DNA from: a virus
Taxonomy: Duplodnaviria > Caudoviricetes
DNA length: 64,000 nt
Virus record (IMG/VR): IMGVR_UViG_3300029319_000001
Reading direction: 5' to 3' (one strand)
In this document: piece after piece, positions 1 through 64,000 of the stretch
How positions within the stretch are numbered: the first letter of the stretch is position 1
How the letters are laid out: each line of letters begins with the position of its first letter
Translations under genes and position numbers: made by a program
The notes under the pieces: generated by a model
The model's database searches: none
What the model was told of the DNA's origin: nothing
What the model saw: the letters and a program-made list of their open reading frames with translations, nothing else

Positions 1-2
1 AG

Positions 3-1410
<1,408 letters not shown>

Positions 1411-1418
<8 letters not shown>

Positions 1419-2037
1419 ATTTAAAGACGATACTCTTTACGGTTCTTCTGATACTCACATGTATATGATGGAATGGGAGAAAGATTATATGGAAACTTGT
1501 ATCAATTTACTAGAACCAGCAGGTGATGTATTAGAAATTGGTTTTGGATATGGTTTTTCTGCAACACATATTCAACAGTTTGATATCAAATCTCATACTA
1601 TTCTTGAACCAGATGAAGAGGTATATAAAAATGCATTAGAGTGGGCAAAAGATTATCCTAAAGCAAAAATAATTAAACAGGCATGGCCGTGTACAGATAA
1701 CCTTGACAAGTATGATTGTTTCTTTCATGATCCTTACATTGAGGATGCTGATGAGGAATTATTAAAATATAATTGTACTAACATATACTTTTTAATTAAA
1801 TGTATAAAGGAATTAGCAAAAAAAGATTCTAAATTTTCATTCTTCTGCTCTGTTAATGGAGAGAATAATGATGTAGGACAATATTTTGATCGTCTTCAAC
1901 AGACAATTGTTACTGAGTGTCCAGACGCTGAATATAAAATCTCTGTATATCAATACGACAGTACAAATGTACCAGAACATTGTAATTATACAAGGGAGGG
2001 GTGGTTGTATACTCCGTTGATTCAAGTTCAGCAATGA
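1411..2037 (+). CDS. SAM-dependent methyltransferase, GAMT/Rmt2-like
   Basis: MMEWEKDYM followed by DVLEIGFGYG motif I and SHTILEP. Confidence 0.7.
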
Positions 2038-2681
2038 TAGAATATCTTTTTCCTACTCCTTTCTATAAAAATAATATTCCCTGCCCTAAAAAAGAATGGG
2101 ATAGTATGATGGATGTCTGTGAAAGATTTTATAATAAAAATATACAAGAGATCAATGATTGTGGAAATTTTACAGGTGATCAAGACATACCAGAGTTCTT
2201 TTTGTTACATACCACAGAACAATTCTATTGGTTAAACTATCATATGGGTCAGGCAGTTAAAGAATATCTAAAAGAAATTACTGATGATGAAGACTATTCT
2301 GTTTTCTTCCAGAAATCATGGCCGAATGTGACTAGATTAGAGGATGGTGGTAATCCAAATCATTACCATAAAGGATCTCATTTTAGTGGAGTCTATTATC
2401 TTAGAACTGAGGGAAGTGGAGGAACTTTAAATCTTCAAAGCGGTAATGAGATGGATATGTTACCATTAAATTTAAAACCACACCTAGGAATATTTCAATT
2501 CAATCCTGTAGATGGTGATCTAATTGTATTTCCATCTAGTGTAATGCATAATGTTAGAGGTTTTTCTGGATCACATTATAGAGCATCTATAGTGTATGAT
2601 ATATTCATTACATCTTCAGAGACAGTTGATGATCGTTATGAAAACATTGTTACATCACCACATTTATGGGTAAGAGTATGA
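2034..2681 (+). CDS. 2OG-Fe(II) oxygenase, TIGR02466-like
   Basis: LFPTPFY start, HYHKGSHFSGVYYL, GDLIVFPSSVMHNV; start chosen at the ATGA overlap. Confidence 0.75.
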   Translation: MIEYLFPTPFYKNNIPCPKKEWDSMMDVCERFYNKNIQEINDCGNFTGDQDIPEFFLLHTTEQFYWLNYHMGQAVKEYLKEITDDEDYSVFFQKSWPNVTRLEDGGNPNHYHKGSHFSGVYYLRTEGSGGTLNLQSGNEMDMLPLNLKPHLGIFQFNPVDGDLIVFPSSVMHNVRGFSGSHYRASIVYDIFITSSETVDDRYENIVTSPHLWVRV

Positions 2682-3247
2682 TTGCTAAAGTATACGACAA
2701 CTTATTTTCTCCTGCATTTGTAGCAACTACAGATGAGATGGTGTTTAATCTACCTGTTTCATGTACCAATGAAGCAAATGGTAAACGCTATCCTGATGGT
2801 GGAGGTGGCACTCATAGATTATTTGGTGAAAATTTATTTGAAAGAATTAGTGTCAATACAATTACAAACTGGTCACCTAAAGCACCTGTGTTTTTTAATA
2901 TGCTGCGACATATTGAAGAGGTAACAGAGACAACATATTATTTGTCAAGGATAGATCTAAATTTACAGCATTCTTTTTGTGATGGTAGTGCCCATGTTGA
3001 TGGTGATGTTAGTAATTCAACCATTATGTACTTCTCAAATTGCCAATGGAAAAAAGAGTGGGGTGGTCAGTTCCAAATACTTGATGGACAACATGGTAAT
3101 GTTATAGAAGAGCATGAGTATGTGCCTGGTAGAGTTGTTATTTTTCCATCTAATTACTGGCATAGAGGTCTAGGACCTAGGCATCCATATGTGTATAGAT
3201 ACAGTATAGTATGGAGAGTAACTGCAGTTGACAGCATTGATTTATGA
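2678..3247 (+). CDS. 2OG-Fe(II) oxygenase
   Basis: HVD, WKKEWGG, PGRVVIFPSNYWHRG, YRYSIVW. Confidence 0.8.
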   Translation: MIAKVYDNLFSPAFVATTDEMVFNLPVSCTNEANGKRYPDGGGGTHRLFGENLFERISVNTITNWSPKAPVFFNMLRHIEEVTETTYYLSRIDLNLQHSFCDGSAHVDGDVSNSTIMYFSNCQWKKEWGGQFQILDGQHGNVIEEHEYVPGRVVIFPSNYWHRGLGPRHPYVYRYSIVWRVTAVDSIDL

Positions 3248-3861
3248 TGGATTATAATTATACTACGGATCTTAAACCATCCATTGCAACAGTTCCTAAA
3301 TTTTTATCAGCAGAAGACTTTCGTTATGCTACAGAGTTTGCTAAAAAAGCACCTTACATATGGGGTGAGAGTGACGGACCTGGTAAATTAAAACCAACAG
3401 GAATGATCTATGATATCATGGATGAAATGATTGGGGTTGGTGAGTTAGATAATGGAGAGATCGTGCCTGAGGTTGAAAGAAATATATCAATAAGTGATAA
3501 GGATCAGTATATAATTGATATGATTGATAGTAATATATGTTCTAAGTTTCCAGAGATGGAAGATTATGATTTGTATAGAGCATATATTAATTGCTTTGCT
3601 CCTAGAGAGATAGCAAATTTTCATCAAGACTGTGCAGATGGTTACGATGCTATAACTTTTATATTTTATGGTAACGAACTGTATACTGGTCTAAATGATG
3701 GTGGGGCAACTGAGTTTTATCTTGATGATAGAATTATTGCTATACCACCAGTACCAAATACCCTACTAAAATTTACTGCATGGGTTTACCATAGAGCAAC
3801 TCCTCTTAAATCTGATCATCGTTTTACATATGCATTCAAATACTGTAGAAAGGATTATTAA
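3244..3861 (+). CDS. 2OG-Fe(II) oxygenase
   Basis: RAYINCF, FHQD, GGATEF, YHRATP, RFTYAFK. Confidence 0.8.
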   Translation: MMDYNYTTDLKPSIATVPKFLSAEDFRYATEFAKKAPYIWGESDGPGKLKPTGMIYDIMDEMIGVGELDNGEIVPEVERNISISDKDQYIIDMIDSNICSKFPEMEDYDLYRAYINCFAPREIANFHQDCADGYDAITFIFYGNELYTGLNDGGATEFYLDDRIIAIPPVPNTLLKFTAWVYHRATPLKSDHRFTYAFKYCRKDY

Positions 3862-4429
3862 AGATGATCGTTACTTCATAGAAGATAATTTATTTCTTCC
3901 TGAGGTCATAGATGAGTTGAGAGAGTTTGCATTGACTACAGATGTCAAGGATGATTCTTATAATGGATATCATTCTATAAATTTTACAAGAGATTCATTC
4001 CCACTTGATTTGTTAAAGGATATAGTTATCTCATTAAAATCAAAATATAAATTTCTAGGAGAATTTTCTAGGGGTTGGGCGTTCGTGCATGACAATAATG
4101 CTAACGGAGTAACACCTCATGCAGATCCAGCAAGATATAATATCAATCTATGGGTCAGTCCTAATGAGTCTGTTCAAGATCCAGAGAAGAATGGATTAAT
4201 TCTTTATGATATTCAACCACCACCAACTTGGACATGGGAAGAATATAATAATGATACAATAATGATAAGAAAATACCTAGAGTATACTAAATCTAAGAAG
4301 ACTGTCATACCATATGCATGCAACAGACTTTTGATTTTTAACTCTAAATATTTTCACGAAACCAACAAGGTTTCTATGATCGAGGGATCAGATAATAGAA
4401 GAGTTAACTACACATTCATGTTCGAGTGA
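3830..4429 (+). CDS. 2OG-Fe(II) oxygenase-like protein
   Basis: HAD, NLWVSP, YACNRLLIFNSKYFHET, RVNYTFMF. Confidence 0.7.
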   Translation: MHSNTVERIIKDDRYFIEDNLFLPEVIDELREFALTTDVKDDSYNGYHSINFTRDSFPLDLLKDIVISLKSKYKFLGEFSRGWAFVHDNNANGVTPHADPARYNINLWVSPNESVQDPEKNGLILYDIQPPPTWTWEEYNNDTIMIRKYLEYTKSKKTVIPYACNRLLIFNSKYFHETNKVSMIEGSDNRRVNYTFMFE

Positions 4430-5088
4430 CTAAATTTTTTAAATACAGCGATTTTGAATTCAATTCTACTTGGGCTATCAATGTTGAGTCTTGGAGGGAT
4501 TCTAAGATCATGTTTATTGATAATGTATATAAGTATCCAGATAGAGTCTATTCATATTTGGATTCTATTAGAGCAATTAGAACTCATAAATCTATTGGTG
4601 GATCTAAAAATGGTATAGATTTTATGGATGGTCAGATGGCCATAGATAATAGATGGGATCAGAATAGAAAATTTCTTATTGAAATGCTTGCTGATGCGTA
4701 TAGTGTTCCAGATGTAGATCCAAATGCTGTCCCGAATAGTACTAATACTTTTAGATTAATATCAGACTATCCTGGTGCTGGTAACTATTGGCATCCTCAT
4801 ATTGATGGACAATTAAACTTTATAATTTTTTTGAATCCAGAGCATCATATGAAGGCAGGTACTACTTTGTATAGAGCTGCAAATACAAAGTCAAAATCAT
4901 ATCTAATAAAGAAAGATACAGAACATAGTAATCCTTGGAGAACAGAAAAGCAATTTACTGAAGAGTTATGTATCTTGGATAGGTTCAATCAAGGGGTTGT
5001 TTTTCCTGGTCAGTGGTTTCACGGTCAAACAATAACAGATAATTTTTTTAAAACCACTACAAGATTTACTGAAGTTACTTTTATTTGA
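4426..5088 (+). CDS. DUF6445-like 2OG-Fe(II) oxygenase-like protein
   Basis: IDNVYKYPD, HPHID, GTTLY, FNQGVVFPGQWFHG; GTG start. Confidence 0.65.
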   Translation: MTKFFKYSDFEFNSTWAINVESWRDSKIMFIDNVYKYPDRVYSYLDSIRAIRTHKSIGGSKNGIDFMDGQMAIDNRWDQNRKFLIEMLADAYSVPDVDPNAVPNSTNTFRLISDYPGAGNYWHPHIDGQLNFIIFLNPEHHMKAGTTLYRAANTKSKSYLIKKDTEHSNPWRTEKQFTEELCILDRFNQGVVFPGQWFHGQTITDNFFKTTTRFTEVTFI

Positions 5089-5091
5089 GTT

Positions 5092-5340
5092 ATGTTAAGA
5101 GTTAAATGCAAGAGATGTAATACTGAATTGATCAGTAGCAACAAAGTTCAGAGTTGTGGGTGTACAAACCGAACAGTTTTGGAAGGAGATACTGTGTCTG
5201 CGGTCAACCTTTCGGAAGTCATATTAATAAATAATACATCAAATGTCAGGGAAGCTGGACATTTAACGAAAGATCAGTTAGAATGGCAGGAACAACGCCG
5301 AAAAAGACGGATCCGCAAACTTACCTACGAGGAACGATGA
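5092..5340 (+). CDS. Zn-ribbon hypothetical protein
   Basis: CKRC...CGC motif, basic C-terminus typical of cyanophage hypotheticals. Confidence 0.6.
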   Translation: MLRVKCKRCNTELISSNKVQSCGCTNRTVLEGDTVSAVNLSEVILINNTSNVREAGHLTKDQLEWQEQRRKRRIRKLTYEER

Positions 5341-5543
5341 TTGACTTAGATGCCAGATACCATGAATATTTAATAAGGGATAATAAAAATTTCAGACTTG
5401 ATGGCATTGATGAAAAAGTCAAAGCATATGGTTACACAGATAACGGACAAGAAATAGATGGTTACTATGTGACCACAGAGAATTATACTTTCTATTTTTG
5501 TAAGAACGGAGTCTTCAAAAGGAAGGAGGAGTTAGCAAAGTGA
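5337..5543 (+). CDS. Hypothetical protein
   Basis: ATGA coupling to the upstream gene; MIDLDARYHEYL. Confidence 0.55.
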   Translation: MIDLDARYHEYLIRDNKNFRLDGIDEKVKAYGYTDNGQEIDGYYVTTENYTFYFCKNGVFKRKEELAK

Positions 5544-5687
5544 GTGGAGATTGTAAGGATCAACCCATCGTTTTTTATGCTAGAGAGATGACGGTTACAA
5601 AGAAAATTCTTTTATCAAAAGAAGGTGTTAAGTTTGCATATGATATTTTTAAAACAGAAAAAGAATTGACAAAGGATGATGACTAGT
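5540..5687 (+). CDS. Small hypothetical protein (about 48 aa, end approximate)
   Basis: GTGA overlap; VSGDCKDQPIVFYAREM...LTKDDD then TAG. Confidence 0.4.
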
Positions 5688-5694
5688 CTATAAT
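5666..5694 (+). promoter_or_regulatory. Sigma70-type (early) promoter
   Basis: TTGACA-17 nt-TATAAT, perfect consensus. Confidence 0.85.
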
Positions 5695-5723
5695 AGACCA
5701 GTACACAAATCCAAAGATCAATA

Positions 5724-6029
5724 ATGTCTTGTGGAAAAAATCATACCTATGACACCTATCAAACTGCTGCCGATGGGGTCAAACTTGCGGTTATAGAAGC
5801 TCTAAATATAGACGAAGAGACAGATACGCTAAAAGAACTCTGGAGCATTTACATTAGTCTCCGTTCTATAGCTGATAACTCTGCACAGCATTCCGAAGAA
5901 ATTACAGGTAATATAGATATCGATACTAGCATTTTTAATGTCGGGTTAACAACCGATATTATGACAGGTATTGATCTTGAAGATTTAAGTGAAGGTCTGG
6001 GTGCAGGTGACTCTATATCATTCGAGTAA
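5724..6029 (+). CDS. Acidic hypothetical protein
   Basis: 101 aa ORF directly behind a consensus promoter. Confidence 0.6.
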   Translation: MSCGKNHTYDTYQTAADGVKLAVIEALNIDEETDTLKELWSIYISLRSIADNSAQHSEEITGNIDIDTSIFNVGLTTDIMTGIDLEDLSEGLGAGDSISFE

Positions 6030-7022
6030 ATGAAAGCATTAATCACAGGTATTACAGGACAAGATGGATCGTACCTTGCTGAATTTCTCCTTGAGAAAGG
6101 ATATGAAGTTCATGGTATAGTCCGTCGTTCTTCTCTCATTAATACACATAGGATCGATCACATATATGATAAGATCCAACTCCATTATGGAGACTTGACC
6201 GACTCTGGTAGCATCATTAGTTTAGTTCAAAAAATTAAACCAACTGAGGTGTATAATCTTGCTGCTATGAGTCATGTTAAGGTGTCATTTGAAATACCTG
6301 AGTATACTGGTGAGGTAGATGCCCTTGGAACCCTTCGTCTTCTAGAAGCAATTCGTCTTCTAGATCATGAGTGTAAGTTCTATCAAGCATCTACTTCAGA
6401 GTTATATGGATTAGTGCAAGAAGTCCCACAAAAAGAAACTACACCTTTCTATCCTCGTAGTCCTTATGGGTGTGCTAAGTTGTATGCCTATTGGATAACA
6501 AAAAACTATCGTGAAGCATATGGAATCCATGCTAGTAATGGAATTCTATTCAACCACGAATCCCCTAGGAGAGGCGAAACTTTTGTAACTAGAAAGGTTA
6601 CAAGAGGTCTGTCTCGTATCTCCACAGGGATGGAGTCAGAACTGTTGTTAGGTAATCTAGATGCTAAGAGAGATTGGGGGCATGCCAAGGATTTTGTTCG
6701 TGGTATGTGGATGATCACTCAACATCATACACCTGACGAGTTTGTTCTTGCTACTGGTAAGATGCGTAGTGTTAGAGAATTTGTTGAGGAAGCAGCAACC
6801 TATTTTGGGTTGAATATTGAATGGAGAGGTGAGGGTATGGAAGAGGTTGGTTATTGTAAATCTCTCCGTAGAAACATCATCAAAGTTCACCCTAAATATT
6901 ACCGCCCAACAGAGGTCGAAGAACTTTTAGGTGATGCAACCAAGGCAAAAGAAGTTTTGGGGTGGGAACCTGAGTTATCATTTACTGATCTTGTAGAAGA
7001 CATGTGTATTTACGGACAATGA
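6030..7022 (+). CDS. gmd: GDP-mannose 4,6-dehydratase
   Basis: [49 protein letters not shown]. Confidence 0.97.
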
Positions 7023-8263
7023 ACTGTAGCAAATTTCACGAAATTAAAAAATGTAGGGTCTGTGGCAACGAACATTTAGATGTCGTCCTCGACCTAGGTG
7101 ATCAATATCTTTCTGGTATATTCCCTAAAGAAATTGATAAGGACATGTACAAAGGTCCCCTAACTCTTGTTAAATGTAACGAGAAGAAAGGTGGATGTGG
7201 TCATGTTCAATTACAACATACATTTGATCTCCCTACCATGTATGGAGACGAGTATGGATACCGTTCTGGACTAAACAAAAGTATGATTCGTCATCTCAAA
7301 GAGAAGGCATTAAAAATTCAAACTGATGTTGAACTTGAGTCAGGTGACATTGTATGTGACATCGCAGGAAACGATGGAACATTCTTAGGATTCTTTCCTA
7401 AGGATTGTCAGTTGATAAGTATTGATCCTACCTCTAAGAAATTTAAAGATTATATTCCTGAGAATGTAAGTTACATTGCTGACTTTTTCTCTGCTGATAC
7501 ATTCCATGAGAGATTTGGTAAACAAAAAGCAAAAGTTATCACATCATTCTCTATGTTTTATGACCTAGAAGATCCATGTGAGTTTGCTAGACAAGTTCGT
7601 GCTTGTTTAGAACCAAGTGGTATCTGGGTGCTAGAGCAGAGTTATATGCCTGAGATGTTAAGGCAAAATTCATTTGATACTGTATGTCATGAGCATCTAT
7701 CATACTATGGTATGAGACAGATCAAATATATTATGGACAAGGCAGGATTTAATATCATTGACTTTGAGTTTAATGATGTCAATGGTGGTAGTATATCTGT
7801 AGTTGTTTCACCTCTAGGAAAAGAATGTACTACAAAATTAACTGCTCTTCTTGCTAGTGAACTTGAACAGGGTTTAGATACTACTGTGCCTTGGGATGAG
7901 TTTGGTGATAGAATAAATTCATGCAAGGAACAGTTCTGGAAGATGATAGATTATTATAAGAAGAATAACGCAAAGATATGTGCGTTAGGTGCAAGCACTA
8001 AGGGTAATGTAACACTCCAAACATGGGAAGTTACTCCTAATGACATAGCAGTCATAGGTGATGTTAATCCAGACAAAGATGGTTCTTACACACCTGGTAC
8101 TTGGATTCCTATTAAGGATGAAGAGGATGTTTTATTATGGGATTATGATGTTCACATTGTATTACCTTGGCATTTTAGAGATTTCTTTTTGAAGAATCCT
8201 AAGTTCAAAGGTAAGAGATTTTTATTCCCCTTACCAGAACCAGAAGTTGTTATTGCTCAATGA
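7019..8263 (+). CDS. NDP-hexose C-methyltransferase (TylCIII/EryBIII-like)
   Basis: N-terminal CRVC/C..CGHVQL Zn site, [28 protein letters not shown]. Confidence 0.85.
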
Positions 8264-9207
8264 AACTGAGGACAATGCATAAACAATCTAGAATCTTCGT
8301 TGCAGGTCACAAAGGACTAGTAGGATCTGCAATAGTCCGTCGTCTTAAAGAAGATGGATACGAGAATATTATTACTCGTACTCGCCAAGAAGTTGATCTT
8401 GTTGATCCTGTAGCAGTTGAGAATTTTTTTAGAGATAATCAAATAGATTTTGTCTTTGATGCTGCTGCTAGAGTCGGTGGCATTCATGCTAATGATGCGT
8501 ACTCTGCAGAGTTTATCTATCAGAATACACAGATTCAAATGAATCTTATTCATTATGCATACAAATGGCATGTCAAGAAATTTTTATTCCTAGGATCAGT
8601 TTGTATCTATCCTAAGTTTGCTGAGACTCCTGTGAAAGAAGAGTCATTAATGTCAGGTGAATTAGAACCTACTAATGAAGCATATGCCATTTCCAAGATA
8701 CATGGTATAGAGATGCTGAAGATGTATCACAAACAGTATGGATTTAAAGGTGTGTCATTAATGCCAGCAAATCTATATGGTCCTAATGATAACTTCCATC
8801 CTGAGAATGGACATGTGATACCTGCATTGATGACTAAGTTTAACAATGCTACTGAAGATGTTGTTACATGTTGGGGTGATGGTACACCCATGAGAGAGTT
8901 TCTTTATGTTGACGATCTAGCAGACGCATGTATGTTTGCTATGGAACATTATGAAAATGCTGAACTACTTAATGTTGGATCAGGTCAAGATGTTTCTATT
9001 TTTCATTTAGCACATAAGGTTGCTGCTGTTACTGGATATAAAGGTAAGATTGAGTGGGATACTAGTAGACCTAATGGAACACCTAAGAGACCATTAGATT
9101 ATAGTAAACTAACTGCTAAAGGATGGAAACCTAAGTATACATTAGAACAGGGTCTTGCTGAGGCATATAAATGGTTTATAGAACACACTTTTATACAGAC
9201 TAAATGA
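8260..9207 (+). CDS. fcl: GDP-L-fucose synthase (epimerase/reductase)
   Basis: GHKGLVGSA, AARVGGI, FLGSVCIYPK, NEAYAISK, NLYGPNDNF, HVIPAL. Confidence 0.95.
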   Translation: MKLRTMHKQSRIFVAGHKGLVGSAIVRRLKEDGYENIITRTRQEVDLVDPVAVENFFRDNQIDFVFDAAARVGGIHANDAYSAEFIYQNTQIQMNLIHYAYKWHVKKFLFLGSVCIYPKFAETPVKEESLMSGELEPTNEAYAISKIHGIEMLKMYHKQYGFKGVSLMPANLYGPNDNFHPENGHVIPALMTKFNNATEDVVTCWGDGTPMREFLYVDDLADACMFAMEHYENAELLNVGSGQDVSIFHLAHKVAAVTGYKGKIEWDTSRPNGTPKRPLDYSKLTAKGWKPKYTLEQGLAEAYKWFIEHTFIQTK

Positions 9208-10013
9208 TTGGTATTAATTATGTTGGCAAGCGTAAAGAGCGTCTAGCAAATCAGATGTTTCAATATGCTGCTGTGAAAGGTATAGCAAAGAACAGAGGGT
9301 ATAATTGGTGTGTGCCTCCATCTAAATGGAAATCTAGTAAGGATGATTGGCAAGAGCATCAACTGTTTCAACCATTCAAACTTACTTCAATGAATCCTTT
9401 ACAAGTACAAAGGATTGATGATAGTCGTCCTGTTGTAGAAGAAAAATCATTTCATTTTGACGAAGAGTTATATAATAATTGTCCAGATTTTGTATCACTT
9501 CTTGGATTTTTTCAATCAGAAAAATATTTTTTAAATGTTAGAGAAGAATTACTAGAAGACTTTACTTTTCTTGATGAGATTTCAGATCCATGTAAGGAAA
9601 TGATAAGAGGAGTTGATAATCCTATTGCACTTCATGTAAGAAGAACAGACTATATTCACTATAAACACCATCCTATTGTTGATATAAATTACTATAGGAA
9701 AGCACTGAGTAAGTTCGACTCAGATCGCACCGTCGTCATTTTTTCAGACGATCCTTCTTGGTGTATGGAGCAGGAGTTATTTTCTGATGATCGTTTCATA
9801 GTATCACAGGCAGACAATCAGTATGTTGATCTTTGTTTAATGAGTATGTGTGATGATTTTATTATTGCTAACTCATCATTCTCTTGGTGGGGTGCATGGT
9901 TGTCTACTAATAAAGACAAGAGAGTGATTGCACCATCTAAATGGTTCGGTCCTCCTTTGAATGTTCAAAATGATACCAAGGATTTATATTGTAAAGGTTG
10001 GGAATTGGTATGA
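9204..10013 (+). CDS. Alpha-1,2-fucosyltransferase, GT11
   Basis: RLANQMFQYA, GFFQSEKYF, HVRRTDY, FSDD, IIANSSFSWWGAWL. Confidence 0.92.
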   Translation: MIGINYVGKRKERLANQMFQYAAVKGIAKNRGYNWCVPPSKWKSSKDDWQEHQLFQPFKLTSMNPLQVQRIDDSRPVVEEKSFHFDEELYNNCPDFVSLLGFFQSEKYFLNVREELLEDFTFLDEISDPCKEMIRGVDNPIALHVRRTDYIHYKHHPIVDINYYRKALSKFDSDRTVVIFSDDPSWCMEQELFSDDRFIVSQADNQYVDLCLMSMCDDFIIANSSFSWWGAWLSTNKDKRVIAPSKWFGPPLNVQNDTKDLYCKGWELV

Positions 10014-10729
10014 AAGTTGCATTACCTAGTGGAAAGTTAGCGGTTATATTCATTGGTACTAATAAGTATCTTGAATTTTTCCCTAGTTATTTTAATTCTT
10101 GTATGGATAATTTAGCTCCATCTAGTTTTGTTGAAAAACATTTCTTTGTTTTTAGTGACGGTAAAGTAGAAGGAGAACTTCCTAATAATATTACATTTAT
10201 TCCTACAGAACATAAACCTTGGCCAGCAATTACCTTAGAAAGATTTCATACTATCTTAACGATAGAGGATAGACTCAAGGACTTTGATTGGATTCTTTTC
10301 TTGGATGCTGATATGGAAGTCAGACAAAGAGTAGAGAGCAACGAATTGTTTACTGCTAAAGACTTTATTGGAGTTCATCATCCATGTCATTATAAAACTG
10401 GCACAGGAACCTATGAAAGGAACCCTAAGTCAGAAGCATGTGTGACAGGTGATCAAATTAATTACTATCAAGGATGTTTGTGGGGTGGTAAAACTTCTGC
10501 TGTTATTCCTATGATGAAGACTCTGAAAGATAGAGTTGACAAGGATTATGAGAATGATATAATAGCAGTATGGCATGATGAAAGTCATCTTAATAAATTC
10601 TTCATTGAGAATGAAGATAAATTACATGCTCTTTCACCTGACTATGCATTTCCAGAATGTTATCCTGACTATCCTTTTGAACAAAAAATTGTACATCTAG
10701 CAAAAGACAATAAATCTTATCAACAATGA
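10010..10729 (+). CDS. Glycosyltransferase family 6 (ABO/alpha-1,3-Gal(NAc) transferase-like)
   Basis: WPAITLERF, FLDADM, YYQGCLWGG, AVWHDESHLNKFF, LSPDY. Confidence 0.92.
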   Translation: MKVALPSGKLAVIFIGTNKYLEFFPSYFNSCMDNLAPSSFVEKHFFVFSDGKVEGELPNNITFIPTEHKPWPAITLERFHTILTIEDRLKDFDWILFLDADMEVRQRVESNELFTAKDFIGVHHPCHYKTGTGTYERNPKSEACVTGDQINYYQGCLWGGKTSAVIPMMKTLKDRVDKDYENDIIAVWHDESHLNKFFIENEDKLHALSPDYAFPECYPDYPFEQKIVHLAKDNKSYQQ

Positions 10730-11439
10730 CAGATCCTAATGCATGGCAAATGCCAACCTTCTATACTTCTGACAAAGCATCTAAACTCAGAAGAACTTTT
10801 CCTGGTTTACATCTAGTAGACAGGCAAAATTTTTCTCAGTGTTATCAGGACATGTTTGTTTTGTGTATGCTTGATGGAAAACCTCAAGGAACATTCGTAG
10901 AGATTGGGTCAGGACATCCTGTTATTTCTAACAATACTGCTCTTCTAGAGTCTAGATATGAATGGACAGGTATAGGTTTTGAAATTAAGGAGCACGAGGC
11001 AGACCTGTATAATGAGCACCGTAAATCACCAGTTGCTTTAGGTGATGCTACTACTGCAGACTTTGATGCTTTGTTTGAAGAGGTTAAATTAGGACCAGTA
11101 TTTGATTATCTACAGGTTGATTGTGAACCAGCACAGGTCACATTCGATGCCTTGAAAAAAATAGATCTATCCAAGTACAAATTCGCAGTTATTACATTTG
11201 AACATGACTCGTACAATGATGGCAACACTGTCAGGGATGCTTCAAGAGAGTATCTTAAGTCTTTTGGTTATAAGCTTATTGCTGATAACATCTCGGTAGA
11301 TGACTCCCATCCATTTGAGGATTGGTGGTGTCATCCAGATTTAGTTCCATCACATTGCATAGATGATATGCTCTGTGTTGATGGAGAGACGAAAAAAGCA
11401 GAGGACTATATGCTAATTCCACTAACCGTTATGAAATGA
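10726..11439 (+). CDS. FkbM-family methyltransferase
   Basis: FSQCYQDMFV, FVEIGS, NNTALLE, DYLQVDCE, ITFEHD. Confidence 0.75.
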   Translation: MTDPNAWQMPTFYTSDKASKLRRTFPGLHLVDRQNFSQCYQDMFVLCMLDGKPQGTFVEIGSGHPVISNNTALLESRYEWTGIGFEIKEHEADLYNEHRKSPVALGDATTADFDALFEEVKLGPVFDYLQVDCEPAQVTFDALKKIDLSKYKFAVITFEHDSYNDGNTVRDASREYLKSFGYKLIADNISVDDSHPFEDWWCHPDLVPSHCIDDMLCVDGETKKAEDYMLIPLTVMK

Positions 11440-11684
11440 ATGATTCACTTGTTTTTATATACTTTCTTTGTTTCGCTGTTGTTGCAGGAATGACATTTGC
11501 ATACATGTATGCTATGATGACTTCTACTTTAAAAGATTTCAACAGACAACAAGAAAATATAAAACAAAATTTGCATCCCGAAATGAGGGATGTAAAATCT
11601 GGTGAGTCTCTTCTTGTATTCAATCCTCAACAAGAAGATGAAGATGACGATGACGAGGGTGATGTTATTATTGTACGAAAATGA
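11436..11684 (+). CDS. Small membrane protein (DUF2973-like)
   Basis: N-terminal TM helix, HPEM motif, acidic tail. Confidence 0.55.
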   Translation: MNDSLVFIYFLCFAVVAGMTFAYMYAMMTSTLKDFNRQQENIKQNLHPEMRDVKSGESLLVFNPQQEDEDDDDEGDVIIVRK

Positions 11685-12604
11685 AATGTGTTCTTTGGGG
11701 TTACCCATTACATACTGATACTTATTCATATGTTCATGAGGGATTTAAAAAAGCATTAGAGCGTAGCGGTCATAAAGTTTACTGGTTTCATGATAAAGAA
11801 TATCCAGATGATTTTGATTACGATGATTGTGTTTTCTTTACTGAAGGTTATGCTGATAAAAACATACCTTTAAGATCATCATCTGTTTATTATGTGCATG
11901 TATGTGTTAATCCTCAGAAGTATCTTGGTAATGTAAGGAAACTAATTGATGTTCGTTATCATCAAGATAGTATGGACAATGATAACTATGAGTTTCATCA
12001 TGATCTTAATGATTTTGAGGAGTTAGAGACTGGAGTTTGTATTGATAGAAGAGAGTCACAGGTACAAGGATATGATATAACATATCTTGCTTGGGCAACT
12101 GATCTTATGCCAGAAGAATTTGATGAGGACTGGGTAAATATTGAAAGAGAAAAAATATATTATCATATCGGTAGTGTGTCAGCAGATGGTCGTTTTAAGA
12201 ACGCACACCTGATACAAGAATTTGGACAAATGTGTGCTAAAATAGATGTGAAGACTGCATGGTCTAATCCTTGGACTAATCCTCTTGAAGGTGATGTCAT
12301 GAGAGATCTTATGCAAAAGTCTTTCTTGTCTCCTGACTTGAGGAATGATACCCATAAGAGATGGGGTACTAAAACTTGTAGATTATTTAAGACTATGAGT
12401 TATGGTAATTTAGGATTAACTAACTCACCTAAACTTGCTGAGTTTGCTGGTCCTGAGGTCATCTGTAAAGAAAGCATTCCAGAATTATTTGAAGAAGGTC
12501 TTCGTCATATGAATGACAAGGAACTTATTCTTAGGCAGATGCGACACACAAAAAAGCATCATACATATGTTAATCGTATTAATGGACTCTTGAGATTGTT
12601 ATGA
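11681..12604 (+). CDS. Putative glycosyltransferase (GT-B-like)
   Basis: HTDTYSYVHEGF start, CRLFKTMSYG, HTYVNRI ending; position in glycan cluster. Confidence 0.5.
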   Translation: MKCVLWGYPLHTDTYSYVHEGFKKALERSGHKVYWFHDKEYPDDFDYDDCVFFTEGYADKNIPLRSSSVYYVHVCVNPQKYLGNVRKLIDVRYHQDSMDNDNYEFHHDLNDFEELETGVCIDRRESQVQGYDITYLAWATDLMPEEFDEDWVNIEREKIYYHIGSVSADGRFKNAHLIQEFGQMCAKIDVKTAWSNPWTNPLEGDVMRDLMQKSFLSPDLRNDTHKRWGTKTCRLFKTMSYGNLGLTNSPKLAEFAGPEVICKESIPELFEEGLRHMNDKELILRQMRHTKKHHTYVNRINGLLRLL

Positions 12605-13440
12605 CAAAACTTAGTTTTGGTTTCATCGTTGGTGGTGGAGACAGTTATTATAAAAATTTGATGAGAGCTTGTGAATCTTTAGAAAGAATCAAACAAGATC
12701 ATGAGATTGTTATCATTGATATGGAAGATCGTCTTTCAATAGATGATCCTAAGGTCAAGATTGTAAAGGCAACTCGTGAAGAACTTAAGAATGAGGACTC
12801 TAGAAATTGGTTCCAACCTCACATATGGGCAGAGAGATATAATCTGTTTAAACATGTAGAAACTGAACATTGTTTTTATATGGATACCGACACTGTTGTT
12901 ATCAATGATAGAGTTGATGAACTGATTGAAGAAGCACAAGATAATTTTTTATGTACTCAGCATTGGTGGGTGCCTACTCTTGCTGACTACATGAATAAAG
13001 TAGAAGTAATGCATGCTGGATTGTCTAAGTATCTTCCTGATAATAGACACTCATATAATTATGCATCATCAGGTGCATTCTTATTCCAGAAGGACAAGCA
13101 TGATCATATCTTTAATCGTTATGGTGAAATCTTTGAAGATATATTTAAGGATGGTGGAGTCCATCCTGGTGTTACTGATGAGTTTGTTCTTTGTTTAACT
13201 TTGAATGAACTAGGAGGATATCATTTTACTAACGGTGCATTCAATCATTGTGCTGCTGCTGATCAGCAAGACATGAAACTTATTGATGGTGTATTCTATG
13301 GTAAGAATCCACAAGAAGATGAGTATGAAAAAGTATTTTTATTTCATAGTGCATATCAAAATGTATCATCATTAATAACACATAGTCCTGGTTTCCATGA
13401 GGACATTAAGAAAGTTATGTACTGGGAGGATTATCAATGA
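12601..13440 (+). CDS. Putative GT-A glycosyltransferase (GT8-like)
   Basis: FYMDTDTVV DxD motif, YASSGAFLF, DEFVL. Confidence 0.6.
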   Translation: MTKLSFGFIVGGGDSYYKNLMRACESLERIKQDHEIVIIDMEDRLSIDDPKVKIVKATREELKNEDSRNWFQPHIWAERYNLFKHVETEHCFYMDTDTVVINDRVDELIEEAQDNFLCTQHWWVPTLADYMNKVEVMHAGLSKYLPDNRHSYNYASSGAFLFQKDKHDHIFNRYGEIFEDIFKDGGVHPGVTDEFVLCLTLNELGGYHFTNGAFNHCAAADQQDMKLIDGVFYGKNPQEDEYEKVFLFHSAYQNVSSLITHSPGFHEDIKKVMYWEDYQ

Positions 13441-14396
13441 AGATTGCTCTAATAGGTCCTGGTATTATGGAGATTCCCCCAGATGGTTGGGGTGCTGTAG
13501 AGATGTTGATATGGGATTACACAGTAATCCTTAGAGAACTTGGACACCGTGTTGAAATAATTAATACACCTGACAAAGAACTTATTAAATTTGAGGTTGA
13601 GCATGGTAAGTATGATATTGTACATTTACATTACGATGTCTTTACTGATATAATTCCTGATCTTATTCCCTTATGTAAGAGACTCATAGTTTCTAGTCAC
13701 TATCCATTTGTAAATACACCTCACATGTGGGGCAGAGATAACTATGGAATGATTGCTGATAAAATGATTCACAATAAGGATTTTACTATCTTTGCATCAA
13801 GTCAGAGAGATATTGATTCATGGGTTACATATGGTGCTAAGAGAGAGAACTGTTGGTTGAGTAAACTAGGTGTAAGACCTTACCCATATAAATTTGATGA
13901 GTTTGCTAGTTGGGATAGAACATTATGCTTCTCTCAAATTGTAGATCGTAAGCGTCAGTATCTTCTAGAAGATATAGACACTGTTGATTTCATGGGAAGG
14001 ATGGAGCGTGGTGGTAAATTTAAAAATACATCAAACTATAAGGGTGAGATAGCTAGAGAAAAATTGAATGAGTATATTACATGTTATTCTAATATTGCAT
14101 TGCTTAGTGAGGTAGAAAATACTACACCTCTAGTCATCAAAGAAGGATTAATATGTGGTCTAGGTGTTGTATGTTCAGAGACTGTTGCTGCTGAGTTAGA
14201 TACATCTAAACCTTGGATAGATGTCATTCCAGAGAAGGAAATAAATAATGTCGATACTGTTCTTGATACTATAGAAAAGAACAGACAAGTGGCTAAGCAA
14301 CATAGAAAAGAGATCAGAGAATACGGTATCAACGAATTCGGTCTTGAAAATATACTTGCTTATGAATATATTCCTAAACTTGAATCATTATTATGA
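13437..14396 (+). CDS. Glycosyltransferase, GT4-like
   Basis: IPPDGWGAVE, LLSEVENTTPLVIKEGLICG. Confidence 0.75.
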   Translation: MKIALIGPGIMEIPPDGWGAVEMLIWDYTVILRELGHRVEIINTPDKELIKFEVEHGKYDIVHLHYDVFTDIIPDLIPLCKRLIVSSHYPFVNTPHMWGRDNYGMIADKMIHNKDFTIFASSQRDIDSWVTYGAKRENCWLSKLGVRPYPYKFDEFASWDRTLCFSQIVDRKRQYLLEDIDTVDFMGRMERGGKFKNTSNYKGEIAREKLNEYITCYSNIALLSEVENTTPLVIKEGLICGLGVVCSETVAAELDTSKPWIDVIPEKEINNVDTVLDTIEKNRQVAKQHRKEIREYGINEFGLENILAYEYIPKLESLL

Positions 14397-15340
14397 AAAT
14401 TAGTATTGTAGGACCTGCTACACCAATTCCACCTGTGGGATGGGGAGCAGTTGAAAGTTTGATCTGGGATTACAAGGTAAACTTAGAAAGATTAAGCCAT
14501 GAAGTTGACATAATAAACATCAACAATCCCAAAGAAATCATTAAAAGAATCAATGATTTTAAACCAGACTTCGTACACATACAATATGATGATTGGATAG
14601 TATTATATCCTTACATACAGTATCCTTGTGCGTGTACAACACACTTTGCATATCTTGAGCAACCACAAAAGATGGATGCTTACAGTAGAATATTCGGACT
14701 CTTTCAAGATGTTAAACCAAATGTATTCTGTCTCTCAGATAGTATTAAAAAAGCCTATTCTATACTTGGTGGTATTACTGATGATAGGTTATTTGTTGTC
14801 CCTAACGGAGTTGATCTCACCAAGTTCCGTCATACAGATAATCCAGAATTCCCTGATCGTAGCATCTATCTAGCAAAGATAGATTACCGTAAGCGTCAGC
14901 ATAAGTTCCAGTCCATAGACAGTCTCTTCTTTGCTGGTAATATAGCAGACAAAAGATTTAATGAGAATCATAATTACCTTGGTGAATGGAAGAAAGAATA
15001 TCTACATGACTACCTAACAGACTATGGTAACCTTGTTCTACTATCAGATGGTGAAGCACACTCTCTGGTAATCATGGAAGCATTTGCTGCAGGGTTAGGT
15101 GTGGTTGTAAGTGAGTTTGCTACTGCTAATCTAGATCTTGATAAAGAATTTATTACTGTGGTTCCAGAAGATAAGATTGACGATCCACAATATGTGGAGT
15201 ATCTTATTAAAAAGAACAGAGAATATTCTGTTACACATAGAGATGAGATCTTAGAGTATGCTAAGAATTTTTGTTGGGCAAAAGTAATTAAAGATCATTA
15301 CTTACCTACCGTTCAAAAGGTGATAGACAATCATGGATAA
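14393..15340 (+). CDS. Glycosyltransferase, GT4-like (paralog of the upstream gene)
   Basis: IPPVGWGAVE, LLSDGEAHSLVIMEAFAAG. Confidence 0.8.
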   Translation: MKISIVGPATPIPPVGWGAVESLIWDYKVNLERLSHEVDIININNPKEIIKRINDFKPDFVHIQYDDWIVLYPYIQYPCACTTHFAYLEQPQKMDAYSRIFGLFQDVKPNVFCLSDSIKKAYSILGGITDDRLFVVPNGVDLTKFRHTDNPEFPDRSIYLAKIDYRKRQHKFQSIDSLFFAGNIADKRFNENHNYLGEWKKEYLHDYLTDYGNLVLLSDGEAHSLVIMEAFAAGLGVVVSEFATANLDLDKEFITVVPEDKIDDPQYVEYLIKKNREYSVTHRDEILEYAKNFCWAKVIKDHYLPTVQKVIDNHG

Positions 15341-16121
15341 AAATAAATCTGCATCAAAATTAAAAGATATTCCACACATTTATTGGATCAATCTAGATGG
15401 AAAGGAAGACCGTCGTGTTCGTACAGAACAGATGCTTTCTTATTGGGAAGTAGCAAACACTAGAATCTCTGCGTATGATGGTAGAGATGATGATCTTAGT
15501 GATATTGTTTATGGTAAGTATCCTGATAATATGACATCAGGTGAGATAGGTTGTGTTACATCTCATCTCAAAGCAATTCAATACTGGATGGAAAATTCAG
15601 ATGATGAGTATGCAATCATGATGGAAGATGATTGTGACATGGACTCTGTTAAACACTGGCCATTCACTTGGAAAGAATGGTTTAGATGGGCACCTGCTGC
15701 TTGGGATATACTACAGATAGCAGTTATCAATCCAGCGATACCTGTAATGCAAATTCATCATAGGTTTGTAAATGATTTCTCTACTGCTGCCTATGTTATC
15801 AATCGCACATATGCAAAAAAACTTCTAGGATTGTATGTGAAGAAGGGAAAATACAAATTAGATTGTAGAATTAAACCTAGGTCTGTAGCAGATGATTTAA
15901 TCTATAACAGTGGTTTGACCTTCTCCATGCCCATATTCATGTATAGATGTGACATGGGATCTGATATTCATAATCAACATGTGGATGTTTATCATCGTAA
16001 TTGTCACGATGCACTCTGGAACTTCTGGAGAAACGATGCTCCTCTAGTGGAGGACTGGAATCAGTACTTCGATTTGAATCCATATCTAGGCAAATTACCG
16101 CCAGGATTTGAAAACGCTTGA
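15333..16121 (+). CDS. Glycosyltransferase family 25
   Basis: YWINLD, ISAYDG, GEIGCVTSH, MEDD, STAAYVI. Confidence 0.85.
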   Translation: MDKNKSASKLKDIPHIYWINLDGKEDRRVRTEQMLSYWEVANTRISAYDGRDDDLSDIVYGKYPDNMTSGEIGCVTSHLKAIQYWMENSDDEYAIMMEDDCDMDSVKHWPFTWKEWFRWAPAAWDILQIAVINPAIPVMQIHHRFVNDFSTAAYVINRTYAKKLLGLYVKKGKYKLDCRIKPRSVADDLIYNSGLTFSMPIFMYRCDMGSDIHNQHVDVYHRNCHDALWNFWRNDAPLVEDWNQYFDLNPYLGKLPPGFENA

Positions 16122-16151
16122 CAAGATGATAGTAGTCTGCTATACTAAATA
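16118..16151 (+). promoter_or_regulatory. Overlapping early (TTGACA-17-TATACT) and late-type (CTAAATA) promoters
   Basis: TTGACA 16118-16123, TATACT 16141-16146, CTAAATA 16145-16151. Confidence 0.7.
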
Positions 16152-16154
16152 ACT

Positions 16155-16255
16155 TCATACAAAGGACTCGAAAGATCGTAACCCTGTGTGTATGCAAAGA
16201 CTCCCATGTCGGGGAGCCTAACATCCGCAGGATTTTTTTCTGCGAGAAACTAAAA
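16155..16255 (+). ncRNA. Structured 5' leader RNA, probably manA-type cyanophage motif
   Basis: CATACA/TGTATG stem enclosing a GAAA tetraloop hairpin, CTCCC/GGGAG hairpin, CGCAGGA/TTCTGCG hairpin; family name from memory only. Confidence 0.5.
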
Positions 16256-16260
16256 CAAAC

Positions 16261-16620
16261 ATGTCTATTAAATCAACAATCGCTGCAGTAGCAGCAACTC
16301 CTCTTCTAGTATCTGGTGCAGCTTTTGCTGGTCCATATGTTAATATAGAAGCAAGCGGATCATATCCTGATGGTGCTTATTCAACTGGTACAATCGAAAC
16401 AGTAGTTGGATACGAAGGAGAAACACCTGGTGGTCTTGGTTGGTATGTATCTGGTGGTCCTACAGTGACTCATACAGAAACAACTGATGACTTCGGTGAT
16501 GTAGAATTAGTTGGATACCTTGGTGGTTCTTACGATAAGTTCTACGGAGAGTTATCTGGAACAACTAACGAAGATGACATCGACTGGGGTGCTAAAGCAG
16601 GTGTTAAGTTCACTTTCTAA
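16261..16620 (+). CDS. Small outer-membrane beta-barrel/porin-like protein
   Basis: Signal peptide ending AFA, alternating beta-strand pattern, C-terminal GVKFTF. Confidence 0.6.
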   Translation: MSIKSTIAAVAATPLLVSGAAFAGPYVNIEASGSYPDGAYSTGTIETVVGYEGETPGGLGWYVSGGPTVTHTETTDDFGDVELVGYLGGSYDKFYGELSGTTNEDDIDWGAKAGVKFTF

Positions 16621-16642
16621 AGTGTAACACTTTTGATACAAT

Positions 16643-16678
16643 AAGACCTCCTTATGAGTAATATAAGGGGGTCTTTTC
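16643..16678 (+). terminator. Rho-independent terminator
   Basis: AAGACCTCCTTAT-loop-ATAAGGGGGTCTT followed by TT. Confidence 0.7.
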
Positions 16679-16707
16679 CATGTGTGGGTACCCGAATGTG
16701 TAGATAT

Positions 16708-16736
16708 TTGACAAAATTTAATCTTTGCTATATAAT
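16708..16736 (+). promoter_or_regulatory. Sigma70-type promoter of the hli cluster
   Basis: TTGACA-17 nt-TATAAT. Confidence 0.85.
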
Positions 16737-16765
16737 TATGTTACATTACTTAACAATTCAAGTTA

Positions 16766-16981
16766 ATGACTTCATCAAAACTAGTAACTGAATCAGGTGG
16801 AAGGCAAAACATTTATAGTGTTGAACCAAAACCTTACATAGATGAGAACATCTCTTATGAATCTTATGCAAAAAATGCAGAGAAAGTAAATGGTAGATGG
16901 GCAATGCTAGGTCTCGTAGCAGGAACTATTTCCTACATCGCTACAGGCAACTTCTTTTTCTTTGGACTCGCAGGATTCTAA
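16766..16981 (+). CDS. hli: High-light-inducible protein
   Basis: AEKVNGRWAMLG motif. Confidence 0.9.
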   Translation: MTSSKLVTESGGRQNIYSVEPKPYIDENISYESYAKNAEKVNGRWAMLGLVAGTISYIATGNFFFFGLAGF

Positions 16982-17031
16982 AGTTGAAGAATATCAAATC
17001 ACAATTCACAATTATTCAAGAGGAAAAACTC

Positions 17032-17139
17032 ATGACACCAGAAGCAGAAAAGTTTAACGGATGGATGGCAATGATCGGTTTCGTTGCAGCAGTTGGAGCA
17101 TATGCAACAACAGGTCAAATCATACCTGGCATATTCTAA
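17032..17139 (+). CDS. hli: High-light-inducible protein (35 aa)
   Basis: MTPEAEKFNGWMAMIG...TTGQIIPGIF; GAGG SD upstream. Confidence 0.92.
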   Translation: MTPEAEKFNGWMAMIGFVAAVGAYATTGQIIPGIF

Positions 17140-17253
17140 ATGAAATATTGGAAAGAAGCAGAGCAAACTAATGGTCGTCTTGCCATGATGGGTTTGCTTG
17201 CAGCCGTGGTGAACTACGGTTTTACAGGATGGATCATACCTGGTATATTTTAA
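17140..17253 (+). CDS. hli: High-light-inducible protein (37 aa, absent from ORF track)
   Basis: AEQTNGRLAMMG...TGWIIPGIF. Confidence 0.9.
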   Translation: MKYWKEAEQTNGRLAMMGLLAAVVNYGFTGWIIPGIF

Positions 17254-17299
17254 TTACAAAAGGTCTCTTACAATTCTACCCCTATTAAATCTAAGAACA

Positions 17300-17422
17300 A
17301 TGAATGACAAGCAATCAAAAGCAATAGCAGAAAAATTAAATGGTAGACTAGCAATGCTAGGTATCATCGCAGGTATCGGAGCATACCTAACAACAGGTCA
17401 ACTGATACCAGGTTTCGTATAA
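17300..17422 (+). CDS. hli: High-light-inducible protein (40 aa, absent from ORF track)
   Basis: AEKLNGRLAMLG...TTGQLIPGFV. Confidence 0.9.
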   Translation: MNDKQSKAIAEKLNGRLAMLGIIAGIGAYLTTGQLIPGFV

Positions 17423-17511
17423 TGAGAAGCGTACCAGTGCCCTTAAAAGTTGTACCATACATCTTCATGGTAGCAGTTATCTCTGCTATTCCTATGGGTG
17501 TACTGGTATAA
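17422..17511 (+). CDS. 29 aa hydrophobic micro-protein
   Basis: TAATG coupling to hli; MRSVPVPLKVVPYIFMVAVISAIPMGVLV. Confidence 0.45.
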   Translation: MRSVPVPLKVVPYIFMVAVISAIPMGVLV

Positions 17512-17513
17512 AG

Positions 17514-17521
17514 TATAAATA
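17514..17521 (+). promoter_or_regulatory. T4-type late promoter
   Basis: TATAAATA, intergenic. Confidence 0.65.
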
Positions 17522-17554
17522 CTTATTCTTAACAAATCTTAATACAACCATTAT

Positions 17555-17743
17555 ATGACGGAACTTGCATCTGCAAACGACATAACATTCTTCCAAGCAA
17601 TTATCTGGTGCCTCTATCCTATAGGAGCGTTAGTATTTTTTGAATTACTTCTTCGTGCATTAAATGACGATGATGATGATGACTTTGAAGGTGGTAAAGG
17701 TATTAAGATCTCGGAACCAATTCGTGTTCCAGTAGGTGCTTGA
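17555..17743 (+). CDS. Small membrane protein
   Basis: TM helix WCLYPIGALVFFELLL then poly-Asp. Confidence 0.6.
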   Translation: MTELASANDITFFQAIIWCLYPIGALVFFELLLRALNDDDDDDFEGGKGIKISEPIRVPVGA

Positions 17744-17767
17744 CATGAGTAAAAATACCTATATAAT
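17740..17767 (+). promoter_or_regulatory. Sigma70-type promoter
   Basis: TTGACA-16 nt-TATAAT. Confidence 0.65.
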
Positions 17768-17790
17768 AATATAATTATTTTTACTCAGTC

Positions 17791-17865
17791 ATGCAACAAT
17801 TATTTTTTCTAGCAGTAGTAGTTACCGTAGCGTCCACAAATGTCTCTCAATTCGCTTTTGCATAG
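17791..17865 (+). CDS. 24 aa hydrophobic micro-protein
   Basis: MQQLFFLAVVVTVASTNVSQFAFA behind a promoter. Confidence 0.35.
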   Translation: MQQLFFLAVVVTVASTNVSQFAFA

Positions 17866-17941
17866 TCCATACAGAGAACTCTATGAGTTCGGTTTCTTCG
17901 TTTGTATTGGCATAACAGCAGGAAGTTTTGGTATAATATAA
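17840..17941 (+). CDS. 33 aa micro-protein
   Basis: MSLNSLLHSPYRELYEFGFFVCIGITAGSFGII. Confidence 0.4.
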   Translation: MSLNSLLHSPYRELYEFGFFVCIGITAGSFGII

Positions 17942-17963
17942 TATAAGTCATAATAATTTTGGT

Positions 17964-18494
17964 ATGATCAGTAAGAAAAGAATACCTGATATGGATTTCA
18001 TTCTATCAGGAGAAGTAATAGACGATGGTGTTATAAAAGATACTTATTATTCTACCTCAGCATGGTTTGCTGATAAGAAAGTTATATTGTTTGCTGTACC
18101 TGGTGCATATACTCCGACATGCACTGAAGATATGCTTCCTAATTGGGAGGAATATTATGATAAATTTGAGAAAGATCTTGGTATAGATTCTATCTATTGT
18201 ACTGGTGTTAATGATGGATGGGTAATGAATGCATGGAAAGAATCATTAGGCATTGAGAAAATAGAAATGCTTCCCGATGGTAATGGAGAGTTAGCAGAAT
18301 CATTAGGTATGTTAGTTAGAAAAACTAATCGTGGATTTGGTAATAGGTCTTGGAGGTATGCAGCATATGTAGTTGGTGGTATAATAGAAGAGTTGTTTGA
18401 GGAACCAGGTAGAATGAATAATTGTCCTAACGATCCTTATTCTGTATCTGATCCTGCTCATGTCTATAAAGAACTGAGTAAAAAACTCCTCTAA
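17964..18494 (+). CDS. Peroxiredoxin (type II/Prx5-like)
   Basis: FAVPGAYTPTC peroxidatic motif, VNDGWVMNAW, DGNGEL, RSWRYA. Confidence 0.9.
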   Translation: MISKKRIPDMDFILSGEVIDDGVIKDTYYSTSAWFADKKVILFAVPGAYTPTCTEDMLPNWEEYYDKFEKDLGIDSIYCTGVNDGWVMNAWKESLGIEKIEMLPDGNGELAESLGMLVRKTNRGFGNRSWRYAAYVVGGIIEELFEEPGRMNNCPNDPYSVSDPAHVYKELSKKLL

Positions 18495-18517
18495 ATAATT
18501 CACTAATATAATTAATC

Positions 18518-18790
18518 ATGCAAAAAATTATTAATGTCATCGCAGTGTCGTCTGGTATTGTATCTCTTGCCATTGTTGTTGGTGGGGTATCTGTATATGT
18601 CAGCAGAGATGCCATCATTGATGGAATTAAATCACAAATTATGGGATCAGTTACTGAATCTCTTCCAGGCATTGGTGCATTGGAAGGAGCAACAGCTCCA
18701 TTAGGAGATTTCGCAGTACCTACTACACCTAAACCTACTGCAGCTGGTGGTGGATTTGGTGGTTTACCAACTCCTAGTAATCCATTATAA
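18518..18790 (+). CDS. Membrane-anchored hypothetical protein
   Basis: N-terminal TM helix, Pro/Gly-rich tail; CTAAATA at 18491-18497 upstream. Confidence 0.6.
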   Translation: MQKIINVIAVSSGIVSLAIVVGGVSVYVSRDAIIDGIKSQIMGSVTESLPGIGALEGATAPLGDFAVPTTPKPTAAGGGFGGLPTPSNPL

Positions 18791-19900
18791 ATGAAGATAG
18801 CAATTGTTGGTGCAGGTAACGGTGGTTTAATCGTTGCTCTGCACCTTTTGCGTGAGCATCATAATACTGATGTAGAGATTGAGATATACTATGACCCATC
18901 TATTCCTATTGAAAAGGTTGGTCAAGGATCTCTTCCAAATTTTACTGGTATTGTTTCTGAAGTATTAGATATTGATTGGTATAATAATCCAATAGATGCC
19001 ACAATAAAATCTGGTATATTATATGAGGGATGGGGTCAGAAGAAAGATAAATTCTTCCACGCATTCCCTATGGATTTTGTTGCGACACATTATTCTCCTT
19101 ATAAACTGAGAGAATATATGATTGAAAAAAATATATGTAAGTTTATAGAACAGAATGTAGAAGATTGTAATGATATAGATGCTGATTATGTTTTTGATTG
19201 TAGAGGAACACCTAAGGATCTTTCAGAATATGATACTATAAAGAATCCTTTGAACTCTGTTGTTTTAGGACAGAAAAATGAGGTAGATCATAATCAACAA
19301 TGGACTAGGGCAGTAGCAACTCTTGATGGATGGACATTTGTTATTCCAAATAAAAATTATACTTCGTATGGTTATCTTTATAACAATAAGATAACTTCTG
19401 ACTATGATGCAAGGAAAAGTATGCACTTAGCATTTGGTGTTCTTCCAGATACCACAGTAAATTTTGATAACTATGTTGCTAAGGAACCCATTCAAAACGA
19501 TAAGGTTATTCTTAATGGTAATAGACTATTGTTTATTGAACCATTAGAAGCTAGTGCTGTAGAATGTTATTTAAGATGGACTACTTTAGTATCTCAATGG
19601 ATCTTTGATGGTAGGTCAAAGAGTTCAATTCTTGAACAATTTAGTAAAGATATTTTTGAGCATCAAAACTTTATTCTTTGGCACTATGCTAATGGTTCAA
19701 AGTATAATACAGACTTCTGGCAACATGCTATGGACATGAGTAGGAATCATGTTTACGATGATCGTTTCTTTGAATACATTGAGGTTGCTCAATCAAAATC
19801 TAGGATAGAATTAATCGACGAAACTGAAGAAGTCACCTACGGTCAATGGCATAATACTACCTTTAAAAACTGGATTGATAATGTCTTTCCAACTTCTTGA
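18791..19900 (+). CDS. Flavin-dependent tryptophan halogenase-like protein
   Basis: GAGNGG Rossmann motif, VGQGS, GWTFVIP, FIEPLEA. Confidence 0.75.
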   Translation: MKIAIVGAGNGGLIVALHLLREHHNTDVEIEIYYDPSIPIEKVGQGSLPNFTGIVSEVLDIDWYNNPIDATIKSGILYEGWGQKKDKFFHAFPMDFVATHYSPYKLREYMIEKNICKFIEQNVEDCNDIDADYVFDCRGTPKDLSEYDTIKNPLNSVVLGQKNEVDHNQQWTRAVATLDGWTFVIPNKNYTSYGYLYNNKITSDYDARKSMHLAFGVLPDTTVNFDNYVAKEPIQNDKVILNGNRLLFIEPLEASAVECYLRWTTLVSQWIFDGRSKSSILEQFSKDIFEHQNFILWHYANGSKYNTDFWQHAMDMSRNHVYDDRFFEYIEVAQSKSRIELIDETEEVTYGQWHNTTFKNWIDNVFPTS

Positions 19901-19925
19901 CAAAACTTTACAATTCATATATAAT
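19897..19925 (+). promoter_or_regulatory. Sigma70-type promoter of psbA
   Basis: TTGACA-17 nt-TATAAT. Confidence 0.85.
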
Positions 19926-19956
19926 AAGGATTGCGTGGGTTTCCTCACAAAATAAA

Positions 19957-20081
19957 CTGCTCCCAACCAAGACCTCTGTAGGCAGTATAATACTTCGTCT
20001 TTTATCCAAGAGTAGAAGGGATTCTTGGAAATATGTTTCGCATCTAACCCTTGATGCCCTACATACAAATCGTCTTTTTAA
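19957..20081 (+). ncRNA. psbA leader RNA, PhotoRC-II-like
   Basis: Long psbA 5' UTR with CTGC/GCAG, CCAAGA/TCTTGG and GCATC/GATGC stems; family inferred from position and memory. Confidence 0.6.
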
Positions 20082-21170
20082 ATGACAACTCTTTCAAATA
20101 CACGCAGACAAGGTGGACTCCTACAGGGATGGCCTGAGTTCTGTGAGTGGGTAACTTCAACAAACAATAGAATCTATGTTGGTTGGTTCGGAGTACTCAT
20201 GATCCCATGCTTGCTAACAGCAGCAGCATGTTTCATCGTTGCATTCATTGCAGCACCTCCAGTCGATATCGACGGAATCAGAGAACCAGTTGCAGGTTCT
20301 TTCATGTATGGTAACAACATCATCTCTGGTGCAGTTGTTCCTTCATCAAATGCAATAGGTCTACACTTCTACCCAATCTGGGAAGCAGCAACAGTAGACG
20401 AATGGTTATACAATGGTGGTCCTTACCAACTTGTTATTTTCCACTTCCTTATTGGAATCTCTGCCTACATGGGTAGACAGTGGGAACTATCATATAGATT
20501 AGGTATGAGACCTTGGATATGTGTAGCATATTCTGCTCCTGTATCTGCAGCATTTGCTGTATTCTTAGTGTATCCTTTCGGTCAGGGATCTTTCTCAGAC
20601 GGAATGCCACTAGGTATCTCAGGTACATTTAACTTTATGTTCGTGTTCCAAGCAGAGCATAACATCCTAATGCATCCTTTCCATATGGCAGGGGTAGCAG
20701 GTATGTTCGGAGGATCTTTATTCTCAGCAATGCATGGTTCTCTTGTTACATCATCTCTAATCAGAGAAACAACTGAGCAAGAGTCACAGAACTACGGTTA
20801 TAAGTTCGGACAAGAAGAAGAAACATACAACATTGTAGCTGCACACGGTTACTTTGGTCGTCTTATCTTCCAGTATGCTTCATTCAACAACTCAAGAAGT
20901 TTACACTTCTTCCTAGCAGTTTTCCCTGTAGTCTGTGTATGGTTAACCTCAATGGGTATCTGTACTATGGCATTCAACCTTAACGGATTCAACTTCAACC
21001 AATCAGTTGTAGATGCTAACGGTAAGATTGTTCCTACATGGGGCGATGTTCTTAATAGAGCAAACCTAGGTATGGAAGTTATGCATGAGAGAAATGCACA
21101 TAACTTCCCACTTGACCTTGCATCTGCAGAGTCAACAACAGTTGCTTTAACAGCACCTTCAATCGGTTAA
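20082..21170 (+). CDS. psbA: Photosystem II D1 protein, Prochlorococcus type (Q130), no intron
   Basis: Full-length D1: [39 protein letters not shown]. Confidence 0.99.
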
Positions 21171-21192
21171 TAGATTAACTGATATTCAATCG

Positions 21193-21215
21193 AGGCACCT
21201 TCGGGTGCCTTTTTC
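21193..21215 (+). terminator. Rho-independent terminator
   Basis: AGGCACC-TTCG-GGTGCCT plus T run. Confidence 0.85.
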
Positions 21216-21228
21216 ATAGGAAAAATTA

Positions 21229-22305
21229 ATGGTAGCATCTACTTTACAAGCACCTACAAGGGGTTGGTTTGATGTACTTGATGATTGGTTAAAGAGAGAC
21301 CGTTTTGTATTCATCGGATGGTCTGGTCTTTTACTTCTGCCTTGTGCTTACCTGTCAATCGGAGGATGGTTCGTTGGAACTACTTTCGTGACATCATGGT
21401 ATACACATGGTATTGCATCTTCATATCTTGAAGGAGCAAACTTTTTAACTGCAGCAGTATCCACACCTGGTGATGCGATGGGTCATAGTCTTATGTTCCT
21501 CTGGGGACCTGAGGCACAAGGTTCATTTGTTCGTTGGGTTCAACTCGGTGGACTCTGGAACTTCGTAGCATTACATGGAGTCTTTGGACTCATAGGTTTC
21601 ATGCTCCGTCAGTTTGAGATCGCAGGACTTGTAGGTATCAGACCTTACAATGCTCTAGCATTCTCTGCTGTTATTGCAGTATTCACAAGTATATTTTTGA
21701 TCTATCCTTTAGGTCAGCATAGTTGGTTCTTCGCACCATCATTCGGTGTCGCAGCAATCTTTCGTTATATTCTATTCATACAAGGTTTCCATAATATAAC
21801 TCTCAATCCATTTCATATGATGGGAGTGGCAGGAATACTAGGTGGAGCATTACTCTGTGCCATTCATGGTGCAACAGTACAGAACACATTGTATGAAGAC
21901 ACATCACAATACACAGAGGGTAAGATTCAATCTACAACCTTCCGTGCATTCGATCCTACACAGGAAGAAGAAACTTATAGTATGATTACAGCAAACAGAT
22001 TCTGGTCACAGATATTTGGTATCGCATTTTCAAACAAAAGATTCTTACACTTCCTTATGTTGTTCGTACCTGTGATGGGTATGTGGACATCATCCATAGG
22101 TATCGTAGGTCTTGCACTTAACCTCAGAGCATACGATTTTGTATCTCAAGAGATAAGAGCAGCAGAAGACCCAGAGTTCGAGACTTTCTATACAAAGAAC
22201 ATTCTTTTAAATGAGGGTATGAGAGCATGGATGTCATCTGTTGACCAACCACATGAGAACTTTGTGTTCCCAGAAGAAGTATTACCTCGTGGTAATGCCT
22301 TGTAA
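21229..22305 (+). CDS. psbD: Photosystem II D2 protein, Prochlorococcus type
   Basis: [41 protein letters not shown]; loop insertion [10 protein letters not shown]. Confidence 0.99.
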
Positions 22306-22327
22306 TTTATAAATTATATGTTATAAT

Positions 22328-22352
22328 GAGGGTATAACTACCCTCTTTTTTT
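22328..22352 (+). terminator. Rho-independent terminator
   Basis: GAGGGTA-TAAC-TACCCTC plus T7. Confidence 0.75.
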
Positions 22353-22595
22353 ATGCTTGAAGTGATTTGCCAGAACGACCCTTACAGGTATGTTGAAATG
22401 CCTGACCTCCTTCCCAATGGCAAAGGAGATTATCGTATCCAGAAGTGGAATAATTACAATGGTTACAAAGACATGTATCTTTGTGACAACTACATGCAGT
22501 TAGAAACTGCTATAAATGATTTTGAATATACTAAATGGTTAGATCCTGCAGGTGTTCCATGTTATGTAAAAGATCACGCAACAAGTAATGATTAG
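22353..22595 (+). CDS. Hypothetical protein
   Basis: 80 aa ORF translationally coupled to the next gene. Confidence 0.6.
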   Translation: MLEVICQNDPYRYVEMPDLLPNGKGDYRIQKWNNYNGYKDMYLCDNYMQLETAINDFEYTKWLDPAGVPCYVKDHATSND

Positions 22596-22887
22596 TCAAC
22601 ACATGTATCCATTTTATAGAGTGTATGATGAAAATGGTGATCAGTATTGTGATTGTAGTCACGAAGAGTATGCAATCAAAACTTTATGGTTACATAGAGA
22701 ATATCAAAATGAGATATTTACTTACCAAAAAATCAATGCACCTATCTTAGATCAAACAGTTGATGTAACAGCAACAAGAGAAAAAGAATTACCTGGTCAA
22801 CAAGGTCTTCCTAAAGCAAAAGAAAGACTTCCTTTTGAACCAGAAGATAAACAATTACAACACAGTATTTTGGAGGAAATTATTTAA
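22588..22887 (+). CDS. Hypothetical protein
   Basis: 99 aa ORF in tight gene packing. Confidence 0.6.
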   Translation: MISQHMYPFYRVYDENGDQYCDCSHEEYAIKTLWLHREYQNEIFTYQKINAPILDQTVDVTATREKELPGQQGLPKAKERLPFEPEDKQLQHSILEEII

Positions 22888-22976
22888 TGCCACTATTTTT
22901 AATCGTATTAGGTGCCTCATCAGTTGGTGCTCTCATCGCTCTTTATATTCTTAGAAAGTATGACCCCCACAATTAA
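22887..22976 (+). CDS. 29 aa membrane micro-protein
   Basis: TAATG coupling; MPLFLIVLGASSVGALIALYILRKYDPHN. Confidence 0.5.
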   Translation: MPLFLIVLGASSVGALIALYILRKYDPHN

Positions 22977-23166
22977 TTTTAAACAAACAAGTGACGAACT
23001 ATATGATCGTCATCATTACAAAATAGTTTCTAAACACTATGCTACTTTTATTGTAAAATCTTGGGACGAAGTTCAAGAGTGGTGGTGGAATCATTGTAAT
23101 ATGTTTGGTTTTGATGCTATAATAGAAGTATTAGACATACCAAAAGAAAAACCTAAAGGATTTTAG
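22960..23166 (+). CDS. Hypothetical protein
   Basis: YDRHHYKIV...WWW motif; start moved to the downstream ATG. Confidence 0.55.
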   Translation: MTPTINFKQTSDELYDRHHYKIVSKHYATFIVKSWDEVQEWWWNHCNMFGFDAIIEVLDIPKEKPKGF

Positions 23167-23168
23167 TA

Positions 23169-23321
23169 ATGAATTGTTGGCACTGTGGAACTGAATTAAT
23201 CTGGGGATCAGATTTTGACATGGATGATATAAATGACGGAGAGGAGTCTGAGTATGATTTCTGGTCTAGTTTTACTTGTCCTAAATGTGAATCTTATGTG
23301 GAGGTATTTCATCACAAATGA
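23169..23321 (+). CDS. 50 aa Zn-finger protein (absent from ORF track)
   Basis: MNCWHCG...FTCPKC; ATGA coupling to the next gene. Confidence 0.6.
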   Translation: MNCWHCGTELIWGSDFDMDDINDGEESEYDFWSSFTCPKCESYVEVFHHK

Positions 23322-23818
23322 ACATCTTTGTAACTGATCCTTCAGCAGTAAAATCTGCACAGGTATTGCCCGACAAACACATTGTCAAGATGCCATTAGA
23401 AACATGTCAAATGTTATCTATTGTTGCATCAGAAAAATGGGGTCATGGTTTTGGCACACTACCAAAGTTAGATGGCACACCATACAAGACAGACAAGGGT
23501 GCATTTCGTAATCATCCTTGTACTATCTGGGCACAAGATAATTGGACATGGTTAATTGTACATGGTCTTGCTCTATGCTATGAATATACGCATAGGTATG
23601 CTAAAATACATAGTTGTCAGCATACAATAGAACATGCTGTAAAAATATTTCCACCACAAGATCATGATCCTAAATCTTTTGCGTTCGCAGGACCCGACAG
23701 GTTTAAATTTGACACAAGCATTGACACTTTTACTGCTTACAAGCGTTATATATCGAGCAAACCTTGGGTTGCATCTAATTATCTTCGTGACCCATCCAGA
23801 AAACCGCATTGGTTATGA
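23318..23818 (+). CDS. Pyrimidine-dimer DNA glycosylase family protein (DenV-like)
   Basis: MNIFVTD, DKHIVKMPLETCQMLS, NHPCTIW, YRYGKxH-like YTHRYAKIH. Confidence 0.75.
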   Translation: MNIFVTDPSAVKSAQVLPDKHIVKMPLETCQMLSIVASEKWGHGFGTLPKLDGTPYKTDKGAFRNHPCTIWAQDNWTWLIVHGLALCYEYTHRYAKIHSCQHTIEHAVKIFPPQDHDPKSFAFAGPDRFKFDTSIDTFTAYKRYISSKPWVASNYLRDPSRKPHWL

Positions 23819-24024
23819 ATAAAGTATGGAAGATCTGGAAGTATGCTCTAGGATCATTTAACGATGAAACAACTAAGAAGTATGATGATATTATATGCAT
23901 CATTAGATCTTTTATCTTTGTACAATTAGTAATTACTAACTGCTTTATTGTTGCAGGTAACATTAGACATTGGAACGACCATCATACCCCACCAACTTAT
24001 GAAATTAACTCAAGAAATAATTGA
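23815..24024 (+). CDS. Small membrane protein
   Basis: WKYALGSF...IVAGNIRHW, one TM segment. Confidence 0.55.
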   Translation: MNKVWKIWKYALGSFNDETTKKYDDIICIIRSFIFVQLVITNCFIVAGNIRHWNDHHTPPTYEINSRNN

Positions 24025-24223
24025 TAAGATACAAGAAGCAATGCTTCATACCAAGAAGGATGGTACTATCAATTGGAAAGATACTGATGAGATTGAGGTA
24101 AATCTAGCAGGAACATTTGCTGCTGATAAGTTTATTGTTATCAAGAACAAAACAAAAGACCCAGTAGTATCTGCTGCACCACACCCCAACTTTGATTATG
24201 AAAAGAAGGAGTTTAAAAAATGA
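23999..24223 (+). CDS. Hypothetical protein
   Basis: 74 aa; ATGA coupling to the next gene. Confidence 0.55.
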   Translation: MKLTQEIIDKIQEAMLHTKKDGTINWKDTDEIEVNLAGTFAADKFIVIKNKTKDPVVSAAPHPNFDYEKKEFKK

Positions 24224-24738
24224 TTAACACAGAGTTTCAACAAATTCTAGAAAAAAACAACATATTATATGGTGAGACTACCACTCAACCACCGTTCAGA
24301 GTTGTTTGTAGAAACTATGCTACTGATTCTATGGTCACAGATACTATAGGTATAGAAGATGGTCAGTATATTTTTCATACAAAAGAAACAGCACATGCTG
24401 ATGGTGGTAAAGGACACCATGCTCCTATCGTTGAGTTCTTTTTAGATACTGACAAAACTCCTTTGCTTACATTTGATAGAGTAAGACTAATGGGTTATGC
24501 AGTTGAACCATATGTCATGAGAATAATAGACCTTGATTATATACTGAAAGATTTGTTTCAACAGATTGGTTTTACTCTAGTTGATTTTGAAGCAGGGTTT
24601 GGTAGAGATGCTGATGGTCGTTTCCTTGTCAACAAATTGGATATTGATAACATGACAATTTGGAAAAATAATGTAGAAAATAAGTATCTAATTGGAGCAC
24701 ACAAATATATACTAAAACATCTATTGGAGGTATCTTAA
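24220..24738 (+). CDS. Truncated, degenerate SAICAR synthetase (PurC)-like protein
   Basis: FRVVCRNYA, PIVEFF, PLLTFDRV, TLVDFEAGFG, DNMTIW align to PurC blocks; N-terminus missing. Confidence 0.65.
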   Translation: MINTEFQQILEKNNILYGETTTQPPFRVVCRNYATDSMVTDTIGIEDGQYIFHTKETAHADGGKGHHAPIVEFFLDTDKTPLLTFDRVRLMGYAVEPYVMRIIDLDYILKDLFQQIGFTLVDFEAGFGRDADGRFLVNKLDIDNMTIWKNNVENKYLIGAHKYILKHLLEVS

Positions 24739-24739
24739 C

Positions 24740-24940
24740 ATGCATGGTAACTTAGAACCAGAAGAGGATTGGTTTAGACCAACACATAAAGATTCTGTTA
24801 ATGATCTATGGGAAGATATGGATCGCCTCAATGCTTTGTATGAAGAGATGATGTGGCCACATAATGATACTTTAGAATTTATACCAGACCATGCTAACGA
24901 TAGAATAATAATACAGAATAGATCTAGAAAAGGTTTATGA
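24740..24940 (+). CDS. Hypothetical protein
   Basis: MHGNLEPEE...DLWEDMDRLNALYEEMMW. Confidence 0.6.
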   Translation: MHGNLEPEEDWFRPTHKDSVNDLWEDMDRLNALYEEMMWPHNDTLEFIPDHANDRIIIQNRSRKGL

Positions 24941-25503
24941 CCACCCATACTATATTTCCTACAGTAATTGCGAAATCATATGATTCTCAATTTGAATTGG
25001 TTAAAGATGATCTCATAGCATGGATGACTAACTATGCTAAAACTTATCCAACCAATAGTAGGAGTAATGTAGATGGGTATCAAAGTCCTGATAATTTTTG
25101 GGAGATGGATGCCTTCGCACCATTTCTTAATTATATGAGTCCAAGGATCTTAGACTTGGTAGAGGAGTATCGTAATCATGATGAGACATGTATGGATTTT
25201 CAACCAGAATTATCTAACATGTGGTTCAATATAAATTACAAGCATAACTATAATGTAAGTCATACACATCCTGGTTGTGTGCTTGCTGGAGTTTTCTGGG
25301 TTAGTTGTCCAAAACAATCAGGAGAATTAGTTTTTCATCATCTAGATGAACATAACTTTGCTCCTATACAACATACCAATATTACTATACCACCTGTTGA
25401 GGGTGGTATGTATTTGTTTCCTGGTTCTTTATATCATCATGTTAGTATGAGTTATTCTGATGAACCTAGGATGTCAATTGCTTTTAATTTACTTGAACCA
25501 TGA
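24937..25503 (+). CDS. 2OG-Fe(II) oxygenase, TIGR02466-like
   Basis: MWFNIN, HTHPGCVLAGVFWV, LFPGSLYHHV, RMSIAFN. Confidence 0.8.
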   Translation: MTTHTIFPTVIAKSYDSQFELVKDDLIAWMTNYAKTYPTNSRSNVDGYQSPDNFWEMDAFAPFLNYMSPRILDLVEEYRNHDETCMDFQPELSNMWFNINYKHNYNVSHTHPGCVLAGVFWVSCPKQSGELVFHHLDEHNFAPIQHTNITIPPVEGGMYLFPGSLYHHVSMSYSDEPRMSIAFNLLEP

Positions 25504-25985
25504 GAATTACTGACGACACTCTTGAGAAAGAATATTTTACTATGCTACAAGGAGTTGTGATGGGTCATAACTTTCCTTGGGAGTATCAAGCAAGAGTAGC
25601 AAACCCTTGGGAAAATAATAACGAGCATTTTTATTTTGTGCATAGATTATATGAAAGATTCTCTCCAGTAAGTTCTTTCATGGATCCATTAGATGATTAT
25701 CTAATCAAAGTTTTAAATGTCAAGTCAATAATTAGAGCAAGAGTTTTATTGTATCCTAATCAAGGAAAATTTATTGAGCATGATCCTCATGTAGACTTTG
25801 AGTATAGTCACAAGGCATCACTATTATATTTTAATGACAACGATGGATATACCAAGATGGAAGACGGAACTAAGATAGAAAGTGTTGCTAATAGAAATGT
25901 AATTTTTGATGGATCTACACCACATAATAGTACGAACTGTACAAACGAAAAAGCACGGTTTGTATTAGCGGTTAATTACTTCTAA
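25500..25985 (+). CDS. 2OG-Fe(II) oxygenase
   Basis: HDPHVD, DNDGYT, ESVANRNVIFDG, HNST, RFVLAVNYF. Confidence 0.8.
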   Translation: MRITDDTLEKEYFTMLQGVVMGHNFPWEYQARVANPWENNNEHFYFVHRLYERFSPVSSFMDPLDDYLIKVLNVKSIIRARVLLYPNQGKFIEHDPHVDFEYSHKASLLYFNDNDGYTKMEDGTKIESVANRNVIFDGSTPHNSTNCTNEKARFVLAVNYF

Positions 25986-25991
25986 TAAATA
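25985..25991 (+). promoter_or_regulatory. Late promoter of the tail-fibre module
   Basis: ATAAATA before structural genes. Confidence 0.6.
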
Positions 25992-26019
25992 ACTAGAAGC
26001 AATACTATAAAATCTTGTA

Positions 26020-26490
26020 ATGCCGACTCGCATTAAACCAAAACGAAGTATTACGCAGGGACAGATTCCTGGTCTTAATGATCTGGAAGATGGAGAAATG
26101 GCTATTAATATTGTAGACCAAAAGATCTACATTAGAAGTGGCAACGCTGTTGAAACTGTAGCACAAGCTGCTACTGGTGCAACTCCTGTCTTCGCACAGT
26201 TAACTGGTCCTCTATCAACACAACTTGTTGTTAATAAGAGATACCTTGCCGACACTAACGCTGGTGTTATTAATGCCACTATGCCACAGGTCAACTTATC
26301 AGCTGGAGACAGCATTGAGATAGCAGACGGTGGCCAAAGTTGGAATATAAATAATGTTACATTGACTTCAGCGAGCCATCAATTTAAAGATGCGATAGGA
26401 AACATTGATGATGGACCTGTAAACTTAGATGTTTCAGGTGTAACCGTTATGTTTTTATGGACAGGTAGTTATTGGAGAATAGTTAGTTAA
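26020..26490 (+). CDS. Virion structural/tail-fibre-associated protein
   Basis: RIKPKRS...LEDGEMAINIVD head plus a gp34-like C-terminal repeat domain. Confidence 0.6.
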   Translation: MPTRIKPKRSITQGQIPGLNDLEDGEMAINIVDQKIYIRSGNAVETVAQAATGATPVFAQLTGPLSTQLVVNKRYLADTNAGVINATMPQVNLSAGDSIEIADGGQSWNINNVTLTSASHQFKDAIGNIDDGPVNLDVSGVTVMFLWTGSYWRIVS

Positions 26491-26841
26491 ATGGCATTAA
26501 CATTAAGCAACGCACATTTTCAACCTCAAGATTCTACAGGGCATTTTGTTTATGCTTTGAGAAGAGATGAGTACTCTATGCTCTATCTTACTAAGGTAAG
26601 TACTGCTTCTACTACTGAAAGCTTTGAACCATTCCGACTCGATGGAACGCAAGTTGAAGAGTTTGGAGATTATGAGGATTATGTTGAGGAAGTTACTGAG
26701 CAAAAGGCAACTGCCAATAATCCGCAAGATAAATATCAACAGATACGATTTGATCGTCGTAACTTAAATTATTTCCTAGATTCTGATGGATACTTAGTCC
26801 TTCAAGTCAATGGAACCCATTCATACACTGGACCTGTTTAA
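26491..26841 (+). CDS. Virion structural protein (putative)
   Basis: YQQIRFDRRNLNYFLDSDGYLV; located in the fibre module. Confidence 0.5.
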   Translation: MALTLSNAHFQPQDSTGHFVYALRRDEYSMLYLTKVSTASTTESFEPFRLDGTQVEEFGDYEDYVEEVTEQKATANNPQDKYQQIRFDRRNLNYFLDSDGYLVLQVNGTHSYTGPV

Positions 26842-26854
26842 CGAGTAACTAACA

Positions 26855-29800
26855 ATGGCAGAATTTAGACTTGGCAGACTGAAGTTCAACTGGCGTGGAG
26901 CATGGGTAGCATCTACTGCATATGTAATTGATGACATCGTTAAATACGGTGCTAGTTCATATGTGTGTACTGTTAACCATACTTCTGACAGTAGTTCTAC
27001 AGGCTTCCCTAACGACTCAGCATACTGGAGTCTGCACCTTACAGGTCAGAACTTCGCTGGAGATCTAACGGTGAGTACTGGATATGTTGTCCAGGATATC
27101 GTTAAAGAAGGTGGTAACCTATACATTTGTACAGCTCAGAATACTTCAACAGGTATTCAAAGTAACTGGTACGCAAACGACTACCCACAGTATTGGGATA
27201 TCTATGCAGAGGGCGTAAACTTCAGAGGTGCCTTTGCTACTGATACTTACTATGGTATTAATGATGTAGTTGAATATGGTCCTCAACTATATCGTGTTAC
27301 ATCACCATTCCAAACACCATCAGACCAGACTGCCACTGGTGTATCAACATCCCCACATGATACTACAGGTGTTGGATCAGACGGATTCTTCCCTCCTGCA
27401 TCAAACTTTGCTCCATTCTCTAACGGAATAGAGGGTAGAGGAGAGTATGATTCTAATGCAAGGTATGAGAGAGGAGACCTCGTAGAATTTAGTGGTTCTG
27501 CTTATGTTGCCATAGGTACTAACCCAAGAGGAGATCAGCCAAACCAAAACCCAGCTCTATGGTCTAACTTAGTTCAAGGTATTGGTACTGGTGCTGGTGC
27601 GACATACGATAAGACAAGACAATATGGTAAAGGTCAGATTGTTACCTACGGTGGTAACTCTTACATTGCTGACCAATTAATAATTAATAACGACACACCA
27701 CCAATCGGTGCTGGTATTACTGATAGTGATGCAGGACAAAATGGTTGGTCTCTACTTGTTAGAGGACAAAAATGGAGAGGTACTTGGAGTAACTCTAATT
27801 ACTATGAGCAAGGTGACTTAGTTGAGTACTCAAGTTCTGCATATGTTTCTGTTGCATCTTCTAACTTAAATGTTCAACCTGGTACTGCTGTTACCATGTG
27901 GCAAGCATTTGCTATAGGTGATAGTGCAGCACTCTTAACAACTAAAGGTGACATTTTAACTAGAGATGGTACTGGTCCTTCAAGACAGGGTATTGGTACC
28001 CAAGGTACATTCCTAAGAGTATCAAGTACTGATGAAGTTGAATGGCAGTATGCTGGACAAAGAACAAAAATATATTTCATTGACGCACAGCAAGGTTCAA
28101 ACGATAACTCTGGTTTAACTCCTGACGATGCATGGCAGAATATTTCCTACGCATCTACTGCAGCACAGAAAGTATCTAACATTACTAACTTTGTTTACGA
28201 TAATACTTCTGGTATTGCAACTGTTACTGCTGCTAACCACGGTTTATTCCCAAGAGGGGACATCAGACTTGCTGGTATATCATTCACTTGTGCTCCTGGT
28301 TTCTCTGGTTTAACAACTACTGTCTTCCCTGATGGTACACAAGGTTTCTACTTCAAAGTTGATAGTGTTATTGACTCTGATACTTTCGTAACCAATGTCA
28401 GTATCTCAACTATTGCACACACATATGTAAGTGGTGGTACTGTTACTGACTCTTCACCTGTTATTATCAAACTATCTGCTGGTGTATTCTCAGAAGAGTT
28501 ACCAATTACTCTACCTAAGAACTTCTCAATTGCTGGTGATGTTTTAAGAGGTTCAACAATTCAACCTGCTCCTGGCATATCAACTGAGGGTGTTATTCCT
28601 AACTCTCGTCAGACTATGTTCTTTGTGTCTGACTCTACTACAGTTCAGGCGATCACAATGCGTGGTCTCCAAGGTTTCGATTACGATACTAACGATCCTT
28701 TCAATACTGATAAGTGGCAAGTCAAGACTGGTGTAGGTACTACTGCTTGTGGTGTATACTTCAGATTAAACCCAACCGATCCTATTCTAAACCGTTCACC
28801 ATACATTAAAGACTGTACTGCATTCTCTGATGTTTGTCTTGATGGTACAGGACATCAAGGTGCTATTGGTATCTTTATTGAGGGTGGTGTTCACAACCTA
28901 GCACCTGAAGGTGCAGGTGGTAAATCGATGGTGTTCGATGCCTTTACGAATATTCATTCGGGTGGTGTAGGATTCTTCCTAGAAGATGATGCTCTCGCTG
29001 AGATTGTGTCTTCCTTCACATACTATTGTGCATTCGGATATGTATCTGATGATGGATCAGAGATTAGATCTCTATCAGGTAACAACTCCTACGGTACTTA
29101 CGGTGCTGTTGCTGCAGGATTCTCTACACTAGAGACTCCTAGATTTGGTAGGATGTTCGGTGATAAGATGACAACTGTTGTTGGAACTTATGCTGGAACT
29201 CTTGCTGTTGGTGCAACAATGCGTGGTACTGTCTCAGGTGCTCGTGGTACACTAACTAACGACCAGTCTGCATCAGATGCAATCTACTTCAAGTATAAGA
29301 CTGGATTTGGTAACACATTTATGGATGCAGCTGATATCAACCCTGCGGTTGGTATTGGTACTACAGTCTTCACACCTGGTGAGTACATCGAAGTTGATTC
29401 CGTTGGTGCTGGTGCTACTGGATACTTTAGACTCGGTAGTGGTTCTAACGCAGTAAACGGACAGCAAGATATCCTCTTTGAGGTTGCTGGACTTTCGACA
29501 ACACCTATTGTTGGTGACGCATTAGGATTTACTACTGTTGGTATGGGATTCTCCGATACTAATACTTACATCTTAAGAGCTGTAACAAACTATGTTGCTG
29601 GTAATAACTTCACTCCAACTGCAGGTTCTTACAACCCATCAACAGGTATCGTACAGTTGACATCTAACGGTCACGGTATGATGGTTGGAGATAAGATTCA
29701 ATTAACACCTAATTCATTAACATTTACTTGTTCTCTTGATGGTAATGTTTCTCAGAAAACTTATCCTCGTGCTACAGGTACAGGTGTTAACGCTGGTAAA

Positions 29801-30868
29801 GCTGACCCATTATTCAGAACATTAGTTTCTATCTCGGCAACGACTGTTAACACATTCTCCTTCCAGTCACTAGAAAATATTCCTTCTACAAATACAAGTG
29901 CTCATACATTTGTAAGTGCAGATACGAATGCTGTTCAGCAAGCGAATGGTCGTGCAACAATTAATGTGGCACCTGGTAAGGGATCTGCTCCTAAGTCATT
30001 CGACAATCAAGAGTTTGCAATGAGAAGTAAGTTCTCTAAACTAAGACTTACTGGTCATGACTTCCTATTAATCGGTACAGGTAACACTGCACAAACAAAC
30101 TATCCTAACACTGATGAGAACACAGCATCACAGGGTAACGAAACTAATGTAGTTAACTCTGGTAAGATCTTCTTCGTATCAACTGACCAAGGAGGTAACT
30201 TCAGAGTTGGAGAATACTTCTCTGTTAACCAGTTAACTGGTGCTGCTACCTTGGATGCTTCCGCTTTCAACTTATCTGGTTTGACAGAACTAAGATTGGG
30301 TGCTATCGGTGGACAGATTGGTGAAGCGATCAACGAATTCTCCTCTGATGAACTCATGTCTGGTGATTCTAACCAAGCATGTCCAACTGAGAAAGCAGTT
30401 CGTGGATTCTTAACAAGAGGTAAGATGGATGCCACATCAGGAATCTTAGTTCCACCTAGAGGATCTCAAGCAGGAAGACCTACTGGTAACGCACTACTTA
30501 ATGGTGGACTTCGCTACGATACTGATACAAACAGTTATGAATACTACAACGGTTCAAACTGGTTACCTGTAGGTGCATACCAGAATATCGATGCTACCTC
30601 TGGAGTTACTGCTGCTAACAAACAGCAAATCTTCTGTAACACAACATCAGGTGGATTCACTGTTACTCTACCTGCTAACCCAATCAAAGGTGATAGCATT
30701 AGAATCTTTGATGTCGCCAAGACATTTGATTCAAACTCACTAACAGTTGGTAGAAACGGTAACCCAATCATGGGTGACTCTTCCGACCTAACAGTTAATA
30801 CTGAGGGTGCTGCATTTGAACTTGTGTTCTATGATGGCACACAAGGATGGAGAATCATTACCATCTAA
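26855..30868 (+). CDS. Large tail fibre/virion structural protein
   Basis: MAEFRLGRLKFNWRGAW start, repeated WRG.W/Y...D.V.Y units, Gly/Thr-rich body, gp34-like C-terminus. Confidence 0.75.
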   Translation: MAEFRLGRLKFNWRGAWVASTAYVIDDIVKYGASSYVCTVNHTSDSSSTGFPNDSAYWSLHLTGQNFAGDLTVSTGYVVQDIVKEGGNLYICTAQNTSTGIQSNWYANDYPQYWDIYAEGVNFRGAFATDTYYGINDVVEYGPQLYRVTSPFQTPSDQTATGVSTSPHDTTGVGSDGFFPPASNFAPFSNGIEGRGEYDSNARYERGDLVEFSGSAYVAIGTNPRGDQPNQNPALWSNLVQGIGTGAGATYDKTRQYGKGQIVTYGGNSYIADQLIINNDTPPIGAGITDSDAGQNGWSLLVRGQKWRGTWSNSNYYEQGDLVEYSSSAYVSVASSNLNVQPGTAVTMWQAFAIGDSAALLTTKGDILTRDGTGPSRQGIGTQGTFLRVSSTDEVEWQYAGQRTKIYFIDAQQGSNDNSGLTPDDAWQNISYASTAAQKVSNITNFVYDNTSGIATVTAANHGLFPRGDIRLAGISFTCAPGFSGLTTTVFPDGTQGFYFKVDSVIDSDTFVTNVSISTIAHTYVSGGTVTDSSPVIIKLSAGVFSEELPITLPKNFSIAGDVLRGSTIQPAPGISTEGVIPNSRQTMFFVSDSTTVQAITMRGLQGFDYDTNDPFNTDKWQVKTGVGTTACGVYFRLNPTDPILNRSPYIKDCTAFSDVCLDGTGHQGAIGIFIEGGVHNLAPEGAGGKSMVFDAFTNIHSGGVGFFLEDDALAEIVSSFTYYCAFGYVSDDGSEIRSLSGNNSYGTYGAVAAGFSTLETPRFGRMFGDKMTTVVGTYAGTLAVGATMRGTVSGARGTLTNDQSASDAIYFKYKTGFGNTFMDAADINPAVGIGTTVFTPGEYIEVDSVGAGATGYFRLGSGSNAVNGQQDILFEVAGLSTTPIVGDALGFTTVGMGFSDTNTYILRAVTNYVAGNNFTPTAGSYNPSTGIVQLTSNGHGMMVGDKIQLTPNSLTFTCSLDGNVSQKTYPRATGTGVNAGKADPLFRTLVSISATTVNTFSFQSLENIPSTNTSAHTFVSADTNAVQQANGRATINVAPGKGSAPKSFDNQEFAMRSKFSKLRLTGHDFLLIGTGNTAQTNYPNTDENTASQGNETNVVNSGKIFFVSTDQGGNFRVGEYFSVNQLTGAATLDASAFNLSGLTELRLGAIGGQIGEAINEFSSDELMSGDSNQACPTEKAVRGFLTRGKMDATSGILVPPRGSQAGRPTGNALLNGGLRYDTDTNSYEYYNGSNWLPVGAYQNIDATSGVTAANKQQIFCNTTSGGFTVTLPANPIKGDSIRIFDVAKTFDSNSLTVGRNGNPIMGDSSDLTVNTEGAAFELVFYDGTQGWRIITI

Positions 30869-30877
30869 TAGATTCAT

Positions 30878-30900
30878 GGGGGTTAAATACCCCCTTCTTT
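30878..30900 (+). terminator. Terminator-like hairpin, followed by late promoter ATAAATA (30902-30908)
   Basis: GGGGGT-TAAAT-ACCCCC then TTCTTT. Confidence 0.6.
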
Positions 30901-30938
30901 CATAAATACAACTAACGAACCACCATTCGGCTTAAACA

Positions 30939-31817
30939 ATGGCTAATTATCAAACATATAAAAAGATACAGGGGGATCAGGCAGTCATACCAGACTCGCT
31001 AGGTCCAGGACAGATTACTGGTCTATCGACTGGTATCCAATGCCGAAGTTTCTACTTCAACTGTTGTAATAACAACCCATGTAACGGAGGATGTTGTTAT
31101 CAGTGGACTGTACCTTCTAAAGTTCAAACAATTCAATTTGAAATTATATCTGGTGGAGGATCTGGTGGTCCTGCTAGATGCTGTGGTGGTGGACCTGGTA
31201 CTGGTGGTGGCGGTGGTGGTTACGCTACTAAGACAGTCTATGCAAACTGCGGTCACTTTACTGCAGGTGCTACACAATATACTATCTGTGCTGGTTCGAG
31301 TAGTAGGTGTTCATGTTGCGGATGCTGTAACGGTAGACGAGGTTGTGGATTTTACGGATGTCCTTCTTATGTTCAGGGTGGTGGACTAGGAACTTTCTGT
31401 ATGCAAGGTGGAACATATGGTGTTAAGCGTTGTACAAACAGTTGCTATACTTGTCTTAAGCAAGCACAAAGGAACAACTGCTTCAACGGTTGCTCTGCAT
31501 CATGGCCTGATTCACAAGATACAGCATCAGGAATGAACAATGAGAACGAATTCTATATTTGTGGTGTTTCTGGTGGAGAATTAAAGCATGTTAACTGTCA
31601 CTCTGGTGCATGGTCAATTGCTTCTACACCTCCAGGTCCTTGGTCTGCTAATAGAAACTTTGGAACAAACCGTTGTTCATATGGTAATGCTAGAGGATGT
31701 TGCTCATCACCATCTATCTGGCCTGGTGGAGGAGGACACTCTGGATCTACTCAAGGTGGACAATGTTGGGGAGATCACGGTAACGGCGGTTTAGTTGTTG
31801 TGACTTCATGGTCTTAA
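30939..31817 (+). CDS. Cys/Gly-rich fibre-like protein
   Basis: MANYQTYKKI head, GGGGGGY and GGGGHSG..GGLVVVT glycine-rich domain, about 29 Cys. Confidence 0.6.
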   Translation: MANYQTYKKIQGDQAVIPDSLGPGQITGLSTGIQCRSFYFNCCNNNPCNGGCCYQWTVPSKVQTIQFEIISGGGSGGPARCCGGGPGTGGGGGGYATKTVYANCGHFTAGATQYTICAGSSSRCSCCGCCNGRRGCGFYGCPSYVQGGGLGTFCMQGGTYGVKRCTNSCYTCLKQAQRNNCFNGCSASWPDSQDTASGMNNENEFYICGVSGGELKHVNCHSGAWSIASTPPGPWSANRNFGTNRCSYGNARGCCSSPSIWPGGGGHSGSTQGGQCWGDHGNGGLVVVTSWS

Positions 31818-31818
31818 T

Positions 31819-31826
31819 TATAAATA
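31819..31826 (+). promoter_or_regulatory. T4-type late promoter
   Basis: TATAAATA, intergenic. Confidence 0.7.
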
Positions 31827-31857
31827 ACAAATGAGGGAGTACACCTGAACAAAACCA

Positions 31858-32628
31858 ATGGCAAACATTACTAAGACAGTATTATTTCCTGTTCCTACAG
31901 TATGGATGGGACAGGAACAAGACACAACAAGGACAGGAATCTGTACTTATGTCGGACCACAGCATATAACATTCTGGTACGAGAATAAAGGAACAGATGC
32001 TAATCCTGACTGGCATCAAATGCATTCTTTTGAGACTGGAACATGTGATAGAGATGCTCCTGTAGGAAGTAAGATAGTTACTTTGGATGCAGATGTATAT
32101 CCTATGAATGCTATCGCATGTTATGGTGGTATTGAAGGTCCTTATCAGATAGAAACTCCTTCAGGTCCTGACTCAGAACCTAATCCTATTCTTAATGACT
32201 ATCTTCACTTCCAAGAAGTGTTTGATATGCTTTCATTAGAGTATGATCATGTTAATAATAAGTGGCCAAGAGATCCTGTCTTCTCTAGTGATGCTACAGA
32301 GTGGAATAATAACCGCAGTGAAGGAAATGGTCCTGAGGATGCTACAACATTTGGTTGGGAGTGGGTAAGAAAAACTAGAGATAATCTTTTAGCTCAGTCT
32401 GATGATAAGATTCCTAATGATGCTCCTTCAAGTTTTGCTTCACCTTGGAAAGAATATCGTCAGAAATTAAGAGACCTTCCTTCAACTTGGGCAGGTGTAG
32501 GTACAGAAACATATAGAATTGTATGGCCACACGAACCAGATGATACTCCTAACAGTGGAGATGCTGCAGACACTAGTGATTTCTGGAGTGGTGGTACATC
32601 TAAAGCACCAGAGGATATAGATCCTTAA
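31858..32628 (+). CDS. Tail fibre assembly chaperone-like protein
   Basis: WVRKTRDNLLAQSD...WKEYRQKLRDLP...WP. Confidence 0.7.
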   Translation: MANITKTVLFPVPTVWMGQEQDTTRTGICTYVGPQHITFWYENKGTDANPDWHQMHSFETGTCDRDAPVGSKIVTLDADVYPMNAIACYGGIEGPYQIETPSGPDSEPNPILNDYLHFQEVFDMLSLEYDHVNNKWPRDPVFSSDATEWNNNRSEGNGPEDATTFGWEWVRKTRDNLLAQSDDKIPNDAPSSFASPWKEYRQKLRDLPSTWAGVGTETYRIVWPHEPDDTPNSGDAADTSDFWSGGTSKAPEDIDP

Positions 32629-32711
32629 GGATGCAAAACGAAATGTAACTTTTTATTCCAAAATTTCGGGAAAAATTTTCTCGGAATTTTTTTGTCTCTG
32701 AGGATTTTATT

Positions 32712-33536
32712 ATGTTTGAACTGAACTCTAATCGTAAAGAAAAAGTAATTAGAAATATTGGTCCTGATCAGAGGACTGCATTGGTCGTAGATAATTTCTA
32801 TGATAATCCTAGTGAACTAAAAGAACTAGCAGTGCAAGCAGAGAAGTGGAGAAGAAATGAATTAATTCAAGGTCTTCCAGGTGAGAGATGTTATATAGAA
32901 ACAACAGAATTTAAAAAAAATACTAAAGAATTATTTGATAAGTATTGTTATGATGAGAGTCTATGGAAACATAGAATGACTTATCAAATGTATGAAGCTC
33001 ACTGGGATAACGCAGGGTTCTTATGTAATGTAATGAATTCTGATTCTCTCAATGCAAATCCTTTTTTAAGTTTACCTCATCAAGATGCATACTCTCAACC
33101 ATATCAAGATGATAGTGGTGGGTATACAGATGAGCATGGTGTTACTCGTGGTATAGTTGGACAATGTACTCAATCAACTTTTGATTATAATAGATTTGGT
33201 ATAGTAATCTTTCTAAATTATCCTGATGAGTGTCATGGTGGTACTAATTTGTATTCTTACAAAGGACAAATGACATTACCTTATAATGTCATGGATTATA
33301 TTGATAAACCAGAAAATTTTGATGAGTTAGTTGGGATGGATCATAGTAAGGTATGGGATTACATTCATAAATGGATGCGTGGAGGATACGATGGAGTATG
33401 GAAGGTTGAACATGAGTTTGAAATGGTGTATAATAGAATGATAATGTATGAATCTGATGTCTTACACTCCCCAAACGCTGATCCCACCATGTTTAAGGAT
33501 GGGTATGACCGTATAAACCAAGTTGTTTTTTTATGA
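32712..33536 (+). CDS. DUF6445-like 2OG-Fe(II) oxygenase-like protein
   Basis: VVDNFYDNP, LPHQD, GGTNLY, YNRMIMYESDVLHS. Confidence 0.7.
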   Translation: MFELNSNRKEKVIRNIGPDQRTALVVDNFYDNPSELKELAVQAEKWRRNELIQGLPGERCYIETTEFKKNTKELFDKYCYDESLWKHRMTYQMYEAHWDNAGFLCNVMNSDSLNANPFLSLPHQDAYSQPYQDDSGGYTDEHGVTRGIVGQCTQSTFDYNRFGIVIFLNYPDECHGGTNLYSYKGQMTLPYNVMDYIDKPENFDELVGMDHSKVWDYIHKWMRGGYDGVWKVEHEFEMVYNRMIMYESDVLHSPNADPTMFKDGYDRINQVVFL

Positions 33537-33561
33537 CTATATAAATTGTTGATGTGATAGT

Positions 33562-34539
33562 ATGAGATCTAAAGTATTCTTTATTAATGGTGGTGCAGGT
33601 AGAGTGGTTGCTTCTATCCCTGCATTAGAAAAATATGCTGAAACTCATGACGATTTTATAATTGTCTGTGAGGGTGGTATGAATTTCTACAGAGGACATC
33701 CTGTATTACATAAGTATGCCTATGATAATTGGCATAAAGGATTGTTTGAAGATAAGATTAAAGATAGAGATTGTGTAACACCAGAACCATATAGACAGTG
33801 GCATTATTATAATCAGAAGTGTAGTCTTTCTCAAGCATTTGATATAGAAATCAATGGGTTAGATGAACCTAGAGAATTACCAGCACCCAATATTACCTTG
33901 GCAAAAGGTGAGGGTATTCAAGGAATGCAGTTGGTTGATGAAGCAATAAACACTACAGGAAAAGAAAAAGTTATAGTTATTCAACCATTTGGTAGAGGTA
34001 TTATGGATACTGGTGGGTATATGTTTGACCCCACCTCTCGTAGTTTTAATCTATCAGATATTAGTACTATCATTAATAATTTAAAGAAAGATTATTGTGT
34101 GATTGTAATGTCTGAGTTCCCATTCCAGACAGAAGAGGGAGAATCTAAGGATGCATATATTGTTCCTAACATAGAAGACATTCGTATCTGGGCAAGTATC
34201 ATAGACAGAGCAGATCATTTCTTAGGATGTGATTCTGTTGGTCAACATATTGCTAAGGCAGTTGGTAGCACAGTTACTGCTGTGATTGGATCAACATATC
34301 CAATCAACATATCCTATCCAGATGATCCAAAATTTGATATAATAGATCTAGGTGAAGATAGAAGAACTTTTTCTCCTATCAGATTAACTATGGAAGATTA
34401 TCAAGACATACAGAATGATGAGTGTATGTCTATGACTGAGAAAGATATCTCTGCAGTAATTAAATCGTGTAGAGATAAACTTGGCAAATCTGTCAAGAAA
34501 AAAGTTGTACAAGCAGAAACTAAGGGGTTTGGTAAATGA
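33562..34539 (+). CDS. Glycosyltransferase, GT9 (heptosyltransferase)-like
   Basis: INGGAGRV start; ADHFLGCDSVGQHIAKAVG resembles the GT9 nucleotide-binding motif. Confidence 0.55.
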   Translation: MRSKVFFINGGAGRVVASIPALEKYAETHDDFIIVCEGGMNFYRGHPVLHKYAYDNWHKGLFEDKIKDRDCVTPEPYRQWHYYNQKCSLSQAFDIEINGLDEPRELPAPNITLAKGEGIQGMQLVDEAINTTGKEKVIVIQPFGRGIMDTGGYMFDPTSRSFNLSDISTIINNLKKDYCVIVMSEFPFQTEEGESKDAYIVPNIEDIRIWASIIDRADHFLGCDSVGQHIAKAVGSTVTAVIGSTYPINISYPDDPKFDIIDLGEDRRTFSPIRLTMEDYQDIQNDECMSMTEKDISAVIKSCRDKLGKSVKKKVVQAETKGFGK

Positions 34540-36356
34540 CACAGTGGATTGCTGGCATAGCAAGAGGACATAACGGAGGGGTCTGTCTTCTTAAAGATGG
34601 TGAAATTGTATTTGCTGTAGAAGAGGAGAGAATTTCTCGTCGCAAGTATGATGGTGCTCCTCTTGCATCTATGATGTTAATCAAAAAGTATACTGATAAA
34701 CTAGATTATCTTGTCATTGCTCACACTCAGATGACAGCAAAAGATGCACCTGTATTAGAATATTCTTTTGAATCTGCCTATGTAGGTCTTGCAAGAAAGA
34801 TGGGATTGATCGATGATAATTCTGGACAAGATCCAAAGAAAGGACATTCGCAAGTTATAGACTTAGGAAATATACATCATAAGTTACATGCTGCATGTGC
34901 ATTCTATCGTTCTGGATTTACTGAGGCAGCAGCATTAGTAGTTGATGGTGCAGGTACATTCATTGACTTCTCTATCATGGATAGACAGGAGACAGTATGG
35001 GAAGTTGAATCTATATTTGATTGTACTTATCCTAAAGAAATTAATACTGTATGGAAACATCTAGGTACTAGAGGACCTGCTACTACAGCAACCATTCCTG
35101 ACATGGAAGCAAAGGAAGTTTATCCTACTGAGAAAGGAACCTTTGAGTATCTACTTGACGAGACTTGTGGTATTGTGAAAGCATACGAGGCAGTTACACA
35201 GTATTGTGGATGGCATGCTATTGAGGCAGGTAAAACTATGGGTCTATTTCCATATGGTAAACCTAATCCAGAAGTACCTAAGATCTTTAAGAAATTTGGT
35301 ACGGTAGATAGGAATGTAATGATACCTACCTATCCAAATGCAGGACATGTTAATGTGCATGAGTATCCTTTCCTTGATGATCATCCAGATCCTAATGATC
35401 CTAATTCAGATCTAACTAAGTATCAGAACAGAAGAGACTTAGCATATGCAGTACAAACTGAAACACAAGAAGCAGTCTTAAAACTTATTCGTAAAGCAGT
35501 TGAGATGACTGGTAAAAAGAATATAGTATTGTCTGGTGGGTATGGGTTGAACTGTGTTGCAAACTACTGGTATCTTGAGCAGTTAAAAGATGAGGGCATC
35601 AATTTATTTGTAGAACCAGTTAGTAATGATGCTGGTACTGCTATTGGAGCAGCATTATATATTTACTATAAAACATTGCAACCTTTTCAAGTTGAAGATG
35701 CACTTAAACCTCAGATAAACACACTATATCTCGGTCCTGAATACAATTATTCTTTAGATGATATTGTAGATGTTAGTGATAAGTATAATGGTGTTGTTAA
35801 TTATGCTAATCATGAAGATGTAATTAAGTTGATTACCTCTGAAAATATTGTAGCAATGTTCCAAGGTAAGTCTGAGTCAGGTCCTCGTGCTCTTGGTAAT
35901 CGTTCTATATTATATGATCCTCGTGATCCAGAAGGCAAAGACTTTGTTAATACTGTCAAGCATCGTGAATACTTCAGACCATTTGCAGGTACTATTCTAA
36001 AGGAACATGTTCATGATTGGTTTGATCTTCGTGGTATGGATGAGACTCCATTCATGATGTATGCTGTTGAATGTAAACCAGGTATTGAAGAAAAGATTCC
36101 TGCTATTATTCATGTAGATAAGACATGTAGAATTCAAACTGTAACAAAGGAACAAAATAAAAATTACCATGAATTAATTAGTGAGTTTTATAAACAAACT
36201 GGTTGTCCTATCCTGTTCAATACTTCTTTTAATTTGGGTGGTGAACCCTTAGTTGAAACATTAGAAGATGCTGTCAAAACTATTGCCAATAGTGACATTG
36301 AATATCTTTACTTACCTGAGTATGGTAAACTAATTACTATTAAAAATGATAAGTAA
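34536..36356 (+). CDS. Carbamoyltransferase (NodU/CmcH family)
   Basis: AVEEERISRRK, HHKLHA, VVDGAG, SGGYGLNCVAN, DAGTAIGAA, GPRALGNRS, FRPFAG, NTSFNLGGEPLV. Confidence 0.92.
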   Translation: MTQWIAGIARGHNGGVCLLKDGEIVFAVEEERISRRKYDGAPLASMMLIKKYTDKLDYLVIAHTQMTAKDAPVLEYSFESAYVGLARKMGLIDDNSGQDPKKGHSQVIDLGNIHHKLHAACAFYRSGFTEAAALVVDGAGTFIDFSIMDRQETVWEVESIFDCTYPKEINTVWKHLGTRGPATTATIPDMEAKEVYPTEKGTFEYLLDETCGIVKAYEAVTQYCGWHAIEAGKTMGLFPYGKPNPEVPKIFKKFGTVDRNVMIPTYPNAGHVNVHEYPFLDDHPDPNDPNSDLTKYQNRRDLAYAVQTETQEAVLKLIRKAVEMTGKKNIVLSGGYGLNCVANYWYLEQLKDEGINLFVEPVSNDAGTAIGAALYIYYKTLQPFQVEDALKPQINTLYLGPEYNYSLDDIVDVSDKYNGVVNYANHEDVIKLITSENIVAMFQGKSESGPRALGNRSILYDPRDPEGKDFVNTVKHREYFRPFAGTILKEHVHDWFDLRGMDETPFMMYAVECKPGIEEKIPAIIHVDKTCRIQTVTKEQNKNYHELISEFYKQTGCPILFNTSFNLGGEPLVETLEDAVKTIANSDIEYLYLPEYGKLITIKNDK

Positions 36357-36978
36357 TGTAATGGTCATTGATGACTTTATTGATCTAGAATACCAAGAAA
36401 AAATTAAAACTACTCTATTTGGTGAGGAAAGACCTGACATGGAACAGTTTCCTTGGTATTATCTCGAAGATGTTACAGCATCTGGTGATAGTGATAGTCA
36501 GCATAGACCAGGACTTTCTCATGTATATGTTGACTTGCCTTATGAAGATGAAAGAGATTTAAAAACTGGAACTATAAACTCTGATGTTTTAGGAGGTCAT
36601 ATAATAAGTGATTACCATGAATTATTTGTTCCCTTACTTGAAACAGTTGTTCGTAAACTTGGATTAAATCAGGCAAAAGTTCTTCAAGGTCGTTCTTTTT
36701 TACAGTTTCCAATAAACACAGATGGAACTATCGACAAACCACACATAGATATTCATGGTAATAACAAATTTGTAGTTGCACTTTACTATGTTTGTGATAG
36801 TGATGGTGATACAGTTATATACAATGAAAAAGTACAATCAGAAAAATATACTATCAAGCAGAGAGTCACACCAAAACAAGGTAGAATAGTTATATTTGAT
36901 GGTCATCTATATCACACAGCAGAGCAACCTACAAAAAGTAATACTAGATGTATTGTAAATTATAATCTAGGACTATGA
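36346..36978 (+). CDS. 2OG-Fe(II) oxygenase
   Basis: PHID, LYYVCDSDGDT, PKQGRIVIFDG, YHTA. Confidence 0.8.
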   Translation: MISNVMVIDDFIDLEYQEKIKTTLFGEERPDMEQFPWYYLEDVTASGDSDSQHRPGLSHVYVDLPYEDERDLKTGTINSDVLGGHIISDYHELFVPLLETVVRKLGLNQAKVLQGRSFLQFPINTDGTIDKPHIDIHGNNKFVVALYYVCDSDGDTVIYNEKVQSEKYTIKQRVTPKQGRIVIFDGHLYHTAEQPTKSNTRCIVNYNLGL

Positions 36979-37406
36979 GTAAACCATTTATACATGAAAA
37001 AAAATGGATCAAAGTTTTTGTTAATGGAACCTTTGATCTCTTACATCCTGGTCACATAGCACTACTAAATTATGCTAAATCTTTAGGAGATTATGTTGTT
37101 GTTGGTATTGATACTGATGACAGAGTGAAAGAAAAAAAGGGAAGCACTCGTCCAATATATAATCAGGAAGACAGAGGGATAATGCTTGTCTCTCTATCAT
37201 CAGTTGATGAAGTGACATACTTTGATAGTGATGAGTCTCTTGAGGCATTGATAAAGGATGTCAAACCTGATATAATGATAGTTGGTTCCGATTGGAAAGG
37301 TAAGTCAGTCATTGGTAAACACAGTGCTGGCAAATTAATATTCTTTGATAGGATTGAAAAGTATGCAACTAGCAAGACAATACAATGTATTATTGATAGG
37401 GGATAG
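36975..37406 (+). CDS. Nucleotidyltransferase, RfaE domain II/HldC-like
   Basis: FVNGTFDLLHPGH, GIDTD, KGSTRPI, PDIMIVGSDW. Confidence 0.8.
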   Translation: MSKPFIHEKKWIKVFVNGTFDLLHPGHIALLNYAKSLGDYVVVGIDTDDRVKEKKGSTRPIYNQEDRGIMLVSLSSVDEVTYFDSDESLEALIKDVKPDIMIVGSDWKGKSVIGKHSAGKLIFFDRIEKYATSKTIQCIIDRG

Positions 37407-38145
37407 TTGCACCGATGAATGGGTGTACGGATCTTGTGATCGTTTAAGTCCAGAAGGACCTATCCCTGTTATGAAATATCAGGAGAAGCAAACTGCACCT
37501 GGTATGGCAGCAAATGTCAATGAAAATTTAAAATCTCTTGGTATTAATGTAAATTTTATAACAAACAAAGAAAAGATAACAAAGACTAGGTATGTACATC
37601 AGAGATCTAATCAACAGGTCATGCGTCTTGATACTGAACCAGAAATAGAACCTATTAAACAACATCAAATTATGATTGCAGCGATGCATCAACAGTATGA
37701 TGCTATAGTTGTATCAGATTACAATAAAGGATTTGTAGATTTGAAATTGATTGAAGATCTTGCATTAAAAAATCCACAGATAAAAGTTTTTGTTGATACT
37801 AAATCAACTAGACCTCCGAGGAGAGATAATATAATATACAAAATTAATCAGAAAGAATTTGAAGCATTACAACCAGATCATATTCCCAACTCTAGTAATT
37901 GTATAGTTACTATGGGTGCTAACGGTGCTCTATGGAATAAGAAACAATTCCAAGTGCCTGTTGCTAGAACATTTGATGTTACTGGTGCAGGAGATACATT
38001 CTTAGCAGCATTAGTCTTCTATTATATACAATTAGATTCTATGGATGAGTCTATTGCTTTTGCTAACAAAGCAGCAGCAATAGCAGTTGAAAATCCTGGT
38101 ACATACACATTAACAATGGAGGATGTTGATGAGATATTGCGTTGA
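37363..38145 (+). CDS. PfkB-family sugar kinase, RfaE domain I/HldA-like
   Basis: IGDSCTD, RLSPEGPIPV, PGMAANV, VSDYNKG, DVTGAGDT. Confidence 0.85.
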   Translation: MQLARQYNVLLIGDSCTDEWVYGSCDRLSPEGPIPVMKYQEKQTAPGMAANVNENLKSLGINVNFITNKEKITKTRYVHQRSNQQVMRLDTEPEIEPIKQHQIMIAAMHQQYDAIVVSDYNKGFVDLKLIEDLALKNPQIKVFVDTKSTRPPRRDNIIYKINQKEFEALQPDHIPNSSNCIVTMGANGALWNKKQFQVPVARTFDVTGAGDTFLAALVFYYIQLDSMDESIAFANKAAAIAVENPGTYTLTMEDVDEILR

Positions 38146-38476
38146 TATTGATAGCACTATCTGTACACCTGGTACATGTGGAAATTGTGTCTATGAGGGT
38201 TCTACTCCTAAGAAAGATCGGATAGAAAAAATTAATAAATTATATGAAGAGGGTCATTATATAATATACTTTACTGCTCGTGCTATGGGTAGGTCTAGTA
38301 TGCTTCCACATCATGAGGCAAAACAAAAGGCAGAAGAGTTATTAAAACCACTAACTAAATGTCAACTAGATATATGGGGATGCAAATACCATGAATTAAT
38401 CATGGGTAAACCACATGCTGATATTTTTATTGATGATAAAGCAATGAATAGTGAGGATTATTTTGAAGGAAACTAA
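38129..38476 (+). CDS. HAD-family phosphatase (capsule biosynthesis type)
   Basis: YCVDIDSTIC, YFTAR, MGKPHADIFIDDKA. Confidence 0.75.
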   Translation: MRYCVDIDSTICTPGTCGNCVYEGSTPKKDRIEKINKLYEEGHYIIYFTARAMGRSSMLPHHEAKQKAEELLKPLTKCQLDIWGCKYHELIMGKPHADIFIDDKAMNSEDYFEGN

Positions 38477-38825
38477 ACCAAAATTTGTACCAAAAGGATG
38501 GGGTTGGGAGAAATGGATTGCCAACTCACCTGAGTATTGTGGAAAGTTACTCTTCATTAAGAAGAACCACAGATGCTCATGGCATTATCATATACTAAAG
38601 GATGAAACTTTTTATTTACAGTCAGGTAAGATTCATTTATTCTATGGTAAGACAGATAATTTAGAGGATGCGAAGACAATGATACTAGAACCAGGCGATA
38701 GTTTCCACTGTTGTAGAGAGACTAGACATCAGATGGTTGCAATAGAAGATGCAGAACTATTTGAATTTTCTACACAACATTTTGACTCTGATTCAAACAG
38801 AGTTATACCTGGAGATACTCTTTAA
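38451..38825 (+). CDS. Cupin sugar isomerase-like protein
   Basis: VPKGWGWEKWI, CSWHYH..KDETF, H..RETRH, EFST; exact start uncertain. Confidence 0.7.
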   Translation: MRIILKETKPKFVPKGWGWEKWIANSPEYCGKLLFIKKNHRCSWHYHILKDETFYLQSGKIHLFYGKTDNLEDAKTMILEPGDSFHCCRETRHQMVAIEDAELFEFSTQHFDSDSNRVIPGDTL

Positions 38826-39582
38826 CTGTTTTAAATTTATAATCTTTTAACCATTTCATGTCAGCTATGGTATAATATTGATACTTACCCTTAAGAGGAG
38901 GCGGAAATGGTATTTGAGTCGATTGGCACCCAGTTTTTAGTGAAACTAATTGAGCTACAGTGTCAATTGTTATTGGCGACCCTGTGCCAAGATCGTATAT
39001 GCCCGAACCTGCAGTGTTCGATAACACAACATTTACAAGATCCCCAACCCACACATAGTCACGATATATCTGATCGCTTCCCTCAAATGGATGTATCACT
39101 CCCACAGAGGACTGCCACTGAAACTGAGAGACCAAACTTGCCATAGATCCTTTATGGTATTCACCTGATCCATATACATTGAAGTATCTAAACCCTTGAA
39201 TATGTACGAACCTTTCAATGTTATCTAAGACCCAGTAATCTACTGTTGCTTTAGATAATGCGTAGTAATTCAAGGGATTTATAATGCCTTGTTGATTACC
39301 GTAGACAGACGCTGAACTGGCATACTTAACAGGGATACTATACTCAATTGCCTTCTCAAATAATTTAATACTATAATCAATATTATATTTGTGTATCATC
39401 CCAAGGTCTTTGTTTGTCGTAGAGGACAAAGCACCCTGATGGATGATCATATCAACTTCATCCCATCTATTAAATTTCTCTATAAATTCTTCGCAATTAT
39501 CTAGATCTATTTCAAGGACATTTTCTAGTGACCTTACAAAGTGTCTTCCGATAAAACCACCAGCACCAGTTACGATATTCAT
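38803..39582 (-). CDS. hldD: ADP-L-glycero-D-manno-heptose 6-epimerase
   Basis: IVTGAGGFIG, IHQGALSST, YASSASVYG, PLNYYALSK, FRYFNVYG.GE.HKGSMAS, RDYVWV. Confidence 0.85.
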   Translation of the reverse strand: MNIVTGAGGFIGRHFVRSLENVLEIDLDNCEEFIEKFNRWDEVDMIIHQGALSSTTNKDLGMIHKYNIDYSIKLFEKAIEYSIPVKYASSASVYGNQQGIINPLNYYALSKATVDYWVLDNIERFVHIQGFRYFNVYGSGEYHKGSMASLVSQFQWQSSVGVIHPFEGSDQIYRDYVWVGDLVNVVLSNTAGSGIYDLGTGSPITIDTVAQLVSLKTGCQSTQIPFPPPLKGKYQYYTIADMKWLKDYKFKTVKEYLQV

Positions 39583-39652
39583 TACGATAATCTTTCTAGT
39601 ATATATTATAGCACACCTAAATACTAAAAAAGTGTATTCTGTTGCGTGAGAC

Positions 39653-42600
39653 ATGGCTTTAAAACGATATACATTATCTGTTACCAGTGCTGATTATTGG
39701 GATAAGATTCATGGTGCCCTCACCGTAGACTCTAACGAGGATGGAATTCCTGATAGAAAGATTACCTGTACCGATGAGAAAAAAGGTAGTCCTACTCGTG
39801 GAACCTATGAGTTGACGGAAGAAGAGGCTGCTGAGATTGGAAGACATTCATATGTTAATTGGATTGAGCTATCTTTAAAAGATAACCCAGACTCATTCCC
39901 AAAACCAGAACTTGCTATGCCACAAAGGTGGGATAGTGATGTTAAAGCATATCGTGATCTAGATTCACCTAACAATCCACCTACTACAGTAGGAGCATTG
40001 ACTAGTGCAGAAGAAAATAGAACTAACTGGGCTGTTCCTAGAGTAGGTGTGCAAACTGCAGGAGAAATATATGGTTCTAATGTTGGTAACCTTGCTGCGA
40101 TTACCACTAATACTAATTACACATATGATGGTAGAAATGTAGACTTAGTTATACATGACTCTGGTGTTCTAAGATCTCACCCTGAGTTCCTTAATGATGA
40201 TGGTACAAGTAGAGTAAGTGATATCGTTCTTGATGGTCCTTATCTTATAGACCCAGACTGGTTTAATACTTACGGTTATGTTTATACAAGAGAGGATGGA
40301 AGCACAGGTATTGCTACTGCAAACGCAATTGCATGGTGGGAAGATAACAACGCAAGATCTACTTCTAAAGGACTTTTACCTACAATCAATATCCCTTCAA
40401 ACTATACTTGTGATAGAGCAGTTGGTGTAGGTACTACTGGTGGTAACAGTCTTACTAGTGGTCACGGTACAGCATGTGCTGGTATGGCTGCTGGAAAGAA
40501 CATGGGTATGGCATTCAAGGCAAACATATGGAACATGCCAGCGATTAGTGATAATGTAGGTATGGATATTGAAACATCCTATGACCTCATTAAGTTTTTC
40601 CATCAACATAAACCAGTAAACCCTGTTCTTGGAGTAAAACTTCCGACTGTTGTTAATGGTTCATGGGGTTATCAAGCTGCTACTAATGCCAGTGCTACTT
40701 TATCTTGGAAGTTTAAGAACAATACTGGTACTATTGTTATGCCAGTTAGTAGTAGTTCAGATCCTGTTGATGTCAGTGATATGATCTATGGTTTCAACAA
40801 CCAAGTGCTTGGTGCATATAAATCATGGACATCATCTGCAAGAAATAATGCTTCTGATACTGCTGGTAAAGAAATGATGGATGCAGGTGTCATCTACATC
40901 TCTGCTGCAGGTAATAATAATCAAAGAATTGGTGCTGGATTTACTGATGTACACAGAACTGATAGTCTTACTGATGCATACTTTGGTTCAAATGATGGTC
41001 GTGCTGAGTTTGGTGGTACAAGAACTCCATGCGGATCTAGAGATTGGATGAACCCATCTGGTATTGGATTCAACTCAACTACTGGATACCATCCAGTAAT
41101 TAATGTTGGTGCAATGGATGACTTCATTGAATCAGATTTAAAAGAAAGAAAGGCAACATACTCTAACAGTGGTCCTGGTATTGACATCTATGCTCCTGCT
41201 GATGAGACACTAGCACCTGGTCTTCATAATGTAAGTAACTATAGAGACTATCCAAGATTTGATAACAGTGGTTTCTTTGACTGTAAATTTAGTGGAACTT
41301 CTGCTGCTGCACCTGTAGTTGCAGGTCTTGTTGCTCTGTATGCTCAAAGAAATCCAACTGCAACACCAACTGAAGCAAAGAATTGGGTAACAGGTTTTAC
41401 TACTTCTAGTGCTCTATCAGAATCTGGTAGTAAAATTTTAGGAAATGATTTATTCTTTGATCAGCATCCTGACATTGATACTGCTGCCTTCTGGTCAGGA
41501 CAATTCAACCAGAGAACTGAAGATGGTAACGGTAATGTTAATGTTACTTTTATTGATGTCAACTCTGGTATCTCTACAGAACTTGCAGGAATCAACGAAC
41601 CTTCTATTCTCTCTCCTGTTAACAATGCAACTGGTGTTAATACTGAGGGATTATTATTACGATCATCTGCATACACTGCTATTGGTGGAACAACAGTATC
41701 AGGTACATTAAAAGCAGTTGAATTCCAACTATCTAAAGATGTAGATTTTAGTTACATTGACTTCCAATCAACTACAAACAATGTTGGATTAGAACAGACA
41801 ACCACTGGAACTCTAGCTGGATTTACTACTTACTATGCAAGAGTAAGACATGTATCTAACTCTGATGGTACAGCATTTACTCAGTATTATTCTAATTACT
41901 CTGCTGGTATAGTATCGTTTGCTACCTTAGGTAATGCACCAGGTGTTCAGACACCATTCATTGTCGGACCTGTAAATGCATCTACTGTAGGTCAGAGATT
42001 TGGTATTGTATTAACCTCAAGTAGTTACATTGCTATAGATGGTGAGGCAGTTTCTGGTACACTTAAGGGAGTTGAATTTGAAGTCAGTACAGATATAACT
42101 TTTGCTGATCCTTCTCAAGTTGTTTATAGTTCTATTGGTTCTAACCTTACTTCATTAACTCAGACTATTAATACTGGTTTAGCTGCTGCTACCACATTCT
42201 ATGTAAGATTGAGGCATGTATCTAATGCTGATGGTAGTATGGGACAATCCTATGCTTCACCATTCTCTGTAGTAACATCTTTCCAAACTCCTGATCCATT
42301 CCAAGCAAGAGTGGGTCGTCTTGCATCTGTTAGGACTACATTGACTAAGGGTGTCGTTGAACCAACACTACTATTTGAGAGTGAAGATCTTCTTGAAGTT
42401 AGTGTTGCTGTTGCAAACCAGAATGACTTTAAATCTACATTTTCTATTGGTATCTCTAGCACACCTGGATTTAAAAGTAGTGACTACATTGCTTATGGTA
42501 TTGAATTAGACAGAGGTGGTACTAGACTGATTGAAAAGGTTGGTATTAAACCAGGCGATAAGATATTTGTATCATCATTCGACCCTAATGTATCTTTCCT

Positions 42601-44569
42601 AACATTTGCTACTAAGATTTACGATAAGATCAGTGATGTTTCTGCTGCTACACATGGTAGAAAAGAATCATTAACTTTATCATACACACCACCACATACA
42701 ATCAATTCAAACTTAAAGATTCTTACTGCTGAAGAAGATAGTTTGATTACAGTTCATGCTACAAACCAGAACCCAGATGTCACTGCAGCATTATCTGTTG
42801 GTATATCATCTGGAGGGATACCAGAGTTCAAAGAGTCAGATTATGTTGCTTTTGGTCTTAGACTAGCACCATTACAGGATGTTCAGATCGACAACCTCGC
42901 TCTTTCTAATGGACAGAGTTTAATTGTTCGTGGTTCTAAACCTAACTTAACCTTTGTTGCTCACTCAATCCCACAGGATCCAGGACCTTCTGGTATAGGA
43001 TCTAACCTTAATGTAAACACCACTGGTATCATTACTGCTCAAGCATTTGCTGGAGATGGATCAGGATTGACTGGTGTTACTGCTGTTGGATCTGGTGTTA
43101 ATGTTGAGGATGGTGGTACTATTGTTGGTACTGCTGCCACAATTAACTTTGGAACTAACATTACTGCGACTGTTAATAATGGTGTTGCATTAATAGAAGG
43201 ATCAGATACTGTAGGTGTTGCCCAGACTGCAAACAGTCTTGCCGATGGAGTTTCTGTTGAAAGAGCAACCTATGCTGACTATGCTACTGTTGCTGGTATT
43301 GCTACCGTTGCTACTACTGCAACCAATGCAACGACTGCAGACAATGCGACTACTGCTGCTACAGCAAGTCAACTAGATTCTTCAGCAACAATCAATGTTA
43401 TTAATAATATAACTGCACCAAAATTCATTGGTGATGGATCAGAATTAACTAACATTGTTGCTGCTGGTAGTGGTGTTATTGTTAACGATAGTGGATCTTT
43501 AGTTGGTACTGCTGGTACAATTAACTTTGATGCTGGTATTGATGTATCACCTATCTCAGCTGGTATTGTTACTGCTACCATTGTTGAAGCACCTCGTGCT
43601 GCTCTTGCAGGTATTGCATCTGAAGCAATCGTTGCTGGTATTGCAACCTATGCAACTCTTGCAGGTCTTGCATCTCAGGCAACCAATGCTACCTTTGCAT
43701 CTGCTGCTAGTTTCTCTACCTTAACTGGTGCTGCAGATACATCCAAGAATCTTTACACTGAGCATACTAATCCATTCAAACCATTACCTGTTACTATTGG
43801 TACTAAGACTTCAGAACATAGGTACATTGGTATTGGATCTGATAAGTGTATTAATGTTCAAGGTTATGAATCACCTTACTTAAGATTTGAGGTAGGTCAG
43901 ACTTATAGATTTGAGAATGCTGCACAGCAAGCTAACTATCCAATCAGGATGTACTATCATCCTTCTGGTGTCACCTCAGTTGGTATAGGTACTACTAACC
44001 CAGCTGAAATGACTCAGGGTGTTACATTTACTGGTTCATATACAGAAGTTGCAGTTGATGAAACAACTCCAGAAATATTCTACTATGGAGCAGGTGTTGG
44101 CACAGAGTATGGTTCTATGGGTAACTCTGTTCAGGTATTCAATCCTGAAATGCAGAGAGTTGCTAAGGTTGGTGAGTTTAAAGATAGATCAGGACTTAAG
44201 ACTTGTACTTACACTCAAATGTTTGAGGGTCGTGCTACCTCTTGGTACTTGAATACAAACTTAGGTGTTGGTAACAGTGACTATACACCTGGTGATAGAT
44301 CACACAATATAAGTTCTATCGAACAACAAGCTACTGGTGTTTACAAAGTTAACTTTGCTGATGCTATGGCAGACACTAACTATGCAGTCATAGGAATTGC
44401 CTCTGGTACTAATGCATATCCAGGTGGTATTGTTAATTTAAGGATTAGTGACAGAACAGTTGATCATTTCATAGTTAGAGTGTATAATGGAATACCTGCG
44501 TTAGAGGACTTAGGAGAACTTGACATCTGTACATTCGGTGGACAGGACGGAGAACCAACCTACATCTAA
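39653..44569 (+). CDS. Subtilisin (S8) protease fused to tail-fibre-like domains
   Basis: Triad motifs VIHDSG, GHGTACAG, FSGTSAAAP; then duplicated beta-rich repeats and Ala/Thr-rich fibre segments; CTAAATA at 39617-39623. Confidence 0.8.
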   Translation: MALKRYTLSVTSADYWDKIHGALTVDSNEDGIPDRKITCTDEKKGSPTRGTYELTEEEAAEIGRHSYVNWIELSLKDNPDSFPKPELAMPQRWDSDVKAYRDLDSPNNPPTTVGALTSAEENRTNWAVPRVGVQTAGEIYGSNVGNLAAITTNTNYTYDGRNVDLVIHDSGVLRSHPEFLNDDGTSRVSDIVLDGPYLIDPDWFNTYGYVYTREDGSTGIATANAIAWWEDNNARSTSKGLLPTINIPSNYTCDRAVGVGTTGGNSLTSGHGTACAGMAAGKNMGMAFKANIWNMPAISDNVGMDIETSYDLIKFFHQHKPVNPVLGVKLPTVVNGSWGYQAATNASATLSWKFKNNTGTIVMPVSSSSDPVDVSDMIYGFNNQVLGAYKSWTSSARNNASDTAGKEMMDAGVIYISAAGNNNQRIGAGFTDVHRTDSLTDAYFGSNDGRAEFGGTRTPCGSRDWMNPSGIGFNSTTGYHPVINVGAMDDFIESDLKERKATYSNSGPGIDIYAPADETLAPGLHNVSNYRDYPRFDNSGFFDCKFSGTSAAAPVVAGLVALYAQRNPTATPTEAKNWVTGFTTSSALSESGSKILGNDLFFDQHPDIDTAAFWSGQFNQRTEDGNGNVNVTFIDVNSGISTELAGINEPSILSPVNNATGVNTEGLLLRSSAYTAIGGTTVSGTLKAVEFQLSKDVDFSYIDFQSTTNNVGLEQTTTGTLAGFTTYYARVRHVSNSDGTAFTQYYSNYSAGIVSFATLGNAPGVQTPFIVGPVNASTVGQRFGIVLTSSSYIAIDGEAVSGTLKGVEFEVSTDITFADPSQVVYSSIGSNLTSLTQTINTGLAAATTFYVRLRHVSNADGSMGQSYASPFSVVTSFQTPDPFQARVGRLASVRTTLTKGVVEPTLLFESEDLLEVSVAVANQNDFKSTFSIGISSTPGFKSSDYIAYGIELDRGGTRLIEKVGIKPGDKIFVSSFDPNVSFLTFATKIYDKISDVSAATHGRKESLTLSYTPPHTINSNLKILTAEEDSLITVHATNQNPDVTAALSVGISSGGIPEFKESDYVAFGLRLAPLQDVQIDNLALSNGQSLIVRGSKPNLTFVAHSIPQDPGPSGIGSNLNVNTTGIITAQAFAGDGSGLTGVTAVGSGVNVEDGGTIVGTAATINFGTNITATVNNGVALIEGSDTVGVAQTANSLADGVSVERATYADYATVAGIATVATTATNATTADNATTAATASQLDSSATINVINNITAPKFIGDGSELTNIVAAGSGVIVNDSGSLVGTAGTINFDAGIDVSPISAGIVTATIVEAPRAALAGIASEAIVAGIATYATLAGLASQATNATFASAASFSTLTGAADTSKNLYTEHTNPFKPLPVTIGTKTSEHRYIGIGSDKCINVQGYESPYLRFEVGQTYRFENAAQQANYPIRMYYHPSGVTSVGIGTTNPAEMTQGVTFTGSYTEVAVDETTPEIFYYGAGVGTEYGSMGNSVQVFNPEMQRVAKVGEFKDRSGLKTCTYTQMFEGRATSWYLNTNLGVGNSDYTPGDRSHNISSIEQQATGVYKVNFADAMADTNYAVIGIASGTNAYPGGIVNLRISDRTVDHFIVRVYNGIPALEDLGELDICTFGGQDGEPTYI

Positions 44570-45113
44570 AAAAATAGTACATAATAAGGTTGATGTTAAA
44601 GTGTCAACCTTTGAAGTGTATGGTGGAGACCCTAAACTCAATGCATATTTAAAAGATATTATATTAGAGAAGAGAGATAAAGATCCAGAAATCATAGACT
44701 CATATGAAACTGCAGGTCATTCTGTTAAGTGTTGGGTGACCAAGTGGGATACATTGGAAACTGATGATAGGTTTCAACCAGTTGCCGATTATGTATTACA
44801 TGTGCTAAACTATATAATGGACAATGTTTTCCATACACACGCTGACTTTAAAGTAGTATCTTTATGGGCAGTAGTGATGGAAGCAGGTGAACATGCTGAA
44901 CCGCATGATCATTTTACATCATCATGGTCTTGTGTTTATTATATTGATGTTGAAGAGGATGTTGCTCCAATATTCCTTGAAGACAAACAGATAAACATAG
45001 AACCAGGATTACTAGTTCTTTTTCCAGGCAATGTAGTCCATCATGTTCCTACTACTACAGGTAGGAGAATCGCAGTCGCTATGAACATTGATAAAGTATG
45101 CCCACCAAAGTAG
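44520..45113 (+). CDS. 2OG-Fe(II) oxygenase, TIGR02466-like
   Basis: HDH..SSWSCVYYI, LFPGNVVHHV, RIAVAMN; start uncertain. Confidence 0.7.
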   Translation: MTSVHSVDRTENQPTSKKIVHNKVDVKVSTFEVYGGDPKLNAYLKDIILEKRDKDPEIIDSYETAGHSVKCWVTKWDTLETDDRFQPVADYVLHVLNYIMDNVFHTHADFKVVSLWAVVMEAGEHAEPHDHFTSSWSCVYYIDVEEDVAPIFLEDKQINIEPGLLVLFPGNVVHHVPTTTGRRIAVAMNIDKVCPPK

Positions 45114-45655
45114 AAATTGCAAAAGTAGATGCTAAACTTCCTGTCTTCGAGACAAGTTGGACGGAGCATCTTGCTGAACATAAACAATCCATCTTAGATC
45201 ATAAAAAAGAATTTGAAAAAACTACAAAAGATAATAATGTAGGTGCTAATTGGAGATCTAATTGGAACATTCATCAAACTGATCCAAGGTTCTCTGAAAT
45301 CCAAACATTCTTTGAGAAGTTTGTTTTTAATATTGCCTCACAGTATTGGCACACCGAAGGACAATTTGATTGTGTTAATATGTGGGCTATGACATACGGA
45401 CCTAATGAAGGAACCAAGTATCATAATCACTTCCCATCAACTATGGCAGTCCTTTATTATGTTGATGTTAAAGAGGACTCTGCACCTATTTGTATAGGAG
45501 AAACATGTAGACCTGTGGAGAACGGATTAGTCATAGCATTTCCTGCAGCACTAGATCATTTTGTGCCTAGTGATCATACAGGAAATAGAATTTGTATAGC
45601 AGCAAATCTTGATCATATTTCACCATCAGTTAGAGGAATATGGAAAGCTACATAA
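45098..45655 (+). CDS. 2OG-Fe(II) oxygenase, TIGR02466-like
   Basis: MWAMTY, HNHFPS, AFPAALDHFV, RICIAAN. Confidence 0.7.
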   Translation: MPTKVEIAKVDAKLPVFETSWTEHLAEHKQSILDHKKEFEKTTKDNNVGANWRSNWNIHQTDPRFSEIQTFFEKFVFNIASQYWHTEGQFDCVNMWAMTYGPNEGTKYHNHFPSTMAVLYYVDVKEDSAPICIGETCRPVENGLVIAFPAALDHFVPSDHTGNRICIAANLDHISPSVRGIWKAT

Positions 45656-45677
45656 TAATTTTAGGGGTGACAATTTA

Positions 45678-45920
45678 ATGTCCTTCATCGTATATTCAAT
45701 AGATGGTTGTAAGCATTGTGAACTTGTAAAAGACTTAATGCTTCTAGCAAAACAAGAACATGTAATTTATACTTTAGATAAAGATTTTACAATAGAAGAA
45801 TTTGAATCTCAATTCAATACAAAATACTTTCCACAGGTCGTTGATCAAACCCATAACCACAAAGTTATAGGAGGTGCTAAAGAAACTGTGAGATACTTTA
45901 AGGAGAACAAACTTGTCTGA
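45678..45920 (+). CDS. Glutaredoxin (NrdC-like)
   Basis: YSIDGCKHC, TKYFPQV, IGG; start at MSFIVY. Confidence 0.8.
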   Translation: MSFIVYSIDGCKHCELVKDLMLLAKQEHVIYTLDKDFTIEEFESQFNTKYFPQVVDQTHNHKVIGGAKETVRYFKENKLV

Positions 45921-46119
45921 GCAAAAAAACCTAAAAGATATTCCTCTAAATAGAGGCGTAGGAATTATGCTTGGGGGAGGCAAGAAACCACCTAAACCAA
46001 AATCGTTTCAGTATAATTTCAGTAATATGCTGCGTCTCTTTAAGAGAGAACTCCATTTTAACCTTGAATTATCTCTGGACATAAAAAAAGATATTCCTGA
46101 GGAGGTAGAAAAATGTTAG
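45913..46119 (+). CDS. Hypothetical protein
   Basis: LNRGVGIML...KRELHF; tight packing. Confidence 0.55.
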   Translation: MSEQKNLKDIPLNRGVGIMLGGGKKPPKPKSFQYNFSNMLRLFKRELHFNLELSLDIKKDIPEEVEKC

Positions 46120-46361
46120 CAATATCCATTGCAGTTGCAGCATTTCTTATAGTGGGTTCACTTTTAGTCGGTTCTATGCTAGGATGGGTACTAAGAGAAT
46201 ACATGATGTATCATCATGATAGAGAACCAACTGTTCAACCTACAATGCATCCTGAGATGTTTGATGAGAATGGAAACTATAACTTGAGTGATTTAATATC
46301 ATTCAGATATGATCCAACCATCACTGAAGAGGATGACGCTGAAGGACTTGGCGAAGATTAG
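46113..46361 (+). CDS. Membrane-anchored hypothetical protein
   Basis: N-terminal TM helix, HPEMFDENG. Confidence 0.6.
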   Translation: MLAISIAVAAFLIVGSLLVGSMLGWVLREYMMYHHDREPTVQPTMHPEMFDENGNYNLSDLISFRYDPTITEEDDAEGLGED

Positions 46362-46378
46362 TAAACCTTGAAATTATT

Positions 46379-46831
46379 ATGGCTAAATTACCACCAAAAC
46401 CATTACAATCTGAAATTTTACAAGCAGTACACAGTGCTAAAACAAAGAAGGAAAAGATTAAAATCCTTCAAGATTATAGATCACCAGCATTAGTATCATT
46501 ATTTGTTTGGAATTTTGATGAAAGCATTGAAAGTGCTGTGCCAGAAGGAGAAGTGCCTTATACACCTAACACTTCACCAACTGTAGATAGTCAAAGTAAA
46601 CTGTCTAGTCAGTATAGAACTCTTTACAACTATGTTAAGGGTGGAAACGATGGACTTAAAAGAACTAGGAGAGAGTCTCTATTCATAGAGTTGTTGGAGT
46701 CATTACACCCTGATGAAGCAGAAGTTGTTTGTTTAGTTAAAGATAAAGATCTTAAGAAGAAATACAGGATAACCCATAACACCGTCAAGGAAGCATACCC
46801 TGATGTTGAATGGGGAAATCGTGTTAGATGA
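46379..46831 (+). CDS. Conserved T4-like cyanophage protein
   Basis: EILQAVH, PEGEVPY, RRESLFIELLESLHPDEA. Confidence 0.7.
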   Translation: MAKLPPKPLQSEILQAVHSAKTKKEKIKILQDYRSPALVSLFVWNFDESIESAVPEGEVPYTPNTSPTVDSQSKLSSQYRTLYNYVKGGNDGLKRTRRESLFIELLESLHPDEAEVVCLVKDKDLKKKYRITHNTVKEAYPDVEWGNRVR

Positions 46832-47595
46832 CAAGAATATTAGTTACAGGACATAAGGGATTCATAGGCAACTATGTCTTCAATCACCTTAGACATGATG
46901 CAGGTTACGGATACTTAGTTGATGGCATGGATTTTCCTGATGACATTGGGGATTTCAAGTCAGAGATTAGTATGTTTGATAAACCTTATGATTACATCAT
47001 ACATCTAGCAGCATTTGCTGCCATCAGAGAGAGTGTAGATAATCCAGATAAGTTTTGGGAAAATAATGTAGAAAAATCTAAACCTATCTTTGATTATTGT
47101 AAGAGATACAATACTAGATTACTTTATGCTAGTTCAGCACAAGTAGAAGAGTGGTGGCAAAATCCTTATGGTATTACCAAGAAAGTTAATGAACTACAAG
47201 CACCACCTAATAGTGTGGGGATGAGATTCCAGACAGTATATGGAGAAGATAGCAGACCTGATATGCTATTCAGAATGTTGCAGGATAATACAGTTAAATA
47301 CATTACCAATCATAAAAGAGATTGGATTCATGTTAAAGATGTCGCTAGAGCAATTTGTTATCTAATGTCTAGTAAATATACTGGAACTATTGACATAGGG
47401 ACAGGTGAGACTACAACTGTTAAAGAGTTAGCAGAAGCATTTGGTTATGTTGATCTACCTGTCAAAGATAGTACACCAGGCGAAAGAGACATCACATGTG
47501 CCGACACCACTGCCTTGCGTGAGTTGGGTTGGTTTCCTAGAGAAAAAGTGTTAGAATGTATTCCTGAGGGAAAACCGAACTCTTTTTTCAGATAA
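46828..47595 (+). CDS. NAD-dependent epimerase/dehydratase (WcaG-like)
   Basis: LVTGHKGFIG, HLAAFA, YASSA, NPYGITK, RDWIHVKD. Confidence 0.85.
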   Translation: MTRILVTGHKGFIGNYVFNHLRHDAGYGYLVDGMDFPDDIGDFKSEISMFDKPYDYIIHLAAFAAIRESVDNPDKFWENNVEKSKPIFDYCKRYNTRLLYASSAQVEEWWQNPYGITKKVNELQAPPNSVGMRFQTVYGEDSRPDMLFRMLQDNTVKYITNHKRDWIHVKDVARAICYLMSSKYTGTIDIGTGETTTVKELAEAFGYVDLPVKDSTPGERDITCADTTALRELGWFPREKVLECIPEGKPNSFFR

Positions 47596-47643
47596 TCGGG
47601 AAAAAAATCTCCGCAAATTTTTTGAGCCACAGGATTTTCAAAA

Positions 47644-47811
47644 ATGCTATCAGCAAAACAAAGAATGAAACTTATTGACATTTGCGTTGAAATCGTAAAT
47701 GGAAGAACAGTTACTTTAGATGATATGATCTGGGCAGAGAAATTAGCAAAATATAATAGTCACGCATATAAAATGTTAAAGGAGTCAAGAGAGAATATTA
47801 AACCCCTGTAA
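47644..47811 (+). CDS. 55 aa hypothetical protein (absent from ORF track)
   Basis: MLSAKQRMKLIDIC...DDMIWAEKLAK; paralog of 55161..55463. Confidence 0.6.
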   Translation: MLSAKQRMKLIDICVEIVNGRTVTLDDMIWAEKLAKYNSHAYKMLKESRENIKPL

Positions 47812-47832
47812 ACCGTATCAAAATATACGAGG

Positions 47833-47861
47833 TTGCATTATAAATAGTTATGTGTTAGAAT
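47833..47861 (+). promoter_or_regulatory. Sigma70-type promoter with a late promoter inside its spacer
   Basis: TTGCAT-17 nt-TAGAAT with TATAAATA at 47839-47846. Confidence 0.65.
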
Positions 47862-47871
47862 TAACATACAG

Positions 47872-48100
47872 CGTTCATCCGATGCACAACCTCGCTCTTT
47901 TGGCATTGATCCTCGCTGAACATAACGCTTCCCACTGGGAAATGTCATGTGCAGAGTGGAACCAAAACAGAATTGAGATACTTACTAATAAGAATCTTAA
48001 CTCTGATGCTCAAGAGTACCTTATAGATTACTTTAGAACAAAAGTGCCAGAAGAAAATTGTGAAGCGTTTATCATCGGACGCAAGTAAGTCGCGGAACGG
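47872..48100 (+). ncRNA. Glutamine-II (Downstream-peptide) riboswitch-like aptamer 1 with ORF in P2 loop
   Basis: P1 CGTTC/GAACG, P2 TCCGATG/CATCGGA (7 bp perfect), CGCA junction, GGAACGG. Confidence 0.72.
47882..48088 (+). CDS. 68 aa signal-peptide protein nested in aptamer 1
   Basis: MHNLALLALILA...CAEW...CEAFIIGRK; the track's 47852 start lies inside the predicted promoter. Confidence 0.65.
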   Translation: MHNLALLALILAEHNASHWEMSCAEWNQNRIEILTNKNLNSDAQEYLIDYFRTKVPEENCEAFIIGRK

Positions 48101-48102
48101 AG

Positions 48103-48298
48103 CGTTCATCCTATGTACCACATTCTGCTTAGTCTAATAGCAATAGGAGCACCACTTGATTGTGACCATGCTGCTGAACTATTAGAAGATGTAACTAACA
48201 ACCCTAATAGATCTGAGAGATTGGAACTAACAAGAGTTATAGTTGCACATACTGATCCAGCATGTTTTCCAAAGGACGCAAACGACTAAAGGAACGGG
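48103..48298 (+). ncRNA. Glutamine-II riboswitch-like aptamer 2 with ORF in P2 loop
   Basis: P1 CGTTC/GAACG, P2 TCCTATG/CAAAGGA (6 of 7 bp), CGCA, GGAACGGG. Confidence 0.75.
48113..48289 (+). CDS. 58 aa signal-peptide protein nested in aptamer 2 (absent from ORF track)
   Basis: MYHILLSLIAIGAPLDCDHAAELL...DPACFPKDAND. Confidence 0.6.
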   Translation: MYHILLSLIAIGAPLDCDHAAELLEDVTNNPNRSERLELTRVIVAHTDPACFPKDAND

Positions 48299-48329
48299 CT
48301 TTAAATCCAACTACTTTAGGAGAACTTAA

Positions 48330-48455
48330 ATGGCACAAGTCACTTACCGTGGTGTTGTCTATGACACCAACAACCGCCCAAATCAAGCAAAAACACAGAA
48401 AGTTACTTTAACTTATCGTGGAATAAAGACTGAAAAGGATCTTACTACTGCTTAA
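48330..48455 (+). CDS. DUF4278-family small protein (41 aa, absent from ORF track)
   Basis: MAQVTYRGVVY...LTYRGIK (two TYRG motifs), AGGAG SD at 48318-48322. Confidence 0.85.
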   Translation: MAQVTYRGVVYDTNNRPNQAKTQKVTLTYRGIKTEKDLTTA

Positions 48456-48478
48456 TCTGGACATCTTACACATTGATC

Positions 48479-48508
48479 AAAAAGAGGGTTACAGAAACCC
48501 TCTTTTTT
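48479..48508 (+). terminator. Rho-independent terminator
   Basis: AAAAGAGGGTT-loop-AACCCTCTTTT plus T run. Confidence 0.8.
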
Positions 48509-48527
48509 ATAAATTATATTAAAAGCT

Positions 48528-48692
48528 ATGGATCGCCAAGTTTTAAAAGGCATGGTTTTAATGCTCAAACAAGTTGTAACAGAATTGGAAGCAGAGGTTT
48601 TTTCTGATAAAGAAGCGTATGTTCCAAAACAACCAGCAACAATGAAACAAGATTATGAACTCTACGATGATGACGATGGATACTCAGATTAG
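48528..48692 (+). CDS. 54 aa hypothetical protein
   Basis: MDRQVLKGMV...ELEAEVFSD...DDDDGYSD. Confidence 0.55.
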   Translation: MDRQVLKGMVLMLKQVVTELEAEVFSDKEAYVPKQPATMKQDYELYDDDDGYSD

Positions 48693-48870
48693 AGAGAAAA
48701 CTCTAAAACTGCTTTTAAAGAATTTTGGCAATACTCATACAAATCGTTCGATTTACGAATGTGCCGATGATTGGTGTTCCAAGCAACCAACAACCAAAGG
48801 ACTAGTAGCATATTTTAATGCATACTACGGAAAACATGAAGGACAAGAAAGCAGCAAAAAAATTGATTAA
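48676..48870 (+). CDS. Hypothetical protein
   Basis: SIYECADDW motif; start approximate. Confidence 0.5.
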   Translation: MDTQIREKTLKLLLKNFGNTHTNRSIYECADDWCSKQPTTKGLVAYFNAYYGKHEGQESSKKID

Positions 48871-48982
48871 AAGAGCAAAACTCAACCGCAACTGGTATAC
48901 ACCAGAAGAGGTAAAATATGCTAAAATGATGAAAAGACAATTAGAGAAGATCGAAGTAAATCCAGAAGAACCTAGATTATGA
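48836..48982 (+). CDS. 48 aa basic hypothetical protein
   Basis: MKDKKAAKKLIKRAK...WYTPEEVKYAK; ATGA coupling to the next gene. Confidence 0.55.
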   Translation: MKDKKAAKKLIKRAKLNRNWYTPEEVKYAKMMKRQLEKIEVNPEEPRL

Positions 48983-49623
48983 CTAGAGGGATTCGTTTCG
49001 TTAGTGAACCTCCAGAAACTCCTTTTGCACCATTTTGGGATTACAGCATTGCTGTGAAACCAATTATTATTAATACAGAGAATATTGCTAAAATAGTTTT
49101 AGAAAAAGAGAAAGAAATAATAGAAAAGTACTCTGGAGACGATGATGGTAACACTGGATTAGGTGCAGATAGTCTAACTGCTAGATTTAAACACTTTAAT
49201 GTGCTAAAATGGCAGGAAGTTGATATAGCACAATTACATCAAGAAATTCGTATTTTTCATGATGAATATTTTGCTCAGGTGATTGGTTCTGAACCACCAC
49301 CTCTAAAAGTCAGATGTTGGGCAAATGTAATGCGTAAAGGTCAACAGATCCAAAAGCATACACATTCCACACATCCACACTCTTATCTTGGTGGACACTT
49401 TTGTGTAACTGCCGAGAATACTTCAACTTCGTATATGCACCCATATACTCAAGAAGACTATGATGTAGAAAATAGACCTGGTGAAATTACACTATTTCCC
49501 AACTATTTGACACACCATACATCTGTTCATGAATCAGATATCCCTAGAATCAGTATTGCATTTGATCTAGTGACATACAAGAATCTTGTTCATGTAGATG
49601 ATGACAATCTTGTCATACTCTAA
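48979..49623 (+). CDS. 2OG-Fe(II) oxygenase, TIGR02466-like
   Basis: CWANVMRKG, HTHSTHPHSYLGGHF, LFPNYLTHHT, RISIAFD. Confidence 0.8.
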   Translation: MTRGIRFVSEPPETPFAPFWDYSIAVKPIIINTENIAKIVLEKEKEIIEKYSGDDDGNTGLGADSLTARFKHFNVLKWQEVDIAQLHQEIRIFHDEYFAQVIGSEPPPLKVRCWANVMRKGQQIQKHTHSTHPHSYLGGHFCVTAENTSTSYMHPYTQEDYDVENRPGEITLFPNYLTHHTSVHESDIPRISIAFDLVTYKNLVHVDDDNLVIL

Positions 49624-49646
49624 ATAACTATCCTATGTAAACTTTT

Positions 49647-49898
49647 ATGGCTACTTATCCTATTAAAAATACGAAAACTGGTGAAACGAAAGAAGTTGTG
49701 ATGAGTGTAAATGATTGGGATCAGTGGAAGATTGATAATCCTGATTGGATTCGATATTTCACCCCAGATAACTCACCAGGTGTTGGAGAAGTTGGCGAGT
49801 GGAAAGATAAACTGAGAAAGAATAAACCTGGTTGGAATGAGATCTTAGGAAGAGCTCAAAAAACAGGTCAAAATCGTCAAAAACTAACACTCGACTAA
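49647..49898 (+). CDS. Conserved T4-like phage protein
   Basis: MATYPIKNTKTGE...DNPDW...GWNEIL; CTAAATA at 49620-49626. Confidence 0.65.
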   Translation: MATYPIKNTKTGETKEVVMSVNDWDQWKIDNPDWIRYFTPDNSPGVGEVGEWKDKLRKNKPGWNEILGRAQKTGQNRQKLTLD

Positions 49899-49899
49899 T

Positions 49900-50664
49900 A
49901 TGCCAGTAAAAAGAACTCGTAATAAGAAAACAGACAAACAAGTTGGTGCTGGTTTGACTGCCAAACAAATGAGAAGGAAGAAACCTATTAATAGTGATCT
50001 TCTTGTAAATATTAAACCTTTGACACCTAATCAAGAAATTCTTTTCAATGATTATGCAAGAGGCAAAAATATTTTTACTTATGGTGCTGCAGGTACAGGA
50101 AAGACCTTTATCGTTCTCTATAATGCCATTAAAGATGTATTAAATGAACTTACACCATATACTAAGGTTTACATTGTTCGTAGTCTTGTATCGACCAGAG
50201 AGATAGGTTTCTTGCCAGGTGATCATGAGGACAAATCATTCCTTTATCAGATTCCTTATAAGAATATGGTAAAGTATATGTTTGAGATGCCTACAGATCA
50301 AGATTTTGAAATGTTATATGCTAATCTTAAGCAACAAGAAACTGTCTCGTTCTGGTCTACCTCATTTCTAAGAGGAACTACATTTGATGATGCTATCATC
50401 ATAATAGATGAATGTCAAAACTTGAATTTTCATGAATTAGATAGTATAATAACAAGAGTGGGTGAAAACTGTAGAATTCATTTCTGCGGTGACGCTGCAC
50501 AAACTGACCTTATAAAACAGAATGAAAAGAATGGAATCCTTGATTTCATGAAAATCCTTGAACAAATGGAATCTTTCTCTATGATTGAATTTGATGTTGA
50601 TGACATTGTTCGCTCTGGACTCTGTAAGGAATATTTGAAGACTAAATTAGCACTTAATATGTAA
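49900..50664 (+). CDS. phoH: PhoH-like ATPase
   Basis: GAAGTGKT, RSLVSTREIGFLPG, FLRGTT, IIDECQN, IVRSGL. Confidence 0.93.
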   Translation: MPVKRTRNKKTDKQVGAGLTAKQMRRKKPINSDLLVNIKPLTPNQEILFNDYARGKNIFTYGAAGTGKTFIVLYNAIKDVLNELTPYTKVYIVRSLVSTREIGFLPGDHEDKSFLYQIPYKNMVKYMFEMPTDQDFEMLYANLKQQETVSFWSTSFLRGTTFDDAIIIIDECQNLNFHELDSIITRVGENCRIHFCGDAAQTDLIKQNEKNGILDFMKILEQMESFSMIEFDVDDIVRSGLCKEYLKTKLALNM

Positions 50665-51341
50665 TGTTTAATCATGTACCTGTAATCCTCCCTCCACTGG
50701 AGAGAGAGACTGTTGATGGTGTTCGATATTATCAAGTTCCTGATAATGATGAACTACTAAAATTAGTTTCTATTACTTCAGTAACCTCTTTTTATAATAG
50801 AGCAAAGTTTGCTTCTTGGAGAAAAAAGATTGGTGAAGAAAAAGCTAATGAAATTACTGCGAAAGCAACATCTCGTGGTACTGACATGCATACTCTTACC
50901 GAACACTATCTTCTTAATGAAGAACTTCCAGATGTTCCACCACTACCAGAATTTCTGTTTAAGATAGCAAAACCAGAACTGAATAAAATTGATAATATTC
51001 ACGCATTAGAAGGTTCTCTCTTTAGTAAAGAATTAGGTGTTGCAGGTACAGTTGATTGCATAGCAGAACATGATGGTGAATTAGCAGTTATTGACTTTAA
51101 GACTTCTAAAGCACCTAAACCAAGAAAATGGATTGAAGGTTATTTTGTTCAAGCAATGGCATATGCTGCTATGTACTATGAACAAACTGGCACAATTGCT
51201 AAAAAACTTGTTATAATAATGGCGTGTGAGGATGGCACTTGTAAAGTATATGAAGAGCGTAATAAGAAGAAATATATGAAATTACTTGTACATTACATTA
51301 GAAACTTTTTAGACTTTCAAATAGAATTAAATGGAAAATGA
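50664..51341 (+). CDS. PD-(D/E)XK exonuclease
   Basis: SITSV, RGTDMH, GVAGTVDCIAE, VIDFKTS, VQAMAYA. Confidence 0.85.
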   Translation: MFNHVPVILPPLERETVDGVRYYQVPDNDELLKLVSITSVTSFYNRAKFASWRKKIGEEKANEITAKATSRGTDMHTLTEHYLLNEELPDVPPLPEFLFKIAKPELNKIDNIHALEGSLFSKELGVAGTVDCIAEHDGELAVIDFKTSKAPKPRKWIEGYFVQAMAYAAMYYEQTGTIAKKLVIIMACEDGTCKVYEERNKKKYMKLLVHYIRNFLDFQIELNGK

Positions 51342-51585
51342 ATTAACCAAAGCATTAGATAAAAAATTCATGAATGCTGCCAAGTTTTCTCTTGAAGTAG
51401 AGAAACTTGTGTTAGAAGAAAAAGTAAATTATATCGATGCTATAGTTCTGTTTTGTGAGAAAAATAGCATTGAAGTTGACTCTGTTACTAAGTTAATTTC
51501 TAAACCACTAAAGGAGAAATTAAAGGCAGATGCAATTAATCTTAATTTCATGAAAAAGACCACTCGTGCCAAACTACCCTTATAA
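51331..51585 (+). CDS. gp33: Late transcription coactivator
   Basis: YIDAIVLFCEKN, ISKPLKEKL, LNFMKKT.RAKLPL. Confidence 0.85.
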   Translation: MENELTKALDKKFMNAAKFSLEVEKLVLEEKVNYIDAIVLFCEKNSIEVDSVTKLISKPLKEKLKADAINLNFMKKTTRAKLPL

Positions 51586-51596
51586 ATACTAGTATT

Positions 51597-51926
51597 ATGT
51601 CTGATTTCTTTGCATCAGAGCAAGTTCAAGAATCTATAACTGAGATCAATAGAATGCAAGAAGAGATCTATTCAAAGATCTTTGCATTTGAGAGATTGTC
51701 TCATAAAGAGAAGATGGAACATGTTGACCAATTAGAAATTCTTTTGGATAAGCAAAGAAATTTTTACATGAGATTGAAACTATCTGATGATCCTCGTGCT
51801 AAGGATATGATGGAACAAATTCATCAATCTGCACAATTAGTAGGTTTTCCTAAAGATGTTAATCCTGACCTCTTGTTTAAAAACATGCAGGATACTCTAG
51901 CAAACCTTCGCAAGAATTTTAGTTGA
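51597..51926 (+). CDS. DUF1825-like conserved cyanophage protein
   Basis: FFASEQVQ, RLKLSDDPRA; TATAAATA at 51581-51588. Confidence 0.65.
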   Translation: MSDFFASEQVQESITEINRMQEEIYSKIFAFERLSHKEKMEHVDQLEILLDKQRNFYMRLKLSDDPRAKDMMEQIHQSAQLVGFPKDVNPDLLFKNMQDTLANLRKNFS

Positions 51927-51951
51927 CATGGGAGCACTGTCGCCCTATAAT
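51923..51951 (+). promoter_or_regulatory. Sigma70-type promoter of gp32
   Basis: TTGACA-17 nt-TATAAT. Confidence 0.85.
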
Positions 51952-51961
51952 AGACCAGTAC

Positions 51962-51992
51962 AAAAGCCAAATCTAATAAAAAGCCAAATCTA
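51962..51992 (+). repeat. 14 nt direct repeat in the gp32 leader (putative translational operator)
   Basis: AAAAGCCAAATCTA at 51962-51975 and 51979-51992. Confidence 0.7.
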
Positions 51993-52876
51993 TGTCTTTT
52001 GCATCACTTAAAAAGCAATCATCACTCGGTTCTCTAACAGCAAAGCTTGTTAAAGAAGTCGAGAAGACCAACAAAACAGGTAACGGTGCCGATGACCGTC
52101 TTTGGAAACCAGAAGTTGACAAAGCAGGTAACGGTTACGCAGTTATTCGTTTTCTTCCTGCACCAGATAAGGAAGACCTTCCTTGGGCAAAACTGTATTC
52201 ACATGCATTCCAAGGTCCAGGTGGATGGTACATTGAAAATTCTTTAACTACCATCGGTGGTAAAGACCCTGTTTCAGAATACAATACTGAATTATGGAAT
52301 TCTGGTACTGACGCTAACAAGCAAATTGCCCGTAACCAAAAGCGTAAGTTATCATATTATACTAACATCTATGTTGTGAAAGATCCTTCCAACCCAGATA
52401 ACGAGGGAAAAGTTTTCCTTTATAAGTTTGGTAAGAAGATCTTCGATAAGATAATGGCAGCAATGCAACCTGAGTTTGAGGATGAATCCCCAATCAATCC
52501 TTTTGACTTCTGGCAAGGTGCTAACTTCAAAGTTAAGATCAAGAAAGTAGCAGGATACTGGAACTATGATAGTTCTGAATTCGCTGCTGTTTCTCCTCTT
52601 CTCGATGATGATAAAGCATTAGAAGAAATATGGAAGAAGGAATACTCACTCGCTGAGATTACCGATGCCTCTCAGTTCAAAACTTATGACGAACTGAAAA
52701 AGAGGTTTGATTATGTCCTTGGTAATAAAAAATCAACTGTAAGTCAAGCATTTGACGAAGAAGTTGCATCTGAGGAATTGCCACCAAGACCCGAAGAGGA
52801 GGTAGCTACTAGTTTTAGTGAATCTGATGAGGGCGATGACGCACTTTCATACTTCCAGCGTTTAGCTGAAGAATAA
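51992..52876 (+). CDS. gp32: Single-stranded DNA-binding protein
   Basis: DDRLWKPEVDKAGNGYAVIRFLP, YIENSLTT, FLYKFGKKIFDK, acidic tail. Confidence 0.96.
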   Translation: MSFASLKKQSSLGSLTAKLVKEVEKTNKTGNGADDRLWKPEVDKAGNGYAVIRFLPAPDKEDLPWAKLYSHAFQGPGGWYIENSLTTIGGKDPVSEYNTELWNSGTDANKQIARNQKRKLSYYTNIYVVKDPSNPDNEGKVFLYKFGKKIFDKIMAAMQPEFEDESPINPFDFWQGANFKVKIKKVAGYWNYDSSEFAAVSPLLDDDKALEEIWKKEYSLAEITDASQFKTYDELKKRFDYVLGNKKSTVSQAFDEEVASEELPPRPEEEVATSFSESDEGDDALSYFQRLAEE

Positions 52877-52878
52877 GG

Positions 52879-52912
52879 TATAAATAAAGGAGAGGACAAC
52901 CTCTCCTTTTTT
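52879..52912 (+). terminator. Late promoter abutting a terminator hairpin
   Basis: TATAAATA 52879-52886 then AAAGGAGAGG-ACAA-CCTCTCCTTT-TTT. Confidence 0.7.
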
Positions 52913-52930
52913 GTTTTAACGATTAATTTA

Positions 52931-53089
52931 ATGGCTTATTCAGCAAATAGGTATGCAGTAACCTTTAATTTAGGTTCTGAAACTAGAAAAGTAGAAATGT
53001 ATGCAGAGGACGATACAAAGGCAAGATCTAGAGTTCTGCAATTATTTCCAGACGCAACAAGTATAGTACCATCTACTTTAACTGACTAA
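52931..53089 (+). CDS. 52 aa hypothetical protein (absent from ORF track)
   Basis: MAYSANRYAVTF...VLQLFPDAT fills the intergenic gap. Confidence 0.5.
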   Translation: MAYSANRYAVTFNLGSETRKVEMYAEDDTKARSRVLQLFPDATSIVPSTLTD

Positions 53090-53091
53090 TC

Positions 53092-53496
53092 ATGGCAAGA
53101 GATAAGGTCATTGTCTACAATGGATCTGATGGTTTTTGTCGTGTAGTTATTCCATCAGAGCAATGCGTTTTGTCTGACGAAGACATTATCGCAAAAGATA
53201 TTAGTGCTAGTGAATATTCACTGGTAGATAATAGTTCCTTACCTTCAAAGTATTGGAGAAATGCTTGGAAATATAACCATAGTTCAAAGGCAGTTGAAGT
53301 AGATATGGCATCTGCTAAAACTTTATGCCAACAAGAATTGGAAGCAAAATTTATATCTATAGCAAAAGAAAACGCAGATATACAGACTATAGCAGACATG
53401 AAGGGAGAGTCTGCATCACTTAAATCTAACCCTGCAGTTCCTTATTCAAGTATTACAGCAGCGACTACAGTTTCTGACTTAGATGCTCTACTTTAA
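53092..53496 (+). CDS. Tail-fibre-assembly-like hypothetical protein
   Basis: IIAKDI...LPSKYWRNAW; converges on gp53. Confidence 0.5.
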   Translation: MARDKVIVYNGSDGFCRVVIPSEQCVLSDEDIIAKDISASEYSLVDNSSLPSKYWRNAWKYNHSSKAVEVDMASAKTLCQQELEAKFISIAKENADIQTIADMKGESASLKSNPAVPYSSITAATTVSDLDALL

Positions 53497-54137
53497 ACAA
53501 GATTATTAGTAGCAACTTTACCAGTGCTTCTCTTATATTGCGAAGAATTCTGATATTGTAATATATTTTTAGTATCATTAACGAGTGTGTTGAGGTATTC
53601 TCTTTTGACTACCCTGATCGCTCGTTTTTCATTGTTTTTTCTTGTCTCTACTAACCAGTTACTTACAGCAACAGTTGGATTAATTGTTTGAGTATAATTG
53701 TTTGGATCTTGGATAGTAAAATCTGGATCTACTACTAATTTGCCAGGTAATATTAATTTACCATCACTATTTTTAACTTCTGTAGTTTCATAGTGATGAA
53801 CTGCATTTAGATCTCCACCATATTTTTCATCAGCAAGATCCCAGAGTTTCCCTTCTGGTACTGGCCATTGATCTTCTACATTAATAATGTTGGCAGATAA
53901 TAAAACTACCCAGTCATATTTTGCACTTGCATATAAACCTTCTGCTATTGTATCAGGTCTTTCTCCATCATCTATTATATAATCATTAAAACTCAAAGCA
54001 AACTGAAATACCTCACTTTTGAGTCTTATTCTTTTAAAAAGATTTTTAACTTCAATATATTGATCCCTTTTTCCACCTTCTTTGAGTGGACTAAGGTATT
54101 TGAAGTTAGGTAATAGGTTAAAGTAAGATATTGACAT
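53493..54137 (-). CDS. gp53: Baseplate wedge protein
   Basis: YFNLLPNFKY, ERPDTIA..LY, DWVVLL.ANI...QWP, VHHYET. Confidence 0.85.
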   Translation of the reverse strand: MSISYFNLLPNFKYLSPLKEGGKRDQYIEVKNLFKRIRLKSEVFQFALSFNDYIIDDGERPDTIAEGLYASAKYDWVVLLSANIINVEDQWPVPEGKLWDLADEKYGGDLNAVHHYETTEVKNSDGKLILPGKLVVDPDFTIQDPNNYTQTINPTVAVSNWLVETRKNNEKRAIRVVKREYLNTLVNDTKNILQYQNSSQYKRSTGKVATNNLV

Positions 54138-55123
54138 TAGAAATCGATGTAAGATTCTTCATAATCATCTCTGTATATTGGTTCCAATTCAGTAAATGCT
54201 AAATCTAATTTCATATGAACTGGTGTACCATCTGCATATGTTGAGTACTGACCAGATCCAGTATAGTTAATTCCTACAGAGGTTAAAGCACATATCTTAA
54301 ATTTATTTAAGAAAGGATGTACATTACCTCCTTTTCTATAAGAAATTCTAAAAACATCAGGAGTGCTAAGAAATGCCATTTCACCACCTTTGAGTCTTTT
54401 AGGTGAGGAACGCATTTTTAACTGCAGAAACATTTCTTTTACTACTTTTGCTTCTTTTTTATCCCTAGGAGATATATCCCATCTAAATCCAAAAGGTCTT
54501 AATGATACACTATTAAAGAGTAGTTCTAAGTTTTGATTTATTATTTGACCTGACTGCCTTGCCATTATTTGATTAGCATTAATATTACTACCTACTGCTG
54601 CATTTATTACTGCAGATGCTGTTTTTGCTTTTACATATTGCTGTATACGAGTTGTATCAGAACTTGCTTTAGTTAAATCTTTTTGTAAACTCTCTCCTGC
54701 TTGAACAATACCATCTTTAAAAGTTTTAAATATATTTTCACTTCCATCTAAACCTTTTGGACTGAGAAACTGATCAACAGCACCAGCAGCAGCTCCTGTT
54801 AATGCATTCATATTTCCACCTTGCCAACCGATATTATTCTTTGATCCTATTCCATTAGGCACAGGAAGAATGAAATTTCTCTCTGACTTAGCAGATTTAA
54901 GTTTATTAAATGCTCCACCACCACTACTAAAACTAGGAGTTCCACCTGCTTTATATTCAAGTGCTTCTATTAAAAAGTAGTCGGTCTCAGCATCCATAAT
55001 ATCATATGGATATCTAAGTATATAACTATTTGCTTGATCAGAACTACCTGATGGACTGGATAATCCATTAAATAGTGCATTTTTACCAAACTTTAGTCCC
55101 TTTTTTATTAAGCCAAGAGGCAT
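54137..55123 (-). CDS. gp48: Baseplate tail tube cap
   Basis: INQNLELLFNSVSLRPF.F.W, PDVFRISY, KFKICAL, LAFTELEPI; minus-strand TATAAATA at 55143-55150. Confidence 0.8.
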   Translation of the reverse strand: MPLGLIKKGLKFGKNALFNGLSSPSGSSDQANSYILRYPYDIMDAETDYFLIEALEYKAGGTPSFSSGGGAFNKLKSAKSERNFILPVPNGIGSKNNIGWQGGNMNALTGAAAGAVDQFLSPKGLDGSENIFKTFKDGIVQAGESLQKDLTKASSDTTRIQQYVKAKTASAVINAAVGSNINANQIMARQSGQIINQNLELLFNSVSLRPFGFRWDISPRDKKEAKVVKEMFLQLKMRSSPKRLKGGEMAFLSTPDVFRISYRKGGNVHPFLNKFKICALTSVGINYTGSGQYSTYADGTPVHMKLDLAFTELEPIYRDDYEESYIDF

Positions 55124-55160
55124 GAGATATACTATTTTTACTTATTTATAGAGGCACACC

Positions 55161-55463
55161 TCAATCTCTCTGTCTCCAGTCGTCTGATCGTTTATCATTT
55201 CGGAACCAATCTGCAATATCGTCTGCTCCAGTGAAACCCCTTCTATGTTTCCTTGGATCGGAGTCTCCTATATCCAAGTACTTAAGAAAAGTCGAATCAT
55301 CATCCGTTTTTAATCTTCTTGCCGAACTTAACATTCCTCTTGCAGATGTATTCGCTTTTGATAACTTCTCTGCCCATATCATATCTTCTAATGGAACCTC
55401 CGTTCCTGCTGCTATTGATCTACAAATTGCTTCAAGTCGCAAACGATATTGAGTGGAAAGCAT
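55161..55463 (-). CDS. Hypothetical protein
   Basis: MLSTQYRLRLEAIC...EDMIWAEKL; minus-strand TATAAATA at 55486-55493. Confidence 0.65.
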   Translation of the reverse strand: MLSTQYRLRLEAICRSIAAGTEVPLEDMIWAEKLSKANTSARGMLSSARRLKTDDDSTFLKYLDIGDSDPRKHRRGFTGADDIADWFRNDKRSDDWRQRD

Positions 55464-55488
55464 AAGGCATATATTAAATTTTTTTTAT

Positions 55489-55836
55489 TTATAGAGACAT
55501 TTTAAATTTAGCATAAGGTATAGACCTAGCATCTGCAATTTCACTAGATAAAACCACATGCATTTGCCCTAAAACTTCATCCCAAGTGTAATTTCTCATT
55601 GTTCCCCAGTGATAATTAAACCCCTTAAATCCCCATCTTTGCACTTCAGTACAGGCTATTAGAGGAAATTCATCATATCTAATGTTGGGTGTTTTTGCTC
55701 TGTATATAAAAGTATAGTAATTTCCTGGTTCGGGAACAATTTCAATATCTGTTAACGCTTCTGTAATCTTTAGCATGAGATCATCAGCATCTTCTAGACC
55801 TGTCATTTCATCAACTATAGGTTGTAATCTACTCAT
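55489..55836 (-). CDS. gp2: DNA end protector-like protein
   Basis: YYTFIYRAKT, YDEFPLI, GFKGFNYHW; syntenic with gp4. Confidence 0.65.
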   Translation of the reverse strand: MSRLQPIVDEMTGLEDADDLMLKITEALTDIEIVPEPGNYYTFIYRAKTPNIRYDEFPLIACTEVQRWGFKGFNYHWGTMRNYTWDEVLGQMHVVLSSEIADARSIPYAKFKMSL

Positions 55837-56267
55837 ACCCCTAAATGATCCTCTGTTAAAATTTTAAAAGTTAAACTTCTATCAAGACAATATTCTTTTG
55901 CTGCTTTCCATTTTGCTTGATTCTTAGCATATTCATATACTTCACGGACATATGCTTTAGTTTTTCTCTTTTTAACTTGTGGTTCTATACACTGCTTCTT
56001 TGGTTTCACCTCTATAATATACTTTTTAATCTGACCAGTGTTCTCACGAACTTTAATATAAAAATCTGGAAAATACCTGTGAATACGGTTATCCAAAGGA
56101 CTACGATATGGGATAATTATCTCTTCACTACCCCATTCTAGTATGTTTGGATTCTTATCACAGTACTTCATAAACTTGCGTTCCCACAAACTACGATAAA
56201 TAATGTTTAGATGGTTCCCTCTATACTTTTCTATATTAATAGGTCTGAACTTACCTGAATAAGCCAT
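55833..56267 (-). CDS. gp4: Head completion protein
   Basis: YRSLWERKFM.YCD, WGSEE, HRYFPDF, IEVKPK, NQAKW. Confidence 0.9.
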   Translation of the reverse strand: MAYSGKFRPINIEKYRGNHLNIIYRSLWERKFMKYCDKNPNILEWGSEEIIIPYRSPLDNRIHRYFPDFYIKVRENTGQIKKYIIEVKPKKQCIEPQVKKRKTKAYVREVYEYAKNQAKWKAAKEYCLDRSLTFKILTEDHLGV

Positions 56268-56295
56268 CGTACTATAACCTCTAAAGGTATTTATT

Positions 56296-57189
56296 GTGTC
56301 AAGAGACGGATCACCAAGAGTAAGAAGAATATCAGATGTTCTACCGTTGTTTACAAAAGTAGCAACGACTAATCATTATGAGTTATCATTTCCAGCAATG
56401 CCTTGGCAATTGTTGACCTATATTAAGTTAAAGAGTGAAGATACTATAGATAACGCATTTGTCTTCAGAGATCTAGGTTTATTGTGTAAAGGTGCAGCAT
56501 TACCTGGAACTGCATATGCTACAGCTCAGATTAATGGTAACTATATGGGTATTAATCAAAAGTATGCTCATACAAGAATATACACAGATGCATCATTTAC
56601 TTTCATGGTTGATGATGATTATAGAGTAATTAGATTCTTTGAACTATGGCAAGAATTTATATCAAGTGGATCAAGCACTATGAGAAATAGAAAAGCATAT
56701 TATCATAGAATGCAGTATCCTTCAGAATATAAGTGTGATACTTTAAATTTAAAGAAATTTGATAAGAATCATGGTAATAGTATAGATTATACTTTCCTAA
56801 ATTCATTTCCAGTTAATATCACTCCTGTTGCGGTTAATTACGATACAGCTCAAATCTTAGAAATATCGGTTTCATTTGCTTATGATAGATATTACTTTGG
56901 TAATCTTAGAAGACAAGATACTAGGACTAATCAAGGTAGTGGCAATCCCAACAACCCATATCCAGCTAGTTTCTTAGACCATGCAGGTAATGCTGTAGGT
57001 AATACTCCTACAACTGGTACCAGCGATCTCGCAAAAACTGGTAATTCAGGTGGTACTTCATATCCAGGATTAGAAAATGGTGACATTGTTCTTGATCCTA
57101 ATAAAGAATATAGTGATTCTGAGACAATGAAGATCCTTCTGACATCTCCAGATAATAATGGTGGTTTACCTAAAGAATATATCGCATAA
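56296..57189 (+). CDS. Tail tube initiator/tube-fold protein (gp54/gp19-like)
   Basis: LCKGAALPG, FTFMVDDDY, FFELWQ, FPVNITPV, SFAYDRY; GTG start. Confidence 0.65.
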   Translation: MSRDGSPRVRRISDVLPLFTKVATTNHYELSFPAMPWQLLTYIKLKSEDTIDNAFVFRDLGLLCKGAALPGTAYATAQINGNYMGINQKYAHTRIYTDASFTFMVDDDYRVIRFFELWQEFISSGSSTMRNRKAYYHRMQYPSEYKCDTLNLKKFDKNHGNSIDYTFLNSFPVNITPVAVNYDTAQILEISVSFAYDRYYFGNLRRQDTRTNQGSGNPNNPYPASFLDHAGNAVGNTPTTGTSDLAKTGNSGGTSYPGLENGDIVLDPNKEYSDSETMKILLTSPDNNGGLPKEYIA

Positions 57190-57223
57190 ATGTGTTATAA
57201 TATAAGGTAGTGTTTATTATTAT

Positions 57224-57910
57224 ATGGGACTTGCTAAAGATTTAAAAGTAGGAACTAAACAATCTCACTCTGCTGCAGAGAATACTAAGTTTGTTTCTTC
57301 CTTTCTTCGTGGTGTAGTAAACAAAGAAAAATATAGACAACTTGTTGCTAACTATTATTTCATATACCACACTATAGAGTCAGAGGTTAGAAGATTAAAA
57401 GATGATCCTCTCGTTGGATCTTTAGATATTAAAGAACTTTACCGTCATGATGCATTAGCAAAGGACTGTGAATACTTCTTTGGTGCTGACTGGAGAGATA
57501 ACATTTATCCTTCAAAAGCATGTCAACAATACATTGATCGTATTGGAAAGGTTGCCCATGAAGAACCAGAACTTCTCATAGGACATCATTATACAAGGTA
57601 TCTTGGAGATCTATCTGGTGGACAGATTCTTAAGAATATTGCAGAGAAAGCATTAAAGTTAACTGATGGAGGTCTAGACTTCTATGAGTTTCCTGATATA
57701 GAGAACAAAAAAGAATTTAAAAACACATATCGTGCTACACTAAATAAGATGCCTGTGACACAATCACAAGTGTCTGCTATCGTTACTGAAGCAAATTACG
57801 CATTTCGTTTAAATATGTTCATGTTTGATGAATTGGATGGTAATGCGTTTAAATCTGCAGTTGCTTACTTCTGCGGAGTACTTAGAGGAAATACTGATGC
57901 CATTACCTAA
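57224..57910 (+). CDS. ho1: Heme oxygenase
   Basis: GTKQSHSAAENT, HHYTRYLGDLSGGQIL, EANYAFRLNM. Confidence 0.95.
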   Translation: MGLAKDLKVGTKQSHSAAENTKFVSSFLRGVVNKEKYRQLVANYYFIYHTIESEVRRLKDDPLVGSLDIKELYRHDALAKDCEYFFGADWRDNIYPSKACQQYIDRIGKVAHEEPELLIGHHYTRYLGDLSGGQILKNIAEKALKLTDGGLDFYEFPDIENKKEFKNTYRATLNKMPVTQSQVSAIVTEANYAFRLNMFMFDELDGNAFKSAVAYFCGVLRGNTDAIT

Positions 57911-58610
57911 AATTGTTACCCCGACCTATACATTAACTATTCCTTCGTCGGGTAAAAAAATTACATATAGACCTTTCCTAGTCAAAGAAGAAAAAGTTCT
58001 TATCATGGCAATGGAAAGTGATAATATGGATCAAGTTGGTAGAGCAATTAAAGATGTTCTATCTGCATGTATCAATACTCGTGGAATTAGAGTAGATAAA
58101 TTATCCACATTTGACATTGAATATCTATTTCTTCATGTTCGTGGTAAATCTATTGGTGAAACTATTGAGGTCATGGCAACTTGCCCTGATGATGGTCAAA
58201 CTAAAGTTCCTGTAACAGTAAGTATTGATGAAATACAAGTTAAGATTGATCCAGAGCATAGTAAAGATATTAAATTAGATGAAAAGTTAACTCTTAGGAT
58301 GAGATATCCTTCTCTTACTGAGTTTGTTAATCAAAATTTTGGAGAAAAAGATCAAGTAACTGCATCATTTGATGTTATTGCTTCTTGTATAGACATGATT
58401 TATACAGATGAAGAAACATGGTCTGCAAAAGATCATTCTAAAAAAGAATGGGTTGCATTTGTAGAGACATTGCCATCAAATGCATTTAAGCAGGTAGAAA
58501 AGTTTTTCAATACCATGCCTAAATTAGAGCATACTGTTACAATTACTAATCCCAATACAAAGATGGAGAGCGATGTAAAGTTGGAGGGTTTAGCAGCTTT
58601 TTTCAGTTAG
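57897..58610 (+). CDS. gp26: Baseplate hub assembly chaperone
   Basis: MPLPKI..PTY, YRPFLVKEEKVL, FDIEYLFL..RGKSIGE, LEGLAAFF; GAGGA SD. Confidence 0.9.
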   Translation: MPLPKIVTPTYTLTIPSSGKKITYRPFLVKEEKVLIMAMESDNMDQVGRAIKDVLSACINTRGIRVDKLSTFDIEYLFLHVRGKSIGETIEVMATCPDDGQTKVPVTVSIDEIQVKIDPEHSKDIKLDEKLTLRMRYPSLTEFVNQNFGEKDQVTASFDVIASCIDMIYTDEETWSAKDHSKKEWVAFVETLPSNAFKQVEKFFNTMPKLEHTVTITNPNTKMESDVKLEGLAAFFS

Positions 58611-58612
58611 CG

Positions 58613-58789
58613 ATGTTGCACCAAGATATCGTGGCGTTTTATAAAATTAATTTCGCCTTGATGCAGCATCATAAATACAGTTTGAGTGATATCGAAAACA
58701 TGATTCCGTGGGAACGAGATATATACATTAATCTCCTCCAACAATATATTGAAGAAGAAAATCTAAAAAACCAACAAGCTAGAGGCTAA
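58613..58789 (+). CDS. gp51: Baseplate hub assembly catalyst (58 aa, absent from ORF track)
   Basis: YKINFALMQHHKYSLSDIENMIPWERDIY. Confidence 0.88.
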   Translation: MLHQDIVAFYKINFALMQHHKYSLSDIENMIPWERDIYINLLQQYIEEENLKNQQARG

Positions 58790-60564
58790 TGTCGGTACAA
58801 GCAAGTAAAGTATTTCCAAAATCTAGTAGAACTGATAGACAACGAGCATCTACTGATAGGGATTTTGCTGGAAATTCTAAGGAGGATTCAAAAGCATTTA
58901 TAGGACTTAGTAAAAATCTTTTTGCGATTCATAAGAATTTAGGAGCAATTGCTGATTTACTGCAAACACAAGCATTAAATGAGAAAAAAGAAGATGATGC
59001 AGAATTAAAAAAACAACAGAGAGACGAAGATGCAAGGCAAAAATCTGGGGCAGAAAAAGCACTTGAAGGGGTTTTAACTAATGCAGTACTAAAACCGATA
59101 CAGAAGATGAAGGACACTACGGCAGGTATATTTGAACGACTAGTCAAAGTGCTTGGTGCATTGGGTTTAGGTACGATTGCTGTGAAAGGTCTAAAAGGTA
59201 TAGAAGCTTGGATGGAGGGAGATAAAAGTATTCTTGAGCAATTAGAAAAAGATATTAAAACAATATTAGGTGTAGCTGCTGGAGTATTTCTTGCAATTAA
59301 TGTTGGATTACCACTTATTTCATCTGCAATAGGAACTGTAATAGGTAGTATTGGAGTGGGTGGAGCATTTAAAGGAGTGTTAGCATTACTAGGAAATCCT
59401 TATGTTTGGTTAGGAATTATTGCTGCTGTAGGTATAGCATATACAGGAACAGAACTTTATAAGTTTTTAAAAGGTGAATATGGTCCTGATGGAGAAGGTA
59501 TTGGATCTTACGCTCCTATTAACCAAGAAGCAATTGCAGAAATTCAAGAAGTTGGTATGGAACAATACCGAATAAATGAGAGAAACCGAATTGATAATTT
59601 ACTTCAAGCAGATCCAAGTTTGGTAAATGAAAAAACTGGTGAGATGAAAAATGATGCTGAACTCGCAATTATGAGCATGACCAATGATAATGCAAAATTA
59701 TTAATGGCTTATAATAATAGACTCAGGATGTCTCATACTGGTAATTGGGATCAATGGGATCCTAAAAATATGTCTGAAAAGGATACGCAGTTATTCAATA
59801 CTATTCCAAAACTCATTGAAAATTTTAGAAGTGAATGGTCTAAGTTTTATTCACTAGCACAGGAAATAACTGCATTAATGGATGGTGCAAGAACCTTTGA
59901 AGAGGTACCTGATAATATAATGACAAAAATTGATGCAATGATGGTTGAGCAACAACTTCACAAGGATAATATGATTAAGTATCTCGATGCTGTTAAAGCA
60001 TCAAGAAAGAAGATGTCAAATGATGGTAAAAATTATCTAGATGCTATTTTAAGAAAAAATGATATGGGTAATTTACTTTATAATGCTGATTGGTGGGGTA
60101 AAATGGTAATGCCAGGTCCTATTCTAGATGCAGTTCAAGTTAAAGAAGGTCTTACACCAGGATTAAGAAAATTAGCAATCAATACTTTTAATAATCTAGG
60201 TGAAATGAATACAGATCTTGTTGAAGACATAGAAAGAATGCCAGAAGGAAATCCAGTATTAATGGGTGAAGATACTAATTCTCTTTCTCAAAATAATGAA
60301 AATTCTGATCTAGATATTTCCTCAAGTGCTAATGCTTTTACGAATGAAAATTTGTCATTAGCAAATCAAATTAGCGATTATGATGCTTTTAATGAGAAAT
60401 TCAATATAGTTCCATTTGATATTAGTCAGGATGATGCTAATGTTGATTCTGATATAACTTCCACTAGTTTCTTTGCTGAAACAGATTTACCAGCTTTTTC
60501 AATTTTTGATAATGATAATTTTTATAGAGATTTGGCTCAAAGTAATTATGGAGTCTATGACTAA
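58789..60564 (+). CDS. Tape-measure/gp29-like baseplate protein
   Basis: Follows gp51; coiled-coil N-terminus, hydrophobic Gly-rich segment, helical body. Confidence 0.5.
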   Translation: MSVQASKVFPKSSRTDRQRASTDRDFAGNSKEDSKAFIGLSKNLFAIHKNLGAIADLLQTQALNEKKEDDAELKKQQRDEDARQKSGAEKALEGVLTNAVLKPIQKMKDTTAGIFERLVKVLGALGLGTIAVKGLKGIEAWMEGDKSILEQLEKDIKTILGVAAGVFLAINVGLPLISSAIGTVIGSIGVGGAFKGVLALLGNPYVWLGIIAAVGIAYTGTELYKFLKGEYGPDGEGIGSYAPINQEAIAEIQEVGMEQYRINERNRIDNLLQADPSLVNEKTGEMKNDAELAIMSMTNDNAKLLMAYNNRLRMSHTGNWDQWDPKNMSEKDTQLFNTIPKLIENFRSEWSKFYSLAQEITALMDGARTFEEVPDNIMTKIDAMMVEQQLHKDNMIKYLDAVKASRKKMSNDGKNYLDAILRKNDMGNLLYNADWWGKMVMPGPILDAVQVKEGLTPGLRKLAINTFNNLGEMNTDLVEDIERMPEGNPVLMGEDTNSLSQNNENSDLDISSSANAFTNENLSLANQISDYDAFNEKFNIVPFDISQDDANVDSDITSTSFFAETDLPAFSIFDNDNFYRDLAQSNYGVYD

Positions 60565-62063
60565 TGGCAACTTTAATGCCTACTAAGGATCAAGCACTAG
60601 AAATTGGTGCTGGCATTCTTGCTATCAGAGAGACAACTCAAGGTATTCGTAAATCTTTAGGAAAGGAAGTTAAAAGAGATAAAGCCGCATCTAAGAAGAA
60701 ACAAGGATTTCTCCGAAGAATGTTTGCGAGGAAAAAGAAGGCAGATGCAGAGAAAATGATTGAAGCAAAGAAGAAGAAAAATTTTATGGGAAAAGGAGTA
60801 ACAGCTGTTGCAGCTGCAGGTAAATCTTTCGTGGAAAGACTATTTGGTGCTGCTGGTGCATTATTAGTTGGATTTCTTGTTGTTAATTTACCAAAAATTA
60901 TTGAAGAAGTAAAAAAAATTGTTGAGTGGTTACAAAGTGTAAAAGATTGGGTAGATAATTTTGTTGATAAAGTAACAGAAGTTAGTGATGTAATTATAAA
61001 CACAGTTAAAGAATGGATATCCAATATAAAAGAAATGTTTGGGTTTGAAGAGAAGAAAGATGAGATTGAGAAACAGATGGAAGAGGGTAAAAAAGTTGCT
61101 GAGACATTAGAAAAAGATTGGAATGCAGATCAAGAAAGAATTAAAAAAGATATAGAAGAAGCAAAAAGAGAAGGTGAAAGGATAGTTGATGGTTTACCAA
61201 AATCTGATCAAGAGGTTGTTGAAGAATCTAATGCAAGAGTTAATGAAATAAAAGCTTTACAAGAGCAAAGAGATTCGGGAAAAATAACACAACAACAATA
61301 TGAAGCAGAGGTTGATAAGTTGTATGAAAATGAGAATATTGGTGATTCTAAAGAGTCACAAATATTAAGTAACCAAATTGATAGAAACGAATTAAGTCCT
61401 TCTGAATTTTTTGGTACTAATCAATATGGTGATGATAGTACTGGTGAAGGAGAAGAAGAAATCAATACTGATCTTGAAAAACTTGATGATAATGTAAATT
61501 TAGAGGGAACCAACACAAATGAGAATAAAGATCTCTCTTTACAGAATAATGGAGGAGTTAATTTTGTCAGCACTAATAACTCAGGCACAGAAAATGGGGA
61601 AGAACAACCAAAAGAAGTAGTATATCACAAACCTGGTATGAGTATGAAATTTTCACCACCAGGTATAGGAGTTGATGGACTAACCAAAGAAGAAGCAAAA
61701 ACAAGATTTCTAGAACTTCATAATAAACATCCTGACTTAAATTTTGATGAAGAACATGAATATCAAGCACTTGAGATAGTTCTTCATGATAAATTTAATG
61801 TCAATACAACTTCTTTACAAGTTGAGGGTCCCGCAGACTTTATAAAGTCAATAAAAGCTAGATATCCCAATGATGAGATGAATCTAATATCACCAACTGG
61901 CGGTAAAACTATTGTTGTTCCTGTTGATACCTCCCAAAGCGGAATAAATAAAAATGGAACAAAAGTAATTTCTAGTGGTAGTGAAGAGGGTACAACTGCA
62001 GTCGTTGAAATTTCAGCAAACCCAATAAAGAAAATTAATCAGTTCAATAGACACTTTGTATAA
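60564..62063 (+). CDS. Second tape-measure/gp29-like protein
   Basis: Same layout: K/E-rich coiled coil, hydrophobic segment, long helical repeats. Confidence 0.45.
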   Translation: MATLMPTKDQALEIGAGILAIRETTQGIRKSLGKEVKRDKAASKKKQGFLRRMFARKKKADAEKMIEAKKKKNFMGKGVTAVAAAGKSFVERLFGAAGALLVGFLVVNLPKIIEEVKKIVEWLQSVKDWVDNFVDKVTEVSDVIINTVKEWISNIKEMFGFEEKKDEIEKQMEEGKKVAETLEKDWNADQERIKKDIEEAKREGERIVDGLPKSDQEVVEESNARVNEIKALQEQRDSGKITQQQYEAEVDKLYENENIGDSKESQILSNQIDRNELSPSEFFGTNQYGDDSTGEGEEEINTDLEKLDDNVNLEGTNTNENKDLSLQNNGGVNFVSTNNSGTENGEEQPKEVVYHKPGMSMKFSPPGIGVDGLTKEEAKTRFLELHNKHPDLNFDEEHEYQALEIVLHDKFNVNTTSLQVEGPADFIKSIKARYPNDEMNLISPTGGKTIVVPVDTSQSGINKNGTKVISSGSEEGTTAVVEISANPIKKINQFNRHFV

Positions 62064-63367
62064 TGGCAATATCACCAACTGCTGCTTCTACCTTTGAAGA
62101 AATCACTATAACTTCGTCTAACGGTGAAAAAACTGTTAGTTTAATTGGTGGTGTTACTAGATTGCAGTATTTTGAGACTTTAATGTCTCCAATGTGTACT
62201 GCTAAAGTAGAGGTAGTTAATACAGGTAATACTATTGATGGTCAATCATTATATAATGGTTTACCTATTCGTGGTGGAGAAAGAGTATATTTTAAAATAA
62301 AGACTCCTGTTGAGGCAGAGGCAGAACAAGAAGAACATCTTGAGAGTGTTTTGTATGTCAATAAAGTAACTGATGTTGTATCTGACAAAGCAACTGAAGT
62401 TTTTACTTTACATCTTGTTTCTAGAGAAGCTCTTAGCAATGAACAAAGTAGAGTAACTAGAAAATTCTACGGACAAACTATAGATAAGAGCATTGGTGAA
62501 ATTGTTAAGTTAGTAGAACCTTTAAAACAAGAACCATTTGAGGAAACTGAAAACATTTATAATTTTATTGGTAATTTAAGAAAACCTTTTACACTTATAT
62601 TATGGTTAGCATCTAAAGCAATTCCTGTAGGAGCAACAAGTAGGAGTGCTGGATTTTTCTTTTGGCAAACTAGAAAAGGATTTCATTTTAGATCAGTTGA
62701 AGATATGATAAAAAAAGCAGTAGAGGGAAAAGATAACTTACAAAAATATTATTATTCTCAAACAGTAGATCCTTCTCTTGAAGATTCCCTTCAAAATGCT
62801 ACAAAAATTTTAGCATTTTCAGTTAGAGAAGATTCTGATGTTCTTACTGATTTGAATAGTGGTGTTAAATCTACATATAGAATATTTTTTAATCCAGTTA
62901 CTTTTGAGTTTACTCAACCACAAAATTCTGTATTTAGAGAAAAACCAGCATCAAGTTTAGGAGTTCCTGAAGAGGAAGAACCTAAGGTTGCTGATCCAGA
63001 AAACATTCCAGCCAACATGATGGCTTCTAGAATCATTACTTCAGTATATGATGTAGGAACCTTAGAAGTTGGTATATCTACAGATGTTAATTATGATCCT
63101 GTTGATAGCACATCACAGGCTATTACAAGATATGGTATGCTATTCAACACACAATTAACTTTGACAGTACCCACTAACACCAATTTAGTTGCTGGTGATG
63201 CTATAATGGTATTCTTCCCTAAGACAACTGATGAAGAAACTGTGATGGACGATAGGATGAGTGGAATATATATTATAAAGGATCTCACTCATTTATTCCT
63301 ACCTAACTCATCTTATACAGCATTAAAAGTCGTTAGAGATTCACACGGTCTTTACCCACAACAATAA
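62063..63367 (+). CDS. Baseplate hub protein (gp27/gpD-like)
   Basis: LPIRGGE, FIGNLRKPF, FFFWQT.KGFHF.S, PTNTNLVAGD, SGIYIIKDLTH; precedes gp5. Confidence 0.55.
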   Translation: MAISPTAASTFEEITITSSNGEKTVSLIGGVTRLQYFETLMSPMCTAKVEVVNTGNTIDGQSLYNGLPIRGGERVYFKIKTPVEAEAEQEEHLESVLYVNKVTDVVSDKATEVFTLHLVSREALSNEQSRVTRKFYGQTIDKSIGEIVKLVEPLKQEPFEETENIYNFIGNLRKPFTLILWLASKAIPVGATSRSAGFFFWQTRKGFHFRSVEDMIKKAVEGKDNLQKYYYSQTVDPSLEDSLQNATKILAFSVREDSDVLTDLNSGVKSTYRIFFNPVTFEFTQPQNSVFREKPASSLGVPEEEEPKVADPENIPANMMASRIITSVYDVGTLEVGISTDVNYDPVDSTSQAITRYGMLFNTQLTLTVPTNTNLVAGDAIMVFFPKTTDEETVMDDRMSGIYIIKDLTHLFLPNSSYTALKVVRDSHGLYPQQ

Positions 63368-63369
63368 CT

Positions 63370-63636
63370 ATGACTACTAAAATTCCAAATCAAGATTTAA
63401 ACCATGCAAATATTGATCCTAAAGATGGAAAAGAACATGTAAATCATGGTATAATAGAATATACTGAAGCAGACCTCAAGATGCATAATGATGCATTCCA
63501 TGATCACACAGAAGATGAAGTAGTACCTAATGATGGTAAGATTAATGATTGGCACACTCGTCATGAAGATAAGCATCTAGAGATATATTGTGATAATCAT
63601 CCTGATTCATTTGAATGTAGAGTATACGACGACTAA
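63370..63636 (+). CDS. cp12: CP12-domain protein with His/Asp-rich N-terminus
   Basis: C-terminal LEIYCDNHPDSFECRVYDD. Confidence 0.65.
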   Translation: MTTKIPNQDLNHANIDPKDGKEHVNHGIIEYTEADLKMHNDAFHDHTEDEVVPNDGKINDWHTRHEDKHLEIYCDNHPDSFECRVYDD

Positions 63637-64000
63637 TGATAGACGCATCGATTTTAGGTAATAGTCAATTTTTAGGTAGAGACGGATTCCGTTGGTGGGT
63701 CGGTCAGATACCTCCTCTTGATGCACAGGAAGATCAATTAGCAATTGGAGAGGGAGTAGGAAATAGAGTCAAAGTAAGGATTATGGGATATCATCCTTTT
63801 AATGAGGATATCTCTAACGAAGATCTTCCATATGCACAAGTTTTACTTCCTACAACTGCTGGTAGTGGTGGAGCACAATTTGCTAACTCAGTTAAATTAC
63901 AACAGGGTGATACTGTATTTGGATTTTTCTTAGATGGTGATGCTGCTCAACTTCCATTAATTATTGGACATTTTGGTAGAACATCGCTAGTAAATAATGA
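63636..64000 (+). CDS. gp5: Baseplate hub/tail spike protein, 3'-truncated
   Basis: GRDGFRWWVGQI, RVKVRIMGYHP, DLPYAQVLLP, GDTVFGFFLDG. Confidence 0.85.
   Translation, partial: MIDASILGNSQFLGRDGFRWWVGQIPPLDAQEDQLAIGEGVGNRVKVRIMGYHPFNEDISNEDLPYAQVLLPTTAGSGGAQFANSVKLQQGDTVFGFFLDGDAAQLPLIIGHFGRTSLVNN

Follow-up and report, generated by a model that had tools for sequence, protein, structure and literature searches.

A probable interlaced double glutamine aptamer holding two small genes in its hairpin loops in the leader of a T4-like cyanophage

Riboswitch aptamers are treated as compact, contiguous domains of 5' leaders, and their genome-wide counts are obtained with covariance models that assume this arrangement. 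In the locus described here, selection retains a known ligand-binding core although its stems reach across 150-430 nt and enclose real genes. It lies in a 64,000-nucleotide stretch of a caudoviral genome (IMG/VR record IMGVR_UViG_3300029319_000001), the whole of which is called the window below, and all features discussed are on its + strand. The initial annotation had described a split motif occurring twice, at 47872-48100 and 48103-48297, and exact matches were found at precisely these coordinates. Within the window, the 5' half CGTTCATCC has exactly two copies, both on the + strand and starting at 47872 and 48103, and the 3' half (GGACGCA-N10-GGAACG) also has exactly two, at 48077 and 48274, with a chance expectation of 0.13. 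A scan of genome contigs with the 3'-half pattern returned, among the matches listed, only single chance matches in unrelated taxa, and the split motif was found again in more than 100 cyanomyovirus contigs, where the one core takes two forms, either with a short P2 hairpin or with an insert of 140-240 nt holding an intact ORF. We consider it probable that 47868-48510 is a single transcription unit of a T4-like cyanophage, with a leader that forms an interlaced double glutamine aptamer carrying two protein genes in its hairpin loops. We regard as demonstrated that the helices exist and covary, that the genes are real and that a covarying anti-SD helix is present. No description of such a layout, with genes inside an aptamer, was found in the accessible literature.

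The identity of the core was addressed through its compact natural homologs, which scored 35.0-43.6 bits on the type 1 glutamine riboswitch model RF01739 (cut-off 35), while one of them, L073, reached 34.0 bits on RF01704 (cut-off 33). The intact window region gave no glutamine match in Rfam, either at the gathering cut-off or at E <= 10, and 15 other ORF-bearing loci gave none. Since the compact homologs do score, the missing match in the window is attributed to the inserts, through the model window and insert penalties. When the loops of the window array were collapsed, it matched 55 of the 55 invariant columns of the compact arrays. The P1 strands CGUUC/GAACG, followed by an unpaired A, are present twice in the window, as are the CGC linking strand (48080-82 and 48277-79) and the GGAACGG strand (48094-100 and 48291-97); the E-loop strands around P3, AAGUA in J2/3 and AAAG in J3/1, are found only in the outer of the two cores described below. 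In glutamine-II RNA, a CGC linker and a GGAACGG strand are joined by the long-range pair C19:G41, and the ligand contacts described for it (C1:G40, the G18>G2:C39 triple and C19:G41) have counterparts in both cores (PMC6698751). On this comparative basis the core is that of a glutamine riboswitch, as had been proposed from the window alone, and each copy would be expected to bind L-glutamine like its solved relatives.

The core combines traits of two known systems. With the type 1 glutamine riboswitch (glnA RNA, RF01739; the Synechocystis gifB leader) it shares P1 CGUUC/GAACG with its bulged A, a P2 beginning with U-A, C-G and C-G, a J2/3 ending in AAGUA, P3, a J3/1 of the form [AG]AAG, a DUF4278 gene downstream and an anti-SD in the 3' side of the aptamer. 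However, the linchpin pair is C:G in the phage (CGC...GGAACGG) and G:C in type 1, the phage P3 forms no hairpin and opens instead, as a helix, into a second, permuted core, and P2 closes a gene-holding loop of 188 nt in a window that obtains no Rfam score. With type 2 (Downstream-peptide, RF01704; marine picocyanobacteria) the shared traits are the CGC linking strand, the C19:G41 pair, the GGAACGG strand, the position before short DUF4278 genes and the same hosts. In contrast, the H-type pseudoknot of type 2, with its P2 helix 3' of GGAACGG, appears not to be conserved in the phage arrays, and in its E-loop halves and P3 the phage RNA follows type 1. A proximal UAAAG/CUUUA helix is possible in the window (48287-91:48299-303), is weak in S-SKS1 and is aligned by Rfam in L073, but with the SD flank and with P3 the UAAAG strand forms better, covarying pairings.

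P2a is formed by UCCGAUG (47878-47884) and CAUCGGA (48073-48079), with 7 of 7 base pairs, and P2b by UCCUAUG (48109-48115) and CAAAGGA (48270-48276), with 6 of 7; reading the sequence bore out the pairing originally assigned to both. The initial annotation had also suggested looking for P2 covariation in related phages, and this was found among 111 unique ORF-bearing units, in which pairing was counted in register by script. In these units P2 positions 1-5 are paired in 99, 100, 98, 88 and 88 % of cases, position 4 occurs as four pair types, none of 2000 shuffles of the partners equalled the observed pairing, and sliding the register left 2.3-4.1 pairs of 7 compared with the 5.7 observed. Compensatory changes also occur inside clusters of closely related ORFs, and the P2 helix of the compact units covaries too. 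In the window, the unconstrained MFE contains P2a (pair probabilities 0.63-0.998), and P2b has a pair probability of 0.77 when unit b is folded alone. Cross pairing of P2, between the 3' strand of unit 1 and the 5' strand of unit 2, was considered and rejected, as within-unit pairing wins 36 to 10. RNAalifold on 22 full-length slot-1 units (alignment A1) recovered only the long-range CGUUC/GAACG helix; the absence of P2 from this consensus is explained by MAFFT gaps that broke its register.

These observations bear on the view that the motif halves are relics, or separate local signals such as translation, RNase or protein sites, placed around a duplicated gene cassette, so that no aptamer forms across the ORFs and only the compact arrays sense. 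A helix closing over 150-190 translated nucleotides is kinetically unfavourable, there is no Rfam match in the window, and the free-energy minimum predicted for the whole array relies in part on other pairs. However, the P2 strands flanking the ORFs stay paired through compensatory changes, some of them within closely related clusters, all invariant core nucleotides of the compact arrays are retained, and ORF-bearing arrays preserve P3 and the anti-SD. Moreover, GGACGCA falls in different reading frames in ORF1 and ORF2 and is kept in both, so that conservation of the repeat is at the level of nucleotides and not of peptide. ORF-bearing arrays also form the majority of phage arrays (86 of 108), and the relic view is accordingly judged quite improbable.

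How the two units pair with each other was a separate matter. The initial annotation had read them as back-to-back aptamers, each with its own CGTTC/GAACG P1. In such a tandem fold the P1 helices would be 47872-76:48095-99 and 48103-07:48292-96, and the two aptamers would sense glutamine separately. Identical P1 strands allow the window to pair in this way; Rfam aligns lone compact units, and glnA RNAs are called 'in tandem' in an earlier report (PMC2864571). The P1 strands are invariant in 105 of the 108 arrays, so that the choice between a nested and a tandem fold comes to depend on P3 covariation and on one compensatory variant. This variant occurs in the other three arrays (L036, L046 and L083, perhaps the product of only one or two events), where P1 strands have changed on both sides together: CAACG now stands in the 3' half of unit 1 and CGTTG in the 5' half of unit 2, while the outermost halves are still CGTTC/GAACG. 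The joint change indicates that the P1 partners are crossed, since the tandem fold would place C.C and G.G mismatches in these loci and crossed pairing is perfect. Judged from these comparisons, outer P1 is formed by 5'a CGUUC (47872-47876) with GAACG (48292-48296), and inner P1' is a local hairpin at 48095-48107, composed of GAACG (48095-99), the loop GAG (48100-02) and CGUUC (48103-07).

The second line of evidence is the helix shared by both units. P3 pairs AGUCG (48088-48092) with CGACU (48283-48287) and appears across arrays as AGUCG:CGACU, AUUCG:CGAAU, AGUCA:UGACU, GGACGG:CCGCCC and 8-bp forms, with three pairs changed on both sides in alignment A2. This covarying a:b helix lies 1 nt from the 3'a strand and is thus incompatible with a P1 closed inside unit a. 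The E-loop halves are likewise split, AAGUA being confined to unit a and [AG]AAG to unit b, and the linker between the units, at 3-6 nt throughout and 3-4 nt in nearly every array, is as long as a hairpin loop. Of the cells in the nested model, 96.6 % pair, and 10 pairs show two-sided changes, a level reached by 0 of 500 shuffles; RNAalifold on 21 compact arrays predicted the nested fold together with the P1' hairpin, and the tandem fold is less favourable than the nested one by 2.4 kcal/mol. The tandem arrangement may exist as an alternative conformer, but as the selected structure it is considered unlikely. All 108 arrays are a+b pairs (cB 54, BB 23, cc 22, Bc 9), and this obligate pairing, the covarying a:b helix and the compensatory swap together point to one interlaced double sensor. 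The fully nested fold, built from four P1 strands, a pair of P2 helices and a single P3 common to both units, is considered probable as part of the same judgement as the transcription unit. Against it, the free-energy minimum joins 5'a to GGACGC (48274-79) and not to 3'b, in a structure 6 kcal/mol below the nested fold.

In the fold so proposed, the outer core would consist of P1, P2a with ORF1 in its loop, J2/3, P3 and J3/1 AAAG, arranged around both genes and resembling a type 1 three-way junction, but with the C:G linchpin pair of type 2. Outer J2/3 CGCAAGUA (48080-48087), made up of the CGC linking strand (48080-82) and one E-loop half, AAGUA (48083-87), aligns to the RF01739 consensus CGGAAGUA and is overlapped by the ORF1 stop codon UAA. 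The last element (48288-48297, Rfam consensus GAAGGAACG) contains J3/1 AAAG (48288-91), the outer P1 3' strand (48292-96) and G48297, the partner of C48082. P3 would then open into the inner core, a circular permutation of the same aptamer that begins with the P1' hairpin, continues with P2b and its ORF2 loop and ends with the J2/3 linker CGCAAA (48277-48282), which includes a CGC linking strand (48277-79); its predicted partner is G48100 in the P1' loop.

Strand exchange of this kind is known from the crystal of glutamine-II, a strand-swapped dimer (PDB 6QN3) in which C1-C5 pairs with G36'-G41' of the partner and which has been regarded as an artefact (PMC7357161). The exchange of P1 strands is as inferred between units a and b; however, the crystal contains two molecules, whereas in the phage the exchange would occur within one RNA and be the selected state, which makes the crystal 'artefact' a probable natural design. 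'Tandem' glnA RNAs of marine metagenomes, for which Weinberg et al. 2010 proposed a more digital response, have two cores 2-5 nt apart, as here, and are probably the same objects as the compact cc arrays, although crossed pairing, a shared P3 and loop genes do not appear in the accessible portion of that paper (PMC2864571).

Both P2 loops (188 nt and 154 nt) hold an intact ORF, as had been noted, and the ORF list confirmed this. ORF1 (47882-48088; 68 aa; PHROG 6471), in the P2a loop, starts from an ATG within P2a, and ORF2 (48113-48289; 58 aa; PHROG 504), in the P2b loop, belongs to the same two-cysteine family. The placement of each ATG in the 5' strand of P2 (47882-84 and 48113-15) and of each TAA in the junction before a P1 3' strand, in CGCAAGTAA (48086-88) and CGACTAAAGG (48287-89), agrees with the original description. 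A GGAG at 48099-48102, in the region of the inner P1' loop, is the likely SD of ORF2. One could suppose that the inserts are untranslated, structured RNA expansions of P2 with incidental open frames, given that ORF1 lacks an SD and has a leader of only about 14 nt, and that the proteins match no Pfam family and no fold in the PDB. This is very improbable. Among the 111 unique inserts, 107 are intact and open from an ATG at a constant place; codon-position differences in the loop ORFs (695/449/1330 at positions 1/2/3) and synonymous versus non-synonymous changes (838 versus 384) show excess third-position and synonymous change; and two cysteines are invariant across proteins with 12-40 % identity. 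The proteins also fall in PHROG families, an AF2 model has a mean pLDDT of 78.5, and the GAG-type linker goes with an ORF in unit b, being found in 48 of the 76 arrays that have one and in none of the 29 that do not. The loop ORFs are thus, by their pattern of substitution and conservation, real genes of one two-cysteine family, and every copy of this family found in an HMM search of the loci and four complete genomes sits inside aptamer loops. In the Atlas, the nested proteins matched viral hypothetical clusters only.

Translated ORFs in the loops of structured RNAs have precedents. Group I and group II introns carry ORFs (homing-endonuclease genes) in peripheral loops of ribozymes, and the Salmonella mgtA Mg2+ leader contains the leader ORF mgtL, encoding a 17-codon regulatory peptide whose translation alters the fold of the leader. 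Like the phage leader, these systems show a structured RNA that tolerates or uses a translated ORF in a loop; unlike them, the phage has conserved-family genes of 50-70 codons in the ligand-binding aptamer itself.

The gene led by the sensor RNA is the DUF4278 gene at 48330-48455, which encodes an IF17-like 'YRG' peptide of 41 aa (PHROG 5049). Its match to PF14105 (48330-48452; 32.0 bits, cut-off 25.3) supports the earlier statement that the core precedes such a gene, and a first census found a YRG-motif ORF after 104 of 113 arrays. An action on glutamine synthetase has been doubted even for short Prochlorococcus homologs of DUF4278 (PMC6212724). An anti-SD strand, CUAAAG (48286-48291), overlaps P3 and J3/1 and pairs in the unconstrained MFE with the complementary SD flank CUUUAG (48314-19), the element at 48314-48322 also including the overlapping SD of the gene, GGAG (48319-22). 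In 88 of 98 unique leaders, a 6-mer fully complementary to the anti-SD lies 9-12 nt upstream of the ATG. Judging from this covariation, the anti-SD in the 3' end of the sensor masks the DUF4278 ribosome site and competes with P3 and J3/1.

Taken together, these elements suggest a mechanism. The ligand-bound fold would release the DUF4278 ribosome site and act as an ON switch, following the precedent of gifB (PMC6212724). In the same fold P2a and P2b would bury the start codons of ORF1 and ORF2, and the P1' loop would hide the ORF2 SD, while ribosomes initiating or terminating on the nested genes would occupy strands that the fold requires, and translation of these genes and formation of the sensor would therefore be mutually exclusive. 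The result could be a reciprocal switch, in which an open sensor yields the small two-cysteine proteins and a closed one the IF17-like peptide. Termination at either UAA might open the following ribosome site, in a relay from ORF1 to ORF2 to DUF4278. As about 425 nt must be made before the cores are complete, sensing would act on translation and not on transcription. It is plausible that glutamine level and ribosome traffic are coupled. The broader proposal, of a natural riboswitch with cores built from strands flanking translated genes, mutual exclusion of ribosome occupancy and glutamine sensing, a reciprocal switch with an operon relay, a gene family confined to loops and an underestimated use of riboswitches by phages, is put forward as a tentative one. 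The locus offers a testable system in which translation and aptamer folding meet on one mRNA, set in the infection of the phototrophs that are most abundant in the ocean, at the point of balance between carbon and nitrogen metabolism. A survey in 2017 recognized no more than two glutamine aptamers among cyanophages and took riboswitch use by phages to be rare (PMC5473149), a conclusion that needs revisiting given the proportion of arrays that bear ORFs. These arrays escaped Rfam in every case tested and would represent hidden sensors; if so, sensors that evade covariance-model searches have led to phage riboswitch use being underestimated.

RNA-library contigs from three studies cover 47932-48595 exactly and end at 48473 and 48595, although, being contigs only, they cannot prove a transcript and show no transcript ends, strand or level. 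The flanks were empty or nearly so at 47354-47893 in all three runs and at 48596-48703 in the deepest run. A promoter and terminator scan listed neither a + strand promoter nor the terminator. By eye, a putative intrinsic terminator was recognized at 48483-48508, with an 8-bp stem (48483-90:48496-503), the loop ACAGA and a T run, and a promoter-like site at 47833-47861, consisting of TTGCAT (47833-38), a 17-nt spacer and TAGAAT (47856-61), with 8 of 12 positions as in the sigma-70 consensus. A T4-late-like TATAAATA lies within this spacer, at 47839-46. In 81 of 103 related leaders, a promoter-like site matching at least 9 of 12 positions ends 7-11 nt (mostly 7-8) before CGTTCA, a spacing which suggests a transcription start at the first P1 strand or immediately before it.

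The window genome is a T4-like cyanophage, with Prochlorococcus phages P-HM1, P-HM2, and MED4-213 as the nearest records for the array region (~81% identity), and its sole Rfam match at the gathering cut-off is a PhotoRC-II RNA (RF01717, 56.6 bits) at 19945-20042 on the plus strand. The split motif reported twice by the initial annotation was recovered: the 5' half, CGTTCATCC, occurs exactly twice on the plus strand, at 47872 and 48103, and the 3' half, GGACGCA-N10-GGAACG, has two copies, at 48077 and 48274 (chance expectation 0.13). Its P2 pairings also hold, with 7 bp in P2a (47878-84:48073-79) and 6 of 7 positions in P2b (48109-15:48270-76), as do the intact plus-strand ORFs it placed in the two loops, ORF1 (47882-48088, 68 aa) in the first insert and ORF2 (48113-48289, 58 aa) in the second. 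Since GGACGCA is read as GGA-CGC-A in ORF1 vs G-GAC-GCA in ORF2, the repeat is kept as RNA and not as peptide. The small flanking ORFs, 47644-47811 and 48528-48692, belong to PHROG 507 and PHROG 878 (function unknown) and are units separate from the array.

Searches of the window array for a glutamine riboswitch gave no Rfam match even at E ≤ 10, and none of the ORF-bearing arrays tested was detected by Rfam. Natural compact arrays serve as a "collapsed loop" control. Unit 1 of phage S-SKS1 reads CGTTCA-TCAGAG-GAAA-CTCTGA-CGCAAGTAAGTCGCGGAACGG, with a short natural P2 hairpin and a 3' half identical to that of the window, and aligns end to end with the type 1 glutamine riboswitch RF01739 at 25 bits (cut-off 35). 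Among 120 loci retrieved by an IMG/VR pattern scan with the 3' half, compact units reached 35.0-43.6 bits against RF01739, and a compact unit scored 34.0 bits against the type 2 (Downstream-peptide) model RF01704 (cut-off 33). With both window loops scripted to tetraloops, the array matched 55 of the 55 invariant columns defined on 21 natural compact arrays. The window linker, CGC, corresponds to the C17-G18-C19 strand of the solved glutamine-II aptamer, and the 3' strand, GGAACGG, supplies the counterpart of its C19:G41 pair (PMC6698751). The proposed riboswitch core is borne out by these matches, and the expected downstream gene is present at 48330-48455, encoding DUF4278 (32.0 bits, cut-off 25.3), a family under glutamine riboswitch control in cyanobacteria (PMC6212724).

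When the spacing between CGTTCA and the 3' half was tallied over the 120 loci and four named phages, unique units fell into two classes, 74 compact ones with 10-30 nt and 111 large ones with 140-240 nt. An ORF is contained in 107 of the 111 large units, its ATG lying 9-11 nt (rarely up to 21) past the C of CGTTCA and its stop confined to a few places (CU[AG]AAGG, CGCAAGUAA, or UAGGA). The covariation of P2 that the initial annotation called for was found across phages. Positions 1-5 are paired in 99, 100, 98, 88, and 88% of large units, through C-G (90), U-A (12), and U-G (7) at position 3 and C-G (54), U-A (26), A-U (8), U-G (8), and G-C (2) at position 4; sliding the register lowers 5.7 pairs of 7 to 2.3-4.1, and no partner shuffle out of 2000 paired as well as the real helix. 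As kinship inflates such counts, the check was repeated within clusters of close ORFs, where two-sided changes appeared at position 4 in three clusters and at positions 3, 5, and 6 in others. In the window, P2a belongs to the unconstrained minimum-energy fold of 47868-48335 (pair probabilities 0.63-0.998), and P2 closes in each separately folded unit (0.99 and 0.77). In some a-type compact units (loci L013, L017, L019, L030, L041, L102, and others) the U-A closing pair of P2a is A-U (CGTTCA-ACC...GGT-CGC) or G-C (CGTTCA-GTC...GAC-CGC), and unit b closes with C-G in L072 and L107 (CGTTCA-CCCC), the former ending GGGG-CGC.

The loop ORFs are genes. Substitutions between related ORFs number 695/449/1330 at codon positions 1/2/3, and codons with a single difference are synonymous in 838 cases vs 384 non-synonymous. 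BLASTP joins all but one into a single family, in which two cysteines are invariant (alignment of 35 diverse members); the window proteins fall in PHROG 6471 and PHROG 504. An AF2 model of a loop protein is a helical hairpin (pLDDT 78.5) with no matching fold in the PDB. The family HMM found 109 copies over 978 kb of phage DNA, every one within arrays, and the complete genomes of P-HM1, P-SSM4, S-SKS1, and P-RSM4 hold 2, 2, 1, and 2 copies, all loop genes. In all arrays, the C-termini and stops (GRK*, DAND*, DAKAD*; window stops 48086-88 and 48287-89) are encoded by invariant aptamer nucleotides, and part of each protein is therefore dictated by the RNA.

Two tandem aptamers, each with its own CGTTC/GAACG P1, had been proposed, and this arrangement was not borne out. 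In a relaxed census, each array is a pair of distinct unit types, a before b, with loop states (c, compact; B, gene-bearing) cB in 54, BB (the class of the window array) in 23, cc in 22, and Bc in 9; 86 of the 108 arrays in this sample are of the hidden, ORF-bearing kind. Unit a always carries CGCAAGUA without GAAG, and unit b always [AG]AAG without AAGUA, so the type-1 E-loop is split, half per unit. The unit-a segment past AAGUA complements the unit-b segment preceding [AG]AAG, giving a helix P3 (48088-92:48283-87) with sequences AGUCG:CGACU in the window, AUUCG:CGAAU in P-RSM4, and AGUCA:UGACU or GGACGG:CCGCCC elsewhere; the end pair of 8-bp forms varies among U:A, A:U, and G:C. Unguided RNAalifold on the 21 compact arrays returned a nested fold, in which the 5' P1 strand of unit a pairs with the 3' strand of unit b (5'a:3'b), 3'a and 5'b form a hairpin, and both P2 close. 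With P3 added, 96.6% of cells are paired, two-sided changes occur in 10 pairs (3 within P3), and none of 500 shuffles equaled it. The P1 strands are nearly invariant among arrays, but L036, L046, and L083 carry CAACG in 3'a and CGUUG in 5'b with 5'a still CGUUC and 3'b still GAACG, a swap that is compensatory for crossed pairing only, since a tandem arrangement would leave C.C and G.G mismatches; this variant decides the matter in favor of crossed P1. Because a single nucleotide separates P3 from 3'a, P3 and a P1 formed wholly within unit a are mutually exclusive. The linker between 3'a and 5'b never falls outside 3-6 nt and in nearly all arrays measures 3-4 nt, matching a hairpin loop in size. 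In the window, the nested fold beats the tandem one by 2.4 kcal/mol. Swapped pockets are sterically possible because the glutamine-II aptamer crystallized as a dimer with P1 strand exchange (PMC7357161), exactly that of the nested array. The array is very probably a nested, interlaced double core, with an outer core (P1 47872-76:48292-96, P2a, P3) and an inner core (hairpin P1' 48095-99:48103-07, P2b).

On the plus strand, an anti-SD, CUAAAG (48286-91), overlaps P3 and J3/1 and forms a helix with CUUUAG (48314-19), a segment that overlaps the SD GGAG of the DUF4278 gene (48319-22); the free-energy minimum includes this helix. Among 98 unique leaders, 88 have a fully complementary 6-mer 9-12 nt upstream of the ATG; CUAAAG is partnered only by CUUUAG or CUUUGG, CUGAAG by CUUCAG/UUUCAG (G:C) or CUUUAG (G.U), and CCGAAG by CUUUGG in 3 of 5. 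As this covarying anti-SD overlaps P3 and J3/1, sensor folding and SD masking are alternatives, which fits the ON switch demonstrated for gifB (PMC6212724). An SD-like GGAG lies in the P1' loop of 48/76 arrays with a unit-b gene vs 0/29 with a compact unit b. In 81 of 103 leaders, the end of a sigma-70-like promoter precedes CGTTCA by 7-11 nt (mostly 7-8), indicating that the RNA begins at the sensor; the window promoter (TTGCAT-17-TAGAAT, 47833-61, plus strand) is weaker than in related leaders. Its spacer contains a T4-late-like TATAAATA (47839-47846, plus strand), and TAAATA/TATAAATA occurs there in 53/103 related leaders, which suggests that the array may be transcribed in the late as well as the early phase of infection. 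A plus-strand terminator was recognized by eye at 48483-48508, downstream of the DUF4278 gene. In three studies, RNA-library contigs are identical to the window over 47932-48595, with coverage empty or nearly so at 47354-47893 (all three runs) and 48596-48703 (deepest run) and none over the 47644-47811 ORF, a pattern consistent with a discrete expressed unit, although contigs cannot prove a transcript.

Judging from these comparisons, both cores are likely to bind glutamine. The bound fold would free the DUF4278 ribosome site and bury the ORF1 and ORF2 start codons and the ORF2 SD, while ribosomes on the nested genes would block the sensor fold, and their termination at 48086-88 and 48287-89 would open the next initiation site. 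Because neither core is complete without sequence downstream of ORF2, sensing would start only after ~425 nt are made, and with completion so late it would act on translation. What the comparisons establish is the gene content, the anti-SD helix that competes with the sensor, and, very probably, the fold; a reciprocal or relay logic is a possibility raised tentatively. Glutamine riboswitches and their DUF4278 link (PMC6212724) and their occasional presence in cyanophages (PMC5473149) were already known, as were "tandem" glutamine RNA copies (PMC2864571); a 2017 survey counted just two cyanophage glutamine aptamers (PMC5473149). In line with the initial annotation, which knew of no gene-in-aptamer layout, the searchable literature yielded no protein genes inside aptamer loops, no gene family confined to them, and no crossed, shared-P3 double core.

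Other elements adjoin the arrays of related phages. In P-SSM4, a manA RNA (RF01745, 184 bits; L002 366-551, 164829-165014 of AY940168.2) precedes the glutamine array by ~90 nt and is overlapped by the annotated "hypothetical protein" PSSM4_169.1 (L002 421-594); Rfam gave no manA match in the window. On the minus strand of L046 (~2531-3100, strand coordinates), the 3' strand past unit b reads GGAACGAC, followed by a hairpin and a further CGTTCATCCCAT, and the DUF4278 gene is replaced by a 180-aa ORF with many cysteine pairs (MRQCSKCSEYKP...HLDHILP...), which looks like a putative HNH-type endonuclease inserted at the array.

Follow-up and report, generated by a model that had tools for sequence, protein, structure and literature searches.

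A conserved slippery heptamer at the junction of genes 26 and 51 in a T4-like cyanophage and its putative role in frameshifted tail assembly chaperones

Described chaperone systems and their relation to the locus

In phage lambda, the proteins G and GT reportedly arise by a -1 frameshift which is said to be conserved in tail assembly chaperone genes, as described by Levin, Hendrix and Casjens in 1993 and by Xu, Hendrix and Duda in 2004. The E/E+E' pair of P2, attributed to Christie et al. in 2002, is said to be the myovirus version of this chaperone frameshift. The locus analyzed here, in which gene gp26 is followed by a small ORF annotated as 'gp51', resembles lambda G/GT in several respects. 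A short and a long product would share their N-terminus, the -1 slip would take place near the 3' end, the N-terminal domain appears to adopt the chaperone fold, and the gene is placed between a gene of the tail tube fold and a presumed tape measure gene. There is, however, no sequence similarity between the two systems. The gp26 protein, with an additional C-terminal part, has roughly double the size of G, and the heptamer is U_UUU_UUC instead of the lambda G_GGA_AAG. Like P2, the phage has a contractile tail and would extend a chaperone by a -1 frameshift ahead of its presumed tape measure gene, whereas the sequence family is an unrelated one and the baseplate of P2 is much simpler.

Gene 10A/10B of T7, with which PMC12846349 draws a comparison, is another phage structural gene with a U-rich slip site at Phe codons, the frameshift occurring on G_GUU_UUC, which likewise ends in UUC. 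The T7 product is however a capsid protein and not a chaperone, and the context of the site is a different one.

For T4 itself, gp26 and gp51 have been described as chaperones of hub assembly, gp51 being required for assembly and absent from the particle (PMC3004832). The gp51 proteins of cyanophages and of KVP40 lack about 200 N-terminal residues and reach only about 20% of the length of the T4 protein (Sullivan et al. 2010, PMC3037559). According to the PRFect paper (PMC10885494) and the phage Adele paper (PMC12846349), which both cite it, the study of Vladimirov, Gautam and Davidson (Virology 2022, PMID 34826709) recognized gp26 and gp51 as the T4-like chaperones and reported that the short and the long form are encoded by separate genes in some phages. 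In addition, PMC12846349 attributes to the same 2022 paper poly-T slippery sequences in T4-like TAC-N genes. A search for open papers detailing gp26/gp51 as TACs returned none. It appears that frameshifted chaperones in T4-like phages were already published in 2022. The preliminary description of the present locus had regarded such a pair as undescribed for T4-like phages, a claim which has to be withdrawn since this paper is cited for T4-like TACs by both sources (PMC10885494, PMC12846349).

The junction between gp26 and gp51

The window, i.e. the whole stretch of 64,000 nucleotides that was analyzed, belongs to a marine T4-like cyanomyovirus whose nearest relatives in GenBank are myoviruses of Synechococcus and Prochlorococcus. 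Its gp26 gene (57897-58610, plus strand, 0 frame) encodes a protein of 237 amino acids, the putative short chaperone form (TAC-N), which ends in LEGLAAFFS. The 3' end of the gene reads GCT TTT TTC AGT TAG, with the stop codon TAG at 58608-58610. This end contains the heptamer T_TTT_TTC (58598-58604, plus strand), which has the X_XXY_YYZ phase in the 0 frame of gp26 and is followed by a spacer of 6 nt, AGTTAG (58605-58610, plus strand), holding the 0-frame stop one codon past the heptamer. An SD-like GGAGG (58583-58587, plus strand), a possible stimulator, is located 10 nt 5' of the heptamer.

The -1 frame is open from position 58550 onward into the 'gp51' ORF, annotated at 58613-58789, and the -1 continuation (58604-58789, plus strand) reads Q-L-A and then the 58-codon 'gp51' tail domain. 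The predicted long form (TAC-NC; 57897-58789, plus strand) would be composed of the codons of 57897-58604 and, after a -1 slip, of those of 58604-58786, which gives 297 amino acids with the junction FFQLAM; its tryptic junction peptide would begin LEGLAAFFQLAM. The ATG of 'gp51' at 58613 lies two bases past the gp26 stop, and a purine-rich SD is absent before it. It is covered by a hairpin (58606-58635, plus strand) with core arms at 58611-58617 and 58625-58631, comprising 7 bp with two G-U pairs. The preliminary description had reported the 3' end of gp26 with position and phase of the heptamer, the 7-bp stem over an ATG devoid of an SD, and the open -1 frame leading to a fusion of about 297 amino acids with this junction, and in all of this it proved accurate.

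From this layout, and from the conservation described below, we consider it likely that a -1 frameshift on TTTTTTC makes a short and a long tail assembly chaperone from gene 26. Most ribosomes would stop at the TAG at 58608 and release the short form. A minority would slip back by one base, the two Phe-tRNAs on UUU-UUC (58599-58604) re-pairing with U-UU and U-UU. The shifted ribosomes would then read CAG UUA GCG AUG and continue through the 58-codon 'gp51' ORF, and the resulting long form would consist of the same N-terminal body and a small helical tail. That it is the ribosome which slips, and with an efficiency that leaves most products short, we infer; the two forms might serve in coating the tape measure and in recruiting tube or hub proteins. 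The contigs of four metatranscriptome runs were inspected over 57897-58900, and none of them spans 58271-58610.

The heptamer alone is common, as TTTTTT followed by C, T or A occurs 101 times on both strands of the 64-kb window. Two of these 101 T6 runs combine a long in-phase upstream ORF with a 0-frame stop in the vicinity and an extended open -1 frame. The second such site is T_TTT_TTA at 981, six codons before the stop of an ORF at 361-1002. Here the next gene (999-1418, in the -1 frame) begins at an ATG of its own, which overlaps the stop as ATGA, and the arrangement probably represents ordinary translational coupling instead of recoding. For the hairpin downstream of the gp26 heptamer the predicted energy is -8.3 kcal/mol (z = -1.16), a value that is also reached by 23 of 200 shuffled sequences. 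The significance of the gp26/gp51 signal is therefore drawn from its conservation across relatives and not from the heptamer or the hairpin alone.

Conservation of the junction among relatives

In IMG/VR, 69 loci were recovered by a protein-guided scan, and both genes were present in 66 of them. In all 66, with gp26 amino acid identities of 32-99%, the tail ORF is found in the -1 frame at constant spacing and an in-phase T6 run stands one codon ahead of the stop; an in-frame gp26-gp51 fusion was found in none of them. An alignment of the 3' ends of the relatives had been suggested with the preliminary description, and it gave an in-phase T6 and -1 continuity at each of the 66 loci. Neither a terminal FF without a T6 run nor a -1 stop blocking the fusion, which had been named there as evidence against a frameshift, was present among them. 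Such a split of one ORF could also be produced by a pseudogene or by a sequencing error, as homopolymer runs are error-prone in sequencing. The same frame relation and stop are however seen in 66 independent metagenomic contigs, and the pattern is repeated in isolate genomes which were obtained with different sequencing methods over 20 years, so that the probability of an artefact is practically negligible.

The 66 loci comprise 46 unique junctions, in which the heptamer is TTTTTTC in 44 cases and TTTTTTA and TTTTTTT in one case each. The codon preceding it is always NNT (GCT, AGT, TCT, AAT or GAT), encoding A, S, N or D, and the 0-frame stop follows exactly one codon past the heptamer in every one of the 46. 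The gp26 stop codon is TAG in 36 of the 46 unique junctions, which is unusual for genes of AT-rich phages.

Another conserved FF of these genes served as an internal control. It is encoded by TTT TTT in 21, TTC TTT in 17, TTT TTC in 6 and TTC TTC in one of the sequences, and this variation among four codon pairs indicates that there has been enough time for synonymous drift. In addition, the normalised synonymous codon entropy falls to its lowest value within the gene at the junction (0.40, compared with a mean of 0.68). With the FF of the junction frozen and the control FF drifting, selection on the heptamer at the nucleotide level is evident from codon usage. At some loci a -1-frame stop is found immediately 5' of the heptamer, which would confine the shift to the heptamer.

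Alternatively, no recoding might take place at all, the 58-amino acid gp51 being a separate protein which starts at its own ATG at 58613 by termination-reinitiation, and the T6 merely reflecting the FF. Indeed, GenBank and RefSeq annotate two genes, and an ATG two bases past the stop is present in the window as well as in 34 of the 46 unique relatives. The first codon of the tail ORF in these 46 is however CTG in eight, ATT in three and CTT in one of the remaining junctions, and many lineages whose start is replaced or absent have nevertheless retained the domain together with an open -1 frame. The frozen synonymous positions of the heptamer, which have no counterpart in the control FF, likewise argue against a separate gene. 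Two GenBank phages leave the tail unannotated because the ATG is replaced.

The arrangement is not restricted to cyanophages. Ten T4-type phages other than cyanophages were sampled, and in nine of them T_TTT_TTY, -1 continuity and the tail domain were found together, i.e. in the Vibrio phage KVP40, the Methylophilales phage Melnitz, the Sinorhizobium phage phiN3, the Acidovorax phage ACP17, Aeromonas phage 65, the Stenotrophomonas phage Mendera, the Ralstonia phage RSP15, the Rhizobium phage IC12 and the Xanthomonas phage X1. In ACP17, Melnitz and Aeromonas 65 the tail ORF is without any start codon. The exception among the ten is Erwinia phage Bue1 (MG973030, Ackermannviridae), which has a shorter U-run only. 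Its gp26 homologue ends with CAG ATT TTC ATT TAA (around 1905-1925), and the -1 frame reaches a gp51-like tail. The slip site of Bue1 may be reduced to U_UUC.

The secondary structure downstream of the heptamer is conserved to a lesser degree. A stable hairpin is found 5-6 nt 3' of the heptamer in about half of the relatives, and at 23 of the 46 junctions the predicted fold is among the best 5% of all windows of the respective gene. A 10-bp stem in relatives is paired to 70%, compared with 27-48% when it is slid along the sequence, and shows compensatory changes at four pairs. Across 45 junctions no consensus structure was returned by RNAalifold. Judged from these predictions, different clades use different stems. 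The term 'canonical cassette' that had been applied to the window is thus justified with respect to the phase of the heptamer and the 6-nt spacer, whereas it overstated the hairpin, which is weak in the window (z of -1.16).

The GGAGG would, together with the heptamer and the downstream hairpin, resemble the signal of E. coli dnaX, including its spacing. The heptamer differs from that of dnaX, however, and the SD-like element of the window overlaps the codons of an invariant Glu-Gly. At 26 of 45 junctions (58%) the Glu within the invariant LEG motif is encoded by GAG, compared with 29% in the gene body, which hints at a dnaX-like stimulator within the constraint set by these two residues. A three-part signal, in which pairing of GGAGG with the 16S rRNA and lineage-specific hairpins would set the ratio of short to long form, and in which a free 58-amino acid peptide would be a third product wherever the ATG is kept, is a tentative extension that we hold to be rather unlikely. 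To our knowledge, neither a dnaX-like layout nor a free 58-amino acid peptide is part of the descriptions of T4-like chaperones.

The same fused protein would result if RNA polymerase, instead of the ribosome, slipped on the T6 run and added an extra U, the mRNA then containing a single frame. In agreement with this, the signal is a homopolymer, which is extended to T7 or T8 in relative L068, Melnitz, phiN3 and RSP15, and about half of the lineages have a weak hairpin or none. However, a T6 run is shorter than the 8-9 bases which bacterial RNA polymerase usually needs for productive slippage, and the C at position 7 is found at 44 of 46 junctions even though Phe is more often encoded by TTT (73%), suggesting that longer runs are not favoured. 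In many lineages, moreover, a stable hairpin lies 5-6 nt downstream, at the very site of a ribosomal stimulator. Because of the canonical layout with its 6-nt spacer, the hairpins in about half of the relatives and the retention of C7, slippage of the ribosome is preferred, and slippage of the polymerase is considered improbable.

Domain structure, neighbouring genes and implications

The gp26 protein matches PF12322 over residues 9-236 (E 1.7e-69) and phrog_150 (E 4.4e-76). Its AlphaFold2 model has a pLDDT of 83.9. When this model was compared with 48,161 PDB chains, the best matches, all to residues 1-97, were 3fgx, 2ob9 and 3klu with Z of 7.8, 7.5 and 7.0, in alignments of 83-86 residues, and the next unrelated match had a Z of 4.5; this result comes from an exhaustive VIA search, and Z values below 8 are modest. 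Neither a Foldseek search against the PDB nor a phmmer search against PDB sequences returned a match for gp26. We take the three entries to be the three solved structures of tail assembly chaperones, 2ob9 being that of HK97 and 3klu being YqbN. The model comparison thus supports a tail assembly chaperone fold in the N-terminal domain of gp26.

The 58-amino acid tail matches phrog_634 (E 1.1e-26) and, in addition, positions 239-278 of phrog_150, and it is 40% identical to residues 208-246 of T4 gp51 (BLASTP, E 1e-7). Over 29 relatives its mean column identity is 75%, and its model contains three predicted helices (pLDDT 79). By these comparisons the tail is a conserved protein domain. T4 gp51 (249 amino acids) in turn matches PF12322 with its residues 1-201 (E 3.9e-52) and phrog_150 over positions 13-280. 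Both T4 gp26 and T4 gp51 match PF12322, the two being 20% identical to each other. A three-way alignment is colinear across the junction, where T4 gp26 ends in FFELL, T4 gp51 reads VFKLLVN and the fusion reads FFQLAML. In terms of its domains, T4 gp51 is accordingly a gp26-like domain followed by the same tail, arranged as in the predicted fusion. The long phrog_150 profile, which might suggest that cyanophages have in-frame fusions, is accounted for by full-length gp51 members of the T4 type.

The proteins of T4 and of the present phage therefore belong to the same family, with a body of PF12322 and phrog_150 and a tail of phrog_634, whereas their genes are organized differently. In T4 (NC_000866, 2803-4229), genes 26 and 51 are divergently transcribed, outward from a gap of 50 bp, and gene 26 encodes its FF by the non-slippery TTC TTT. 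An internal product, 26', is annotated for the T4 gene 26 as well. Thus T4 makes the short and the long form from two diverged gene copies, and the present phage would use one gene and a frameshift. In T4 gp51 the tail occurs solely as the C-terminal end of a body resembling gp26, which adds to the arguments against a separately initiated 58-amino acid protein, and we regard that explanation as very improbable. A frameshift fusion, on the other hand, would supply the roughly 200 missing N-terminal residues and would thereby explain the oddity of gp51 noted by Sullivan et al. 2010. That gp26 and gp51 form an equivalent of the G/GT pair, as the preliminary description had proposed, gains in weight from the preservation of site, phase and spacing, the frequent lack of a start codon, the fused architecture of T4 gp51 and the predicted chaperone fold.

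Upstream of gp26, a gene of the tail tube fold (gp54/gp19-like) is located at 56296-57189 (plus strand; PF23849, E 1.6e-19; phrog_45 tail tube, E 5e-38), and a tube-fold gene also precedes gp26 in KVP40, phiN3, IC12 and Aeromonas 65. In a complex prediction of the 58-amino acid tail with the tube-fold protein the score was 0.00 with poor folds, a result that carries no weight for or against an interaction. The tube-fold gene and gp26 are separated by an inserted heme oxygenase gene (57224-57910; PF01126, E 1.8e-74), which shares 14 nt with the start of gp26; in P-SSM2 and S-SRM01 no gene is present at this position.

Downstream of the junction, an ORF of 591 amino acids (58789-60564, plus strand) is a candidate tape measure by its position, size and composition. 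No match to it was found in Pfam, PHROG or NCBIfam, and BLASTP detected no similarity to T4 gp29; a weak atlas lead points to PF25671 T4_Tape_measure (score 0.87, rank 84). The ORF that follows (60564-62063, 499 amino acids) has a charged, coiled-coil-like middle part, and the equivalent position in S-SRM01 is occupied by an M23 peptidase. For both ORFs an assignment as tape measure is not established, as searches of Pfam (including one at E 10), PHROGs and NCBIfam and a BLASTP comparison with T4 gp29 were negative.

The tail is present in 565 GenBank phage records. Among 40 of these that were sampled, 11 carry no feature over the tail, and in the rest it is recorded as a separate gene or as a hypothetical protein. 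The frameshift, which is unannotated in the public records sampled, would accordingly correct the annotation, in that the small ORF would be the tail of a protein and not a gene of its own. The value of the present analysis consists in this correction, in the corroboration of what had been described and in a clean internal control for selection at the nucleotide level. With regard to biology, it would confirm that the universal chaperone trick of the long tails is shared by the T4-type phages.
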